A stretch of DNA of 43,347 bases from Promethearchaeota archaeon. Lineage in GTDB: Archaea; Asgardarchaeota; Lokiarchaeia; Sigyniarchaeales; SOKP01. The DNA lies in contig JAEOSU010000068.1 of assembly GCA_016840165.1 (NCBI GenBank), positions 1-43,347 of the forward strand, in the 5' to 3' direction. A program made the position numbers and the translations under genes. Under the pieces are notes generated by a model, which was not told the DNA's origin, did not search any database, and saw only the letters and a program-made list of their open reading frames with translations. This document shows, piece by piece, positions 1-43,347 of the stretch; within the stretch, counting starts at the first letter, position 1; every line of letters begins with the position of its first letter.

Positions 1-985
1 CCTTTTGCTCCTATTCCCAGTTCATCCAAGCGAATTGCACGTCAGCACTGGTGCAGACCTCCATCGTCCTTTCGAACGACTTCATCTTGACCAGGAATAG
101 ATCGACCGGCTTCGGGTATTATAGCAGGGACTTTTGGCCCTTTAAGACCATTCCTCTGGCCTAATCCCTTAGAAGGATTCATTATATCCTTTTGGAGTGG
201 CAGAACCACCCCTGAGTATATAAATCTTCCTAATGTGCTAATTAGGTTGCAGGAATATCGGTTTCCCTTTGCCTACATGTTGATAAACACTTAAGCTCGC
301 CACTACTATAAACTCCCTGGCCAATGATTCCAGACTGATGATGCAACCCTAGTCCTCTGGACTCTGATATTCTGTCACCAGAACCCATTCGTCCAGAATC
401 TGTCCTTTCAGGCTGCATCCTTAATAAGCTATTTGGTTTCAAGCGCTTTTCACGACCCTTCCGGGTTTCTTTTCATCTTTTGCTCACGCTACTATTGCAC
501 TATCGGTCTTGGGGTATATTTAGATTTACCAGCGTGTATCTGGTTTATTCATACGAGAAAACCATCCCGCATTACTCGGGAACGCTCGCAGCAGCCTTTC
601 AAATTACGGTTACGCGGCTATCACGCTCTATGGCCCGGCATTTCAGAGGTATTCACCTTCTTTGGGGCGGCCGTACGAGGTCCTCACACCACATTTCCAC
701 TAGGTTTCCCTAGGGATTCGGTTTGATCTATTCCGCTTTCGCTCGCCGTTACTCACGGAATCACTATTGTTTTCTTTTCCTCCTGGTACTAAAATGTTTT
801 ACTTCCCAGGGTTCCCTTTCCCTATAGGGAATCTTGCGGATTATTAGGCCGCAAGTGGATGTCCAATTCGAGAATCTCGGGGTCAATGTCTACATGCGAC
901 TAACCCGAGCTTATCGCAGCTTGTTACGCTCTTCATCGGTACCCAAGCCAAGATATCCACCAAATAGCGTAGGCGTTTTGGCGTC
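1..985 (-). rRNA. rrl: 23S rRNA, 5' ~1 kb (runs off the left edge; 5' end approximate)
   Basis: Reverse complements of conserved LSU motifs: cggtttccc, cactatcggtc, ttcgctcgccgttact, ttcccagggttccc, cttatcgcagc...cttcatcgg...atccacc. Much higher GC than the flanks. Confidence 0.97.
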
Positions 986-1518
986 TACTCAAGGAAAGAT
1001 TCAGATTGCTTGTATTAAGGCATCTTAATTCGGAGACAATAAGAAATTATAATATATTTATGAGACGAATTATTGAAAATTATTTCAATAAAGAGGGAGT
1101 ATGTTCCTATGAACACAAATTTAACGTGTTTGGCTTGGAAATCTTAAAACAACCAAAGTGATGGTCATTTTAAGCACTTACGTCCTGTAGCATGAGATAT
1201 TAAGATTTTTATTATTCATGTACTTCAGTAAGGCCGTTGCCAGTCATTGGTGATACATCATCGAAAATTGATGAGATAAGTTTCTCAACCAATAACTTGT
1301 CGAAAGAATTAAGGTTTGTTCAAAAGATACTAAAATTCAATCGACAAAATATTAAAATTTTTACTTAATTAAAAATTTTATGGTATGAATTCTTTTGCTT
1401 TATTTACGCTTTATTAAGATATATAAGCGATAATCAATTGGAGTCTCTTCTAACAAATAGAATAATCTTTAAAGTTTAAGTATGAATAGAATAAATTAAT
1501 AATTGAATAAGAAAAAAA

Positions 1519-2388
1519 ATGGCGTTAGATGTATTAATTGGGACTTCTGGATGGAGTTATGATGAGTGGATAGGTCCATTTTATCCAAAAGGTTTACGAA
1601 AAGAAGATTTTCTTACGTATTATTCTCAGGTTTTTTATACTAATGAAATAAATACCACATTCTATAATATTCCTTCTATTAATATCGTTAGAAATTGGGT
1701 TAAGAAAACCCCAGAGAAGTTTAGATTTTGTGCAAAAATTCCAAAGGCTATCACCCATGATGCAAAACTTGAATTAAACAGATGTTTGAAGTCATTAGAT
1801 TCTTTTTTGAAAGCAATGCAACCATTAATGAGTTCTGGAAAACTACTCGCTTTTTTAGTTCAATTACCGCCATTCTTTAAAAAAGAAGAAAATTTAGCTG
1901 ACTTAAAAGATTTTATTGAAGAATGGCCGTTAGATTATAAACATGATGAACCCTATTTAGTTATAGAATTTAGAGATTTATCTTGGATGGAAGAGGAAGT
2001 GTTTAATTATCTCAAAAAGAAAAAATTAACTTATTGTGCTGTAATCGAGCCGTTGTTACCTCCAAGGATGGATATCACCAATAAAGATTTTAGCTATATA
2101 AGATTTCATGGATATGGTAAAAATCCATGGTTTGATTATGATTTTAATGAAGAAGAAATAAAGAAATGGGCACTAAAAGTAAAAAATATGATCAATAATT
2201 CTAATAAAATCGGAATTTATTTTAATAATCATTTTTCTGGCTATGCGGTCAAGAATTCACTTATGATGATGAGGGAGTTAAAAATTAAACCTAAGAATTA
2301 TCCTGAGGATATAGATTTATTAAATATTCAAAAAAAGACAGGAGTTTATTCAAAAGATCAAAAGGGTTTAGATGATTTTTTAAAATAA
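1519..2388 (+). CDS. DUF72 (YecE/YunF, UPF0759) family protein
   Basis: IGTSGWSY..W.G.FYP, EINTTFY.IP, LVQLPP.F, IEFR..SW, YIRFHG, YFNNH motifs. Confidence 0.92.
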   Translation: MALDVLIGTSGWSYDEWIGPFYPKGLRKEDFLTYYSQVFYTNEINTTFYNIPSINIVRNWVKKTPEKFRFCAKIPKAITHDAKLELNRCLKSLDSFLKAMQPLMSSGKLLAFLVQLPPFFKKEENLADLKDFIEEWPLDYKHDEPYLVIEFRDLSWMEEEVFNYLKKKKLTYCAVIEPLLPPRMDITNKDFSYIRFHGYGKNPWFDYDFNEEEIKKWALKVKNMINNSNKIGIYFNNHFSGYAVKNSLMMMRELKIKPKNYPEDIDLLNIQKKTGVYSKDQKGLDDFLK

Positions 2389-2417
2389 AATAAATAAAAT
2401 TAAAAAATTTTTTAGTT

Positions 2418-3392
2418 ATGATAAAGTTTGGATTCATCGGTGCTGGGGCTATTGGGAGCTTATTCGGGGGATATCTTGCGAATATAAAAGAGAAAGAAAT
2501 GGATATAAGTCTTTTTTGCTCTCATGATCATGCTATTACTATTAAAAATCATGGTCTTAAAATTAAGTCCGAGAATGGAATTATAACTTTAAAGAATTTA
2601 AATATATATGACAGAACTAATAAAAAGCCATTTATGAAGAACCTTGATTTTGATTATCTCATTTTAACAACAAAAACATATGATACAAAAAGAGCAATAA
2701 ATCAATACTTAGACATAATTAAAAAAAGTAAGTGGTTTGTAATTTTACAGAATGGTCTTGGAAATGAAGAAATAATTCAACCATATGTTAAGAAAGAGAA
2801 AATTATGAGAATTGTAACTTCTCATGGCGCAATTTTAACTCAACCGGGTCATGTGACTCATACTGGAAAAGGTTTTACATATATTGGTTTTCCATATTTA
2901 AGATCCGTTGAAACTGAGCTTGATTTACGTCAAGATATCCTATTAAGTCTGGAACGTTTAAATTTTCTCTTAAATCTAGCAGGTTTTAATTCTAAAATTG
3001 AACTTGATATTTTAACACGCGTATGGCAAAAGGCAATAGTTAATATTGGAATTAATGCAATTGGGGCTCTAACTCATTTAAATAATGGAAAACTTATTGG
3101 TAATGAAGGTTTGAGGGAGTTAATGGAGGAGGCTGTCATAGAAGCTTTTGAAGTTGGAAGTAAAATGAATATATCCTTATCCAAAGATGATTGTATATCT
3201 CTTACATATTCGGTTGCTAATAAGACATATAATAATAAGAATTCGATGCTACAAGATATATTAAATGGAAAACGGACAGAAATTGATTATCTAAATGGAA
3301 AAGTTGTTGATTTAGCAAAGAAATATGGAATTAAAGTGGCAGTAAACAAAGTTTTAACGAATTTAATAAAAGGATTAGAAATTGGATTATGA
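2418..3392 (+). CDS. panE: 2-dehydropantoate 2-reductase (ketopantoate reductase)
   Basis: GAGAIG Rossmann motif, TTKTYD, LQNGLGNE, W.K..VN..IN, SMLQD...GKRTEIDYLNG. Confidence 0.93.
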   Translation: MIKFGFIGAGAIGSLFGGYLANIKEKEMDISLFCSHDHAITIKNHGLKIKSENGIITLKNLNIYDRTNKKPFMKNLDFDYLILTTKTYDTKRAINQYLDIIKKSKWFVILQNGLGNEEIIQPYVKKEKIMRIVTSHGAILTQPGHVTHTGKGFTYIGFPYLRSVETELDLRQDILLSLERLNFLLNLAGFNSKIELDILTRVWQKAIVNIGINAIGALTHLNNGKLIGNEGLRELMEEAVIEAFEVGSKMNISLSKDDCISLTYSVANKTYNNKNSMLQDILNGKRTEIDYLNGKVVDLAKKYGIKVAVNKVLTNLIKGLEIGL

Positions 3393-3920
3393 TTTCTTGA
3401 CTTTTAAAGTCATATAATAGGCATTTTCTCCGTCACGATAATATTTGCTTTTAATAATTTGAGTGTTAAATTTAAATTTCTTATAGAGACCAATAGCCGT
3501 ATAATTGCTTACTCTTACTTCTAAAACATATTCATCAATGCTATTTTTTTTTATCTTTTCCATTGACTTTTTTAGCAAGGAAGAGGCAATCCCCCGTTTC
3601 CGATATTTTTTGGATACTGCGATTGAAACTAAATGACCTTTATTCTCTAATTTTAGATTATCAAGGGAGGGTATCTTTTCTACTCTCCACATTATATATC
3701 CAATCACTTTTCCTTTATTATTACAAGCAACTAAAAAAGATTCTGGGTAATTATCTAGAATACTCTTATAAAAGAAGTAAGGATAATCTTCTGGTAATTC
3801 TTTTTCGTTTACTCGGATAACTCCTTCTAGGTCTTCCAAAATACATCGCCTTATTGTAATTGGATCGTTTTTCTCGAACAAATGGTAAAAGTTGGTTCTT
3901 GTGTCTTTATCAGTACCCAT
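3387..3920 (-). CDS. ard1: Archaeal N-terminal protein acetyltransferase (Ard1/NAA10/RimI-like GNAT)
   Basis: LPEDYP, GHLVSIAV...YRKRGIA, LEVRVSN..AI.LY, YYRDGENAY.M. Confidence 0.9.
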   Translation of the reverse strand: MGTDKDTRTNFYHLFEKNDPITIRRCILEDLEGVIRVNEKELPEDYPYFFYKSILDNYPESFLVACNNKGKVIGYIMWRVEKIPSLDNLKLENKGHLVSIAVSKKYRKRGIASSLLKKSMEKIKKNSIDEYVLEVRVSNYTAIGLYKKFKFNTQIIKSKYYRDGENAYYMTLKVKKS

Positions 3921-4027
3921 TTTAATTTTCGATATTAGTATATTTACATCAAATTAATGATTTGAATATATAAAAATTATTTTATGTGTTTTTAAGCTTT
4001 ATTAAAGCGTAAATTTATAGCTAAAAA

Positions 4028-4831
4028 TCAATTCTTCACAATTTCAAATGCTTTTCTTTTTTGAGATTTAATATATTTAATAATAAAATTCAATGCTGTT
4101 TGAATAGTTTTTTGATTATTATATTTTACTAAAATTTTGGTCAAGAATGACTGGTCTTTATGCCTCATTTCTTTACTAAACTTTATCATTTTTGGTAAAG
4201 CTCTAACAATGTTGTCTATTATAGTTATATCAGCCCAAATTGAAGTTCTACTTAATGGATTTAGATCAATTGCAATAACTTTTTTACCCAATTTTTTAAG
4301 AGCCTCTGTTCTATCACCATCTTCAAGTGGAACAAATACCACATCTGCTGAATAAATACCATCTGGATCTACCCTTCTACGATTACTAGATAGTTCCTTA
4401 ATTTCAATCATTTTATCCTCTTCAATTCCTAAGATTTCTAATGCCCCCTCTCTTTTCAATAATTTTTGTATAGCTTTAATTCTACCCTCTTTACCATAAA
4501 AAAGATTGATTTCAAGCGGTGCTTTTGTATATTGGGAAAGCTTAACTAACTCTTTTGCACATAAGGCAGCAGAATTACCATTTACACTTATAATAGGCTT
4601 TTTTGCTAAAAGTAATAAGGCTACAGCTGCTTCAATTGCATTCTTAGCAAAAACATTAGTTTTCTCTCCCAAAATATAATCAAAACACTCTCCTCGACCG
4701 TGAGCGATCAAACCCGCTTCTGTCACCACTAAATTCTGCAGTCCTTCAATAATTTTATGCCTATGTTTTAGGCTAAGATATCGAGGATGATCAATTGGTA
4801 CGTCTTCAACTTGTTTTTCATTCGAATTCAT
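4028..4831 (-). CDS. pps: 4-phosphopantoate--beta-alanine ligase (phosphopantothenate synthetase)
   Basis: HPRY.SL..R, GLIAHGRGE.FDYILGE, SVNGN.AAL, VPLEDGDRTEAL, IDLNPLSRT. Confidence 0.95.
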   Translation of the reverse strand: MNSNEKQVEDVPIDHPRYLSLKHRHKIIEGLQNLVVTEAGLIAHGRGECFDYILGEKTNVFAKNAIEAAVALLLLAKKPIISVNGNSAALCAKELVKLSQYTKAPLEINLFYGKEGRIKAIQKLLKREGALEILGIEEDKMIEIKELSSNRRRVDPDGIYSADVVFVPLEDGDRTEALKKLGKKVIAIDLNPLSRTSIWADITIIDNIVRALPKMIKFSKEMRHKDQSFLTKILVKYNNQKTIQTALNFIIKYIKSQKRKAFEIVKN

Positions 4832-4924
4832 TAAATAAATATTAACTATTATAGTTGTTTTTATAATTGAGAATAAAGAAAAACTATTAATCTTTTGGTT
4901 CTTTTATCACCGATGTTGATTGAA

Positions 4925-6199
4925 ATGGAAAAAGATAAACACAAAAAAAGCAATGATTTAAAGATTTTTCGCACAAAGCAATTATTAGAAGAATTAAGAT
5001 CTAAAAAAGGATTTCACACAGAGTTAGTTTCGTTATATATTCCTCATGATCGTAAGATTTCAGATATTACTAATCATTTAAAAAATGAAATTAGTGAAAG
5101 TCAGAATATAAAATCAAAATTAACAAGAAAAAATGTATTAGATAGCATCTCAAGTCTGTTAGGACAACTTAAAAACATTGATGATGTTCCTGAAAATGGA
5201 TTAGTTATGTTTTCTGGAGCAATACCTCAAAGTAATACCGCCGGCACAGAGAAAAATGAGCTATATATTGTAGATCCTCCCGAACCTGTACAAACATTCC
5301 GCTATCATTGCGCAAGCGAGTTCTTATTATGGCCTTTGGAAGATATGTTAGAAGCAAAAGAGACATACGGCCTTTTAGTTATTGGAAGACAAGAATCTGC
5401 TGTTGGTTACGTTAAGGGAAATCATGTTGAGGTAGTGAGAGAGTTTACTTCAGGTATTCATGGAAAACATCGTGCAGGTGGACAATCTCAGAGAAGATAT
5501 GAAAGACTTATAGAAGAGGGAGAAAAACAATTTTATAGAAGGATTTCCGATGAGGTTAATGAACTATTTCTATCAATAGAGGATTTACAAGGCATCTTTA
5601 TCGGTGGCCCTGGCCCTTCTAAAGAGAAATTTTATAATGATGAAAGTTTAGATTATCGCTTGAGAGAGAAGATTTTAGATGTTGTAGACCTAGGATATGG
5701 AGGATCTGAAGGGATTCGCGCTTTAATAGAAAAGGTTAAAGATAAAATTGAGAATGTAAAATATATCCGAGAAAAGCAAGTTGTCCAACGCTTCATGAAA
5801 GAAATTTCAAATGATACGGGATTAGCTACATATGGATTAGAAGAAGTACAAAAAGCTCTAAATTATGGTGCAGTTGATACTTTAATACTCTCTGAAAATT
5901 TAGATACTTATAAATTTGTCGTTCAATGTTCGAATTGCGATTTTCAAGAAGTTCACACCTCGAAATTAATGAATATTGCTGATTTAGAATCAGAGTTACA
6001 AGAGCAAAATTGCCCTGACTGCGGATCTAATGCATTCAATATAGTTAAGAAGATCTCACTGATTGAAGAGTTAGGAGAGACGGCAGAATCAACTGGCTCT
6101 GATGTTGAGATCATTTCCTCGCAAACGGAGGAAGGGGAAATGTTATATAGCACTTTTGGTGGAATAGTTGCAATATTGCGCTATAAAATAAATTATTAA
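4925..6199 (+). CDS. prf1: Peptide chain release factor aRF1 (ATG at 4925 preferred over TTG at 4895)
   Basis: NIKS, YxCxxxF (YHCASEF), GGQS.RRY, GGPG, Zn-finger insert in domain 3, FGGIVAILRY. Confidence 0.97.
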   Translation: MEKDKHKKSNDLKIFRTKQLLEELRSKKGFHTELVSLYIPHDRKISDITNHLKNEISESQNIKSKLTRKNVLDSISSLLGQLKNIDDVPENGLVMFSGAIPQSNTAGTEKNELYIVDPPEPVQTFRYHCASEFLLWPLEDMLEAKETYGLLVIGRQESAVGYVKGNHVEVVREFTSGIHGKHRAGGQSQRRYERLIEEGEKQFYRRISDEVNELFLSIEDLQGIFIGGPGPSKEKFYNDESLDYRLREKILDVVDLGYGGSEGIRALIEKVKDKIENVKYIREKQVVQRFMKEISNDTGLATYGLEEVQKALNYGAVDTLILSENLDTYKFVVQCSNCDFQEVHTSKLMNIADLESELQEQNCPDCGSNAFNIVKKISLIEELGETAESTGSDVEIISSQTEEGEMLYSTFGGIVAILRYKINY

Positions 6200-6219
6200 T
6201 TTTTAAAAGTATATTAAAT

Positions 6220-7224
6220 GTGATTTTCATGAAAGACTTATTGTTAAATTTACAATTTTTATTCTTTGGGGGAAAAGGAGGTGTTGGTAAAACAACCTGT
6301 GCTATGAGTTGCGCAATTTGGGCAGCTGAACATGGGAGGAATACTTTAATAATAAGTACTGACCCCGCCCATTCTTTAGGAGATAGTTTGGGTATTAATC
6401 TAAAGCTTGGTGAATTAACTCCAATAGAGGAGATCCAAAAACTCACAGCATTAGAAATTGACCCTCAAAAAAAGATTACAGAACTAAAGGATATTGCAGA
6501 TATGAATCCTATAAAGGAAATGGGAATGGGGGGTATGATGGGTGAGATGGTTCAAGGAATGTTTGAGGGTATGATAGGAGATAATGAACAAGAAAATCCC
6601 TTAAATCCACCGGGAATTGATGAAACTTTAGCATTTGGAAAAGTATTGGAATATATTGAGACAAATCACGAGTTTGATCTGATTATCTTTGATACTGCTC
6701 CAACAGGACACACTTTAAGGCTTTTAGGCTTACCAGAAACTCTTTCTAGTTGGATTGGTCGAATATTAAAATTGCGACTAAGATTAGGAAAATTTTTTGG
6801 AAAATTCAAAAGCTTGTTTGGTGGTGAGAATACCCAATCAGATAATTCTCTTGAAGTTTTAGAGAGAATGAATGATTCTATCCTAAGAGCGAGAGAGGAT
6901 TTAACAGATTCAAAGAAAAATTCTTTTGTGATTGTAATGATTCCGGAGGAAATGGCAATAGCAGAAACTGGGAGGTTGTTAAATGAGTTGATAAGATATA
7001 AAATTCCTAATTCCTTTATAATAGTGAATCAATGCTATGAAGATGAATCAGAATTATGTGCTTTCTGTAAATCAAGAAGAGAAATGCAGAAAAAAAATCT
7101 ACAAAAGATTACCAAGATTTTTAAAGATAAATTAGGAAAAGAAATAATCATAGCACCCTTATATAAAGATGAGATTAGAAAAATTGAGAGTCTAAAAGAA
7201 TTTGGAAAGCATTTAATTCATTAA
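6220..7224 (+). CDS. ArsA/GET3 (TRC40)-family ATPase
   Basis: GGKGGVGKTT, STDPAH, PGIDE, FDTAPTGHTLRLL, CxxC (CAFC), Met/Gly-rich insert. Start may be the nearby ATG at 6229. Confidence 0.92.
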   Translation: MIFMKDLLLNLQFLFFGGKGGVGKTTCAMSCAIWAAEHGRNTLIISTDPAHSLGDSLGINLKLGELTPIEEIQKLTALEIDPQKKITELKDIADMNPIKEMGMGGMMGEMVQGMFEGMIGDNEQENPLNPPGIDETLAFGKVLEYIETNHEFDLIIFDTAPTGHTLRLLGLPETLSSWIGRILKLRLRLGKFFGKFKSLFGGENTQSDNSLEVLERMNDSILRAREDLTDSKKNSFVIVMIPEEMAIAETGRLLNELIRYKIPNSFIIVNQCYEDESELCAFCKSRREMQKKNLQKITKIFKDKLGKEIIIAPLYKDEIRKIESLKEFGKHLIH

Positions 7225-7228
7225 TTAT

Positions 7229-8200
7229 TCAATTCTCAACTGTAGCCTTTAGGGTACAATATCTGCATAATTCATTGCTTCCAGAGGGATATCCGCATTT
7301 TTTACATAAACGATATGGGGTTTCTTTTTTTTTATAATAAATTAATTCAGAGAGTTCTAAGAAGCAGTTAAGGAGATTAAATTCAATTTCAGGGCTCATA
7401 TTCTTAGTTTCTTGAATGAATTTCAGTACTCTTTTTCTTAAGATGGGATCTTTCTCTCTATAAGGACAGTGTTTTGGATAATAATGAATATTTTTTAGAT
7501 TTATATACAATTCTAATTCATCTTCAGGTAGTCTCATTAAAGGAAAAATCTTATTGATAAAGAATTTACTTAGAACTTTTTGTTCCTTTCTGAAAGGATA
7601 TTGATTACCAATTAGCTCAACCCTCTTATAAAGAATATTCATTAAAAATGTTTCTGCGAAATCAGTGAGATTATGTCCTAAGGCTAATTTTGATCCCCCG
7701 AGTTCTTTCGCATAATCATTAAGTAATCTCCGTCGTATTGTGGCACAATAATTACATGCATACATATAATCATCGCTAGAATTTTTTTGGTTCACAATTT
7801 CGTTTAATGTTAAGCCAAATTCATGTTTAAATGAAATTATATGATGCTCAATAGCAAACTTTTTGCAGAATTCTTTAGCAATATTAATACTTTGATCTCG
7901 ATATCCTTCAATACCTTCATCAATAGTGAGCGCGATTAAATCTTTTGAATTATATGTTTCTTGCTGAATTCGAATTAAATTATATAATAGGGCGGTAGAG
8001 TCTTTTCCTCCTGAAAAACCAATCACTATTAAGTCGTCAGGATTAAGCATGTTATATTTAGAGATGGTCCTATTTATGATTTTCTCGATACTTTTTATAA
8101 AGCAATCATTACATAGAAATTGGCCTGAGTGTTGTCTATATAAATTGGAACTCTTTCCACATAATGTACAGTTTTTTCTAATTGGAGATTGATGGTTCAT
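7229..8200 (-). CDS. tRNA 2-thiolation protein TtuA/Ncs6 (CTU1)-like
   Basis: N- and C-terminal Zn fingers, SGGKDS PP-loop, TIDEGI.GYR, CxxC..RR, GHN..D.AE, CPY. Confidence 0.88.
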   Translation of the reverse strand: MNHQSPIRKNCTLCGKSSNLYRQHSGQFLCNDCFIKSIEKIINRTISKYNMLNPDDLIVIGFSGGKDSTALLYNLIRIQQETYNSKDLIALTIDEGIEGYRDQSINIAKEFCKKFAIEHHIISFKHEFGLTLNEIVNQKNSSDDYMYACNYCATIRRRLLNDYAKELGGSKLALGHNLTDFAETFLMNILYKRVELIGNQYPFRKEQKVLSKFFINKIFPLMRLPEDELELYINLKNIHYYPKHCPYREKDPILRKRVLKFIQETKNMSPEIEFNLLNCFLELSELIYYKKKETPYRLCKKCGYPSGSNELCRYCTLKATVEN

Positions 8201-8228
8201 TTGAATCTATTTCACTTTTAGGTTTATA

Positions 8229-10070
8229 TTAAATCCAGAAGAGATTGAATCCAAAGTTAATAAAAGACAAAATAAAGTTTGCTACAATCAGACCTAAAGA
8301 TAGGAATCTTATAAAATACAAAATTGGCTTTTTCTTTCTGTTATTTTCATCATATAAATATTCATAAGTAATTTCAAATGTGGTATTTTCTTCAATTTTA
8401 GTATCTTCGGGAAGCTTAATCGATACTGTGTCAAAATTTCCATCACCAATGGTATCGATTAACTCATAATTATTATTGCCAAGTAAAATCTCACTCCTTT
8501 TCTTATTATCTGCTTTTACTTTTAAAAAGATTTTAATTGATTCCACGCTTTCTACCCTGTAATCGGGTAAATGACAATCAGTATCATCACCTCTGTATAT
8601 AAAATTCTGTGTTCTCTTTCTTTTAGTTTTTCCATATTTTTCTCCGAAAATCCAACTTATAATTCCTTTTACAATTCTATCACCATCAAATCCGGGAATT
8701 GGCATCACATTAAAAATTGTAAGACTGAAAGATATTATAAATAACCATATAATTTCTATTTGCCAGAAATCTGCCCAGTTTGCGGTAAAAAACTTGGCAA
8801 AATCATTTTTATAAAGCCAGAAGAGATTACTTTGTACTCCTACAAAAGTACCTATAACAGAAAGATTGATGATATAATTTATTCCAAGATCACTAGTCAA
8901 ATTTAAAAATTTTAAGTCAAAGATTGTCAAAAATTTTTCTAAAGTAGTTCCATTCGAGTAATTAATATCAGTGTCATTTATTTTGTTTATTATAATATTT
9001 ACTTGTTCTCTACTAGTGTAATTATATGTGATACGAATTGCATTATTCGATGCTTTCTCATATCTGATAGTTAAATTATAAATTGTCTCTGGAAAGAATT
9101 CCTTTTGAGTTTCATTAATTATATTATATCTTGGACCTAATATTATATTCTTTTCCAATTGAGTATCGCTAAATGGATTATATACTTTAAAGGTCAGATT
9201 TTCACCAACTGAGCACTTTAATGATGTTTTATTACCTAAAATAGTATCGAGAGTGATATTTTGAAGTTGATCTAAATACATATAATTATCATCGCTTTGA
9301 CCTTGCTTCTTTATCGCATCTATTGCATCTCCATATTCAAGAACACCATCATTAAAACCTCCTTCTTCAGTAGTAAGAACATTATAAATCTGAGGCACTT
9401 GTTTATAAAAGGGAGAGATTAGAAAAGGGTAACTAATTAGTAATAGAAATGCTATTCCGGCCGTTATTGCATTCACATAGGTCCCTGCTGAAGCTATTCT
9501 GAATCGAGTATTTCTATGAAATTTTGAAGAATTCAGTTCCCATTCATCGACCTCAACAAATGCTCCAAAACCCACAAGATAAAAAAATCCGGCCCCAAGT
9601 ACTCCTGTAGATTTAACTTCTACTCCATCAACGCTTGCAGAAATACCATGAGCAAATTCATGAGTTGTCATTACAAATAATAGAGGTAGTAACATATAAA
9701 AAAAAATAGGCAAACCAATGGTGACACCAGGTATAAGGGGAACAATTGCCTGCTCAATACTGGGAGCAATAATGAGATTCACTAAATTAGAAAAGAAAAA
9801 GTAGAAAGCATAAATGGTAAATCCAAAGGAAATAAAGATTCCAACGTTCCAAAAGATTCTCCAAAATTTTGGATTTTTACTCGCTATTTTATTAATTAAT
9901 CTATTAAGTCTTTTCGTTTTAAACATAGCAAGCAGGGGAAAAAAAAGATTATAGGCTGATTTTTTATTTCTTAATAAATAAACGGCTAAAAAAACAAAAA
10001 TCCAAAATATAGATGATAGAATAAACCAAGGATTTAGTAAAAATTCAATGAATAGTTCAAAAAAATTCAT
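8229..10070 (-). CDS. Site-2 protease (peptidase M50) with large inserted domains
   Basis: HEFAH (HExxH), GAFVE, AG..VN, FNVMPIPGFDG (NPDG motif), several hydrophobic segments. Confidence 0.92.
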   Translation of the reverse strand: MNFFELFIEFLLNPWFILSSIFWIFVFLAVYLLRNKKSAYNLFFPLLAMFKTKRLNRLINKIASKNPKFWRIFWNVGIFISFGFTIYAFYFFFSNLVNLIIAPSIEQAIVPLIPGVTIGLPIFFYMLLPLLFVMTTHEFAHGISASVDGVEVKSTGVLGAGFFYLVGFGAFVEVDEWELNSSKFHRNTRFRIASAGTYVNAITAGIAFLLLISYPFLISPFYKQVPQIYNVLTTEEGGFNDGVLEYGDAIDAIKKQGQSDDNYMYLDQLQNITLDTILGNKTSLKCSVGENLTFKVYNPFSDTQLEKNIILGPRYNIINETQKEFFPETIYNLTIRYEKASNNAIRITYNYTSREQVNIIINKINDTDINYSNGTTLEKFLTIFDLKFLNLTSDLGINYIINLSVIGTFVGVQSNLFWLYKNDFAKFFTANWADFWQIEIIWLFIISFSLTIFNVMPIPGFDGDRIVKGIISWIFGEKYGKTKRKRTQNFIYRGDDTDCHLPDYRVESVESIKIFLKVKADNKKRSEILLGNNNYELIDTIGDGNFDTVSIKLPEDTKIEENTTFEITYEYLYDENNRKKKPILYFIRFLSLGLIVANFILSFINFGFNLFWI

Positions 10071-10171
10071 TCTTTAGAAAAATTCCGTAATTAAAATATA
10101 CTATAATGAAACTAGTATCGAAATTAAGGTTAATTATTTTCTAAGAAGGGATATAATTCATTTATTGGATA

Positions 10172-10897
10172 TTAGAAGGGGATGTTATTTTTCTCAAGAA
10201 CCCAATTATCAATCAAAAAAAATTGATTGAAATTTTTCCTCGGCAGATATTGATTATGAATTGATGATTTTGGAATCCAGAAACTTTCATTTGCTCCAAA
10301 ATTTAGCAAAATGGCTTTTTCAGTCTCTCCAGTTAAAGCAGCTTTAATCTTACTTATGCTTTTGAGAATATCATTTTTTCTTTCATATAAAAGTAGTTCA
10401 TTTTCATGTAATTTATCATAGTTCTCAATTTGTTGGGTTAAATCTTTCTCATGATTGTCATTTTTTATAGAATTCTTTTTGGTATAAGATGTAGAATAAA
10501 TGATTTTTTCTTCTACTAAATGTCTTAATAGTAATCTAAATATTTCTACTTGGGCAAAATTTAACACTTTAGAATAATCTGCGACAGTTATCCATAAAAC
10601 TTTCGCTTCTTCATCTTCCCAACTGAAGGAAAATGATGTTGTTTTCTCATTATATGTATGAAAACTCTTCCAATTCAATGTTTTTCTGTATAATACTTGT
10701 AAAATCATAATTATTTCTTCTAATGTGAATTTTATAGTTCTCCCTTGCTTGAAAGTAGGTTTCTCCCATTTACCGTGTTGATTCTTTTTAATAAATTGAA
10801 TAAACATGTATGAATTAAATTTAGAGGTACTTTTTATGATTATTGCAGTATTTTGTCCGAAAAAACTTATAATATGAGCATCTGACATTGACTTCAT
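10172..10897 (-). CDS. Hypothetical two-domain protein
   Basis: 241-aa ORF filling the gap between genes; no family recognised with confidence. Confidence 0.7.
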   Translation of the reverse strand: MKSMSDAHIISFFGQNTAIIIKSTSKFNSYMFIQFIKKNQHGKWEKPTFKQGRTIKFTLEEIIMILQVLYRKTLNWKSFHTYNEKTTSFSFSWEDEEAKVLWITVADYSKVLNFAQVEIFRLLLRHLVEEKIIYSTSYTKKNSIKNDNHEKDLTQQIENYDKLHENELLLYERKNDILKSISKIKAALTGETEKAILLNFGANESFWIPKSSIHNQYLPRKNFNQFFLIDNWVLEKNNIPF

Positions 10898-10995
10898 ACA
10901 ATATTTATCTAAATCTTTTAATTACATCTAATTTTATATTAAAAAATAGCACTAAATGATCTTAAAGGTAAATAATTAAAATACAGTTGAATTAT

Positions 10996-11006
10996 TCATA
11001 TATAAG
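10996..11006 (+). promoter_or_regulatory. Putative TATA box of the initiator tRNA gene
   Basis: ATATATAA about 26-33 nt upstream of the tRNA 5' end; weak evidence in an AT-rich background. Confidence 0.35.
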
Positions 11007-11030
11007 TTAATAAGCATCAGATACAAAACT

Positions 11031-11168
11031 AGCGGGGTGGGCTAGCCTGGTTTATGCCGCAGGGCTCATAATTGAGGAAAGCACCTCCTCTTTAAGAAAC
11101 CCTGAGATCGTTCGTTCAAACGTTATAAAAAGTTGATCTCCAACTAACTGAAAATCGAACCCCCGCTA
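11031..11168 (+). tRNA. Initiator tRNA-Met(CAT) with two introns (37/38: 11071-11098; 59/60: 11121-11154)
   Basis: AGCGGGG/CCCCGCT acceptor stem (A1-U72), CAGGG/CCCTG anticodon stem with three G-C pairs, CAT at 11067-11069, GTTCG/CGAAC T stem; spliced length 76 nt. Confidence 0.93.
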
Positions 11169-11398
11169 TTATTTTTTTATAATTTATATTGATGAATAAT
11201 TCATATTTAAAGCCATTTTCAGTCTTGTTCGTTAATCTTTTTACTCGAATTCTGTTATTAAAAGAAGAATTTATTCACTTTGTTTATTCTGTTAATTTAA
11301 ATAAAAGTGAAAATTGGATGATATTTTTTATTTAATAATAAATCCTAAATATGAAACGGGATATTATTTTATAATTCATTTTTTGATAAGTTTTTAAA

Positions 11399-12052
11399 AT
11401 GTCTAGAACCCAAGGATTGAAGAGATACCCAGCTATTCGTTGTTGGATAAATCATATTATAGAAGGAACGTACTTACCAGAAGAAAGAATTGTTGAAACG
11501 GTTTTTGGGAAAGTAAAGAGAGTTAGAATACTTGCAACTATATTAAATAAGAAAGAATACATTATTGCCGATTCTTTTGATGAGAATCAAAACAATATTG
11601 AATATAAATATACTATCGATGATGGAACGGGTATTATTGAAGCATATGTAAAAAATTGGGATGAGGAAAAATTTAAAAATGTTTCAAAAGGAGATCTTGT
11701 AGACATCGTAGGGATTATTGCTTCTAAAGATGATTTTATTTCTATTTCGCCAACAGAAATAATGAAAAAGATCGAGAAACCAGATTTAAAACTATTGAGA
11801 GATGCTGAGATAATAGAGAAGCTCAAATTGAACAACGATATCCACACACCAATATCAGAGAAATCAGCTGGAAAAATTGAGTTAAAAGAGCTAATTTATG
11901 GAACCATTGAAGAATACTCTGAAGGAATAAGCTTTAATGATTTACAGGTAAAATTTAAATTAAAAGATGATGAATTAAGAAAAATTTTAAAGGATTTAGA
12001 AGTAGATTTACGAATTTATTCCTCAGAAGAGGATGTTTTCCAATGTTTTTAA
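11399..12052 (+). CDS. RPA32-like OB-fold protein with C-terminal winged helix
   Basis: V.RVRI.A, YTIDDGTG.I, GDLVDIVG OB pattern; C-terminal wH-like GISF.DL...L..L..D..IY. Confidence 0.75.
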   Translation: MSRTQGLKRYPAIRCWINHIIEGTYLPEERIVETVFGKVKRVRILATILNKKEYIIADSFDENQNNIEYKYTIDDGTGIIEAYVKNWDEEKFKNVSKGDLVDIVGIIASKDDFISISPTEIMKKIEKPDLKLLRDAEIIEKLKLNNDIHTPISEKSAGKIELKELIYGTIEEYSEGISFNDLQVKFKLKDDELRKILKDLEVDLRIYSSEEDVFQCF

Positions 12053-12158
12053 CTTTAGGATAAGATTCTATTATCTGATTATATACTGAAATGGTAAAAT
12101 TATTTTTGAATGGATTATATTATTTCATATTAGATAAGAAAATAAAAAAAGAAGCAAA

Positions 12159-12572
12159 ATGGATTTACACGATTATAAGAAGATTTTAGATGAAGCTTAC
12201 GAGAAAATTCCGGATAATGTGAAAAAACTCTCCAGATTCGAGATACCAAAAGTAGAAATTAGAATAGAATCGAAAAATACATATATCACCAACTTTAACA
12301 AAATTATTAATACTTTAAATAGAGATAGAAGGCACTTTATTGGAATATTCCTTAAAAAAGCAGGAACAATGGGTGAGATCCGAGGACAACAGCTGTTTTT
12401 AAAAGGAACTTACAAAGAAAACGTGCTTAATAGGTTAATTGAGCAATATGCTAAACAATATGTTCTATGTAGCATATGTAATAAACCGGATACTGAAATA
12501 CAACGCGAAGGAAAAAAAGTTTTTCTTAAATGTACTGCCTGTGGCGCTAGAGAAGAGATTAAAGAAAAATAA
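12159..12572 (+). CDS. eif2b: Translation initiation factor aIF-2 beta
   Basis: Y..LD.AY..P, RFEIP, T.ITNF..I...LNRD..H, YVLC..C.KPDT, LKC.ACGA. Confidence 0.96.
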   Translation: MDLHDYKKILDEAYEKIPDNVKKLSRFEIPKVEIRIESKNTYITNFNKIINTLNRDRRHFIGIFLKKAGTMGEIRGQQLFLKGTYKENVLNRLIEQYAKQYVLCSICNKPDTEIQREGKKVFLKCTACGAREEIKEK

Positions 12573-12584
12573 TCTTTAGATATA

Positions 12585-12881
12585 ATGAAAGTATATTTAA
12601 AAATACACCGAAGAAATGGTATTGAGACTATCGCATGTTGCGATGAGTTATTATTAAATCAAATTGTTTGCGAAGGAAATCTGAAAATCGAGATTTCTGA
12701 ACGTTTTTTTGGAGGAGATTTAATCAAAATCGAAGAAGCGATAGAAATTTTAAAAACTGCAACCTATTTTAACGTTGTAGGAGATAATATTGTAAAAATG
12801 GTAATTGAACATAAAATTCTTCCAAAAGAGGGAACGCGTTGTATTAATGGGATTCCAATGGCTTTAAAGATGATGTTTTAA
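12585..12881 (+). CDS. DUF424 family protein
   Basis: IACCD..LL, I.ISE.FFGG, N.VG...V, I.GIP; usual neighbour of aIF2beta and NMD3. Confidence 0.85.
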   Translation: MKVYLKIHRRNGIETIACCDELLLNQIVCEGNLKIEISERFFGGDLIKIEEAIEILKTATYFNVVGDNIVKMVIEHKILPKEGTRCINGIPMALKMMF

Positions 12882-13774
12882 TGCCTCAAAGATTTTGTGC
12901 GATTTGTGGAAAAATTCTTGATGAAAAATCTCCACATTTTGGAATGTGTAAAACTTGTTATTTTAAAGAGAATCCCTTATTTGAATTAGCTACAAACTTT
13001 AAATTAAAAATTTGCCTTGATTGTTATAGATATTCAAAAAAGGAGGAGTGGATTAAACCCACTGAGGAAGATTTCCTATTAATAATTAAGGAAGCAGTAT
13101 ATAATATATTATTGAAATCTATGGAAAAAAATATAGATATAACTTTTTCAATAGATCTTAATGAGAGCAGTCTAGAATTTTCCTCAAAAGATCTAATAAC
13201 TTCATTAGAATTAATAATAACAGGAAAATCGAGTGAGCGCCCTATGATTTCTAATGAGCAAGTTGTTAAAGTAAATATTATTTATGATTTATGTGATAAT
13301 TGCACGAATTTAAGAAGCGGTAATTATTTTACTTCTATCCTACAAATTAGAGTCAAGAATTCTAATTATTTTGATATACTTAAAAGCATCCTTGACCAGA
13401 TTAACGTTGTTGTGGATAAAGAATTTATTAAAGATGATCGACAATATATCTCTAAAATTGTTGACCAAAAATATGGATTAGATATATATCTTAGTACAAA
13501 CGAATTAATGAATTATATTATATCATATCTTAAAAGTCGATATCATTTTCTTCTAAAACGATCAAAAAAGTTAGTAGGAAGAGATAGTCAACGAGGAAAG
13601 GGAATTTATAGATTAAAGACATTAATTAAATTTTTACCAATTAAAAAAAATGATATAATTGAAATTGATAATCAAAAATTTATTGTAGAGCAGATATTAA
13701 AAAATAAAGTTATATTGAAAAATAAAAAAAATGAAAAACTTGTTAAAAGTTTTGATTATTTTTTTAATAATTAA
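12881..13774 (+). CDS. nmd3: NMD3-family LSU biogenesis/export adaptor homolog
   Basis: FC..CG, C..C, C..C, C..C....G.YF.SILQIR, GLDIYLS, KLVG.D...GK.IYR. Confidence 0.88.
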   Translation: MPQRFCAICGKILDEKSPHFGMCKTCYFKENPLFELATNFKLKICLDCYRYSKKEEWIKPTEEDFLLIIKEAVYNILLKSMEKNIDITFSIDLNESSLEFSSKDLITSLELIITGKSSERPMISNEQVVKVNIIYDLCDNCTNLRSGNYFTSILQIRVKNSNYFDILKSILDQINVVVDKEFIKDDRQYISKIVDQKYGLDIYLSTNELMNYIISYLKSRYHFLLKRSKKLVGRDSQRGKGIYRLKTLIKFLPIKKNDIIEIDNQKFIVEQILKNKVILKNKKNEKLVKSFDYFFNN

Positions 13775-13794
13775 TTACAATTAGAAGTACATAT

Positions 13795-14646
13795 ATGAGA
13801 TGGTTATTGCTGGAAGAGAAAGAAGATGATTTAAATAGAGAAAATAAAGATAATCATGATATAGATTCAAGTATTTTTACCGATGATTTAGAGAAAAAAT
13901 CAATTGATAAAAGAAGAATTAAAAAAGAGGATCTATCGAAAAAAAGAGCCGCTGTAGAATCAGTATTTGATGAAAGGACAGTTTTTCAATTAAATAAACT
14001 AATTATCAATGGGCCTTTAGACAGAATTGAGGGAATAATTTCTGCTGGGAAAGAAGCTAATGTCTATCTTGCTTATGATCAAAGTGGAAATGAAGTAGCA
14101 ATTAAAATTTACAAGATAGATCGTAATACTTCAAAATGGATGAAAGAATATATTATTGGAGATCCTAGATTTAAAAAAATTCCAAAAAATATTTCAAAAC
14201 TTATCTTTTTATGGGCCAGTAAAGAGTACAAGAATTTAAAACGGGCGTATAGGGTGGGTTTAAATGTTCCGAAACCAATACATGTAAAAAATAATATCTT
14301 GATTATGGAATATATAGGATCTGGAAGTAGTCCGGCTCCATTATTAAAAGATGTTAAAGATCCAGAAGATATTGAGAGCCTTTTTCAAGAAGTAATGACA
14401 TTTATCAAGAATCTCTATCAGAAAGCTCACTTAGTCCATGGAGATCTTTCAGAATTCAACATATTATATCATAATCATAAACCAATATTCATCGATATCT
14501 CTCAAGCAGTTGATATACAACATCCTAATGCCGAAAAATTTTTAGTCAGGGATATAATAAACATTGTAAATTATTTTGATAAATTAGGTATAGAATTTAC
14601 AGAATCAAAGAAATTTTATGATGAAGTAATTAATAAAGACGTATAA
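13795..14646 (+). CDS. rio1: RIO1 atypical kinase/ATPase
   Basis: ISAGKEANVY, AIKIY, YI.GDPRF, WASKEY.NL, LVHGDLSEFNIL, IDISQAV. Confidence 0.95.
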   Translation: MRWLLLEEKEDDLNRENKDNHDIDSSIFTDDLEKKSIDKRRIKKEDLSKKRAAVESVFDERTVFQLNKLIINGPLDRIEGIISAGKEANVYLAYDQSGNEVAIKIYKIDRNTSKWMKEYIIGDPRFKKIPKNISKLIFLWASKEYKNLKRAYRVGLNVPKPIHVKNNILIMEYIGSGSSPAPLLKDVKDPEDIESLFQEVMTFIKNLYQKAHLVHGDLSEFNILYHNHKPIFIDISQAVDIQHPNAEKFLVRDIINIVNYFDKLGIEFTESKKFYDEVINKDV

Positions 14647-14662
14647 CATATTAAGTTTAATC

Positions 14663-15220
14663 ATGAAAGTTGGGAAAAAAAGAATAGCGGTTTTAATTGG
14701 AAAGAATGGAGAGACTAAAAATAATATAGAAGATGCTTTAGGAGTAGAATTAATTATTGATAGTAAAACCGGTAACTATGAAATTAAACCCGATCTAAAT
14801 AATCAAAACTATAATCCATTAAACATTTTTACCGCTAAAAAGATTGTTACAGCAATTAATAGAGGTTTTAATCCAAAAAAGGCAATGAATCTTTTAAATG
14901 AAACTTTTGATTTAGAAGTATTCAACCTCTATAATATTTTGGGAAGATCCGAGAAAAGGATCAAAAGAATTAAAGGAAGGGTTATAGGTAGAAATGGAGA
15001 AATGAGAAAAGCAATAGAAAGATATAGCGAGTGCTTTCTTTCAGTTTTTGGAAAGACAATTGCGATAATTGCAGAATATGATAATTTACAAATTGCACGA
15101 CGAGCCGTAAATATGCTATTGAGTGGAATGCCGCACCATTCTGTGTTGAAATTTTTAGAAAGTAAATATAATGAGAAGAAAAAAGAGGAATTTAGAGAAT
15201 TATATAAACCTAAATTTTAA
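14663..15220 (+). CDS. KH-domain SSU processing protein (Dim2/Pno1/Krr1-like)
   Basis: RIAVLIGKNG, AINRGF.P, RIKGRVIGRNG, G.PH..V; directly follows Rio1. Confidence 0.92.
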   Translation: MKVGKKRIAVLIGKNGETKNNIEDALGVELIIDSKTGNYEIKPDLNNQNYNPLNIFTAKKIVTAINRGFNPKKAMNLLNETFDLEVFNLYNILGRSEKRIKRIKGRVIGRNGEMRKAIERYSECFLSVFGKTIAIIAEYDNLQIARRAVNMLLSGMPHHSVLKFLESKYNEKKKEEFRELYKPKF

Positions 15221-15569
15221 AATATTTTTCATCAACAGAACTTAATATATCTTTTCCGTAAAAAATATTCTTGATTTCACAAAACAAATCATCCATTGAG
15301 ATGATGTTATCGATAAAATACAAATCATTGAAACTTTCTTTTCCCATTTCATTACAATGAATCTCAAAACTTTTGATTGAAAATGTATTTTGACCATACT
15401 CTTTAAATATAACAATGTATCTCGGATATATTGTTTTTTCTCTTAAATTTACTGCCCACCCTTCAGCATAATACTTGATTTCTTTTAGGAAGAGATTATT
15501 CCATTGATCGAGATATTGACTAAGAGTATCTATTTCTTTCTGTGTACTTTCTGAATACTTATTCTCCAT
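15210..15569 (-). CDS. Hypothetical protein
   Basis: 119-aa ATG ORF downstream of ftsZ on the same strand; no recognised motif. Confidence 0.6.
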   Translation of the reverse strand: MENKYSESTQKEIDTLSQYLDQWNNLFLKEIKYYAEGWAVNLREKTIYPRYIVIFKEYGQNTFSIKSFEIHCNEMGKESFNDLYFIDNIISMDDLFCEIKNIFYGKDILSSVDEKYFKI

Positions 15570-15613
15570 TAATTATATTATATAAGGAGGTTTAAAAAGA
15601 AGAAGTAAAATTA

Positions 15614-16720
15614 CTAATCAAAGGCTAGTTCCCCTATATTAAAAATGTCATCAGATAAACTTACTTTTTGCTTTGATGATAACTTTTTAGGAACAGCAGT
15701 AAATTCTGATATGTTTTTACCGAAAATTTGAGGAGATTTTATACCCGTAATCAATAACATAACTCTTAGATAGCCTTCATATTCATCATTTACTCTCGCT
15801 CCCCAGATAACCATAGAATCACGAACATCCATTTTTTCTGAGATTTTTTTCGCAACTGAATTTGCTTCTGCAAGAGTCATATCATTTCCCCCACATATAT
15901 GAATTAATGCCCCCTTTGCACCATCTATACTAACATCTAACAAGGGTGAACTAAGCGCATCCTCAATAGCATTATCTACACGATTTTCTCTATCTCCAGA
16001 CTCTCCTACACCGACAATGGCTACCCCGCCCGTACTTAGTATCGTTCGAACATCAGCAAAATCTAAATTTATTAATGATGGTAGCGAGATTGTTTCGGTG
16101 ATCCCTTTAACCATTGTTGCTAAAACTTCATCAGCAACACTAAAGGCTTCGATAATTGGTAAGTTTGGTGCGATTTCTAAAAGGCGATTATTATCAATGA
16201 CGACTAAAGTATCGGCATATTTCTTTAATTCATTTAAACCAAGTTGTGCTTTATCAATCCTACCAATTTCGGTATCAAATGGGAGAGTCACAACACCAAC
16301 TACAATCGCTCCTTCAAGTTTGGCTATTTCAGCAACAATCGGAGCGCTTCCAGTTCCAGTTCCTCCTCCTTCGCCACAAGTTATAAATACAAGATTTGAT
16401 TCTCTTAAAACTTTGGTTAAATCTTCTCTCGACTCCTCAGCCGCAGCTTTCCCAATATCTGGATTGCCCCCTGCACCAAGTCCTTTCGTTAGATTTTTAC
16501 CAATTAGGATTTTAATATGTGCCTCAACCATATCAAGATGCTGACAATCAGTATTAATTGCAACACATTTAGCGCCTTTAATACCAATTTTCATTAATCG
16601 ATCGACTGTATTATTACCTGCACCTCCACATCCAACAATTTTAATATTTGCATATCCTAAATTTTCGCGAGGAGGTCTAATAATTTCCCTACTTCGAGCA
16701 TTCTTAATTAATGATTCCAT
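15614..16720 (-). CDS. ftsZ: Cell division protein FtsZ (FtsZ2-like)
   Basis: GCGGAGNN, AINTD, GLGAGG.P, GGGTGTG, SLINLDFADV, VIWGAR. The short MESLIKNA N-terminus and DNNRLL..PNLPI..AFSV resemble archaeal FtsZ2. Confidence 0.96.
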   Translation of the reverse strand: MESLIKNARSREIIRPPRENLGYANIKIVGCGGAGNNTVDRLMKIGIKGAKCVAINTDCQHLDMVEAHIKILIGKNLTKGLGAGGNPDIGKAAAEESREDLTKVLRESNLVFITCGEGGGTGTGSAPIVAEIAKLEGAIVVGVVTLPFDTEIGRIDKAQLGLNELKKYADTLVVIDNNRLLEIAPNLPIIEAFSVADEVLATMVKGITETISLPSLINLDFADVRTILSTGGVAIVGVGESGDRENRVDNAIEDALSSPLLDVSIDGAKGALIHICGGNDMTLAEANSVAKKISEKMDVRDSMVIWGARVNDEYEGYLRVMLLITGIKSPQIFGKNISEFTAVPKKLSSKQKVSLSDDIFNIGELAFD

Positions 16721-16819
16721 TTGAATCTGAAATTTGAGTTTGTTAGATCTTACTGTAATAATATTTATGAAAAATTAGAATTAATATAATATTCACATAA
16801 TATCTTTGTTTCTAAAAAA

Positions 16820-18052
16820 CTAGGCGGGGAATAACTTTAAAGAAAAGTCATGATCTTTCCTTGGGTCAAAAATTTTATGAATTGTGTCTTCATTAATTAA
16901 AAAAATAGAAGGTAACTCATAAGGAAAGCGATTAGAAAAGGTTAAGGTATAGGCTCCAGCATTGGTGATCAATACTTTATCACCGACTTCAATATTATCA
17001 TTAAAAAAATAATTCTTTGCTAATACATCTTGATCAGTTGGAATAATGCCTGCGATTGAAGTTTTATACTTATGGGATTGATCGATTTTTGAAGCATTAT
17101 AAAATCTAAAAGAAGATTTAGAAAACTTAGGACAAATATTATTTCCAATATTCAAAAATATCCATCTGTCTTCAGTTTTTTTAATAATTTCTGCAATAAA
17201 TATACCTGCATCACCAACTAAGAATCTCCCTGGTTCGAAATATATTTCCTCATATTCAATACCTTGATCCTTTAGAATATTATGAATTTTAGAAAAGATT
17301 AATTTTAATTGAGATTGAGGCATGATGGCTGCTTCAGGAAATCCTCCCCCAAAGTTTATGTTTTTAATTTTTACACCAGAATTTTGTAATTTTTTGAAGG
17401 CTTCTGTTAGTAATTCTGCATTTTTAGTAAATTGATTAATATTATTCATCTGAGTTGAATAATGGGATAATATGGTTGTAAATTGAATATTTTTACATCT
17501 CTCATTATATAATCTAATTTGATTTAATTCATGTTTAAATAAATTCATACCAAGCCTTGAATCATATTTCTGTGAGTTAATTCTTAAGCATAAATTCTGG
17601 ATTTTGTTATATTTTTTAGCTATAGAATTAATCCTATTAATATCGCTTATTGAATATACAACTATTTCCTCAATTTCGTTAATGATGCTTTGTTCTATGA
17701 ACTTTTTATCTAAATAAGGCCCTCCCGCTAAAATTTTATTTGGTGGAAACTTCAGCCTATGCGCTAAATTTAATTCGGACAAACTTATTAACTCTGCTCC
17801 AATTCCCTCCGATTTAATAATTTCACATATTTCATATAGATAATTCGCTTTAAATGAATAAAAGATTGAAGCTTTCTTAAATTCCTTCTCTATTAGATTC
17901 TTAAAATTTCTAATATTATCCCGTATTCGCGCCTCGAGGAAAATCATGATTGGAGTATCACTATATTTTGAAATATGGGCCATTTCGATACCATCTAGGT
18001 AAAGAATATTTCCTTTTTTCTTGATATATTGATTTCCAGAGATTTTTTTCAT
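16820..18052 (-). CDS. Group IV PLP-dependent decarboxylase (LysA/ODC-like), divergent
   Basis: YSFKAN (PLP lysine), LRIN, H..TQ, NFGGGF, FEPGRFLV, AGAY. Confidence 0.82.
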   Translation of the reverse strand: MKKISGNQYIKKKGNILYLDGIEMAHISKYSDTPIMIFLEARIRDNIRNFKNLIEKEFKKASIFYSFKANYLYEICEIIKSEGIGAELISLSELNLAHRLKFPPNKILAGGPYLDKKFIEQSIINEIEEIVVYSISDINRINSIAKKYNKIQNLCLRINSQKYDSRLGMNLFKHELNQIRLYNERCKNIQFTTILSHYSTQMNNINQFTKNAELLTEAFKKLQNSGVKIKNINFGGGFPEAAIMPQSQLKLIFSKIHNILKDQGIEYEEIYFEPGRFLVGDAGIFIAEIIKKTEDRWIFLNIGNNICPKFSKSSFRFYNASKIDQSHKYKTSIAGIIPTDQDVLAKNYFFNDNIEVGDKVLITNAGAYTLTFSNRFPYELPSIFLINEDTIHKIFDPRKDHDFSLKLFPA

Positions 18053-18058
18053 TTTTAT

Positions 18059-19351
18059 TCAATGAGTCTTTAATTCAGAATAAATATCAAAAGTTTTTTT
18101 CACAACTTTCTCCCAAGTATAATGTTGCAATACTTTATCATTTCCTGCAGCCCCAAGCTTATTTCTTAATCTCCTATTTTTTAATAATGTAATAACTGCT
18201 TTACATATATCATCGCTATCATTAAACTTAACTAATAATCCATCTATGTTATTTCTGATCACTTCAGGGGTAGCACCGATGTTAGCGCCTATAACAGGTT
18301 TACTAGCAGCCCATGCTTCTAGAAAAGCTATTCCAAAGGCATCACTTCGGCTGGGCATTAAGTAGATATCAGCAGTTTTGAAAGCAGATATCTTTTTCTT
18401 GTCTAAATATCCCGTTAGATTATCAGGTGATAAATTGATTATTCTTACTTTTTTTATTTTGCGAATTTTTGATAATTCTCGATTGAAAGCTATTGTTGAT
18501 GGTCCAATAAATACAAAATAAACTTTTTTATATCTATTAATAATCTTTGGTATGGTTTTTAATATAGAATTTGCTCCTTTTTCAAAATTTTTATATCCAC
18601 AGAAAAGGATCATCTTGTATTTTCTCTCTTTTTTGTGAAAATAGTGATTTTTGAAATTAAATTCATGTTTTTTATTATTTAAATTATTAAAAACACTATA
18701 ATCTACTCCCATTGGTATGACTCGAATTTTGTTGCTAGGAATACCAAGAAGCCTTTGTAGTTTTTTTTTCTCCATATGAGTACATGCAGTTAATAAATCG
18801 AAAGCTTTTAGAATTGCAAGCATTTCTCTATCTAAATATCTCGGATTTGAAAAATGAAAGAAAGGGGTACAAATTGCGGGGATATTTAATCTTTTTGCCA
18901 ATATTAATGATAATATTAGATTAAAATATGGATAAAAAGTAGTATGGATGATATCATAATTGTTTAAGTAGTTTTTTGCCAAATGGTCATCAATTCCTTC
19001 TAAGTAAGGTCCATTTAATAAGAATTTTTTCAGAACATCATTCGAGATATCTAAAAATTCGAACTCTTCGATTTTTCTTAAATTTTTTATTTTTTGTTCA
19101 ATCGATAAATCATAATTAATTGGAAGACGGCAAATCTCTATGTTATTGACATTTTTAAAATATTTATGATCATTGTTTATGATTTTACCATTGGAGGATC
19201 TTAAAGCATTGAAATCAATAGCGTTTGATGTTAATATTTTAACTTTCGAGTTATATTTTGATTTGAGAATTTCTGCCAGTCTCTGAATATAAAACTCAGC
19301 CCCTGAAAGAGATGGAAAATACCTTGTAGGGAAAAATAAAATTCTATTCAA
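18059..19351 (-). CDS. Glycosyltransferase family 4 (GT-B)
   Basis: FPSLSGAE, VIPMGVD, KG, PSRSDAFGIAFLEAWA..KPVI, GATPEVI, YTWE. Confidence 0.92.
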   Translation of the reverse strand: MNRILFFPTRYFPSLSGAEFYIQRLAEILKSKYNSKVKILTSNAIDFNALRSSNGKIINNDHKYFKNVNNIEICRLPINYDLSIEQKIKNLRKIEEFEFLDISNDVLKKFLLNGPYLEGIDDHLAKNYLNNYDIIHTTFYPYFNLILSLILAKRLNIPAICTPFFHFSNPRYLDREMLAILKAFDLLTACTHMEKKKLQRLLGIPSNKIRVIPMGVDYSVFNNLNNKKHEFNFKNHYFHKKERKYKMILFCGYKNFEKGANSILKTIPKIINRYKKVYFVFIGPSTIAFNRELSKIRKIKKVRIINLSPDNLTGYLDKKKISAFKTADIYLMPSRSDAFGIAFLEAWAASKPVIGANIGATPEVIRNNIDGLLVKFNDSDDICKAVITLLKNRRLRNKLGAAGNDKVLQHYTWEKVVKKTFDIYSELKTH

Positions 19352-19399
19352 ATAATATATCCTTTTTATTAATATGCGATAATATATATATTGATTTAG

Positions 19400-19801
19400 A
19401 TGTCAAAAGATTTAATATTTAAACTTATCTCCATTCTCAAAGATAAATCTAAAATTGATGACGAGATTATAAATTATTTAAATTCCATATTCTCTGAGAA
19501 GGCAGAACGCGTTTTAGAAACAATCAAGCGAGGTATTACCAAGTATCGTATAGAAGATAGGGTTATTTGGACTGCGATGGGGGAAAACTCAGAGCATATC
19601 ATTTATCCTAAAACATATTGTAGTTGTCAAGATTTCTATCTGAATGTGGTAATTGAACGAAAAAGAGATTATTGTAAGCATATTTTAGCACAAATTATAT
19701 GTGATGTATTAAACAACTATGCTGAGAAAGATCTCTCCTATGATGATTTTAAAATCTTGTTTAAAGATGAATTAGAAATAATTTCTAATCCAAAATTATA
19801 A
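19400..19801 (+). CDS. SWIM zinc-finger protein
   Basis: YCSCQDF...CKHILA (CxC-xn-CxH). Confidence 0.85.
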   Translation: MSKDLIFKLISILKDKSKIDDEIINYLNSIFSEKAERVLETIKRGITKYRIEDRVIWTAMGENSEHIIYPKTYCSCQDFYLNVVIERKRDYCKHILAQIICDVLNNYAEKDLSYDDFKILFKDELEIISNPKL

Positions 19802-20437
19802 ATTTAGAATCTCCGCACTTTTAATAGATTTATTTACCATATCCTTTAGACTTATCTTGTTTTCAGAAAATAACACTTCCTTTAGTTTAGCATGTGTCTC
19901 AGGATATTGAGGATTGAAACCGCAAGTAGCAGAAGGGTGAGAGATTAAATCATATAATCCTAATTCTCTTATAGCGTCAATTACTTCGTTTTTATCATAT
20001 GCAATAAGGGGTCTTAATATTATAAAATCCTCGGCTATATCATTATAGCTATATATATTATCTAAAGTCTGGCTGGCTTGTTCTCCTAATATATCACCAG
20101 TTAAAATAATATTTGCATTTTCTCTTAAGCCTATAATTCTTGCTATTCTAATCATCAAGCGTTTGCATAAAACACATGTTAATTTCCGTTGACAATTTGT
20201 CTTTAAAACGTTTAGAGAATCGTCATAGTCTATAATGTAAACCTTTATTGGATTTTTTGTTAATTCTTTTAATTTTTTAATAATAGTAATAACTTTATTT
20301 TTCATAGAATGCATTTTATCGTCAGATGTAAGAAAAGTTAGAAAAATCGGGATAAAACCGCGATTGATCATTAATGCTGCTGCTAATGGACTGTCAAATC
20401 CTCCTGAAATCAGCGAAATAAATTTTTTCACAATCAT
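19796..20437 (-). CDS. ThiI-like PP-loop adenylation domain (no THUMP domain)
   Basis: LISGGFDSP.A, C..CKR.M, TGD.LGEQASQTL.N, RPLI..DK.E; only 213 aa. Confidence 0.87.
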   Translation of the reverse strand: MIVKKFISLISGGFDSPLAAALMINRGFIPIFLTFLTSDDKMHSMKNKVITIIKKLKELTKNPIKVYIIDYDDSLNVLKTNCQRKLTCVLCKRLMIRIARIIGLRENANIILTGDILGEQASQTLDNIYSYNDIAEDFIILRPLIAYDKNEVIDAIRELGLYDLISHPSATCGFNPQYPETHAKLKEVLFSENKISLKDMVNKSIKSAEILNL

Positions 20438-20443
20438 ATGAAC

Positions 20444-21049
20444 TTATTTTACTCTAATTTCTTTTCGTTTCCAATTCTTTAAAGCATTATTAAAATCTTT
20501 TAAAGATATTTGACGAGAAATTTGTATTTTATCTTCAGCTTCTAGTCTTCTGATTTTCAATTGAAGACGTTTATTCTTCTCATAAAATGTTTCAGCTTTT
20601 GGGTATTCATCTATAAATATATCTTTAATTCTTTCTAATCCAATATTTCTTAGACTATCATAGTTGTTAACAACGAAATGGCATAATGGATCTATTGTTA
20701 TCTCTATATTGAAAGAATCTATTCTTCTTATTGCTAATGGATATGCTTTACATGCATATGGTTTTTCGTTGTGTATAGTACATCCTTTAATTTTATCATA
20801 AAAAACACAACTTCCTTGGGGTTTTAGAATAATGCGGTAAGTCAAAACGAGGATCTTTTTGTTTTTTATATCAGGAAATACTAGATCCTCCTTGACTTTA
20901 AAAGGGAGATTTCTCTTTTTAGCAATTTCGATTAATTTATCTACCTCTTCAGGATAAAGTGGAATGCGTTTAATGTAATCGTTATTTGTGTTTTGAGGTA
21001 TTGAACAACAAATTCCGCATTTCAAACATTCATATCTTAATTTATTCAT
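20444..21049 (-). CDS. YkgJ-family cysteine-cluster (CxxCxxCC) protein
   Basis: CLKCGICC, CVFY, CTIH..KP..C..YP. Confidence 0.87.
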   Translation of the reverse strand: MNKLRYECLKCGICCSIPQNTNNDYIKRIPLYPEEVDKLIEIAKKRNLPFKVKEDLVFPDIKNKKILVLTYRIILKPQGSCVFYDKIKGCTIHNEKPYACKAYPLAIRRIDSFNIEITIDPLCHFVVNNYDSLRNIGLERIKDIFIDEYPKAETFYEKNKRLQLKIRRLEAEDKIQISRQISLKDFNNALKNWKRKEIRVK

Positions 21050-21218
21050 AATTTGAAATATTAACTACATTTATAATTTCAGACAAAATTCTGGTGATGT
21101 TATTAATGTATTACTTTAACGATAAATCATGTGTCTATTAGGATAACACATTGTTTTTAAAGATATAAAGAAGACTCATTTAATAATGATTTTATTTTAT
21201 AAGTAAAGGGTCTATATT

Positions 21219-22034
21219 GTGTTAGAAACGGGAATAAGAATTATTAAACATATGGATTTAATTAAAGATAATTTCAAAAATCCTATTTGTATTTTAGGGA
21301 TGCCAGGAATTGCTGATGTGGGTAAATTCGCAATCGATTCTTTAATCGGTCAACTAAATGCCCAAAATTTTATGGATTTTATTTTTGACGATTATCCTGC
21401 GGGAGCAATAGTAGATGATTCTCTTCTTTCTGCCCCAAAAGCAGAAATGTTATTTTGGAAAGACTCAGATAATCTAAGAGACATTATATTAATTACAGCC
21501 GATGCTCAGAGTTTAACTCCGAAAGGAATTTATAAGATATCTAATTTTCTTACGGAGGTGATTAATCAATATGGAATTAATTTAATTATAGCATTAGGAG
21601 CTTATCCTGTAAGTAGTAGAAAGCTAAATTCTAAAATTCCAAAAATTTATGTGAGTTCAACTAATCGGCAACTACTTGAGGATTTTCGATCAAAAAATAA
21701 TTGCGAGAAGATCCAAAAAGGAGTTATAATAGGTGCTAATGGTTTAATTCCTACTTTAGCAAAAGCTAGGTTTAATATTGATGGATTAGTGCTATTAGCT
21801 GAAACTGATAATGTAGCGATGATTAATGAGGATATTACAGATCTAAGAGCATCGATAACATTACTTGAAATGCTGAAAAAGTCATTCACCTTACCTATAA
21901 AGAAGAAATATTCACTTGAGAATATAGATACTATAACAAAAAATCTACAAAGTAAAAGAGATCAGTTAGAAAAAGATCTTGATAGTTTCCAATTTGTTGA
22001 TGCCGAAGATAAGAAAAAATCACTTTATATCTAA
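21219..22034 (+). CDS. PAC2-family proteasome assembly chaperone
   Basis: G.PGIADVGK.A, DIILITADAQ, IALGA, I.GANGLI, LLAET. Confidence 0.87.
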   Translation: MLETGIRIIKHMDLIKDNFKNPICILGMPGIADVGKFAIDSLIGQLNAQNFMDFIFDDYPAGAIVDDSLLSAPKAEMLFWKDSDNLRDIILITADAQSLTPKGIYKISNFLTEVINQYGINLIIALGAYPVSSRKLNSKIPKIYVSSTNRQLLEDFRSKNNCEKIQKGVIIGANGLIPTLAKARFNIDGLVLLAETDNVAMINEDITDLRASITLLEMLKKSFTLPIKKKYSLENIDTITKNLQSKRDQLEKDLDSFQFVDAEDKKKSLYI

Positions 22035-22131
22035 AACCTATTTAATTTTCATCTTAATTTAAGAACTTGGGGCACTTTATTAATAAGAACATATCACAAA
22101 ATATTTTAATTATGAATCGTTATTTAATATC

Positions 22132-22281
22132 ATGAAATACGTATGCGCTAGGAAAAATTGTGGGAAAGAAGTATCTAGAAAAGAGTTAAATGCGCTTCCC
22201 GGTATTAAGTGTTCTCATTGTGGTTTTCGAATTTTATATAAGAAGCGACCAGATGTAATAAAAAGATTAAAAGTCCGATAA
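22132..22281 (+). CDS. rpoP: DNA-directed RNA polymerase subunit P (Rpo12); missing from the ORF track
   Basis: Hand translation: MKYVCARKNCGKEVSRKELNALPGIKCSHCGFRILYKKRPDVIKRLKVR (49 aa), with the YxC..CG / IKC..CG.RILYKKR signature. Confidence 0.94.
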   Translation: MKYVCARKNCGKEVSRKELNALPGIKCSHCGFRILYKKRPDVIKRLKVR

Positions 22282-22289
22282 TTTTTTAT

Positions 22290-23225
22290 CTATTTATATA
22301 TATTAGCTTCAAATTTTAAATGATCAATTAATTCTTTATATCTATTACGAATAGTTGCTTCAGTAACACCAGCAGCTAAAGATATTTCCTTTTGAGTTCT
22401 ACGTTCTCCTTCTTGTATAGCAGCAACATATAATGCTGCTCCAGCTAAACCTGTCGGAGCCTTACCTGCTGTGATATGATATTTTTTGGCTAATTTTAAT
22501 AATTCGGCAGCTCGATTTTGAGTTCTTCCCGAAAGATTTAGTGAAGCACAAAAACGAGGAATGAAATTAATAGGTGAAGAGACTCCAATATTAATTTTTA
22601 ATTCATTAATTATTAATCGATAGCATCTGGCAATTTTTTTTTTATCAACCATGGCAAATTCTAAGAAATCGTCAAGCGTTTTAGGAATATTATTCAATCT
22701 ACAGGATAAATAGATAGATGCTATTAACATTGCTTCTATGGATCTTCCTCTGATCAAATTTTTAATTGCCATTTTTCGATAGATGTGTGCCGCAGATTCT
22801 TTCAGGTCTTTAGAAAGATTTAATTGAGAGGAAAATCGATCCAATTCATTCATAGCATAAGCTAAATTTCTATCGATAGATTTATTTGTTCTTGTTCTAA
22901 CATGCCATTTTCTTAATCTATAAACTTCTGCTTTCATTTTAGGGCTTATTGATTTTCCGAATGCATCTTTATTCTTCCATCCTATCATTGTACTTAAGCC
23001 CTTATCATGAAGAGTTAGAGTTGTTGGTGCTCCTACCCTTACTTTTTTATTTGCCTCTTCTGAGGAGAATGCTCTCCATTCAGGTCCAGAATCAATAATT
23101 CTTTGCCCTAAAACCAAACCACATACACTGCATACTATCTCACCTCTAGCTTCATCCGAAATTAAATTAGTATTCCCACATTCTGGACATAAGGTTAAAT
23201 TGTTCTGAGGCATTGAAAGATCCAA
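22290..23225 (-). CDS. tfb: Transcription initiation factor TFB (start may be ATG at 23213)
   Basis: CPECG...RGEIVC..CGLV, ID.GPEWRAF, RVGAP, LHDKGLST, RLRKW, two cyclin repeats, VTEATIRNRYKEL. Confidence 0.97.
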   Translation of the reverse strand: MDLSMPQNNLTLCPECGNTNLISDEARGEIVCSVCGLVLGQRIIDSGPEWRAFSSEEANKKVRVGAPTTLTLHDKGLSTMIGWKNKDAFGKSISPKMKAEVYRLRKWHVRTRTNKSIDRNLAYAMNELDRFSSQLNLSKDLKESAAHIYRKMAIKNLIRGRSIEAMLIASIYLSCRLNNIPKTLDDFLEFAMVDKKKIARCYRLIINELKINIGVSSPINFIPRFCASLNLSGRTQNRAAELLKLAKKYHITAGKAPTGLAGAALYVAAIQEGERRTQKEISLAAGVTEATIRNRYKELIDHLKFEANIYK

Positions 23226-23393
23226 ATACGTCTACCCTAAAATATATCTGATCCTTACTTTCTATATTTGAATTTGAGCTTTTAAATGTTTGCGTTTTGA
23301 AGGTTTCCCAGTTAATAAAAAAAGCATTTTAAGTTTTTAGATTATACACCTATACCAAAAAATTTTAATAAGTTTAAATTTTCTAATAATATA

Positions 23394-23870
23394 ATGCGAC
23401 ATTATTATAGAAGCCATGGTAAACATTGTTATCTACGTTCTTTTAAGACATCTTGCCCAACATGTGGAGCAGATGTATTATATTGGGAATGTACTCATGG
23501 AAGTAAAATATTTTTTGAATATCCTCCGTATGGAAAATTAGTGAAACATTATTGTCGGAAATATCTATCTTCTAAATCACAAAAGAAAAAATTCAAGGTA
23601 ATTGTTAAAACACCGAATCGCTTATTTGATGATCCGAAAATCAGTTGTCCAATTTGTGGCAAATTATTTGATAGTAATATTAGCTTAGATAACCATTTAA
23701 TAATGCTAAAAAGAACTGATCCCGAACATAAGAATTTTTTCAAGGATAGAATTAAATTTAGTGAAGAGGACCATTATAAAAACAGGAAAAAACAAAAAGA
23801 GAATAATTCTTTTCAGAGTCCTAAATTTGGTCAAGTTAATATTAAAAAAGCAAATAAAAATAGTTCGTAA
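23394..23870 (+). CDS. Zinc-finger protein (Zn ribbon plus C2H2-like finger)
   Basis: CPTCG...C.H...HYC and CPICGKLF.....L..H; basic C-terminal tail. Confidence 0.65.
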   Translation: MRHYYRSHGKHCYLRSFKTSCPTCGADVLYWECTHGSKIFFEYPPYGKLVKHYCRKYLSSKSQKKKFKVIVKTPNRLFDDPKISCPICGKLFDSNISLDNHLIMLKRTDPEHKNFFKDRIKFSEEDHYKNRKKQKENNSFQSPKFGQVNIKKANKNSS

Positions 23871-23949
23871 CCATAAATTTTTAATAAAAATTTTATAATT
23901 ATATTTATACCAATATAATAATATTGATTTAAATCTTGAGGATATTAGA

Positions 23950-24555
23950 ATGCCATCAACTCCCGAGACTGCTGTTTACAAATTAATGCAAAAAGATCCT
24001 AGTATAATTGCTGCTGCGGTATTGCAAGGAAATAATGTAATTTATTCCACCGATAACTGGGACATCAGCGCTGATGCTGGTAAAGTTGTTTCTAGTTGGA
24101 ATAGTATGAATGCTCAATTCATCATGATCTCTGGAGTGAAATACTCTATTCTGCAGTGTACTACTGAACGATTAGTTGCTACTTCAATTCGAGGTGAAGG
24201 TCATATTCTCGGTTCAAAGGACGAGGAACATAAAATAATCGTATATTTAGAGCCAGATGGCGAACCAATGGGAGCCACTATGGATACAGCTAGAGCATTA
24301 GCGGAATTAAGTTCTAAAAGTAGTTATTTAGATGAGGGTGCTCAATTAGGAAGCTCAATGGGAGGACCAGTTTCAACTGCTTCGGCCGATATAGATCCTC
24401 AACTTAAGGGGGAAATTCAATCATTTTTAGATTGGATTAAAGATAATGAAGGATTATCTGGATATATTAATTATTATCTTCAACAAAATAACACTCAAAT
24501 AATATCACAATTATCTAAAATATATGCAGAATTAAGGCAAATTTTTGGTGTTTAA
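23950..24555 (+). CDS. Asgard profilin-like protein with C-terminal helical extension
   Basis: Residues ~1-122 follow the recalled Lokiarchaeal profilin pattern (IY.TDNW.IS, I.GVKY.I...T.ERLV.T.I.G.GHI). Confidence 0.75.
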   Translation: MPSTPETAVYKLMQKDPSIIAAAVLQGNNVIYSTDNWDISADAGKVVSSWNSMNAQFIMISGVKYSILQCTTERLVATSIRGEGHILGSKDEEHKIIVYLEPDGEPMGATMDTARALAELSSKSSYLDEGAQLGSSMGGPVSTASADIDPQLKGEIQSFLDWIKDNEGLSGYINYYLQQNNTQIISQLSKIYAELRQIFGV

Positions 24556-24635
24556 TACATAATCTTCTTTTTGATTGGTAATCAATAAATAATTTTAATT
24601 TATTATAATATTATAATAGCAAATTTCATTTTTTA

Positions 24636-25130
24636 GTGATTCTTCTGGATAATTCTAATAATAAACCGCATAACACTCGAAAGATTCTGGATAAAAATAA
24701 AGAATCTGATCCCTCTATCCAAGGTTCTTCTAAAGAACAAAAATTAAAGAAAGAAAAAAGAAGCGATAAAATCCATAAAATTGAAGATGATGATTTAAAT
24801 GTTCCAGAAATTCCTGAACCGCCTAAAAAAAAGGTAAAACTAACACAAAATTCACCCGGGCTATCAGCTCAAATATTAAAAGAAGCTAAGAATCTTGAAA
24901 ATGAAATAAATAAAGTTGTTTTAGTTAATTGCGAAAGATGTAAAGAAGTTATTCCTGTACCTATACCAAGAGAATTTATAATTGCTTCAAAAATTCCTGT
25001 AGTGCCAGTATCTTTCGTCCATAAAAATCCAAAAGGAAAAGATTTGCACTGTATTACTCTCTTTTTAGATTCTGATTTTGATATTCGAAGACAAAGGATA
25101 TCCGATGTAGTAATTTCAGAAAATATATAA
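24636..25130 (+). CDS. Hypothetical protein: charged disordered N-terminus plus C-terminal CxxC/His domain
   Basis: CERC...VPIP...VSFVH...HC..LFLD.DF.IRR. Confidence 0.65.
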   Translation: MILLDNSNNKPHNTRKILDKNKESDPSIQGSSKEQKLKKEKRSDKIHKIEDDDLNVPEIPEPPKKKVKLTQNSPGLSAQILKEAKNLENEINKVVLVNCERCKEVIPVPIPREFIIASKIPVVPVSFVHKNPKGKDLHCITLFLDSDFDIRRQRISDVVISENI

Positions 25131-25172
25131 AATGATTTTATTAGTTAATTGCTTTTTACTTTGAGATAAAAC

Positions 25173-25418
25173 TTATACTGAAGATGATAAATATATAATT
25201 ATGAGTGAAATTATTATAGGGGTTAAACATAAAAAACATAGGAAAAGCATGAAGCTATATCTCCATTTCAAATCATTTGGATTTAAGATTATTTTACAAT
25301 TAGGACAATATTTCTGCTCTGGATTTAAGATTATATTATCACAGTTATAGCATCTAATCTGATATTTTCCATTATCTTGAAGAGCTTTATCATTCATATA
25401 TTTTGGAGAAATTTTCAA
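25173..25418 (-). CDS. Small Zn-ribbon protein with C-terminal TM segment
   Basis: CYNC...YCPNC followed by a hydrophobic C-terminal stretch. Confidence 0.65.
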   Translation of the reverse strand: MKISPKYMNDKALQDNGKYQIRCYNCDNIILNPEQKYCPNCKIILNPNDLKWRYSFMLFLCFLCLTPIIISLIIIYLSSSV

Positions 25419-25492
25419 ATATTAGCTATAATTACTTAATATTTGTATTAGTTTAAAAATGAAACCTTAAGAGTCATAATAAAGATTAAAAT

Positions 25493-25864
25493 GTGATTAA
25501 TTTGAAGTTGTTAGTTGAGAGGGAAAGAATTATTGATGATTCAGTGATTTATGGTAAAATTTTTAAATTGCATAAGAGTTATTTGATAATGATTTCTGAT
25601 CATAAAGAGATGGGCATTGGAAATGTATTATTAAGCAATCCTCCTACTATTGAAGGTATTAAAGCATCGGTTGCATCATATGAGCTATTTGGATTAGGTA
25701 ATGATATGATTAGCAAAATTATGGTAGAGAGAGCAGCCTCCTACCTTAAAACATCAGTGCTTTTATTGTTTTTTATGAAAGCTAGAAAAAGTGAGGATAG
25801 CTTTTTAAAAGCATTAATGGCATTTGTTAATGATATTTTAAAGGAGATAAATACCGATGGTTAA
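25493..25864 (+). CDS. Hypothetical protein, possibly PAC4-like chaperone fold
   Basis: 123 aa, beta-rich start then helix-strand-helix; the family call is tentative. Confidence 0.5.
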   Translation: MINLKLLVERERIIDDSVIYGKIFKLHKSYLIMISDHKEMGIGNVLLSNPPTIEGIKASVASYELFGLGNDMISKIMVERAASYLKTSVLLLFFMKARKSEDSFLKALMAFVNDILKEINTDG

Positions 25865-25944
25865 CGGACATCTAGAAAAGTAAATTTTAATTCTTTGTTT
25901 TATTTGATTAATTTAAATCAAAATGAAAATTTTATAACTCCGAT

Positions 25945-26047
25945 GCAGAGATAACCAAGCCAGGTCAACGCTATAATGCGGCTAACGGTGATGGACTCAA
26001 GATCCATTGGCATAGGCCCTACGGGAGTTCAAATCTCCCTCTCTGCA
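25945..26047 (+). tRNA. tRNA-Leu(CAA) with a 17-nt D-loop intron (21/22: 25969-25985)
   Basis: GCAGAGA/TCTCTGC acceptor stem, ATGGA-CTCAAGA-TCCAT anticodon arm, long variable arm, GGGAG-TTCAAAT-CTCCC T arm; spliced length 86 nt. Confidence 0.93.
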
Positions 26048-26117
26048 TTTCTCTAAGACATGTAAGATGATAGTAGGGATTTAATAATTTTTCTATATTA
26101 GACTATGAAAAGTTCTA

Positions 26118-26345
26118 TTATTGGAAAACGAATAAGAGTATAAACATCACGGCCATCATCCCAAATAAAAAAATCATTTGGTATCTCCCCTTTTTTTTTT
26201 GCTTTCTTTCTCTTGTTGAGTAATTATCTTTACAAGTTTGACTACAAAACTGTTTGTCAGAAGGCATTGCTTTTCCACAAATCGGGCAATGAGTATGCGG
26301 TCCCCATTTTTTTTTAATTTGATCTTTCCAAGATGATTGAGACAT
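26118..26345 (-). CDS. DUF2116-family Zn-ribbon protein with C-terminal TM
   Basis: PH.HCPICGK.MP....FCS..C, basic patch, terminal hydrophobic helix. Confidence 0.82.
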   Translation of the reverse strand: MSQSSWKDQIKKKWGPHTHCPICGKAMPSDKQFCSQTCKDNYSTRERKQKKKGRYQMIFLFGMMAVMFILLFVFQ

Positions 26346-26425
26346 GATTAAAAGTGATTTTAATTCAATTTATGAGATATATGATCATAAAAGCGTATAG
26401 TTTAATATAATTTATTATAATATTA

Positions 26426-27139
26426 TCAAATTGAAATTAATGTTCCATTTATCTTTTTATCTTCTAGCAGTAATTTTCTAAATTCTTCCAAATTTTGTCC
26501 AGATGTAATAAATACTTCTAATTGACTTCTCCTCAATATTTGTAAAGATACTAAATCGAAAATTCTATATTCTCCAGCCGCTGATTGGGAGGAACTAGAG
26601 ACTTTCATGAGGAGATTGTTTAATTCATCATAACTTAAGCTCTTTATTAATTTTGCATCTTTATTCTTAGCAGGGTCTTTATCATAAATACCTTGGACGT
26701 CAGTAAGAATAATTACTCTAGGCGCATTAATAAATTCCGCGACTTCCATCGCAACGGATGTGGTTGATTGTCCTGGTTGAATACCCCCCATAACAATTAT
26801 TTTACCAAATTGAAGTGCTAAAGATAAATCCTCAAGATTATTGGGAACTTTTGGATATGATATATCTTTTAAACATGCAATCATCATTTTTGAGTTTATT
26901 TGTGATATATTGATACCGATTGAATCACATAATGCTTCATTTATGCCTTTATTTCTAAGAAAAGTAATATATTCACGAGCTAACGAACCTCCTCCACAAA
27001 TAATTATAATTTGATCATATTTTTTTCCTTGCCTTATAATCTGGCAGAACTGGGAAATAAAATCATTATTGATTCTATTTTGCTTGGTTAATAATAAAGA
27101 ACCACCAACTTTAATTACAATATTTTTCATAATAATCAA
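26426..27139 (-). CDS. pyrH: Uridylate kinase
   Basis: IKVGGS, GGG.LAREYI, D.IGI, MGG.QPGQST, TDV.GIYDKDP. Confidence 0.93.
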   Translation of the reverse strand: MIIMKNIVIKVGGSLLLTKQNRINNDFISQFCQIIRQGKKYDQIIIICGGGSLAREYITFLRNKGINEALCDSIGINISQINSKMMIACLKDISYPKVPNNLEDLSLALQFGKIIVMGGIQPGQSTTSVAMEVAEFINAPRVIILTDVQGIYDKDPAKNKDAKLIKSLSYDELNNLLMKVSSSSQSAAGEYRIFDLVSLQILRRSQLEVFITSGQNLEEFRKLLLEDKKINGTLISI

Positions 27140-27215
27140 ATTAGAAATTACTTTTTATTTAATATTATATAATCAAAAAGATAAATTAAGTTTCTAGAGA
27201 GATTTTTTCATAGCC

Positions 27216-28166
27216 ATGAAAAGAGTAATCGTTAAAGTACCGCATCGTATATCTGGTTTTTTTGAGATTGTAGACGAGATTAACGGTATAAAAATAAATG
27301 ATCCTGAAAAAGTCGGTTCCAGAGGGGCAGGGTTCAATTTAAATAGTTTCGGCACAACAGAGATATGCTTAGAAGAATTAGATAATAAAGAAGATGCTAG
27401 TAATAAAATTTTCATTAATAATATCGAGTTAAATGAGAATGCGGAAACTTCAAATTATGTTTTAAAATTTTGTTTACACAACCAAAAAAAATATTACAAT
27501 ATTAAAATTTTACATAATTTTGATTTACCTGTAGGCTGTGGTTTTGGAGCAAGTGGCTCAGGAGCATTAGGATGCATTTATGGCTTGAATGCTTTATTAG
27601 GTTTGCATTTAACAACTTCCGAAAAAGGTAGGATTGCCCATATTGCAGAAGTAGTAAATAGAACGGGATTAGGTACCGTATGCGGTCAATTGGGGGGAGG
27701 TTTAAGTATGTTATTAGAACCAGGATATCCATGCTCATATAAACAAATTAAAGTCTCTGACGATGTGATTTTGATTTGTGGAAGTTTTGGAGAGATTCAT
27801 ACTAAATCTATATTAAATGATCCTCAGCTAAATCATAACATAAAAACAGCAGGGAAGAAAGCTTTAAGTCGTTTATTGATAGATCCTAACATAAATAATT
27901 TTGTTAGGATTTCATATCAATTTGTATTAGATTGTAATATTTTAGCTATACTTGATTTAAATGAAATTGAAGATTTGTTAAAAGATTTGAATAAACTTAA
28001 TATTATTGGAGCTAGTATGAACCAATTAGGACGTTCGATTTTTATATTTTGTCGTAAGAGTTCTGAAAAAGGGGTTCAAGAGATATTAAATTCTTATAAA
28101 CCTGATCTAAAATTGTTTCAATCCAGTATTAATGGTAGTAAGAAATTCTTTACGAAGATAATGTAG
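27216..28166 (+). CDS. pok: Pantoate kinase (GHMP family)
   Basis: PHRISGFF, GSRGAG, LP.G.GFGASG.GAL, AH.AEV...TGLG.V, SM.QLG. Confidence 0.9.
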   Translation: MKRVIVKVPHRISGFFEIVDEINGIKINDPEKVGSRGAGFNLNSFGTTEICLEELDNKEDASNKIFINNIELNENAETSNYVLKFCLHNQKKYYNIKILHNFDLPVGCGFGASGSGALGCIYGLNALLGLHLTTSEKGRIAHIAEVVNRTGLGTVCGQLGGGLSMLLEPGYPCSYKQIKVSDDVILICGSFGEIHTKSILNDPQLNHNIKTAGKKALSRLLIDPNINNFVRISYQFVLDCNILAILDLNEIEDLLKDLNKLNIIGASMNQLGRSIFIFCRKSSEKGVQEILNSYKPDLKLFQSSINGSKKFFTKIM

Positions 28167-28175
28167 TTAATTTTC

Positions 28176-28997
28176 TTAATAATCTTTTAATGAATTTAAA
28201 GACCTAGATTTTAATGTTGCAGCCTCAACAGCACGTATAAGAGTAGCTCTCAGTTTTGCAGACTCTATCTCGTGAATAGCAGTTATCGTGGTTCCTCCTG
28301 GAGTTGCGACCATATCTTTTAACTCCCCTGGATGTTTGGATGTTTCTAAAATCAGTTTTGCAGCTCCCAAAACAGTCTGGGCAGCCAATCTTTGAGAAAT
28401 TTCTCTTGGTAAACCCATTTTTACGCCACCATCGGCAAGAGCTTCAATAATTATAAATATATATGCGGGACCACTTCCAGAAAGTCCTGTTACCGCATCA
28501 AGATGCTTTTCTTGTAACTCTACAACAATTCCAACAGCTTCAAATATCTTTTTCACATATTCCAAATCCATTGGTTTAACATATTTATTAAAGCTTAAAC
28601 CAGTAGCTGCAGCCCCTACTAATGCAGGAATATTCGTCATAACTCTAATAATTGCTACTTCCTCATTAAGATATTTTTGAATATGGTCAATAGACACCCC
28701 CGCAGCAATAGAAATTATGGTTTGTCTTTTATTTACAAGATTTCCTATTTCTTTTAAAACTGTATCAATTACTTGCGGGATAACCGCGATTAAAATATAT
28801 TTTGATGCTTTAATTAATTCAGTATTATTTGTAGCAGGCTCAACATCATAATTTTTTGAAATTGTGTTTAATTTAGTGGAATTCGTATCATAAATAGAAA
28901 TTTTATCTTTGGTAATAGTATTTGTTAATAATAATCGTTTTAATAAGGTCGAGCCTATTTTTCCTACGCCTATTATACCTAATTCCTTATCATTCAT
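28176..28997 (-). CDS. proC: Pyrroline-5-carboxylate reductase
   Basis: IGVGKIG, ISIAAGV, RVMTN, DAVTGLSGSGPAY, HPGELKD.V.TPGGTT. Confidence 0.95.
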   Translation of the reverse strand: MNDKELGIIGVGKIGSTLLKRLLLTNTITKDKISIYDTNSTKLNTISKNYDVEPATNNTELIKASKYILIAVIPQVIDTVLKEIGNLVNKRQTIISIAAGVSIDHIQKYLNEEVAIIRVMTNIPALVGAAATGLSFNKYVKPMDLEYVKKIFEAVGIVVELQEKHLDAVTGLSGSGPAYIFIIIEALADGGVKMGLPREISQRLAAQTVLGAAKLILETSKHPGELKDMVATPGGTTITAIHEIESAKLRATLIRAVEAATLKSRSLNSLKDY

Positions 28998-29081
28998 AAC
29001 TTAAGATCATTATTGAACCTAAAATAAGTTTTTTATAAATTCATAATTAGTTTTTAGTAAACAATTAATTATTATTAGAAA

Positions 29082-29612
29082 TCAATAATAAAAATCGATA
29101 TATTTTCTTTCATTACTAAAATTGTATGCTTTAATTCCAAAATCATACCAAAGGTTCCTTTCTAAAACGATATTATTGTCTTTGGTTTTTATTTGAAAGA
29201 ATTTATATTTTTTTAAGAATTTCTTTCCAACTGTATATTTCCGTGGTAGATTGATATAGATTGCTGCTATTTTTTTTCCTCTTTGAACTTTGACGAAGTA
29301 CCTTAAAAGATTACTTCCTATTTTATTATTTCGATATGCAGGATTTACATACAAAAAGATAAGTTTGACTTTCGGAACTAAATTTCCTAAGGCATCTACT
29401 TTAGAATGTTTTTTCTCTGCTAACAATACTGCGGATAAATTTTTAAAATAATATGCCGTTAAAATGAAATATTTTTCATTTTGTAGATTAATTTCAAAAT
29501 CATCAATAAAATCAATAAAATCATTAGCACAAAGCTGTAGTTCGATAAGATCTTCATTATTACCAAGCTTAATTACAATCTTTGATTTTTGCCTATTTAT
29601 TTCCATTTTCAA
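29082..29612 (-). CDS. GNAT-family acetyltransferase-like protein
   Basis: LYVNP.YRN.KIGS.LL acetyl-CoA motif A; F.KK..F. Confidence 0.75.
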   Translation of the reverse strand: MKMEINRQKSKIVIKLGNNEDLIELQLCANDFIDFIDDFEINLQNEKYFILTAYYFKNLSAVLLAEKKHSKVDALGNLVPKVKLIFLYVNPAYRNNKIGSNLLRYFVKVQRGKKIAAIYINLPRKYTVGKKFLKKYKFFQIKTKDNNIVLERNLWYDFGIKAYNFSNERKYIDFYY

Positions 29613-29711
29613 ACCACCTTCTACTATAATATATTATTTTCCTTTTCATTGGTATATAAAGATTTAAATTAAATAATTATTATTAAATATCAAAAAAATT
29701 ATGATTTATTT

Positions 29712-30242
29712 ATGTCCCCAAAAGAACTTACTAAAGTGGATATCACAAACTCCGTTTTTAAGGAACCAATTGAAGTTTTGAAACAGATCTCGTCAAGCTT
29801 AGAAGATATAAAGTACACAAAAGTTATTCAAACATTTGTTATGGAGGATCGGAGGTTGAATCTATCCCTAGAAAACGAGGGTTCTACATATTTTAAGGGT
29901 AAAATTGTTTGGATCGGAAACAAAAAGGATGAGAGCGAGGGGACTGTTTTTTGTGTGGACAACAAAAATGAATTAAAACAAATAAATCCAACGGCTGAAA
30001 ATACTGAAAAAGTAATATTGGATATTAAAAAAGAGACTATAAAGGTTTCTACAGCATCAAAAACAAAATGTGCGGTTTGCGGAAAAAATATTGAGATTTT
30101 TGATGAAGTAATTGGATGTCCATTATGTCAATCAAAAGCACATAGGGAACATATGATCGATTGGGTTAGAATGAAACATTCTTGCCCAGTATGTAAAAAA
30201 TCCTTAAATGTATCAAGTACAGGGGTTATATTTATAGATTAA
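29712..30242 (+). CDS. RING-variant zinc-finger protein (candidate E3 ligase)
   Basis: C-terminal CAVC-x12-CPLC...AHREH..DW.....SCPVC. Confidence 0.75.
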   Translation: MSPKELTKVDITNSVFKEPIEVLKQISSSLEDIKYTKVIQTFVMEDRRLNLSLENEGSTYFKGKIVWIGNKKDESEGTVFCVDNKNELKQINPTAENTEKVILDIKKETIKVSTASKTKCAVCGKNIEIFDEVIGCPLCQSKAHREHMIDWVRMKHSCPVCKKSLNVSSTGVIFID

Positions 30243-31013
30243 TCAAAAATCTGATAATTTTTGTGGATCTATTGATCCATCATACAAAGCTGTACCTATT
30301 AATACCCCTGAGAAATCATTTCTATAAAATAATTCAATATCTTCAAAACTTTTTATTCCTCCTCCTATGTAAATATCTCCATCGAAATGTTTTCTTATAT
30401 CCAAATAAAGGGAAGATATTCCTCCTAACTTTTGTCCAACTTTATATAGATCAAGTAATAGAATTTGATCAATACTAAGAGTTTGAACGAGTTTTATAAT
30501 TTTCAGAGGATTTTCATTTTGATAGGAGTTAATCTTTGTCAATAACTTCTCTTTATACATGTCAATGCTTAAGATGATTTTCTGATTACCTAATAAATTA
30601 ATGATTTTTTTAAGATTTTCAATGCTGATTAATGTTTCTAATCCTATTATCATATATTTAATATTATAGACTTGAAGTTCTAGCACATCATCATAAATAG
30701 AGATTCCAGGGTCAATCATAATTTCTATTCCTTCCATTTTGGAGATTTCATTTAGTATTTTGAAATTTGGTTTATTTTTCATAATAGCATCTAAATCTGC
30801 GATATAAAAACTAGAGAAATTAAATTTTAAATTAAGTAATTTAATAATACTTATAGGGTCATCATTCTCGATTAAGTAGGATTTTAAAGATTTATACTTC
30901 TCTCTTTCTCCTCTAACCGCATGTACAGCTTTTGAATTTAAAATATCTAAAACAGGGATAATTTTAAAATTTTGCATATGAACGACATAAAATAAATAAT
31001 TATCATAAGACAC
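30243..31013 (-). CDS. HisA/HisF-related TIM-barrel protein (type found in methanopterin/methanofuran clusters)
   Basis: IIPVLD....AVHAVRGERE.Y, YIADLDAI, IIGLET, SIDM, LDL..VG, GGGI, L.GTALYDG. Start may be ATG at 30977. Confidence 0.8.
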   Translation of the reverse strand: MSYDNYLFYVVHMQNFKIIPVLDILNSKAVHAVRGEREKYKSLKSYLIENDDPISIIKLLNLKFNFSSFYIADLDAIMKNKPNFKILNEISKMEGIEIMIDPGISIYDDVLELQVYNIKYMIIGLETLISIENLKKIINLLGNQKIILSIDMYKEKLLTKINSYQNENPLKIIKLVQTLSIDQILLLDLYKVGQKLGGISSLYLDIRKHFDGDIYIGGGIKSFEDIELFYRNDFSGVLIGTALYDGSIDPQKLSDF

Positions 31014-31145
31014 TAAATATAGAAATTAACAATATGAAGTACTCTTTTCTTTTATAAATGATTGCTAATTAATGATTAAATAATTTTATTTTTAAATTAT
31101 CACTTCTAATTTAATTCTCAAATGATTATATGAAAGCGAGATAAA

Positions 31146-32873
31146 ATGAATGAAATGAAAATAGAATCTTATATAGCAAAAATAATAGAAGAGACGGGGT
31201 TAAATCGTAAAGAGATTCAAGATTTAGTAAATGAAAAGAAAGAAGAGTTAAAAGGGTTAATTTCTGAAGAGGGCGCCCTATTCATTATTGCAAAAGAACT
31301 CGGAGTAGACGTAAAAGCTGAAAGTAAAGAGTTTTTAGGAGATCTAGATATAAATATCTCTGATATCACAAAGGAGATGAAAAATATCACCTTAATCGGA
31401 AGAATTAAAGAGATCTTCCGAGTTCATGAATTCGATAAAAAGGAAGGTGATAAAGGTTATGTGGGGTCATTTTTATTAAACGATGATACGGGCGATATTC
31501 GTGTTGTATTATGGGATGAGGATGTAGCAATCTTTCAAGATACTAATTTCGTTAAAGGAGAAATTGTTAAGATTATCAATGCTTACCCCAAAGAATCAAG
31601 GGATGGATCCCCAGAAATTCATGTTGGACGATTAGGTAAAGTTATTATCGCACCTGAAGACGTTGATTATAGAAAGTATCCTAAGATCAAAGAGGAGAAC
31701 ATAACCATAAAGAAAATAACCTCTAATCTACTTTCAGTATCAATTGAGGGAAAAGTTATGAGAAAATTTCCAATCAAAGAATTTACAAGAAAAGATGGCG
31801 GGATTGGCAAGTTATGTAGTATAATCATCAGAGATACTACTGATAAAGTACGTGTTAATTTTTGGAATAATAATGTTGAAAAAGTAAACGATTTTGAAGT
31901 TGGTGATGTTATATTCTTAAAAAATGTAAAACCACGAGAGAGCAATTATAGACCTAATACAATAGAATTAAATGCGAATGATAATACTCAAACAGGCAAA
32001 TTAGATAAAAAGTTAACTTTTAAAATTAAAAAGGTTGATAATATCAAAAATCTTAAAGATAAAGAGGATTTGGTTTCGTTTGAAGGAGTAGTGTCTTCAA
32101 TTGACGATTTAAAACAAATTACTACAAAATCAGGTGAGCAAATATCATTGCTTAGTTTCATAATAAGTGATGATACTGATGCAATAAGAGTTACTGCTTG
32201 GCGGGATTCAGCAGACAATTTAGTCCAAAAATTAAGCATGGGAGATGCGTATGAGTTAAAGAATGTTTTAATCAAATATAATTCTTATTCTCGAAGAAAA
32301 GAAATTACATATACAGAAAATTCCTCAATTAAGAAAGTGGATATAAAATTTTCTGAATTAAAGAGCTTAAAACCGTTTAATGGAGGAAATACAGAAAGTT
32401 TTTCAAGGGAATTCACAAAAATCGAAAAAATTAACTCTCCAGGATTTTATGAAATTAAAGGTTTTATAGCCAAACCAATAACAAATATTACGATTTATGA
32501 AGCCTGCTCTAAATGCTTTAAAAAAGTAGATAATTGTATTTGTGATGAACAAACAGATACTGAATTTCGTATGATCCTAAATTTAATTATAGATGATGAA
32601 AGCGGTACAATTAGAGCAACATTTATTGGAGATAACGCTGAGAAATTAATAAATATGAAAACAGATTTGGTAATGAAGATACGAGAAACTCCCGATTATG
32701 AAAAATTCTTAGAAAAAATATCAGAAGAATTAGTTGGCAAGGATATATATATCAAGGGAAAGGCAAAGTTTAGCGATTATAGTGGTTCATATGAGATCAT
32801 GGCAAGAGATATTAGAGATATCGATCTAAGCAGAGATTTAGAGGATAAATTAAAGGAAATTGCTACGTTATGA
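31146..32873 (+). CDS. rpa: Replication protein A large subunit (multi-OB-fold, RPA70/RPA41-like)
   Basis: N-terminal helical GLISEEGAL.IIAKELG, repeated D.TG.IRV..W OB folds, YEAC..C.KK Zn finger, IIDDESG.IRATF. Confidence 0.9.
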   Translation: MNEMKIESYIAKIIEETGLNRKEIQDLVNEKKEELKGLISEEGALFIIAKELGVDVKAESKEFLGDLDINISDITKEMKNITLIGRIKEIFRVHEFDKKEGDKGYVGSFLLNDDTGDIRVVLWDEDVAIFQDTNFVKGEIVKIINAYPKESRDGSPEIHVGRLGKVIIAPEDVDYRKYPKIKEENITIKKITSNLLSVSIEGKVMRKFPIKEFTRKDGGIGKLCSIIIRDTTDKVRVNFWNNNVEKVNDFEVGDVIFLKNVKPRESNYRPNTIELNANDNTQTGKLDKKLTFKIKKVDNIKNLKDKEDLVSFEGVVSSIDDLKQITTKSGEQISLLSFIISDDTDAIRVTAWRDSADNLVQKLSMGDAYELKNVLIKYNSYSRRKEITYTENSSIKKVDIKFSELKSLKPFNGGNTESFSREFTKIEKINSPGFYEIKGFIAKPITNITIYEACSKCFKKVDNCICDEQTDTEFRMILNLIIDDESGTIRATFIGDNAEKLINMKTDLVMKIRETPDYEKFLEKISEELVGKDIYIKGKAKFSDYSGSYEIMARDIRDIDLSRDLEDKLKEIATL

Positions 32874-32941
32874 TTTAAATTTTTATTATATAGAAATTTA
32901 TTACTTTTTAAAATAAATTCAATAATATTAATGAAATTCAT

Positions 32942-33880
32942 TTGAATAAATTAGATATTGTAGGATTAGGCGAAGTAGTGGTAGATTGGGTAGCAGAACT
33001 CCCTTATTATCCAAAACCAGATGAGAAAGTTGATGCCCTAAATGAGTCTTATTTTCCTGGCGGAGTGACTGCAAATTATTTGGTTGCGGTCTCAAGATTG
33101 GGTGGATCCTGTGGATTTATTGGGGCTGTTGGAGATGATATTTATGGAGATTTTTTAATTAATGATTTTGAAAGAGAAAATATTGATACCTATTTAACGT
33201 TTAAGATCAAGGATAAAGCAACCCCAGTAAATTTTATAATAATTATAAAAGGAGAAAAATCAATTATTCAATCTCCTCATATGCAAACCACTAAAATATC
33301 AGTCTCTGATTTGGATGAATCATATATAGGGAGTGCTAAAGTATTACATACGACAATTATTCATCCAAAAGTGACAGAGAAAGCTATAGAAATCGCAAAA
33401 GAATTTGATGTTCGAGTTAGTGTTGATTTAGAATCCCAAATTGCCCAGAGAGGGTGGAAAGATCTTAAAAATGTACTTTTAAATGCAGATGTTTTAATTC
33501 CGAATAAAGATGGAGCGAAAGTTATCACAAATACTGATTCTCCAGAAAAAGCAGCTATGATCTTGGTAAAAAAAGGAATACCAATAGTCATCATCACTTT
33601 AGGAAAAGAAGGTGTATTAATCACTACTAAGAAGTTTCAAAAAAAAATTCCCGCATATTATGTTGCAAATATCATTGATACTACTGGAGCTGGGGATTGT
33701 TTTAATGGAGCATATTCATACGGTTATTGGATTAGAGAATGGGATATAGAAAAGGCTTGCAGATATGCAAATGCAGCCGCAGCATTAAAGATTCAAAAAC
33801 TCGGAGCACGAACTGGGATGCCTACCCAATCTGAATTGCTCCAATTTTTAAATGAATTTGATGTTAATTGGGATTTATAA
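32942..33880 (+). CDS. PfkB-family carbohydrate/nucleoside kinase
   Basis: PGG..AN......RLG, GAVGDD..G, ITLG.EG, DTTGAGDCF; TTG start. Confidence 0.93.
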   Translation: MNKLDIVGLGEVVVDWVAELPYYPKPDEKVDALNESYFPGGVTANYLVAVSRLGGSCGFIGAVGDDIYGDFLINDFERENIDTYLTFKIKDKATPVNFIIIIKGEKSIIQSPHMQTTKISVSDLDESYIGSAKVLHTTIIHPKVTEKAIEIAKEFDVRVSVDLESQIAQRGWKDLKNVLLNADVLIPNKDGAKVITNTDSPEKAAMILVKKGIPIVIITLGKEGVLITTKKFQKKIPAYYVANIIDTTGAGDCFNGAYSYGYWIREWDIEKACRYANAAAALKIQKLGARTGMPTQSELLQFLNEFDVNWDL

Positions 33881-34316
33881 TAACTAGATTTTTATAATCA
33901 TCGTGATTATTGATGAAATCATTGAATTTATTATTTATATAATCTTCATCAAGATTGTCTATCTCTTCTGTGAAAGGCCAAATCCCGATTAATGCATCTC
34001 CAATTTTCTTGATATTTGCTATGAGAAAACCATTTCTTTTTTGTTCTGATTTCATTGAAAATAGGATAACTATATAGTAATTAATACTATATTCCCTTGA
34101 TAATTCCCCAATAATAATTACTTCCTCAAGATTTTGAAAGGTAATTATATTCTCAAAATTTTCACTCATCGATTTGAGTGATGATATATAATGGGAAGGG
34201 ATTTTAATAATATCTTCAGTTAATATACTTCTAAATGATAATGTCTTTGAATCAACTGATTTATTTTCATCTTGCTCAGTTCCTTTAAGAAGAACCTTAA
34301 AAATCACTAAATTCAT
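33864..34316 (-). CDS. Hypothetical protein
   Basis: 150-aa ATG ORF downstream of aIF1 on the same strand. Confidence 0.6.
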   Translation of the reverse strand: MNLVIFKVLLKGTEQDENKSVDSKTLSFRSILTEDIIKIPSHYISSLKSMSENFENIITFQNLEEVIIIGELSREYSINYYIVILFSMKSEQKRNGFLIANIKKIGDALIGIWPFTEEIDNLDEDYINNKFNDFINNHDDYKNLVIINPN

Positions 34317-34395
34317 TCTAATTAATCTAGTTTTTTTATTAATGCTAATAATATTTATGGTGGGGTCTCAAATGTTATGTTAGCGATTCAAGCTC

Positions 34396-34737
34396 TTATG
34401 TTCGACCCATTCTTTCTTGAATCGATATATTTTCTTCAGGAAATCCAAGATCTATCAAGAACTTTTTAAGTTTAAACTTATGATCTCCCTGTAATTCAAT
34501 TTCATTGCCTCGTACGGTACCTCCTGAAGCACACTTTTTCTTTGCTTGAGTTAAAATGTCTTTCAAGTTCGCATCAATGTTACCCTCAAACTTAATAACG
34601 GTAACTATCCGCCCCCATTTCCTTCTATCGTTAGAAATAATAATTTGTTGTTCGTCAGCGCTTAGACTATCACATATACATAGTTCTTTTGGAAAACTAC
34701 ATATGGGACAAATATCGTCGTCTTTAATACTCCTTAT
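34396..34737 (-). CDS. sui1: Translation initiation factor aIF1/SUI1 with non-canonical start (ATA 34737 or ATT 34728); missing from the ORF track
   Basis: Hand translation: (I)RS(I)KDDDICPICSFPKELCICDSLSADEQQIIISNDRRKWGRIVTVIKFEG...KKKCASGGTVRGNEIELQGDHKFKLKKFLIDLGFPEENISIQERMGRT*. CPxC..PKELCxC, RRxWGxxVT, GGT and IELQGDH are aIF1 hallmarks. Confidence 0.93.
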   Translation of the reverse strand: MRSIKDDDICPICSFPKELCICDSLSADEQQIIISNDRRKWGRIVTVIKFEGNIDANLKDILTQAKKKCASGGTVRGNEIELQGDHKFKLKKFLIDLGFPEENISIQERMGRT

Positions 34738-34927
34738 TCACAACCTTTATTATTAAAAACTTAATATAGTTCAGTATAAAAATAATAGAATAAAATCTTA
34801 TAAAAATCTTTTTTATTTCGATTTAAATCAACATTTCAGATCATGCATTTAATTTTAGCTTAAGCAATATTATAAAAATAAATTCTTTTTTATAATTAAT
34901 AACTATTTGGTAATAATTGGGATAAAT

Positions 34928-35452
34928 ATGATGAGCTCATGGATTTTTAAGGTTATAGTCGCTGGGGCGGGGGGAGTTGGAAAAACAGCGATGATTACAA
35001 GATATTGTACCGGAAAATTTCAAGAGGGATATAAAATGACAATAGGTGCAGGGTTTCATACTAAATCTGAGACTTTAGATACGGGAGAATCTGTCAAAAT
35101 GCAGTTATGGGATTTTGCAGGGGAAAAACGTTTTAGAGAATTACTTCCAGATTATTGTAAAGGTGCTAGTGGTGCTTTTATATGCTTTGACATAACAGAC
35201 TATGATACATTTCGTGAGATTCCTGAATGGTTAAAAATAATTCGCCAAAAAGCAGGATTTATACCCATAATTCTAATGGGTATGAAATGGGACCTTCCGA
35301 ATCATGAAGTAGATCCAGATATTGCCCATGAATATGCCATGAGAGCTAAATGTAATCAATGTGTATTATGTTCCTCCAAAGATAATATTAACATAAATGA
35401 ATCTTTCCAAGCAATGGCTAAGTGGTTAATATATTATGCAGCTCAATGTTAA
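34928..35452 (+). CDS. Rab-like small GTPase (ATG at 34928; the track start is TTG at 34907)
   Basis: G1 GAGGVGKT, G2 YKMTIG, G3 LWDFAGE, Y..GA.GA..CFDIT, G4 MKWD, G5 CSSK. Confidence 0.9.
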   Translation: MMSSWIFKVIVAGAGGVGKTAMITRYCTGKFQEGYKMTIGAGFHTKSETLDTGESVKMQLWDFAGEKRFRELLPDYCKGASGAFICFDITDYDTFREIPEWLKIIRQKAGFIPIILMGMKWDLPNHEVDPDIAHEYAMRAKCNQCVLCSSKDNININESFQAMAKWLIYYAAQC

Positions 35453-35620
35453 TCCAAGGAATTCTTGATTAATATTATTATTGAAGTTAAAAAGAGTTAA
35501 TTAGGAGTTTTATATTATTTTTTTCAATTCAAAGATATTTTATTTATCGAAAAACCTAAAAAGGATTCTTAATAAATTTATTATAAGAGAAGGTTTCTTA
35601 CATTCTCCCTAAATTAACAA

Positions 35621-35775
35621 GCCTCGGTAGCTCAGTTAGGTAGAGCGCTGCTTCGGTGTGCCTAAAGCACCCGGCTAAGGTTATTTTAATATACCTCCGG
35701 AAGTTAACCGGGCGGTCGCATGTTCGAGATCTTATCTGTTGAAACCCAGATAAGACGAAAACCATGCCCGGGGCG
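35621..35775 (+). tRNA. tRNA-Asn(GTT) with three introns (22/23: 35644-35665; 33/34: 35677-35702; 59/60: 35729-35761)
   Basis: Spliced sequence GCCTCGG TA GCTC AGTTAGGTA GAGC A CCCGG CTGTTAA CCGGG CGGTC GCATG TTCGAGC CATGC CCGGGGC G (74 nt, G73). Confidence 0.9.
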
Positions 35776-35847
35776 CTTTAAATTTTACCTTTCTAAAAAT
35801 AATTATTAAAAGTAAGTTCCTAAATTTATATTGATTAAGTTTGTAAA

Positions 35848-35952
35848 TGCTCCCGCCGGGATTCGAACCCGGGTCGGCGGGGTGAAGGCCCGCAATGCTA
35901 GACCTTTTCTTATAGGTAAAGAGTTAAATTGGCCGGACTACACTACGGGAGC
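35848..35952 (-). tRNA. tRNA-Glu(TTC) with a 30-nt D-loop intron (21/22: 35899-35928) and C33
   Basis: GCTCCCG/CGGGAGC acceptor stem, GTGT/GCAT D stem, GCGGG-CCTTCAC-CCCGC anticodon arm, 4-nt variable loop, CCGGG-TTCGAAT-CCCGG T arm. Confidence 0.88.
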
Positions 35953-36066
35953 TTATTTTTGTATTTAAAATGAACGTTGTAAGTATTATTTTTTAATTAA
36001 TCGTCGATTTTAAATTTTATTATAATAGTAATACGACAGCTTTATCAACGCTCATGAATACGTAAG

Positions 36067-36151
36067 TGCGGGAAGGGAGATTTGAACTCCCGAACTCCTA
36101 CGAGAATGGATTCTAAGTCCATCGCCTTTGACCAAACTTGGCAATTCCCGC
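36067..36151 (-). tRNA. tRNA-Leu(TAG), intronless
   Basis: GCGGGAA/TTCCCGC acceptor stem, ATGGA-CTTAGAA-TCCAT anticodon arm, long variable arm; 85 nt. Confidence 0.96.
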
Positions 36152-36342
36152 GTGATAAATTTAGTATTAATTAATTTACATATTAAAAGGCTTAAAAATA
36201 AATAAATATATCATACTTAACAAGGACTTGTAATGAATAATAAGTGAATATTATGAAAAAATAGAAATATTTATGAGTAAATATTAGTGTTATTAAAACA
36301 AGATCTATATTTAGGATAAATCACAAAAATTGGTCTTTTTGG

Positions 36343-37341
36343 ATGAGTGTAAGGGAATCTTTAATCAAACATCTTACATCTATTTTAAGAGCATCTAATA
36401 GTACTATTTTGGTTATTTTATGTGATTTAAATGGGCTATCAATAGCTAAAATAGGAAGAAAAAGTGATATCGAGATTAATCCTAATCAAATTACAAGTTT
36501 AGCATCTGCTGCATTTTCCGCAAGCGAAGAAAACTGGGAAGACTTAGAGATCAAGGACCAAGTAATATCATTTACATTTTTTGAAAAAGTGTGTTTAATA
36601 ACCATTAGAATTAATGAAACACTATTGACTATTGTACATGATTATTATAAAGAGTGGCCCTTGGATGCCGATAGTCTAGCCAGCTCTATGTATTATATAA
36701 AGCAAAAGTTAGGGGAATTTTTTGGTACTACTGATGAAACTGAGGATAGTTTAGAAGATTTTTCTAATAAAGTCAGAAGTGCCATATATTTATTTGGAAT
36801 GGGATCTGAGGTCCCCTTCGTGTCATATTCGCCAGAAAAGTTTGATTCTGTTAACTTATTACCTGCTCTGAGTTTTGTGTTGGATTCTCTTCAAAATCCT
36901 ATTTTTATTCGATACTGTTTAGTGAGTCCTAACGGATTAACATTAGATGCTAGAGAAGTATCTGGACAAAATCTTCCGATATCTGTTGAGGCTTTTTCTG
37001 CAAATGCGAATGTTGCGTTTCAGAAAATGAAAGAAGAATCTGAGGGAAGTTCTATAGGTAAATTATTAGGTTATATTGCTATTTCTGGAAGAAACCCAGA
37101 AAATTTTTTTGGATTAATCACTTGTCCTTCAGGCGTGCTTAAATTTTCAGAAACGGAGGATAACTCGAACATGCAAAATGTTTCTTTTGTGGGATTATTT
37201 GCTTTAACTTATGGAGGAATACCAATTATTTGTGAGTCTAGAAATATTATCTATTCCATTTTGAATATTATTGGTTCAGAGGAAACTACAGAGAAGTTTA
37301 TCAAATCTGTAAATGTATTAACCAGTTTTAAATATGATTGA
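36343..37341 (+). CDS. Tandem roadblock/LAMTOR2-like domain protein
   Basis: Two repeats of helix, beta-hairpin (LCDLNGLSIA; LVSPNGLTLD), helix (ITSLASAAF; AFSANANVAF), beta strands, helix. Confidence 0.65.
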   Translation: MSVRESLIKHLTSILRASNSTILVILCDLNGLSIAKIGRKSDIEINPNQITSLASAAFSASEENWEDLEIKDQVISFTFFEKVCLITIRINETLLTIVHDYYKEWPLDADSLASSMYYIKQKLGEFFGTTDETEDSLEDFSNKVRSAIYLFGMGSEVPFVSYSPEKFDSVNLLPALSFVLDSLQNPIFIRYCLVSPNGLTLDAREVSGQNLPISVEAFSANANVAFQKMKEESEGSSIGKLLGYIAISGRNPENFFGLITCPSGVLKFSETEDNSNMQNVSFVGLFALTYGGIPIICESRNIIYSILNIIGSEETTEKFIKSVNVLTSFKYD

Positions 37342-37362
37342 AATTCTCTTCTGAAATTAGCT

Positions 37363-37830
37363 ATGAATAAACCAAATGATAATTTATTTAAAATAAAATT
37401 ATATTGTCTTCACTATAATGAATGTGATCCAAAAAAATGTACTGCTTTGAAGTTGGAAAAGTATAATTTAATTCAAATTATAAAAAAAAATGAAAGAAAA
37501 CTACAAAAAGCAATAGTGTTAAATCCCTTTTCTCTTTCAGAGATATCAATACAAGATAAAGATATAGTGAAAAAACATGGAGTGATCGTAATTGATTGTT
37601 CATGGAAAAACATCTTAAATATAAAGTCAATCCCATCAAATCATGCTAGAAAACTCCCTCCCTTAATCGCAGCAAATCCAGTTAATTATGGAAAATGGGA
37701 AAAATTAAGTTCTGTAGAAGCCTTAGCTGCTGCTTTGTATATAACAGGTTTCACTAAAAATGCAGATTTTATACTTTCAAAATTCTCATGGGGAATAGAA
37801 TTTAAAAAGATTAATGATTTTTATTTGTAA
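37363..37830 (+). CDS. tsr3: SSU rRNA aminocarboxypropyltransferase Tsr3
   Basis: ECDPKKCT..KL, LNPF, IDCSW, R.LP.LIAANPVNYG, LSSVEALAAALYI, F.WG..F. Confidence 0.95.
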   Translation: MNKPNDNLFKIKLYCLHYNECDPKKCTALKLEKYNLIQIIKKNERKLQKAIVLNPFSLSEISIQDKDIVKKHGVIVIDCSWKNILNIKSIPSNHARKLPPLIAANPVNYGKWEKLSSVEALAAALYITGFTKNADFILSKFSWGIEFKKINDFYL

Positions 37831-37879
37831 GAATTAAGGTGTGAAAATTTAAAATTAAAAATAAAAAATAAAATTGAGG

Positions 37880-39484
37880 TTATTCTTCACCTTTTTTTGA
37901 AAGGCCAGAAGCAGCTATAACATCATCTATCTTTAAGATCATGGAAGAGACTTCAGTTGCCGATTGAATAGCTTGAGATAAAACAGAAAGAGGTTCAATA
38001 ACGCCAAGACTCATCATATTATCTGGTATTCCAGCATCAATATTTATCCCAAAATGCACTCCACTATCAGTTTCATGTTTAGATCGTAATTCTACTAATA
38101 AATCGACAGGATTATAACCTGCATTCTCTACAAGAGTCTTCGGAATACTTTCTAATGCATTAGCATAGATTTCAATTGCTAACTGTTCTCTACCACCAAT
38201 TGAGCTAGCAAACGTTCTTAATCGCTTAGCTAATTCAATTTCTGAGGCGCCGCCTCCCGCTAAGACATATGGATTCTCCATAGCAGCCTTGACTACGTGT
38301 AGAGCATCATTTATCATTCTTTCTGCCTCATCTACAACATGCTCTATTCCAGCTCTAATTAAGATACTTACTGCTTTTGGATCAGCACATTCGGATACAA
38401 AGATCATATTATCTTCCCCAATCTTCTTTTCCTCTACTTTACCTGCTTTACCTAAATCATTGGTAGAGATTTCAAATAAATTGTTAACGATTTTTGCGTT
38501 TGTAGCACGAGCTAATTTTTCCATGTCCGATTTCTTAACTCTTCTCACAGTGATTATATCATTTTGAGCAAGGAAGTTCTGAGCTTTGTCATCAACTCCT
38601 TTTTGACAAAATACAACGTTTACTCCAATGCTTTTCAGTTTGTTGACTTTTTTTCTCAGCATATTCGCCTCTTCTTCAAGGAATTGATTGATTTGATCAG
38701 GAGTTTGGACTCTAATCTCAGCATCGAATTCTGTTTTCTCAATTTCTAAAGAAGAATTAATTAACGCTATATTGGCATTCTTTATTGATTTTGGCATCAT
38801 AGGATGGACTACTTCTTTATCTACAATGATTCCATCAATTATTTTTGTATCGAGAAGACTTTTTCCTTCTTTTTTAATGATCTGAATTTGGTCCAAATCT
38901 ATCATTATATGATCTCCTCGCATTTCTCTTATTTGGCTAACAGCATCGACAGCGATTTGTGAAAAATGACTTTTCACACCTCCGATTAACTTACTATTCA
39001 TAGATGTTTCAGCGACTTGTTTTAAGATCTCTTTGTCGTTAATATCAATTGAAGAAGCTAATTTTTTTAAGATCTCTTTACTTTTTACTAGTGCTTTTCG
39101 ATATCCCCTAAAAATGATTGTGGGATGAACAGATTGTTCCATTAATTCTTGTGCAAAATTTAACAACTCACCAGCTATAACTACGCTCGTAGTTGTCCCA
39201 TCTCCTACTTTATCATCTTGTGTTTTTGCAACCTCTACTATCATTTTAGCAGCGGGATGTTCTACATCAATTGTATCTAAAATTGTTGCTCCATCATTTG
39301 TAATAGTGACGTCACCAAGTGAATCAACAAGCATTTTATCCATTCCTTTTGGTCCTAAAGTAGTTCTAACAGCTTCTGCTACCGCTATTGCGGCAGCGAT
39401 ATTATTTTTTTGAGCATCTTTACCTGTTTTTCTTTCAGTCCCTTCTTTCAATATTAGTATAGGAACTCCGGATAGTTGTGACAT
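37880..39484 (-). CDS. ths: Thermosome (group II chaperonin) subunit
   Basis: [39 protein letters not shown]. Confidence 0.97.
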
Positions 39485-39678
39485 TTTAAATTCACATTTT
39501 TTGTATTAAATTATTAAGACTTATATAATGATCTCTAAGTCATAAAATTAAAAAAGTTTACGAAAATAAGATTTTCTCTAAAAAATTTATGTCTATAATA
39601 AAAATGATTTTTTTATCTTGAGATATTTCTAAGAAAGGGGGAAAAATTGTTGAGTTTAAAACACTTATACTTGAATAA

Positions 39679-41454
39679 ATGCAAATGTCTATTCATTTTT
39701 TTCTCGTCCATCTCTTTTCCCTAATAGGCAACACTATTTTCTATTATTATCGCAAAAAAGGATATTCTCTTCAAAGAGTCAAGTATGGAATTCTATTAAC
39801 TTTTTGCCTAAGTATTTTAAATTTTGGTTTCAATCTCTCATATTTTTTAAAAGAGGGTTCAAAAGAAATTTTAAATAATATTAATCAATACACCTATTAT
39901 ATTCTAAGTTTCAATCTCTCAATTTTTCTATTTGGACTTACTCTAATACTTTTCTTCTTGAACTTTTTTTATAGTAAAGATGACTCAATAGATCTTACGC
40001 CTCCATCATATCAAGATGCCAAACGAGGAACTTTTAAGATTGGAAGAATAATAAAAAAAGGGAATTGTAAATATCATTTTAAATTATCCTTAAACGATCT
40101 TGAAAAGCATATGTTTATCTGTGGTTCTACAGGTACCGGTAAAAGCAATTTTATGCAGAATTTATTGATAAATTTTAAAAAAAGTCATAATATTCCTTTT
40201 TTTTTAGTAGAATTTAAAGGAGAATATCATTTTTTACAAGAAAATATAAATGATTTACTAATTTTGTGGCCAGGTGAGAATTTTTCAATCAATATTTTTG
40301 ATCCAGGAAAATCTAATCCATCAATTCACGCAGAAAGAATATTTGATATATTAAAATCTGGAAGATTTTTGGACGATAATGCAGAATTCTCACCTCAAAT
40401 GGAAAAAGTGTTAATAGAGATATTAATTAAGGTATGTAAACAAAAGCATTTACAGAACTGGAAAGGCTTTGAACAATGTTGTAATGAGTATCTCACCAAA
40501 AATCGTAATCTAATCCCTATGCTAAAGCAAACTTTAATTAGCTTGAAGAATAGAATTAGAAGATTCTCATCAGGTCCGTTGAAAAGATTATTCGAGACTA
40601 AAAAAATGATTTCAATTCAAAAGATCTTCAAACAGAATGTGATATTAGATCTTAGTTCCATTATTCGCTTAGGAGGTGAAAAAGAAGATGCATTCTTTTT
40701 CCTTAATATGATATTGAAGTATTTATGGGATAGAAATCTAACTAAAGGAGCATATAATTTCGATGGAATTAGACATTTAACCATTATTGAGGATGCGCAG
40801 TACTTTGCTCCACAAAACTTGATAAAAAAATCAAAATTGACAACTTATATTGAAGATATTGCACTATTACAGAGGGGGACAGGAGAATGCTTAATTACAT
40901 TAGCTACCAGACCAGATATAAGTAAAGAGATTTTAGCCAACAACGGAATTGTATTAACATTTAAAAACCATATAGAAAAAGAGATTATCTGTGAATTATT
41001 AAACATTAATTTAGAGAAAAAGTATTATTTATCTAAATTAGAAGAGGGCGAATGTATTATTCGTGTAAATTCAATCAAAGAACCATTCTTATTAAAAATT
41101 CCATTGATTAAAAGAAAATTTTTAACCGTATCTGAAATAACTCGAAATAACAATAAAATTTTAAACAATATAAAAAGTAAAACAGCTTATCACTTAAATG
41201 AGAATAGAAATGAACAAAAAGTATCCTATAAAAAAGAAAAAGGAAAGAACACTAATTTTCTCCATAAATTGAAAAAATTGAAGAAAATCACTTATGAGAA
41301 TATAATTTTAGAAAAACTTTATCAAAATGAAAAAAACAAAAACCTAAATAATCAAATTGAAATAAAAAAAGATATAGATAAAGTTGATATTGAACGAAAG
41401 GAATTTATTGAATACATAAGCAGTTTAATTAATAATGAAGACAAAAATGAATAA
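39679..41454 (+). CDS. Membrane-anchored HerA/VirB4-like (DUF87) ATPase
   Basis: Two to three N-terminal hydrophobic segments, HMFICGSTGTGKS Walker A, EFKGEY, ILDLS, IIEDAQ Walker B variant, L..L..GECI. Confidence 0.8.
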   Translation: MQMSIHFFLVHLFSLIGNTIFYYYRKKGYSLQRVKYGILLTFCLSILNFGFNLSYFLKEGSKEILNNINQYTYYILSFNLSIFLFGLTLILFFLNFFYSKDDSIDLTPPSYQDAKRGTFKIGRIIKKGNCKYHFKLSLNDLEKHMFICGSTGTGKSNFMQNLLINFKKSHNIPFFLVEFKGEYHFLQENINDLLILWPGENFSINIFDPGKSNPSIHAERIFDILKSGRFLDDNAEFSPQMEKVLIEILIKVCKQKHLQNWKGFEQCCNEYLTKNRNLIPMLKQTLISLKNRIRRFSSGPLKRLFETKKMISIQKIFKQNVILDLSSIIRLGGEKEDAFFFLNMILKYLWDRNLTKGAYNFDGIRHLTIIEDAQYFAPQNLIKKSKLTTYIEDIALLQRGTGECLITLATRPDISKEILANNGIVLTFKNHIEKEIICELLNINLEKKYYLSKLEEGECIIRVNSIKEPFLLKIPLIKRKFLTVSEITRNNNKILNNIKSKTAYHLNENRNEQKVSYKKEKGKNTNFLHKLKKLKKITYENIILEKLYQNEKNKNLNNQIEIKKDIDKVDIERKEFIEYISSLINNEDKNE

Positions 41455-41486
41455 TTTTTAAGATATTGATATACTATATTTAATTA

Positions 41487-42698
41487 ATGAAACTAATCAT
41501 AGGAATCATAGGAAAACCAAGTTCAGGAAAATCTACGTTTTTAAATGCCTCTTGCTTAACAAACGCCAAAGTAAGTGAATTGCCATTTACTACTATCACT
41601 CCTAATAAGGGGATTGCATATGTAAAGACAAATTGTATGTGTCAAAAACTCAATTTAGAAGATAATCCGCAAAATTCATTGTGTATTGAAGGAAATAGAT
41701 TTATACCAATAAATTTACTAGATGTGGCGGGTTTAGTTCCTGATGCTCATAAAGGCAAAGGTTTAGGAAATAAATTTTTAAATGATCTAAGCACCGCAGA
41801 TATTTTACTTCACATCTTAGATATTACAGGATCCCTCGATAAATCTGGAAATTTAGTTATGGAGGGTGAAAACGATCCTTATGAAGATGTTATTTTTCTT
41901 GAAGAGGAAATTAATTTATGGTTCAAAGAAATTATTGAAAGAGAAGATTGGAATAAATTCATCAAATCATTCTCAAGAGAAAAAAGAGAATTCATAGATG
42001 AATTGCATAAAAGGTTATCTGGAATAAAAGTCAATAAAAAAGAGATATTACTCGCACTTAAGGAAACTAACCTAGAAGAAACAAATCCTAATGAGTGGAA
42101 TGAAAAGGATTTATACCATTTTTCAAAGAAATTAAGGGAAATTTCTAAACCAATCATAATTATAGCAAATAAAATTGATAAGGAAATTGGAAGAGAAAAC
42201 CTCAAAAAATTAAAAGAGAAATATTCTGGACCCATTATTCCTTGCAGCGCTTTAGCTGAATATTATTTGAGAAAATACCATGAAGATAAGTTAATAAAAT
42301 ACTTGCCAGGATCCAGTAGTTTTGAGATATTACAACCAGATAAGTTCAGTGTTGGAGAGTTAGAAGCACTTAATAATATAAAATCAAAAATTTTAGATCG
42401 CTATAAAGATACTGGAGTCCAAAAAACATTAAATTATTCTATATTTGAAATAGCAAATCAGATTTGTGTTTATCCGGTTTCTGATCTAAATTCATTTTCA
42501 GATAATAATGGCAATGTATTACCTGATGTAATGCTTGTCAAAAAAGGTACGCTTTTAAGGGATTTTGTAAGAGAAAAAATCCACACCGATTTGGCAAATC
42601 ATTTCATGTTTGGAATTAATGCTATTACCAAAAAAAGATTAGGAGAAAATTATGAATTACAACATAATGATATAATTAAAGTCGTAACTTCTAAATAA
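41487..42698 (+). CDS. ychF: YchF/OLA1-family translation-associated NTPase (archaeal type)
   Basis: GKPSSGKST, PFTTI.PN.G, DVAGLVP.AH.G.GLGNKFL, ANKID, TGS domain (IHTDL). Confidence 0.93.
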   Translation: MKLIIGIIGKPSSGKSTFLNASCLTNAKVSELPFTTITPNKGIAYVKTNCMCQKLNLEDNPQNSLCIEGNRFIPINLLDVAGLVPDAHKGKGLGNKFLNDLSTADILLHILDITGSLDKSGNLVMEGENDPYEDVIFLEEEINLWFKEIIEREDWNKFIKSFSREKREFIDELHKRLSGIKVNKKEILLALKETNLEETNPNEWNEKDLYHFSKKLREISKPIIIIANKIDKEIGRENLKKLKEKYSGPIIPCSALAEYYLRKYHEDKLIKYLPGSSSFEILQPDKFSVGELEALNNIKSKILDRYKDTGVQKTLNYSIFEIANQICVYPVSDLNSFSDNNGNVLPDVMLVKKGTLLRDFVREKIHTDLANHFMFGINAITKKRLGENYELQHNDIIKVVTSK

Positions 42699-42701
42699 CC
42701 A

Positions 42702-42863
42702 TTACTCTTGCTTAGAAGTCAATAAAATGTAAATTAAGATTATAATAATCAATGCGATACCTAAAATAACTACGATAAAGTTGAAGAATTCCTGTTCGGG
42801 AGTAAAATCTCCTTGAAAAAGAAAAATTAACACAAGCTGATAACAGTATAAAAAAATATTCAT
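42702..42863 (-). CDS. Small putative membrane protein (53 aa); missing from the ORF track
   Basis: MNIFLYCYQLVLIFLFQGDFTPEQEFFNFIVVILGIALIIIILIYILLTSKQE; converges on the ychF stop. Confidence 0.45.
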   Translation of the reverse strand: MNIFLYCYQLVLIFLFQGDFTPEQEFFNFIVVILGIALIIIILIYILLTSKQE

Positions 42864-42942
42864 AATCGTAATTCATAAATATATGAGATATTAAAAAAAT
42901 TTTCCTAATTATATTAATTAGGTTTTTAGAATAAAAGGAAAG

Positions 42943-43046
42943 TGGACCTGACGGGAATTGAACCCGTGACCTCTTGAGTGCAAGTCTTGTTAATCAAGTA
43001 AATTACTCGTTTAAAGTCAAGCGATCTGCTACTGATCTACAGGCCC
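42943..43046 (-). tRNA. tRNA-Ala(TGC) with a 32-nt intron at 32/33 (42984-43015)
   Basis: GGGCCTG/CAGGTCC acceptor stem with G3-U70, CTTGA-CTTGCAC-TCAAG after splicing, ACGGG-TTCAATT-CCCGT T arm; spliced length 72 nt. Confidence 0.93.
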
Positions 43047-43126
43047 TTAAATCAAAAACTTAAAAAAAGAAAAAAGAAAATTAAGAACTCATAGCAATTT
43101 TTTGATATAATTCCATTTTTAATAAA

Positions 43127-43347
<221 letters not shown>

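Follow-up and report, generated by a model that had tools for sequence, protein, structure and literature searches.

Initiation of an aIF1 Gene without a Canonical Start Codon

How is translation initiated at a gene for the initiation factor aIF1 when no canonical start codon precedes its conserved N-terminal motif, and why would such a start be kept? The question is raised by a locus in the window, by which we mean the whole stretch of DNA analyzed here (43,347 nucleotides, contig JAEOSU010000068.1 of the Promethearchaeota archaeon assembly GCA_016840165.1), where the minus strand at aIF1 reads TAA AGG TTG TGA ATA AGG AGT ATT AAA GAC GAC GAT ATT TGT CCC ATA TGT. An in-frame TGA (34740-34738, minus strand) lies ten codons 5' of the CPxC knuckle of aIF1, the first Cys codon of which is at 34710, and on this strand neither ATG nor GTG nor TTG occurs in frame between the stop and the knuckle, as the original prediction had stated. 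The stop-to-stop frame comprises 113 codons and ends with TAA at 34398-34396, and its earliest in-frame ATG, GTG, or TTG is a TTG at 34566, which is 57 codons past the upstream stop and already within the SUI1 domain. Among 2715 coding-like ORFs of the source genome, the gap between upstream stop and first canonical start has a median of 4 codons and a 95th percentile of 29, and the gap of aIF1 falls at about the 99th percentile. The list of ORFs lacking early canonical starts was dominated by antisense shadow ORFs until a codon-usage filter was applied.

The gene is otherwise intact, as had also been claimed. Its full-length SUI1 frame is uninterrupted and scores 58.2 bits against PF01253, for which the cut-off is 25.5, and residues 5-103 align with residues 3-101 of Methanocaldococcus jannaschii aIF1 (4MO0; E=8e-24). 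The predicted product thus has the archaeal-type knuckle and resembles a solved aIF1 over its full length, and by these features it is a normal aIF1. The source genome, a draft assembled from metagenomic data into 105 contigs, is 99.7% complete, has 6.3% contamination, and contains a single SUI1 match; the second, canonical aIF1 copy that could have relieved this gene of its function was not found in it. The aIF1 proteins of Sulfolobus solfataricus and Pyrococcus abyssi bind the small subunit near the P site and reject non-AUG codons (PMC4705826, PMC6237735), and by homology we infer that the window's aIF1 would do the same. The features discussed below are listed in table 1.

Table 1. Features of the aIF1 locus and of related elements in the window
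Feature	Position	Strand	Comment
aIF1/SUI1 coding sequence	34396..34728	-	110 codons plus TAA stop, as read from ATT 34728
Predicted start codon ATT (near-cognate AUU)	34726..34728	-	Conserved position; aligns with sister-family starts
N-terminal zinc knuckle CPIC-x6-CIC	34672..34710	-	Direct reading; aligns with the ICPRCGLPKELCVC stretch of 4MO0
SUI1 domain	34438..34653	-	PF01253 profile positions 2-77
SD-like element AGGTTGTGA	34738..34746	-	Contains in-frame TGA 34738-34740 and out-of-frame GTG 34739-34741
Purine-rich variable 9-nt spacer, ATAAGGAGT in the source genome	34729..34737	-	Length constant, sequence differs between species
Mini-ORF GTG AAT AAG GAG TAT TAA, out of frame	34724..34741	-	Judged a by-product of the SD-like element and ATT-AAA
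BRE/TATA-like block AAAAAAG-ATTTTTATAAG	34797..34814	-	Near-invariant in 18 same-genus upstream regions, flanks variable
3' end of 16S rRNA, GGATCACCTCCT	43128..43139	-	Anti-SD partner, within the window
Initiator-type tRNA, anticodon CAT, two introns	11031..11168	+	A1, GGG/CCC anticodon stem, CAT

Conservation of ATT 34728 within the Family

Our aIF1 loci were drawn from 154 genomes belonging to the order of the source organism, some of which (6,035,313 bp and about 4.4 Mb long) are assembled as a single contig; one locus of a closed genome (L079, G088:C1:1384781-1385406), in which the N-terminal part of aIF1 reads N, was left out of scoring. Among the 83 distinct aIF1 sequences of the window's family, 76, from at least nine genera, lack an in-frame ATG, GTG, or TTG in the interval from the last stop to the CxxC knuckle. 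Because the same gap recurs in so many distinct sequences, the 1-nt indel that had been considered as its cause is excluded, as is an assembly error. Codon -6, the position of ATT 34728, is ATT in 70 of the 83 sequences; ATT stands at codon -7 in a few more, ATC replaces it in three (one in each of three species), and ATG occurs in none, which agrees with what was expected of close relatives if the noncanonical start is real.

The sequence on both sides of this codon is informative. In genera g14, g15, g16, g22, and g23 an in-frame stop occupies codon -8, and where a stop lies two codons before ATT (TAG CGT ATT, TAG CCT ATT, TAA AAA ATT, TAG AGC ATT) only one codon, not a start codon, stands between the two. 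Genus g17 has no ATG, GTG, or TTG in any frame near the start of aIF1. The nine bases 5' of ATT vary freely and carry stops in the family, whereas codons -5 to -2 vary at third positions only (K, then D/E, encoded by AAA followed by GAC, GAA, GAT, or GAG). In sister families ATG, TTG, GTG, or ATA is aligned with ATT 34728, directly before CCN-AAA, giving a pattern of start codon, CCN, and AAA. The ATT is kept down to about 57% protein identity. Taken together, the nearby stops, the coding-like codons 3' of ATT, the free variation 5' of it, and the alignment with sister-family starts place the start at ATT 34728, and translation of aIF1 very probably begins at this AUU, positioned by a Shine-Dalgarno (SD) element and read by the CAU initiator tRNA, to give a protein that begins M-K-D-D-D-I-C-P-I-C. 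The predicted tryptic N-terminus is (M)KDDDICPICSFPK. By the same comparison the putative weak start is shown to be maintained by selection. The suggestion that aIF1 is initiated at AUA or AUU is in this way narrowed: a near-cognate start at ATT 34728 is upheld, but ATA 34737, which is not conserved, and ATT 34713 are not.

In four of the five g12 sequences, in g18, in g20, and in a second paralogue group, the GTG of the SD element is in frame and may serve as the start codon. The paralogue in question is a second SUI1 protein of some family genomes (L067-L071, L086-L088) that is about 60% identical to the main copy and is absent from the source genome; a perfect GAGGTGA precedes its ATT-AAA-GA by 8 nt, with the GTG in frame, and its start is ambiguous between GTG and ATT.

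The Shine-Dalgarno Element and the Upstream Region

The family consensus AGGT-N-GTGA is located at a constant distance of 9 nt (8 nt in a few sequences) 5' of ATT and matches the corresponding complement of the 16S rRNA 3' end, AGGAGGTGA, at seven of nine positions. In the source genome the element is AGGUUGUGA, which likewise agrees with AGGAGGUGA, the full complement of the 16S 3' end, at 7/9 positions, the two mismatches being central, and AAAGGTTGTGA is present in all same-genus sequences upstream of aIF1. Genome-wide, GTGA peaks 6-7 nt before starts, with a range of 3-12 nt, and the 9-nt spacing at aIF1 is longer than this optimum. In other genera the spacer carries in-frame TAA or TAG. 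Because both the in-frame TGA and the out-of-frame GTG lie inside the SD element, they are considered by-products of it. The proposal that the GTG mini-ORF is a regulatory uORF or the sign of an indel is not supported: its GTG and the TGA belong to the SD-like element, and in other genera the mini-ORF is absent or ends elsewhere.

The sole conserved promoter-like sequence is the BRE/TATA-like block 70-88 nt 5' of ATT, from which we infer that transcription starts near 34775, which would leave a 5'UTR of about 47 nt. A leaderless mRNA, in which the transcript would begin with the start codon and a TATA box would be expected about 26 nt 5' of it, was considered on account of an AT-rich, TATA-looking stretch 22-30 nt 5' of ATT, but that stretch is not conserved. 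RNAalifold analysis of 61 leaders revealed no conserved RNA structure over the aIF1 leader, and the minimum free energy (MFE) z-score of the leader in the source genome is -0.3.

Other Accounts of the Missing Start Codon

Given that the source is a draft metagenome assembly of many contigs with measurable contamination, an assembly or sequencing error, or else a decaying pseudogene, might be suspected; however, the arrangement is repeated in the 76 independent family sequences, the only genomic copy has an unbroken SUI1 frame of full length, and the protein is well conserved, and this account is refuted by conservation to the point that we give it practically no weight. It is also very improbable that translation starts at GTG 34741 and reaches the aIF1 frame at UAU-UAA-A, either by a +1 frameshift like that of prfB or by termination-reinitiation as in coupled ORFs. 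Such a route is in keeping with the presence of the five-codon GTG...TAA mini-ORF in 33/33 same-genus sequences and with the invariant A that recurs, within the genus, at every third base of the spacer and falls in position 2 of the mini-ORF frame. Across the family, however, the spacer is variable, and neither a conserved upstream start nor a conserved shift or overlap site was found in the family alignment. The mini-ORF is missing from g17 and L062, where no GTG, ATG, or TTG occurs in any frame nearby; in g13 and g16 it terminates early, and in the ATC species of g21 it meets no nearby stop. Moreover, the GTG is only 2 nt past AGG, which is too close for AGG to serve it, and GTG and TGA are both accounted for by the pairing of AGGUnGUGA with the 16S 3' end. 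The gene for RF2, prfB, is autoregulated by a +1 frameshift, and the likeness of the aIF1 locus to it, an SD-like element and, behind it, a short frame that stops just before the main frame (GGAG-UAU-UAA-A), is superficial, since the conserved upstream start and shift site are lacking.

Initiation at one of the other near-cognate codons, ATA 34737 or ATT 34713 (the codon before Cys), is as improbable as a frameshift. In the source genome both codons follow the TGA in frame, and the start assigned by NCBI to one relative is at codon -9 and gives MKSIKEDEIC, but in most relatives ATA 34737 is replaced by AAA, AAC, AGA, TAA, or similar codons. The codons from 34725 to 34714, which specify K-D-D-D/E, evolve as coding sequence, yet a start at ATT 34713 would leave K-D-D-D untranslated; furthermore, the SD spacing suits ATT 34728, whereas ATT 34713 is 24 nt from GTGA. 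Three further candidates were considered and rejected: slippage on an A-run (GTG-AAAAAA in some species), as the run is broken in the source genome and several others; reading of TGA as an amino acid, as relatives carry TGA-TAA or an extra in-frame TAG; and a TTG-TGA start-stop element, as TTG is replaced by TAG, TCG, or CCG in other genera.

Near-Cognate Starts Elsewhere in the Source Genome

To place AUU 34728 in its genomic context, we surveyed the source genome for codons that follow a perfect GGTGA at 5-7 nt, open a long coding-like frame, and have an in-frame stop shortly upstream. ATG was found at 38 of these sites, TTG at 18, GTG at 5, ATT at 15, ATA at 18, ATC at 3, and ACG at 4; the control codons AAT, TAT, and TTA were found at 6, 1, and 1 sites, respectively. 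GGTGA-led near-cognate starts are about as frequent as ATG (36 vs. 38), and ATT and ATA almost disappear when the distance is 8-11 nt. In at least 22 of the GGTGA-led near-cognate cases no canonical alternative lies within ten codons. For five of the proteins with near-cognate starts the position of the Pfam domain was tested: in GFO/IDH/MocA, the NAPRTase N-terminal domain, GDPD, and His_biosynth it begins at residues 2-8 and in an ABC ATPase at residue 20. The first canonical start of a small ubiquitin-like gene comes only at codon 76 of 84. Example near-cognate starts in the source genome (G000) are C58:133421(+), C54:278214(-), C54:159782(+), C51:3836(+), C50:7130(-), C4:44613(-), and C102:743(-). 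As judged from sequence, dozens of ordinary genes of the source genome appear to start at ATT, ATA, or ATC behind GGTGA, aIF1 is not unique in this respect, and near-cognate initiation would plainly be workable in the source organism.

Pattern search and blastn identified no second initiator tRNA with another anticodon, a partial check in that ARAGORN found 11-22 tRNAs and missed intron-bearing ones. Because the sole initiator tRNA found has the anticodon CAT, AUU would be read by the ordinary Met-tRNAi with a mismatch at the third position. The gene for this tRNA is itself overlooked by ARAGORN; one of its introns follows the anticodon loop and the other is in the T arm, and the first contains CACCTCCT, which is identical to the string at the 16S 3' end.

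Depth, Recurrence, and Gene Specificity of the Weak aIF1 Start

In the two control genes examined, NAPRT and HisB, near-cognate starts are labile. The ATT of NAPRT is present in two close species only, with TTG in a relative at 80% identity and ATG in more distant orthologues, and the ACG of HisB is confined to one copy, with ATG or TTG in the paralogue and all relatives. The two HisB copies (G000 C102:141-749(-) and C50:7754-8356(-)) are 77% identical; that on C102 has ACG and the other ATG, and C102, a 2.2-kb contig, may be a strain variant or contamination.

In aIF1, weak starts are also seen beyond the window's family. In a phylum-wide sample CTG appears as the aIF1 start in six or more f9 genera (L181-L187 and L228 among the loci), with GTG at the same position in sister genera, and weak starts occur further as CTG in f6 (L172), ATA in f11 and f17, and ATT in genus g64 of f9; g5 and g10 have ATA as well. 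Often a stop lies two codons upstream of the weak start, as in several of the CTG loci. The partner factor aIF1A, in contrast, has ATG, TTG, or GTG where its N-terminus is expected in 72/72 loci of the same families and a noncanonical start in none (0/72). The aIF1A start is ATG in most of the window's family; almost all f9 genera (L286-L298) and several other Asgard families have TTG behind GGAGG. The source genome has two aIF1A copies (C95:35794-36000 and C26:20436-20642). Because of its deeper conservation, its recurrence, and the canonical starts of aIF1A, aIF1 stands out within the near-cognate habit of these genomes: its putative weak start is gene-specific and recurrent across Asgard families.

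Possible Autoregulation of aIF1 Synthesis

The original prediction connected the noncanonical start with autoregulation of aIF1, and precedents exist in the other two domains. The bacterial infC gene, which encodes IF3, has an AUU start and is autoregulated at the level of translation (Butler et al. 1987, as cited in PMC4705826). As with infC, the gene of a factor that rejects noncanonical starts would here begin at AUU behind an SD element, and the odd codon is conserved; unlike in infC, for which feedback is proven, feedback at aIF1 is putative, and the folds of IF3 and aIF1 are unrelated. Also, whereas Escherichia coli has a handful of AUU genes, the source archaeon has dozens of near-cognate starts. 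The eukaryotic gene for eIF1 (SUI1) has an AUG in poor Kozak context and is autoregulated (Ivanov et al. 2010, as summarized in PMC4705826 and PMC3326321). Here the proteins are homologous (PF01253), and in both the factor's own site is suboptimal for the discrimination that the factor performs; the eukaryotic arrangement, however, depends on the weak context of an AUG and on scanning, whereas in aIF1 the codon itself would be near-cognate and SD-placed. Proteogenomics of Deinococcus deserti revealed unusual noncanonical starts (PMC2830850), and the GTC start of Streptomyces sigR is repressed by IF3 (PMC5472188). The present case resembles these in that ordinary genes start at ATC, CTG, GTC, and similar codons and in that the level of a fidelity factor would tune their translation; it differs from these bacterial cases, which have experimental proof, in that it concerns an uncultured Asgard archaeon and comparative evidence, and in that the fidelity factor's own gene is among those with near-cognate starts.

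In the mechanism that we envisage, the imperfect long SD element, 9 nt upstream, would position the 30S subunit on the aIF1 mRNA, and the CAU initiator tRNA would pair with AUU 34728 with the third position mismatched. As aIF1 would destabilize non-AUG initiation complexes, its own AUU would be rejected more often when the factor is plentiful, and more complexes would get through when it is in short supply; the loop would also set the stringency for the dozens of genes started by ATT, ATA, ATC, or ACG. In S. solfataricus aIF1 prevents the formation of 30S complexes on AUU (Hasenohrl 2009, as cited in PMC4705826), and if the window's aIF1 rejects AUU as the Sulfolobus factor does, its own translation would fall as it accumulates. 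Two hallmarks of the infC and eIF1 type, a noncanonical initiation site of the factor's own and selection for a weak start specific to the gene, both appear to be present at aIF1, and indirect support for autoregulation comes from the deep, gene-specific, and recurrent weak starts of aIF1 as compared with those of aIF1A (0/72) and with the labile controls. We lean, by a little, toward the view that the weak start is kept most likely for negative feedback by aIF1; the explanation as a whole, comprising the start at AUU 34728, selection for a weak codon, and negative feedback, we regard as rather probable.

The AUU could also be the true start with no feedback attached to it, in which case start choice would simply be relaxed and the weak codon would either give a low, fixed output of aIF1 or be tolerated. 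This reading, which we hold to be possible but distinctly less likely, is consistent with the dozens of genes that start at ATT, ATA, ATC, or ACG behind GGTGA in the source genome and with the absence of a regulatory RNA structure around the aIF1 start. Because so many other genes have such starts, the feedback reading loses the argument from uniqueness, and if many near-cognate starts are tolerated, aIF1 may be poor at rejecting AUU, and any feedback would then be weaker. Against simple relaxation, ATT or ATC is held in at least nine genera with zero ATG, while the near-cognate starts of NAPRT and HisB turn over within the genus; aIF1A has no near-cognate start at all; and weak aIF1 starts, with differing codons, have originated repeatedly among other Asgard families. 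In addition, were AUU to be rejected as it is by Sulfolobus aIF1, a dependence of aIF1 translation on its own level would follow mechanically.

Negative feedback through the weak start thus remains the reading that we prefer, and within the near-cognate use of the lineage as a whole we would place the ATT of aIF1 with the infC/eIF1 arrangement, as a new variant from the archaea. A broader version of it, which we put forward tentatively and consider doubtful at present, is that AUU-started aIF1 acts as the set-point of a lineage-wide relaxed start choice, so that its level would retune the class of genes started by ATT, ATA, ATC, ACG, and CTG together. If this were true, the set-point would correspond, in archaea, to the eIF1/eIF5 stringency circuit of eukaryotes and would have arisen repeatedly in Asgard archaea, with ATT in the window's family, ATA in g5, g10, f11, and f17, and CTG in f6 and f9. 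In the literature we found no report of a near-cognate start of archaeal aIF1 or of aIF1 autoregulation. Fidelity factors that throttle themselves through poor starts are represented by IF3 in bacteria and eIF1 in eukaryotes; an archaeal case would complete the set, and it would do so in the lineage closest to eukaryotes, with a direct homologue of eIF1.

Annotation of aIF1 in Asgard Genomes

Gene callers were expected to miss or truncate aIF1, and this is borne out for some annotation sources but not for others. The JGI and ENA calls begin at internal codons and give proteins of 74-90 aa, whereas the NCBI pipeline (PGAP) reads the ATT of relatives as Met and reports their aIF1 as MKDDDIC..., under the name YciH. 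The 56-aa truncated product had no exact match in the protein collection. Prodigal-type callers cut the essential factor aIF1 to 74-90 residues in more than 100 Asgard genomes and likewise truncate dozens of other proteins per genome, and those comparisons of the Asgard translation machinery that are built on such calls are biased. According to a review, the aIF1 gene of S. solfataricus was formerly mis-annotated as frameshifted (PMC8211752).

In one ENA protein (P0002), which begins MWKKSIKDDD..., the TGA of TTG-TGA-AAA was read as Trp, the wrong genetic code having evidently been applied to these contigs. A different in-frame stop was observed in two MvhD/VhuD-like frames of the source genome (G000 C29:63288-63689(+) and C79:12171-12446(-)), each of which contains a single one between ...GADGV and RPDECQF... 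that looks like a selenocysteine codon. Lokiarchaeial selenoproteins have reportedly been published, and a selenocysteine reading of these frames would fit with them.

Follow-up and report, generated by a model that had tools for sequence, protein, structure and literature searches.

Does a locus of about 155 nt that standard annotation passes over encode the tRNA-Asn of an Asgard archaeon, and how would its three insertions be recognized and removed? The locus (positions 35621–35775, forward strand) lies on contig JAEOSU010000068.1, which was analysed at its full length of 43,347 nt and is referred to here as the window. This contig belongs to a metagenome-assembled genome (3.6 Mb, 31.6% GC, 105 contigs) estimated to be 99.7% complete with 6.3% contamination. 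The original prediction described a tRNA-Asn(GTT) gene interrupted by three non-canonical introns, each with a bulge–helix–bulge (BHB) core. Our analysis confirms this identity. We conclude with high confidence that the locus is a functional, and apparently the only, tRNA-Asn(GUU) gene of a Promethearchaeia archaeon, and that it carries three independent, protein-spliced introns of the BHB type.

The mature tRNA and its detection

Removal of positions 35644–35665, 35677–35702 and 35729–35761 (22, 26 and 33 nt) from the locus leaves a 74-nt cloverleaf, which ARAGORN calls as a full-length tRNA-Asn(GTT). Each cut falls after the second bulge nucleotide, the rule proposed in the original prediction, and the introns occupy Sprinzl positions 22/23, 33/34 and 59/60, also as proposed. 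In the product, the acceptor stem spans 7 bp including one G-U pair, the D stem 4 bp and the anticodon and T stems 5 bp each; the anticodon loop reads CUGUUAA and the discriminator base is G73. Inspection by eye identified U8, A14, G18G19, A21, U33, U54U55C56 and A58 together with the G15:C48 and G53:C61 pairs. The usual set of invariant bases is complete. Compared with an intronless orthologue from the same genus (L016:1474–1546), the 74-nt product differs at few positions, several of which are compensating changes within stems.

The four exons divide the cloverleaf unevenly. Exon 1 (35621–35643) contains the 5′ strand of the acceptor stem, U8-A9, the 5′ strand of the D stem, the D loop and G22. 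Exon 2 (35666–35676) is only 11 nt long and supplies the 3′ strand of the D stem (AGC), A26, the 5′ strand of the anticodon stem, C32 and U33. The 26-nt exon 3 (35703–35728) begins with the anticodon GUU and continues through A37-A38, the 3′ strand of the anticodon stem, the variable loop, the 5′ strand of the T stem and the T loop as far as G59. Exon 4 (35762–35775) completes the molecule with C60, the 3′ strands of the T and acceptor stems, and G73. CCA is not encoded after G73, which is followed by CTT.

The flanking sequences contain candidate transcription signals. A TATA-like box, TTTATTATA(A), is located at 35579–35588 on the forward strand, approximately 33–42 nt upstream of the mature 5′ end. 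It is conserved in upstream alignments of the window with orthologous loci L002 and L004, where the surrounding bases vary, and may serve as a promoter element. Further 5′, a conserved block (CGAAAAACCTAAAAAGG; window 35548–35566) is common to L002 and L004, again with variable flanks. The T-rich 3′ trailer at 35776–35790 (CTTTAAATTTTACCT) is a candidate termination signal, judging from its composition.

The original prediction warned that standard tRNA finders might miss such a gene. The unspliced locus indeed escapes both ARAGORN and the Rfam tRNA model, even at a permissive E-value threshold, and the genome would consequently look as if it had no tRNA-Asn. Over the whole window ARAGORN reports a single tRNA, a Leu gene at 36066–36151, and Rfam reports the same gene and one beside the SSU rRNA. 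The prediction also raised the question of whether this is the only tRNA-Asn in the genome. ARAGORN with intron search found no second one in the whole assembly (23 tRNAs, none of them Asn), BLAST of the precursor against the assembly returned only the locus itself, and nowhere else does the assembly contain an intact GUU anticodon arm that resembles part of a tRNA. Because the assembly is divided into 105 contigs and has an estimated contamination of 6.3%, a second tRNA-Asn may lie in unassembled sequence.

The low number of recognizable tRNAs extends beyond Asn. The 23 tRNAs found by ARAGORN with intron search, and the approximately 20 above the Rfam cut-off, are few for a 99.7%-complete genome, and much of the tRNA set probably escapes recognition likewise, owing to multiple or non-canonical introns. 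A SPLITS-like script, which took GC-rich islands, listed BHB candidates, removed subsets of them and passed the products to ARAGORN, recovered the Asn gene; it returned about 10 loci with spurious parses and gave no usable count.

The window contains further RNA genes. A tRNA-Glu(UUC) gene at 35848–35952 on the reverse strand is interrupted once, by an intron of approximately 30 nt with the central helix GGCC/GGTC, at the border of D loop and D stem. Its anticodon loop, CCUUCAC, places a C at position 33, which is a near-invariant U in tRNAs. This C33 is common to L002 and L003, and L004 and L007 have CUUUCAC with U33. The tRNA-Glu orthologues at L002 (1307–1415, +) and L007 (1154–1290, −) carry an extra insert, approximately 35–40 nt long, that separates the variable region from the T stem and is absent from the copy in the window, another presence/absence difference in introns within the genus. 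A further tRNA with a 32-nt intron near 31/32–34/35 lies at 42943–43046 (−), just 3′ of the end of the SSU rRNA (43128–43347, −); its G3:U70 pair and CUUGCAC loop identify it as tRNA-Ala(UGC). The 5′ end of the LSU rRNA is located at 1–984 (−), on the same strand as the SSU rRNA and 42 kb from it at the opposite end of the contig, and the two rRNA genes therefore appear to be unlinked.

Splice motifs and their conservation within the genus

We scored each intron against the standard BHB geometry. On either side, a 4-nt strand of the central helix directly precedes a bulge of 3 nt, whose second base is followed by the cut; the inner helix is formed within the intron and the outer helix by the exons. 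All three introns have a 4-bp central helix and two 3-nt bulges on opposite strands at exactly the boundaries that define the 74-nt product, and the three predicted junctions match the sequence as quoted. A BHB core in each intron is thus present in the sense of the original prediction, with the restriction that the strict hBHBh′ motif, in which outer and inner helices are both formed, is found only in intron 3. Introns 1 and 2 are of the relaxed HBh′ type; they have no exon-side outer helix, and their 3′ bulge is open and not closed.

Intron 3 has the most complete motif. Its junction (TTCG-AG↓A...CGAA-AA↓C, arrows marking the cuts) combines the central helix TTCG/CGAA with a 9-bp inner hairpin (TCTTATCTG/CAGATAAGA) and a 5-bp outer helix that is the T stem itself (GCATG/CATGC). 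The canonical 37/38 intron is laid out in the same manner on the anticodon arm, and intron 3 repeats this layout on the T arm. Strict hBHBh′ motifs can be cleaved by all types of the EndA splicing endonuclease.

The junction of intron 2 (CCGG-CT↓A...CCGG-AA↓G) is formed by CCGG at 35671–35674, corresponding to tRNA positions 28–31, and CCGG at 35697–35700, followed by a 4-bp inner helix (AGGT/ACCT), with no outer base pairs. Since the central helix takes bases 28–31 of the anticodon stem, the motif and the mature anticodon stem are mutually exclusive. Intron 1 (AGGT-AG↓A...GCCT-AA↓A) pairs AGGT at 35638–35641 with GCCT at 35660–35663 and has an inner helix of 6 bp, three of them G-U, and a single outer base pair. 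Its central helix is built from D-loop bases 17a–20, and the D stem contributes only G22, as a bulge base. The proposal that both of these splice helices borrow exon bases needed for the mature fold is therefore correct for the anticodon stem and does not apply to the D stem beyond that one nucleotide. Relaxed HBh′ motifs are known to be cut only by EndA types of broad specificity. The lack of an exon-side helix in introns 1 and 2 means that their cleavage would depend on a putative broad specificity of the host enzyme.

The motifs are rare in shuffled sequence. In dinucleotide-preserving shuffles of each intron separately (20,000 trials), the observed central and inner helices were reached in 0.14% of trials for intron 1, 0.16% for intron 2 and fewer than 0.005% for intron 3. 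Among 3906 pairs of position and length in the precursor, nine give a 4/4 central helix with an inner helix of at least 3 bp, and these include the three real introns. The trinucleotide AGC is repeated at both ends of intron 1, and four registers consequently yield the same product; the 4/4 central helix occurs solely in the register of the original prediction.

We compared the precursor with 40 related genomes by BLAST and aligned the mature sequence to the resulting loci with a splice-aware procedure. The same tRNA-Asn gene was recovered from at least 15 congeneric genomes, with an intron count that ranges from zero to four. Orthologue boundaries were set by spliced alignment and manual register checks. 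Automatic assignment by maximal BHB score was rejected: ARAGORN is tolerant, and several of the resulting mature sequences were implausible. The intronless orthologue L016 reaches 66.8 bits with the Rfam tRNA model RF00005, L015 has a single intron at 59/60 and several orthologues have three. Five have four introns: L009, L010 and L012 (~1501–1697), L011 (1361–1575) and L013 (1427–1619). These combine introns in the D loop, at 33/34 and at 59/60 with an extra one in the T stem (~63/64), or include a second D-arm intron.

Sequence and pairing are conserved differently in exons and introns. In the four closest orthologues the exons taken together are 97–100% identical and the introns 55–91%. Intron 2 is found at 33/34 in 14 of the 16 orthologues, and the eight pairs that we scored (the four central and the first four inner) are formed in every one of these 14 carriers. 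Three to four pair types occur at each position of the inner helix, and the central helix shows one double change, TCGG/CCGA. The 59/60 intron is present in eight genes (the window and seven orthologues), where the inner-helix sequences are unrelated and pairing is kept in most. Introns that diverge in sequence while staying paired, between exons that are conserved, form the pattern expected of spliced introns under selection for their motifs, and not that of a decaying gene.

The core of intron 1 (...CTTCGGTGTGC...) is repeated in the D arm of most orthologues among the 14 that bear introns, as part of the intron there, and a D-arm core of the form ..AGCAxCG..TTCGGTGTGC.. is found in most D-arm introns. 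The splice site is located 4 nt further 5′ in L005–L014 than in the window and L002–L004. When L006 (1501–1673) is compared with window positions 35636–35672, its D-arm intron is seen to be flanked by a perfect 10-nt direct repeat, GTAGAGCACC, which makes the intron position ambiguous over 10 registers. The arrangement resembles that of an intron which originated in a local duplication and later slid.

These comparisons bear on two other readings of the locus. It could be a decaying tRNA pseudogene, with insertions that are not removed and BHB-like pairings that are leftovers or chance, and the weakness of the intron 1 motif (an inner helix with three G-U pairs, the lack of an outer helix and a pairing probability of 0.01 in the full precursor) would fit such a view. 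Nor did the RNA data show splicing. Sequencing runs sharing words with the window comprise 19 DNA runs, of which X1–X4, from marine sediment, contain 90–96% of the words sampled, and one metatranscriptome (X20). The latter shows no splicing at the locus: its contig pieces listed for region 34900–39500 all fall on the thermosome gene and none on tRNA-Asn, and no joint corresponds to an intron. Joints in the DNA runs around 35731–36067 (90% likeness, short sides) are taken to come from tRNA genes of other organisms and are uninformative on splicing. Decay is nevertheless difficult to reconcile with the failure to find any other tRNA-Asn in an assembly that is 99.7% complete, with exons that stay 97–100% identical as the introns diverge, with compensatory changes that keep intron helices paired across 14 orthologues, with shuffle frequencies of at most 0.0016 per intron and with the conserved upstream TATA-like box. 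We consider a pseudogene very improbable.

The same precursor can also be parsed differently. The subset search gave, with alternative BHB-like cuts, an ARAGORN-accepted 87-nt tRNA-His(GTG) with two introns and several Asn variants of 72–76 nt; a 76-nt product would have a 20-nt intron 1. The intronless L016 and the single-intron L015 fix the mature form as a 73–74-nt tRNA-Asn. The His parse draws its anticodon from within intron 1 and would yield a tRNA-His of class II size, and the genome encodes a normal, intronless tRNA-His(GTG) elsewhere. Among the product-equivalent registers of intron 1, only that of the original prediction has a complete central helix. Both parses were ruled out on these grounds, and a different cut pattern is scarcely credible. 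The three-intron tRNA-Asn(GUU) gene is the reading carried forward below.

Order of intron removal

The three introns lie side by side and are not nested, and their motifs occupy separate segments of the precursor. A structure containing all three motifs has a predicted free energy of −55.4 kcal/mol, 3.7 kcal/mol above the MFE of −59.1 kcal/mol. Since no motif overlaps another and a single structure can accommodate all three, the layout does not require a fixed order of splicing, as the original prediction had suggested it might. Folding models do, however, give some backing to one part of that idea, the removal of intron 2 before intron 1. All of the values below are for unmodified, protein-free RNA at 37 °C.

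Partition function calculations for the full precursor assign the intron 2 and intron 3 helices probabilities of approximately 0.87 each, and the MFE fold of the whole precursor contains exactly the intron 3 motif. The central helix of intron 1 has a probability of 0.01–0.02 as long as intron 2 is present and 0.89–0.93 after its removal. If intron 1 is removed first, the intron 2 helix falls from 0.87 to 0.3–0.46. In the MFE fold, parts of intron 1 (GCUGCU and CGGU) pair with the 3′ strand of the anticodon stem and with the variable region; the former strand is free while the intron 2 motif holds its 5′ partner.

These models suggest, tentatively, a conditional order in which introns 2 and 3 would be cut from the primary transcript and the intron 1 motif would form only once intron 2 is gone. 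Such an order would be an addition to the main explanation and not an alternative identity for the locus. Besides the switch in intron 1 pairing and the weakening of intron 2 when intron 1 leaves first, the same dependence is repeated in L004 (0.06 to 0.89) and L006 (0.06 to 0.99). There is also precedent: ordered removal of independent BHB motifs was seen by RT-PCR in Cyanidioschyzon merolae (PMC3728597), and an obligatory order is described for nested archaeal introns of Crenarchaeota, as summarized in PMC3978253. On the other hand, the all-motif structure is only slightly less stable than the MFE, and the calculations treat protein-free RNA at a single temperature. The dependence is also missing from other orthologues, with the intron 1 helix at or below 0.12 in every intermediate of L002 and L003 and never forming in L005, L007 and L008 with the boundaries used. 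Either the pattern is not conserved or the model misses D-arm motifs. On balance we regard the conditional order as possible but somewhat doubtful.

A more speculative extension, which we think unlikely, gives intron 1 two further properties. It would act as a built-in checkpoint, pairing with the 3′ strand of the anticodon stem until intron 2 has gone, and it would be a D-arm intron that arose by local exon duplication and slid by 4 nt between sublineages. If true, the checkpoint would amount to an enforced order, intron 2 and then intron 1, for non-nested archaeal introns, and the duplication and slide could bear on how Asgard tRNA introns arrive.

Splicing enzymes, host and related systems

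The genome encodes two EndA paralogues, one alpha-like and one beta-like, at sites away from the tRNA-Asn locus. Their frames are G000:C14 37158–37382 and G000:C4 49673–49921. The nearest catalytic chains to paralogue 1 are 3P1Z_B, 3AJV_B and 2ZYZ_B, from the Aeropyrum pernix and Pyrobaculum heterotetramers. Profiles of fused EndA match paralogue 2 over their structural, N-terminal half, and a beta-subunit model matches it weakly. RtcB is also encoded in the genome. Asgard EndA has been reported as an (alpha-beta)2 enzyme in which the L1 loop is linked to broad specificity (PMC5829648).

From these components we infer transcription of the locus and cleavage and ligation of its product along the following lines. 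The gene would be transcribed as a precursor of about 155 nt with three introns, plus leader and trailer. A heterotetramer-type endonuclease assembled from the EndA alpha and beta paralogues would cleave each 3-nt bulge 3′ of its second nucleotide, the exons would be joined by RtcB, and CCA would be added later. The anticodon arm would refold once intron 2 has been spliced out, because the intron 2 motif needs anticodon-stem bases 28–31. Any order among these cleavages would be of the modelled kind discussed above.

The host can be placed from neighbouring genes. The adjacent thermosome gene is 79–86% identical to genes of metagenome-assembled genomes, including ones titled Promethearchaeota, Promethearchaeia or Hodarchaeota, and a Ras-family GTPase gene lies just upstream of the tRNA-Asn. 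Together, by their likeness, these genes indicate a Loki-type Asgard archaeon of the Promethearchaeia (Lokiarchaeia). With three inserts relative to the compact orthologue L016 and an Asgard host, the locus belongs among heavily interrupted Asgard tRNA genes.

The description of three-intron tRNAs as rare and mainly known from Thermoproteales holds for the older literature, in which three introns were the maximum per tRNA gene in that order (PMC4033280). It no longer describes the Asgard archaea. In the complete genomes of Atabeyarchaeia and Freyarchaeia, 92–95% of tRNA genes contain introns, and over half of these interrupted genes have several (PMC11291895). A 2026 preprint by Goswami et al. 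covers three focal Asgard families, in which a tRNA gene has on average 2.2 intervening sequences and at most five (10.64898/2026.10.13.758758), and the orthologues described here reach four. The preprint also finds that annotators miss D-arm insertions and that T-arm insertions have the cleanest motifs.

The present gene resembles these published Asgard genes (PMC11291895; 10.64898/2026.10.13.758758) in having several introns of approximately 20–35 nt at non-canonical sites in the D, anticodon and T arms. The likeness extends to a clean, canonical BHB motif in the T arm and a weak one in the D arm, to being missed by standard annotators, to intron presence that varies between close relatives and to a two-paralogue EndA. 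It differs in its source: the published cases are from Freyarchaeia/Jordiarchaeia and Atabeyarchaeia, and the series described here, with zero to four introns in one tRNA-Asn, is from a Promethearchaeia genus. Neither Lokiarchaeia nor Promethearchaeia is named in the main text of the 2026 preprint.

Comparable arrangements are known outside the Asgard group. Thermoproteales genes (Sugahara et al. 2007, 2008) have up to three BHB or relaxed introns, including a T-loop intron of the 59/60 type, and these are cut by a broad-specificity (alpha-beta)2 EndA, as summarized in PMC4033280 and PMC6379350. Those organisms are TACK hyperthermophiles with GC-rich genomes, unlike the Asgard host with its 31.6% GC. 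In some multi-intron Thermoproteales genes the introns are nested and their order is obligatory, whereas the introns of the present gene are placed side by side. A further case is the red alga C. merolae (Soma et al. 2013, PMC3728597), where three independent, non-nested BHB motifs occur in one precursor. The order there was found to follow motif stability; in our folding models, too, the least stable motif is that of intron 1, which also depends on another. The C. merolae system, unlike this one, operates in a eukaryotic nucleus with a different endonuclease composition, and its order was obtained by RT-PCR, compared with modelling here.

Multi-intron Asgard tRNA genes having already been published, this gene is a well-supported but ordinary example of its kind, and it leaves the known picture of how these introns work unchanged. 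What it adds is an example from the Promethearchaeia (Lokiarchaeia) and a range of zero to four introns in one gene within one genus. In this tRNA-Asn set, nature provides a compact series in which the gain, loss and sliding of introns can be studied and the range of substrates accepted by Asgard EndA explored.
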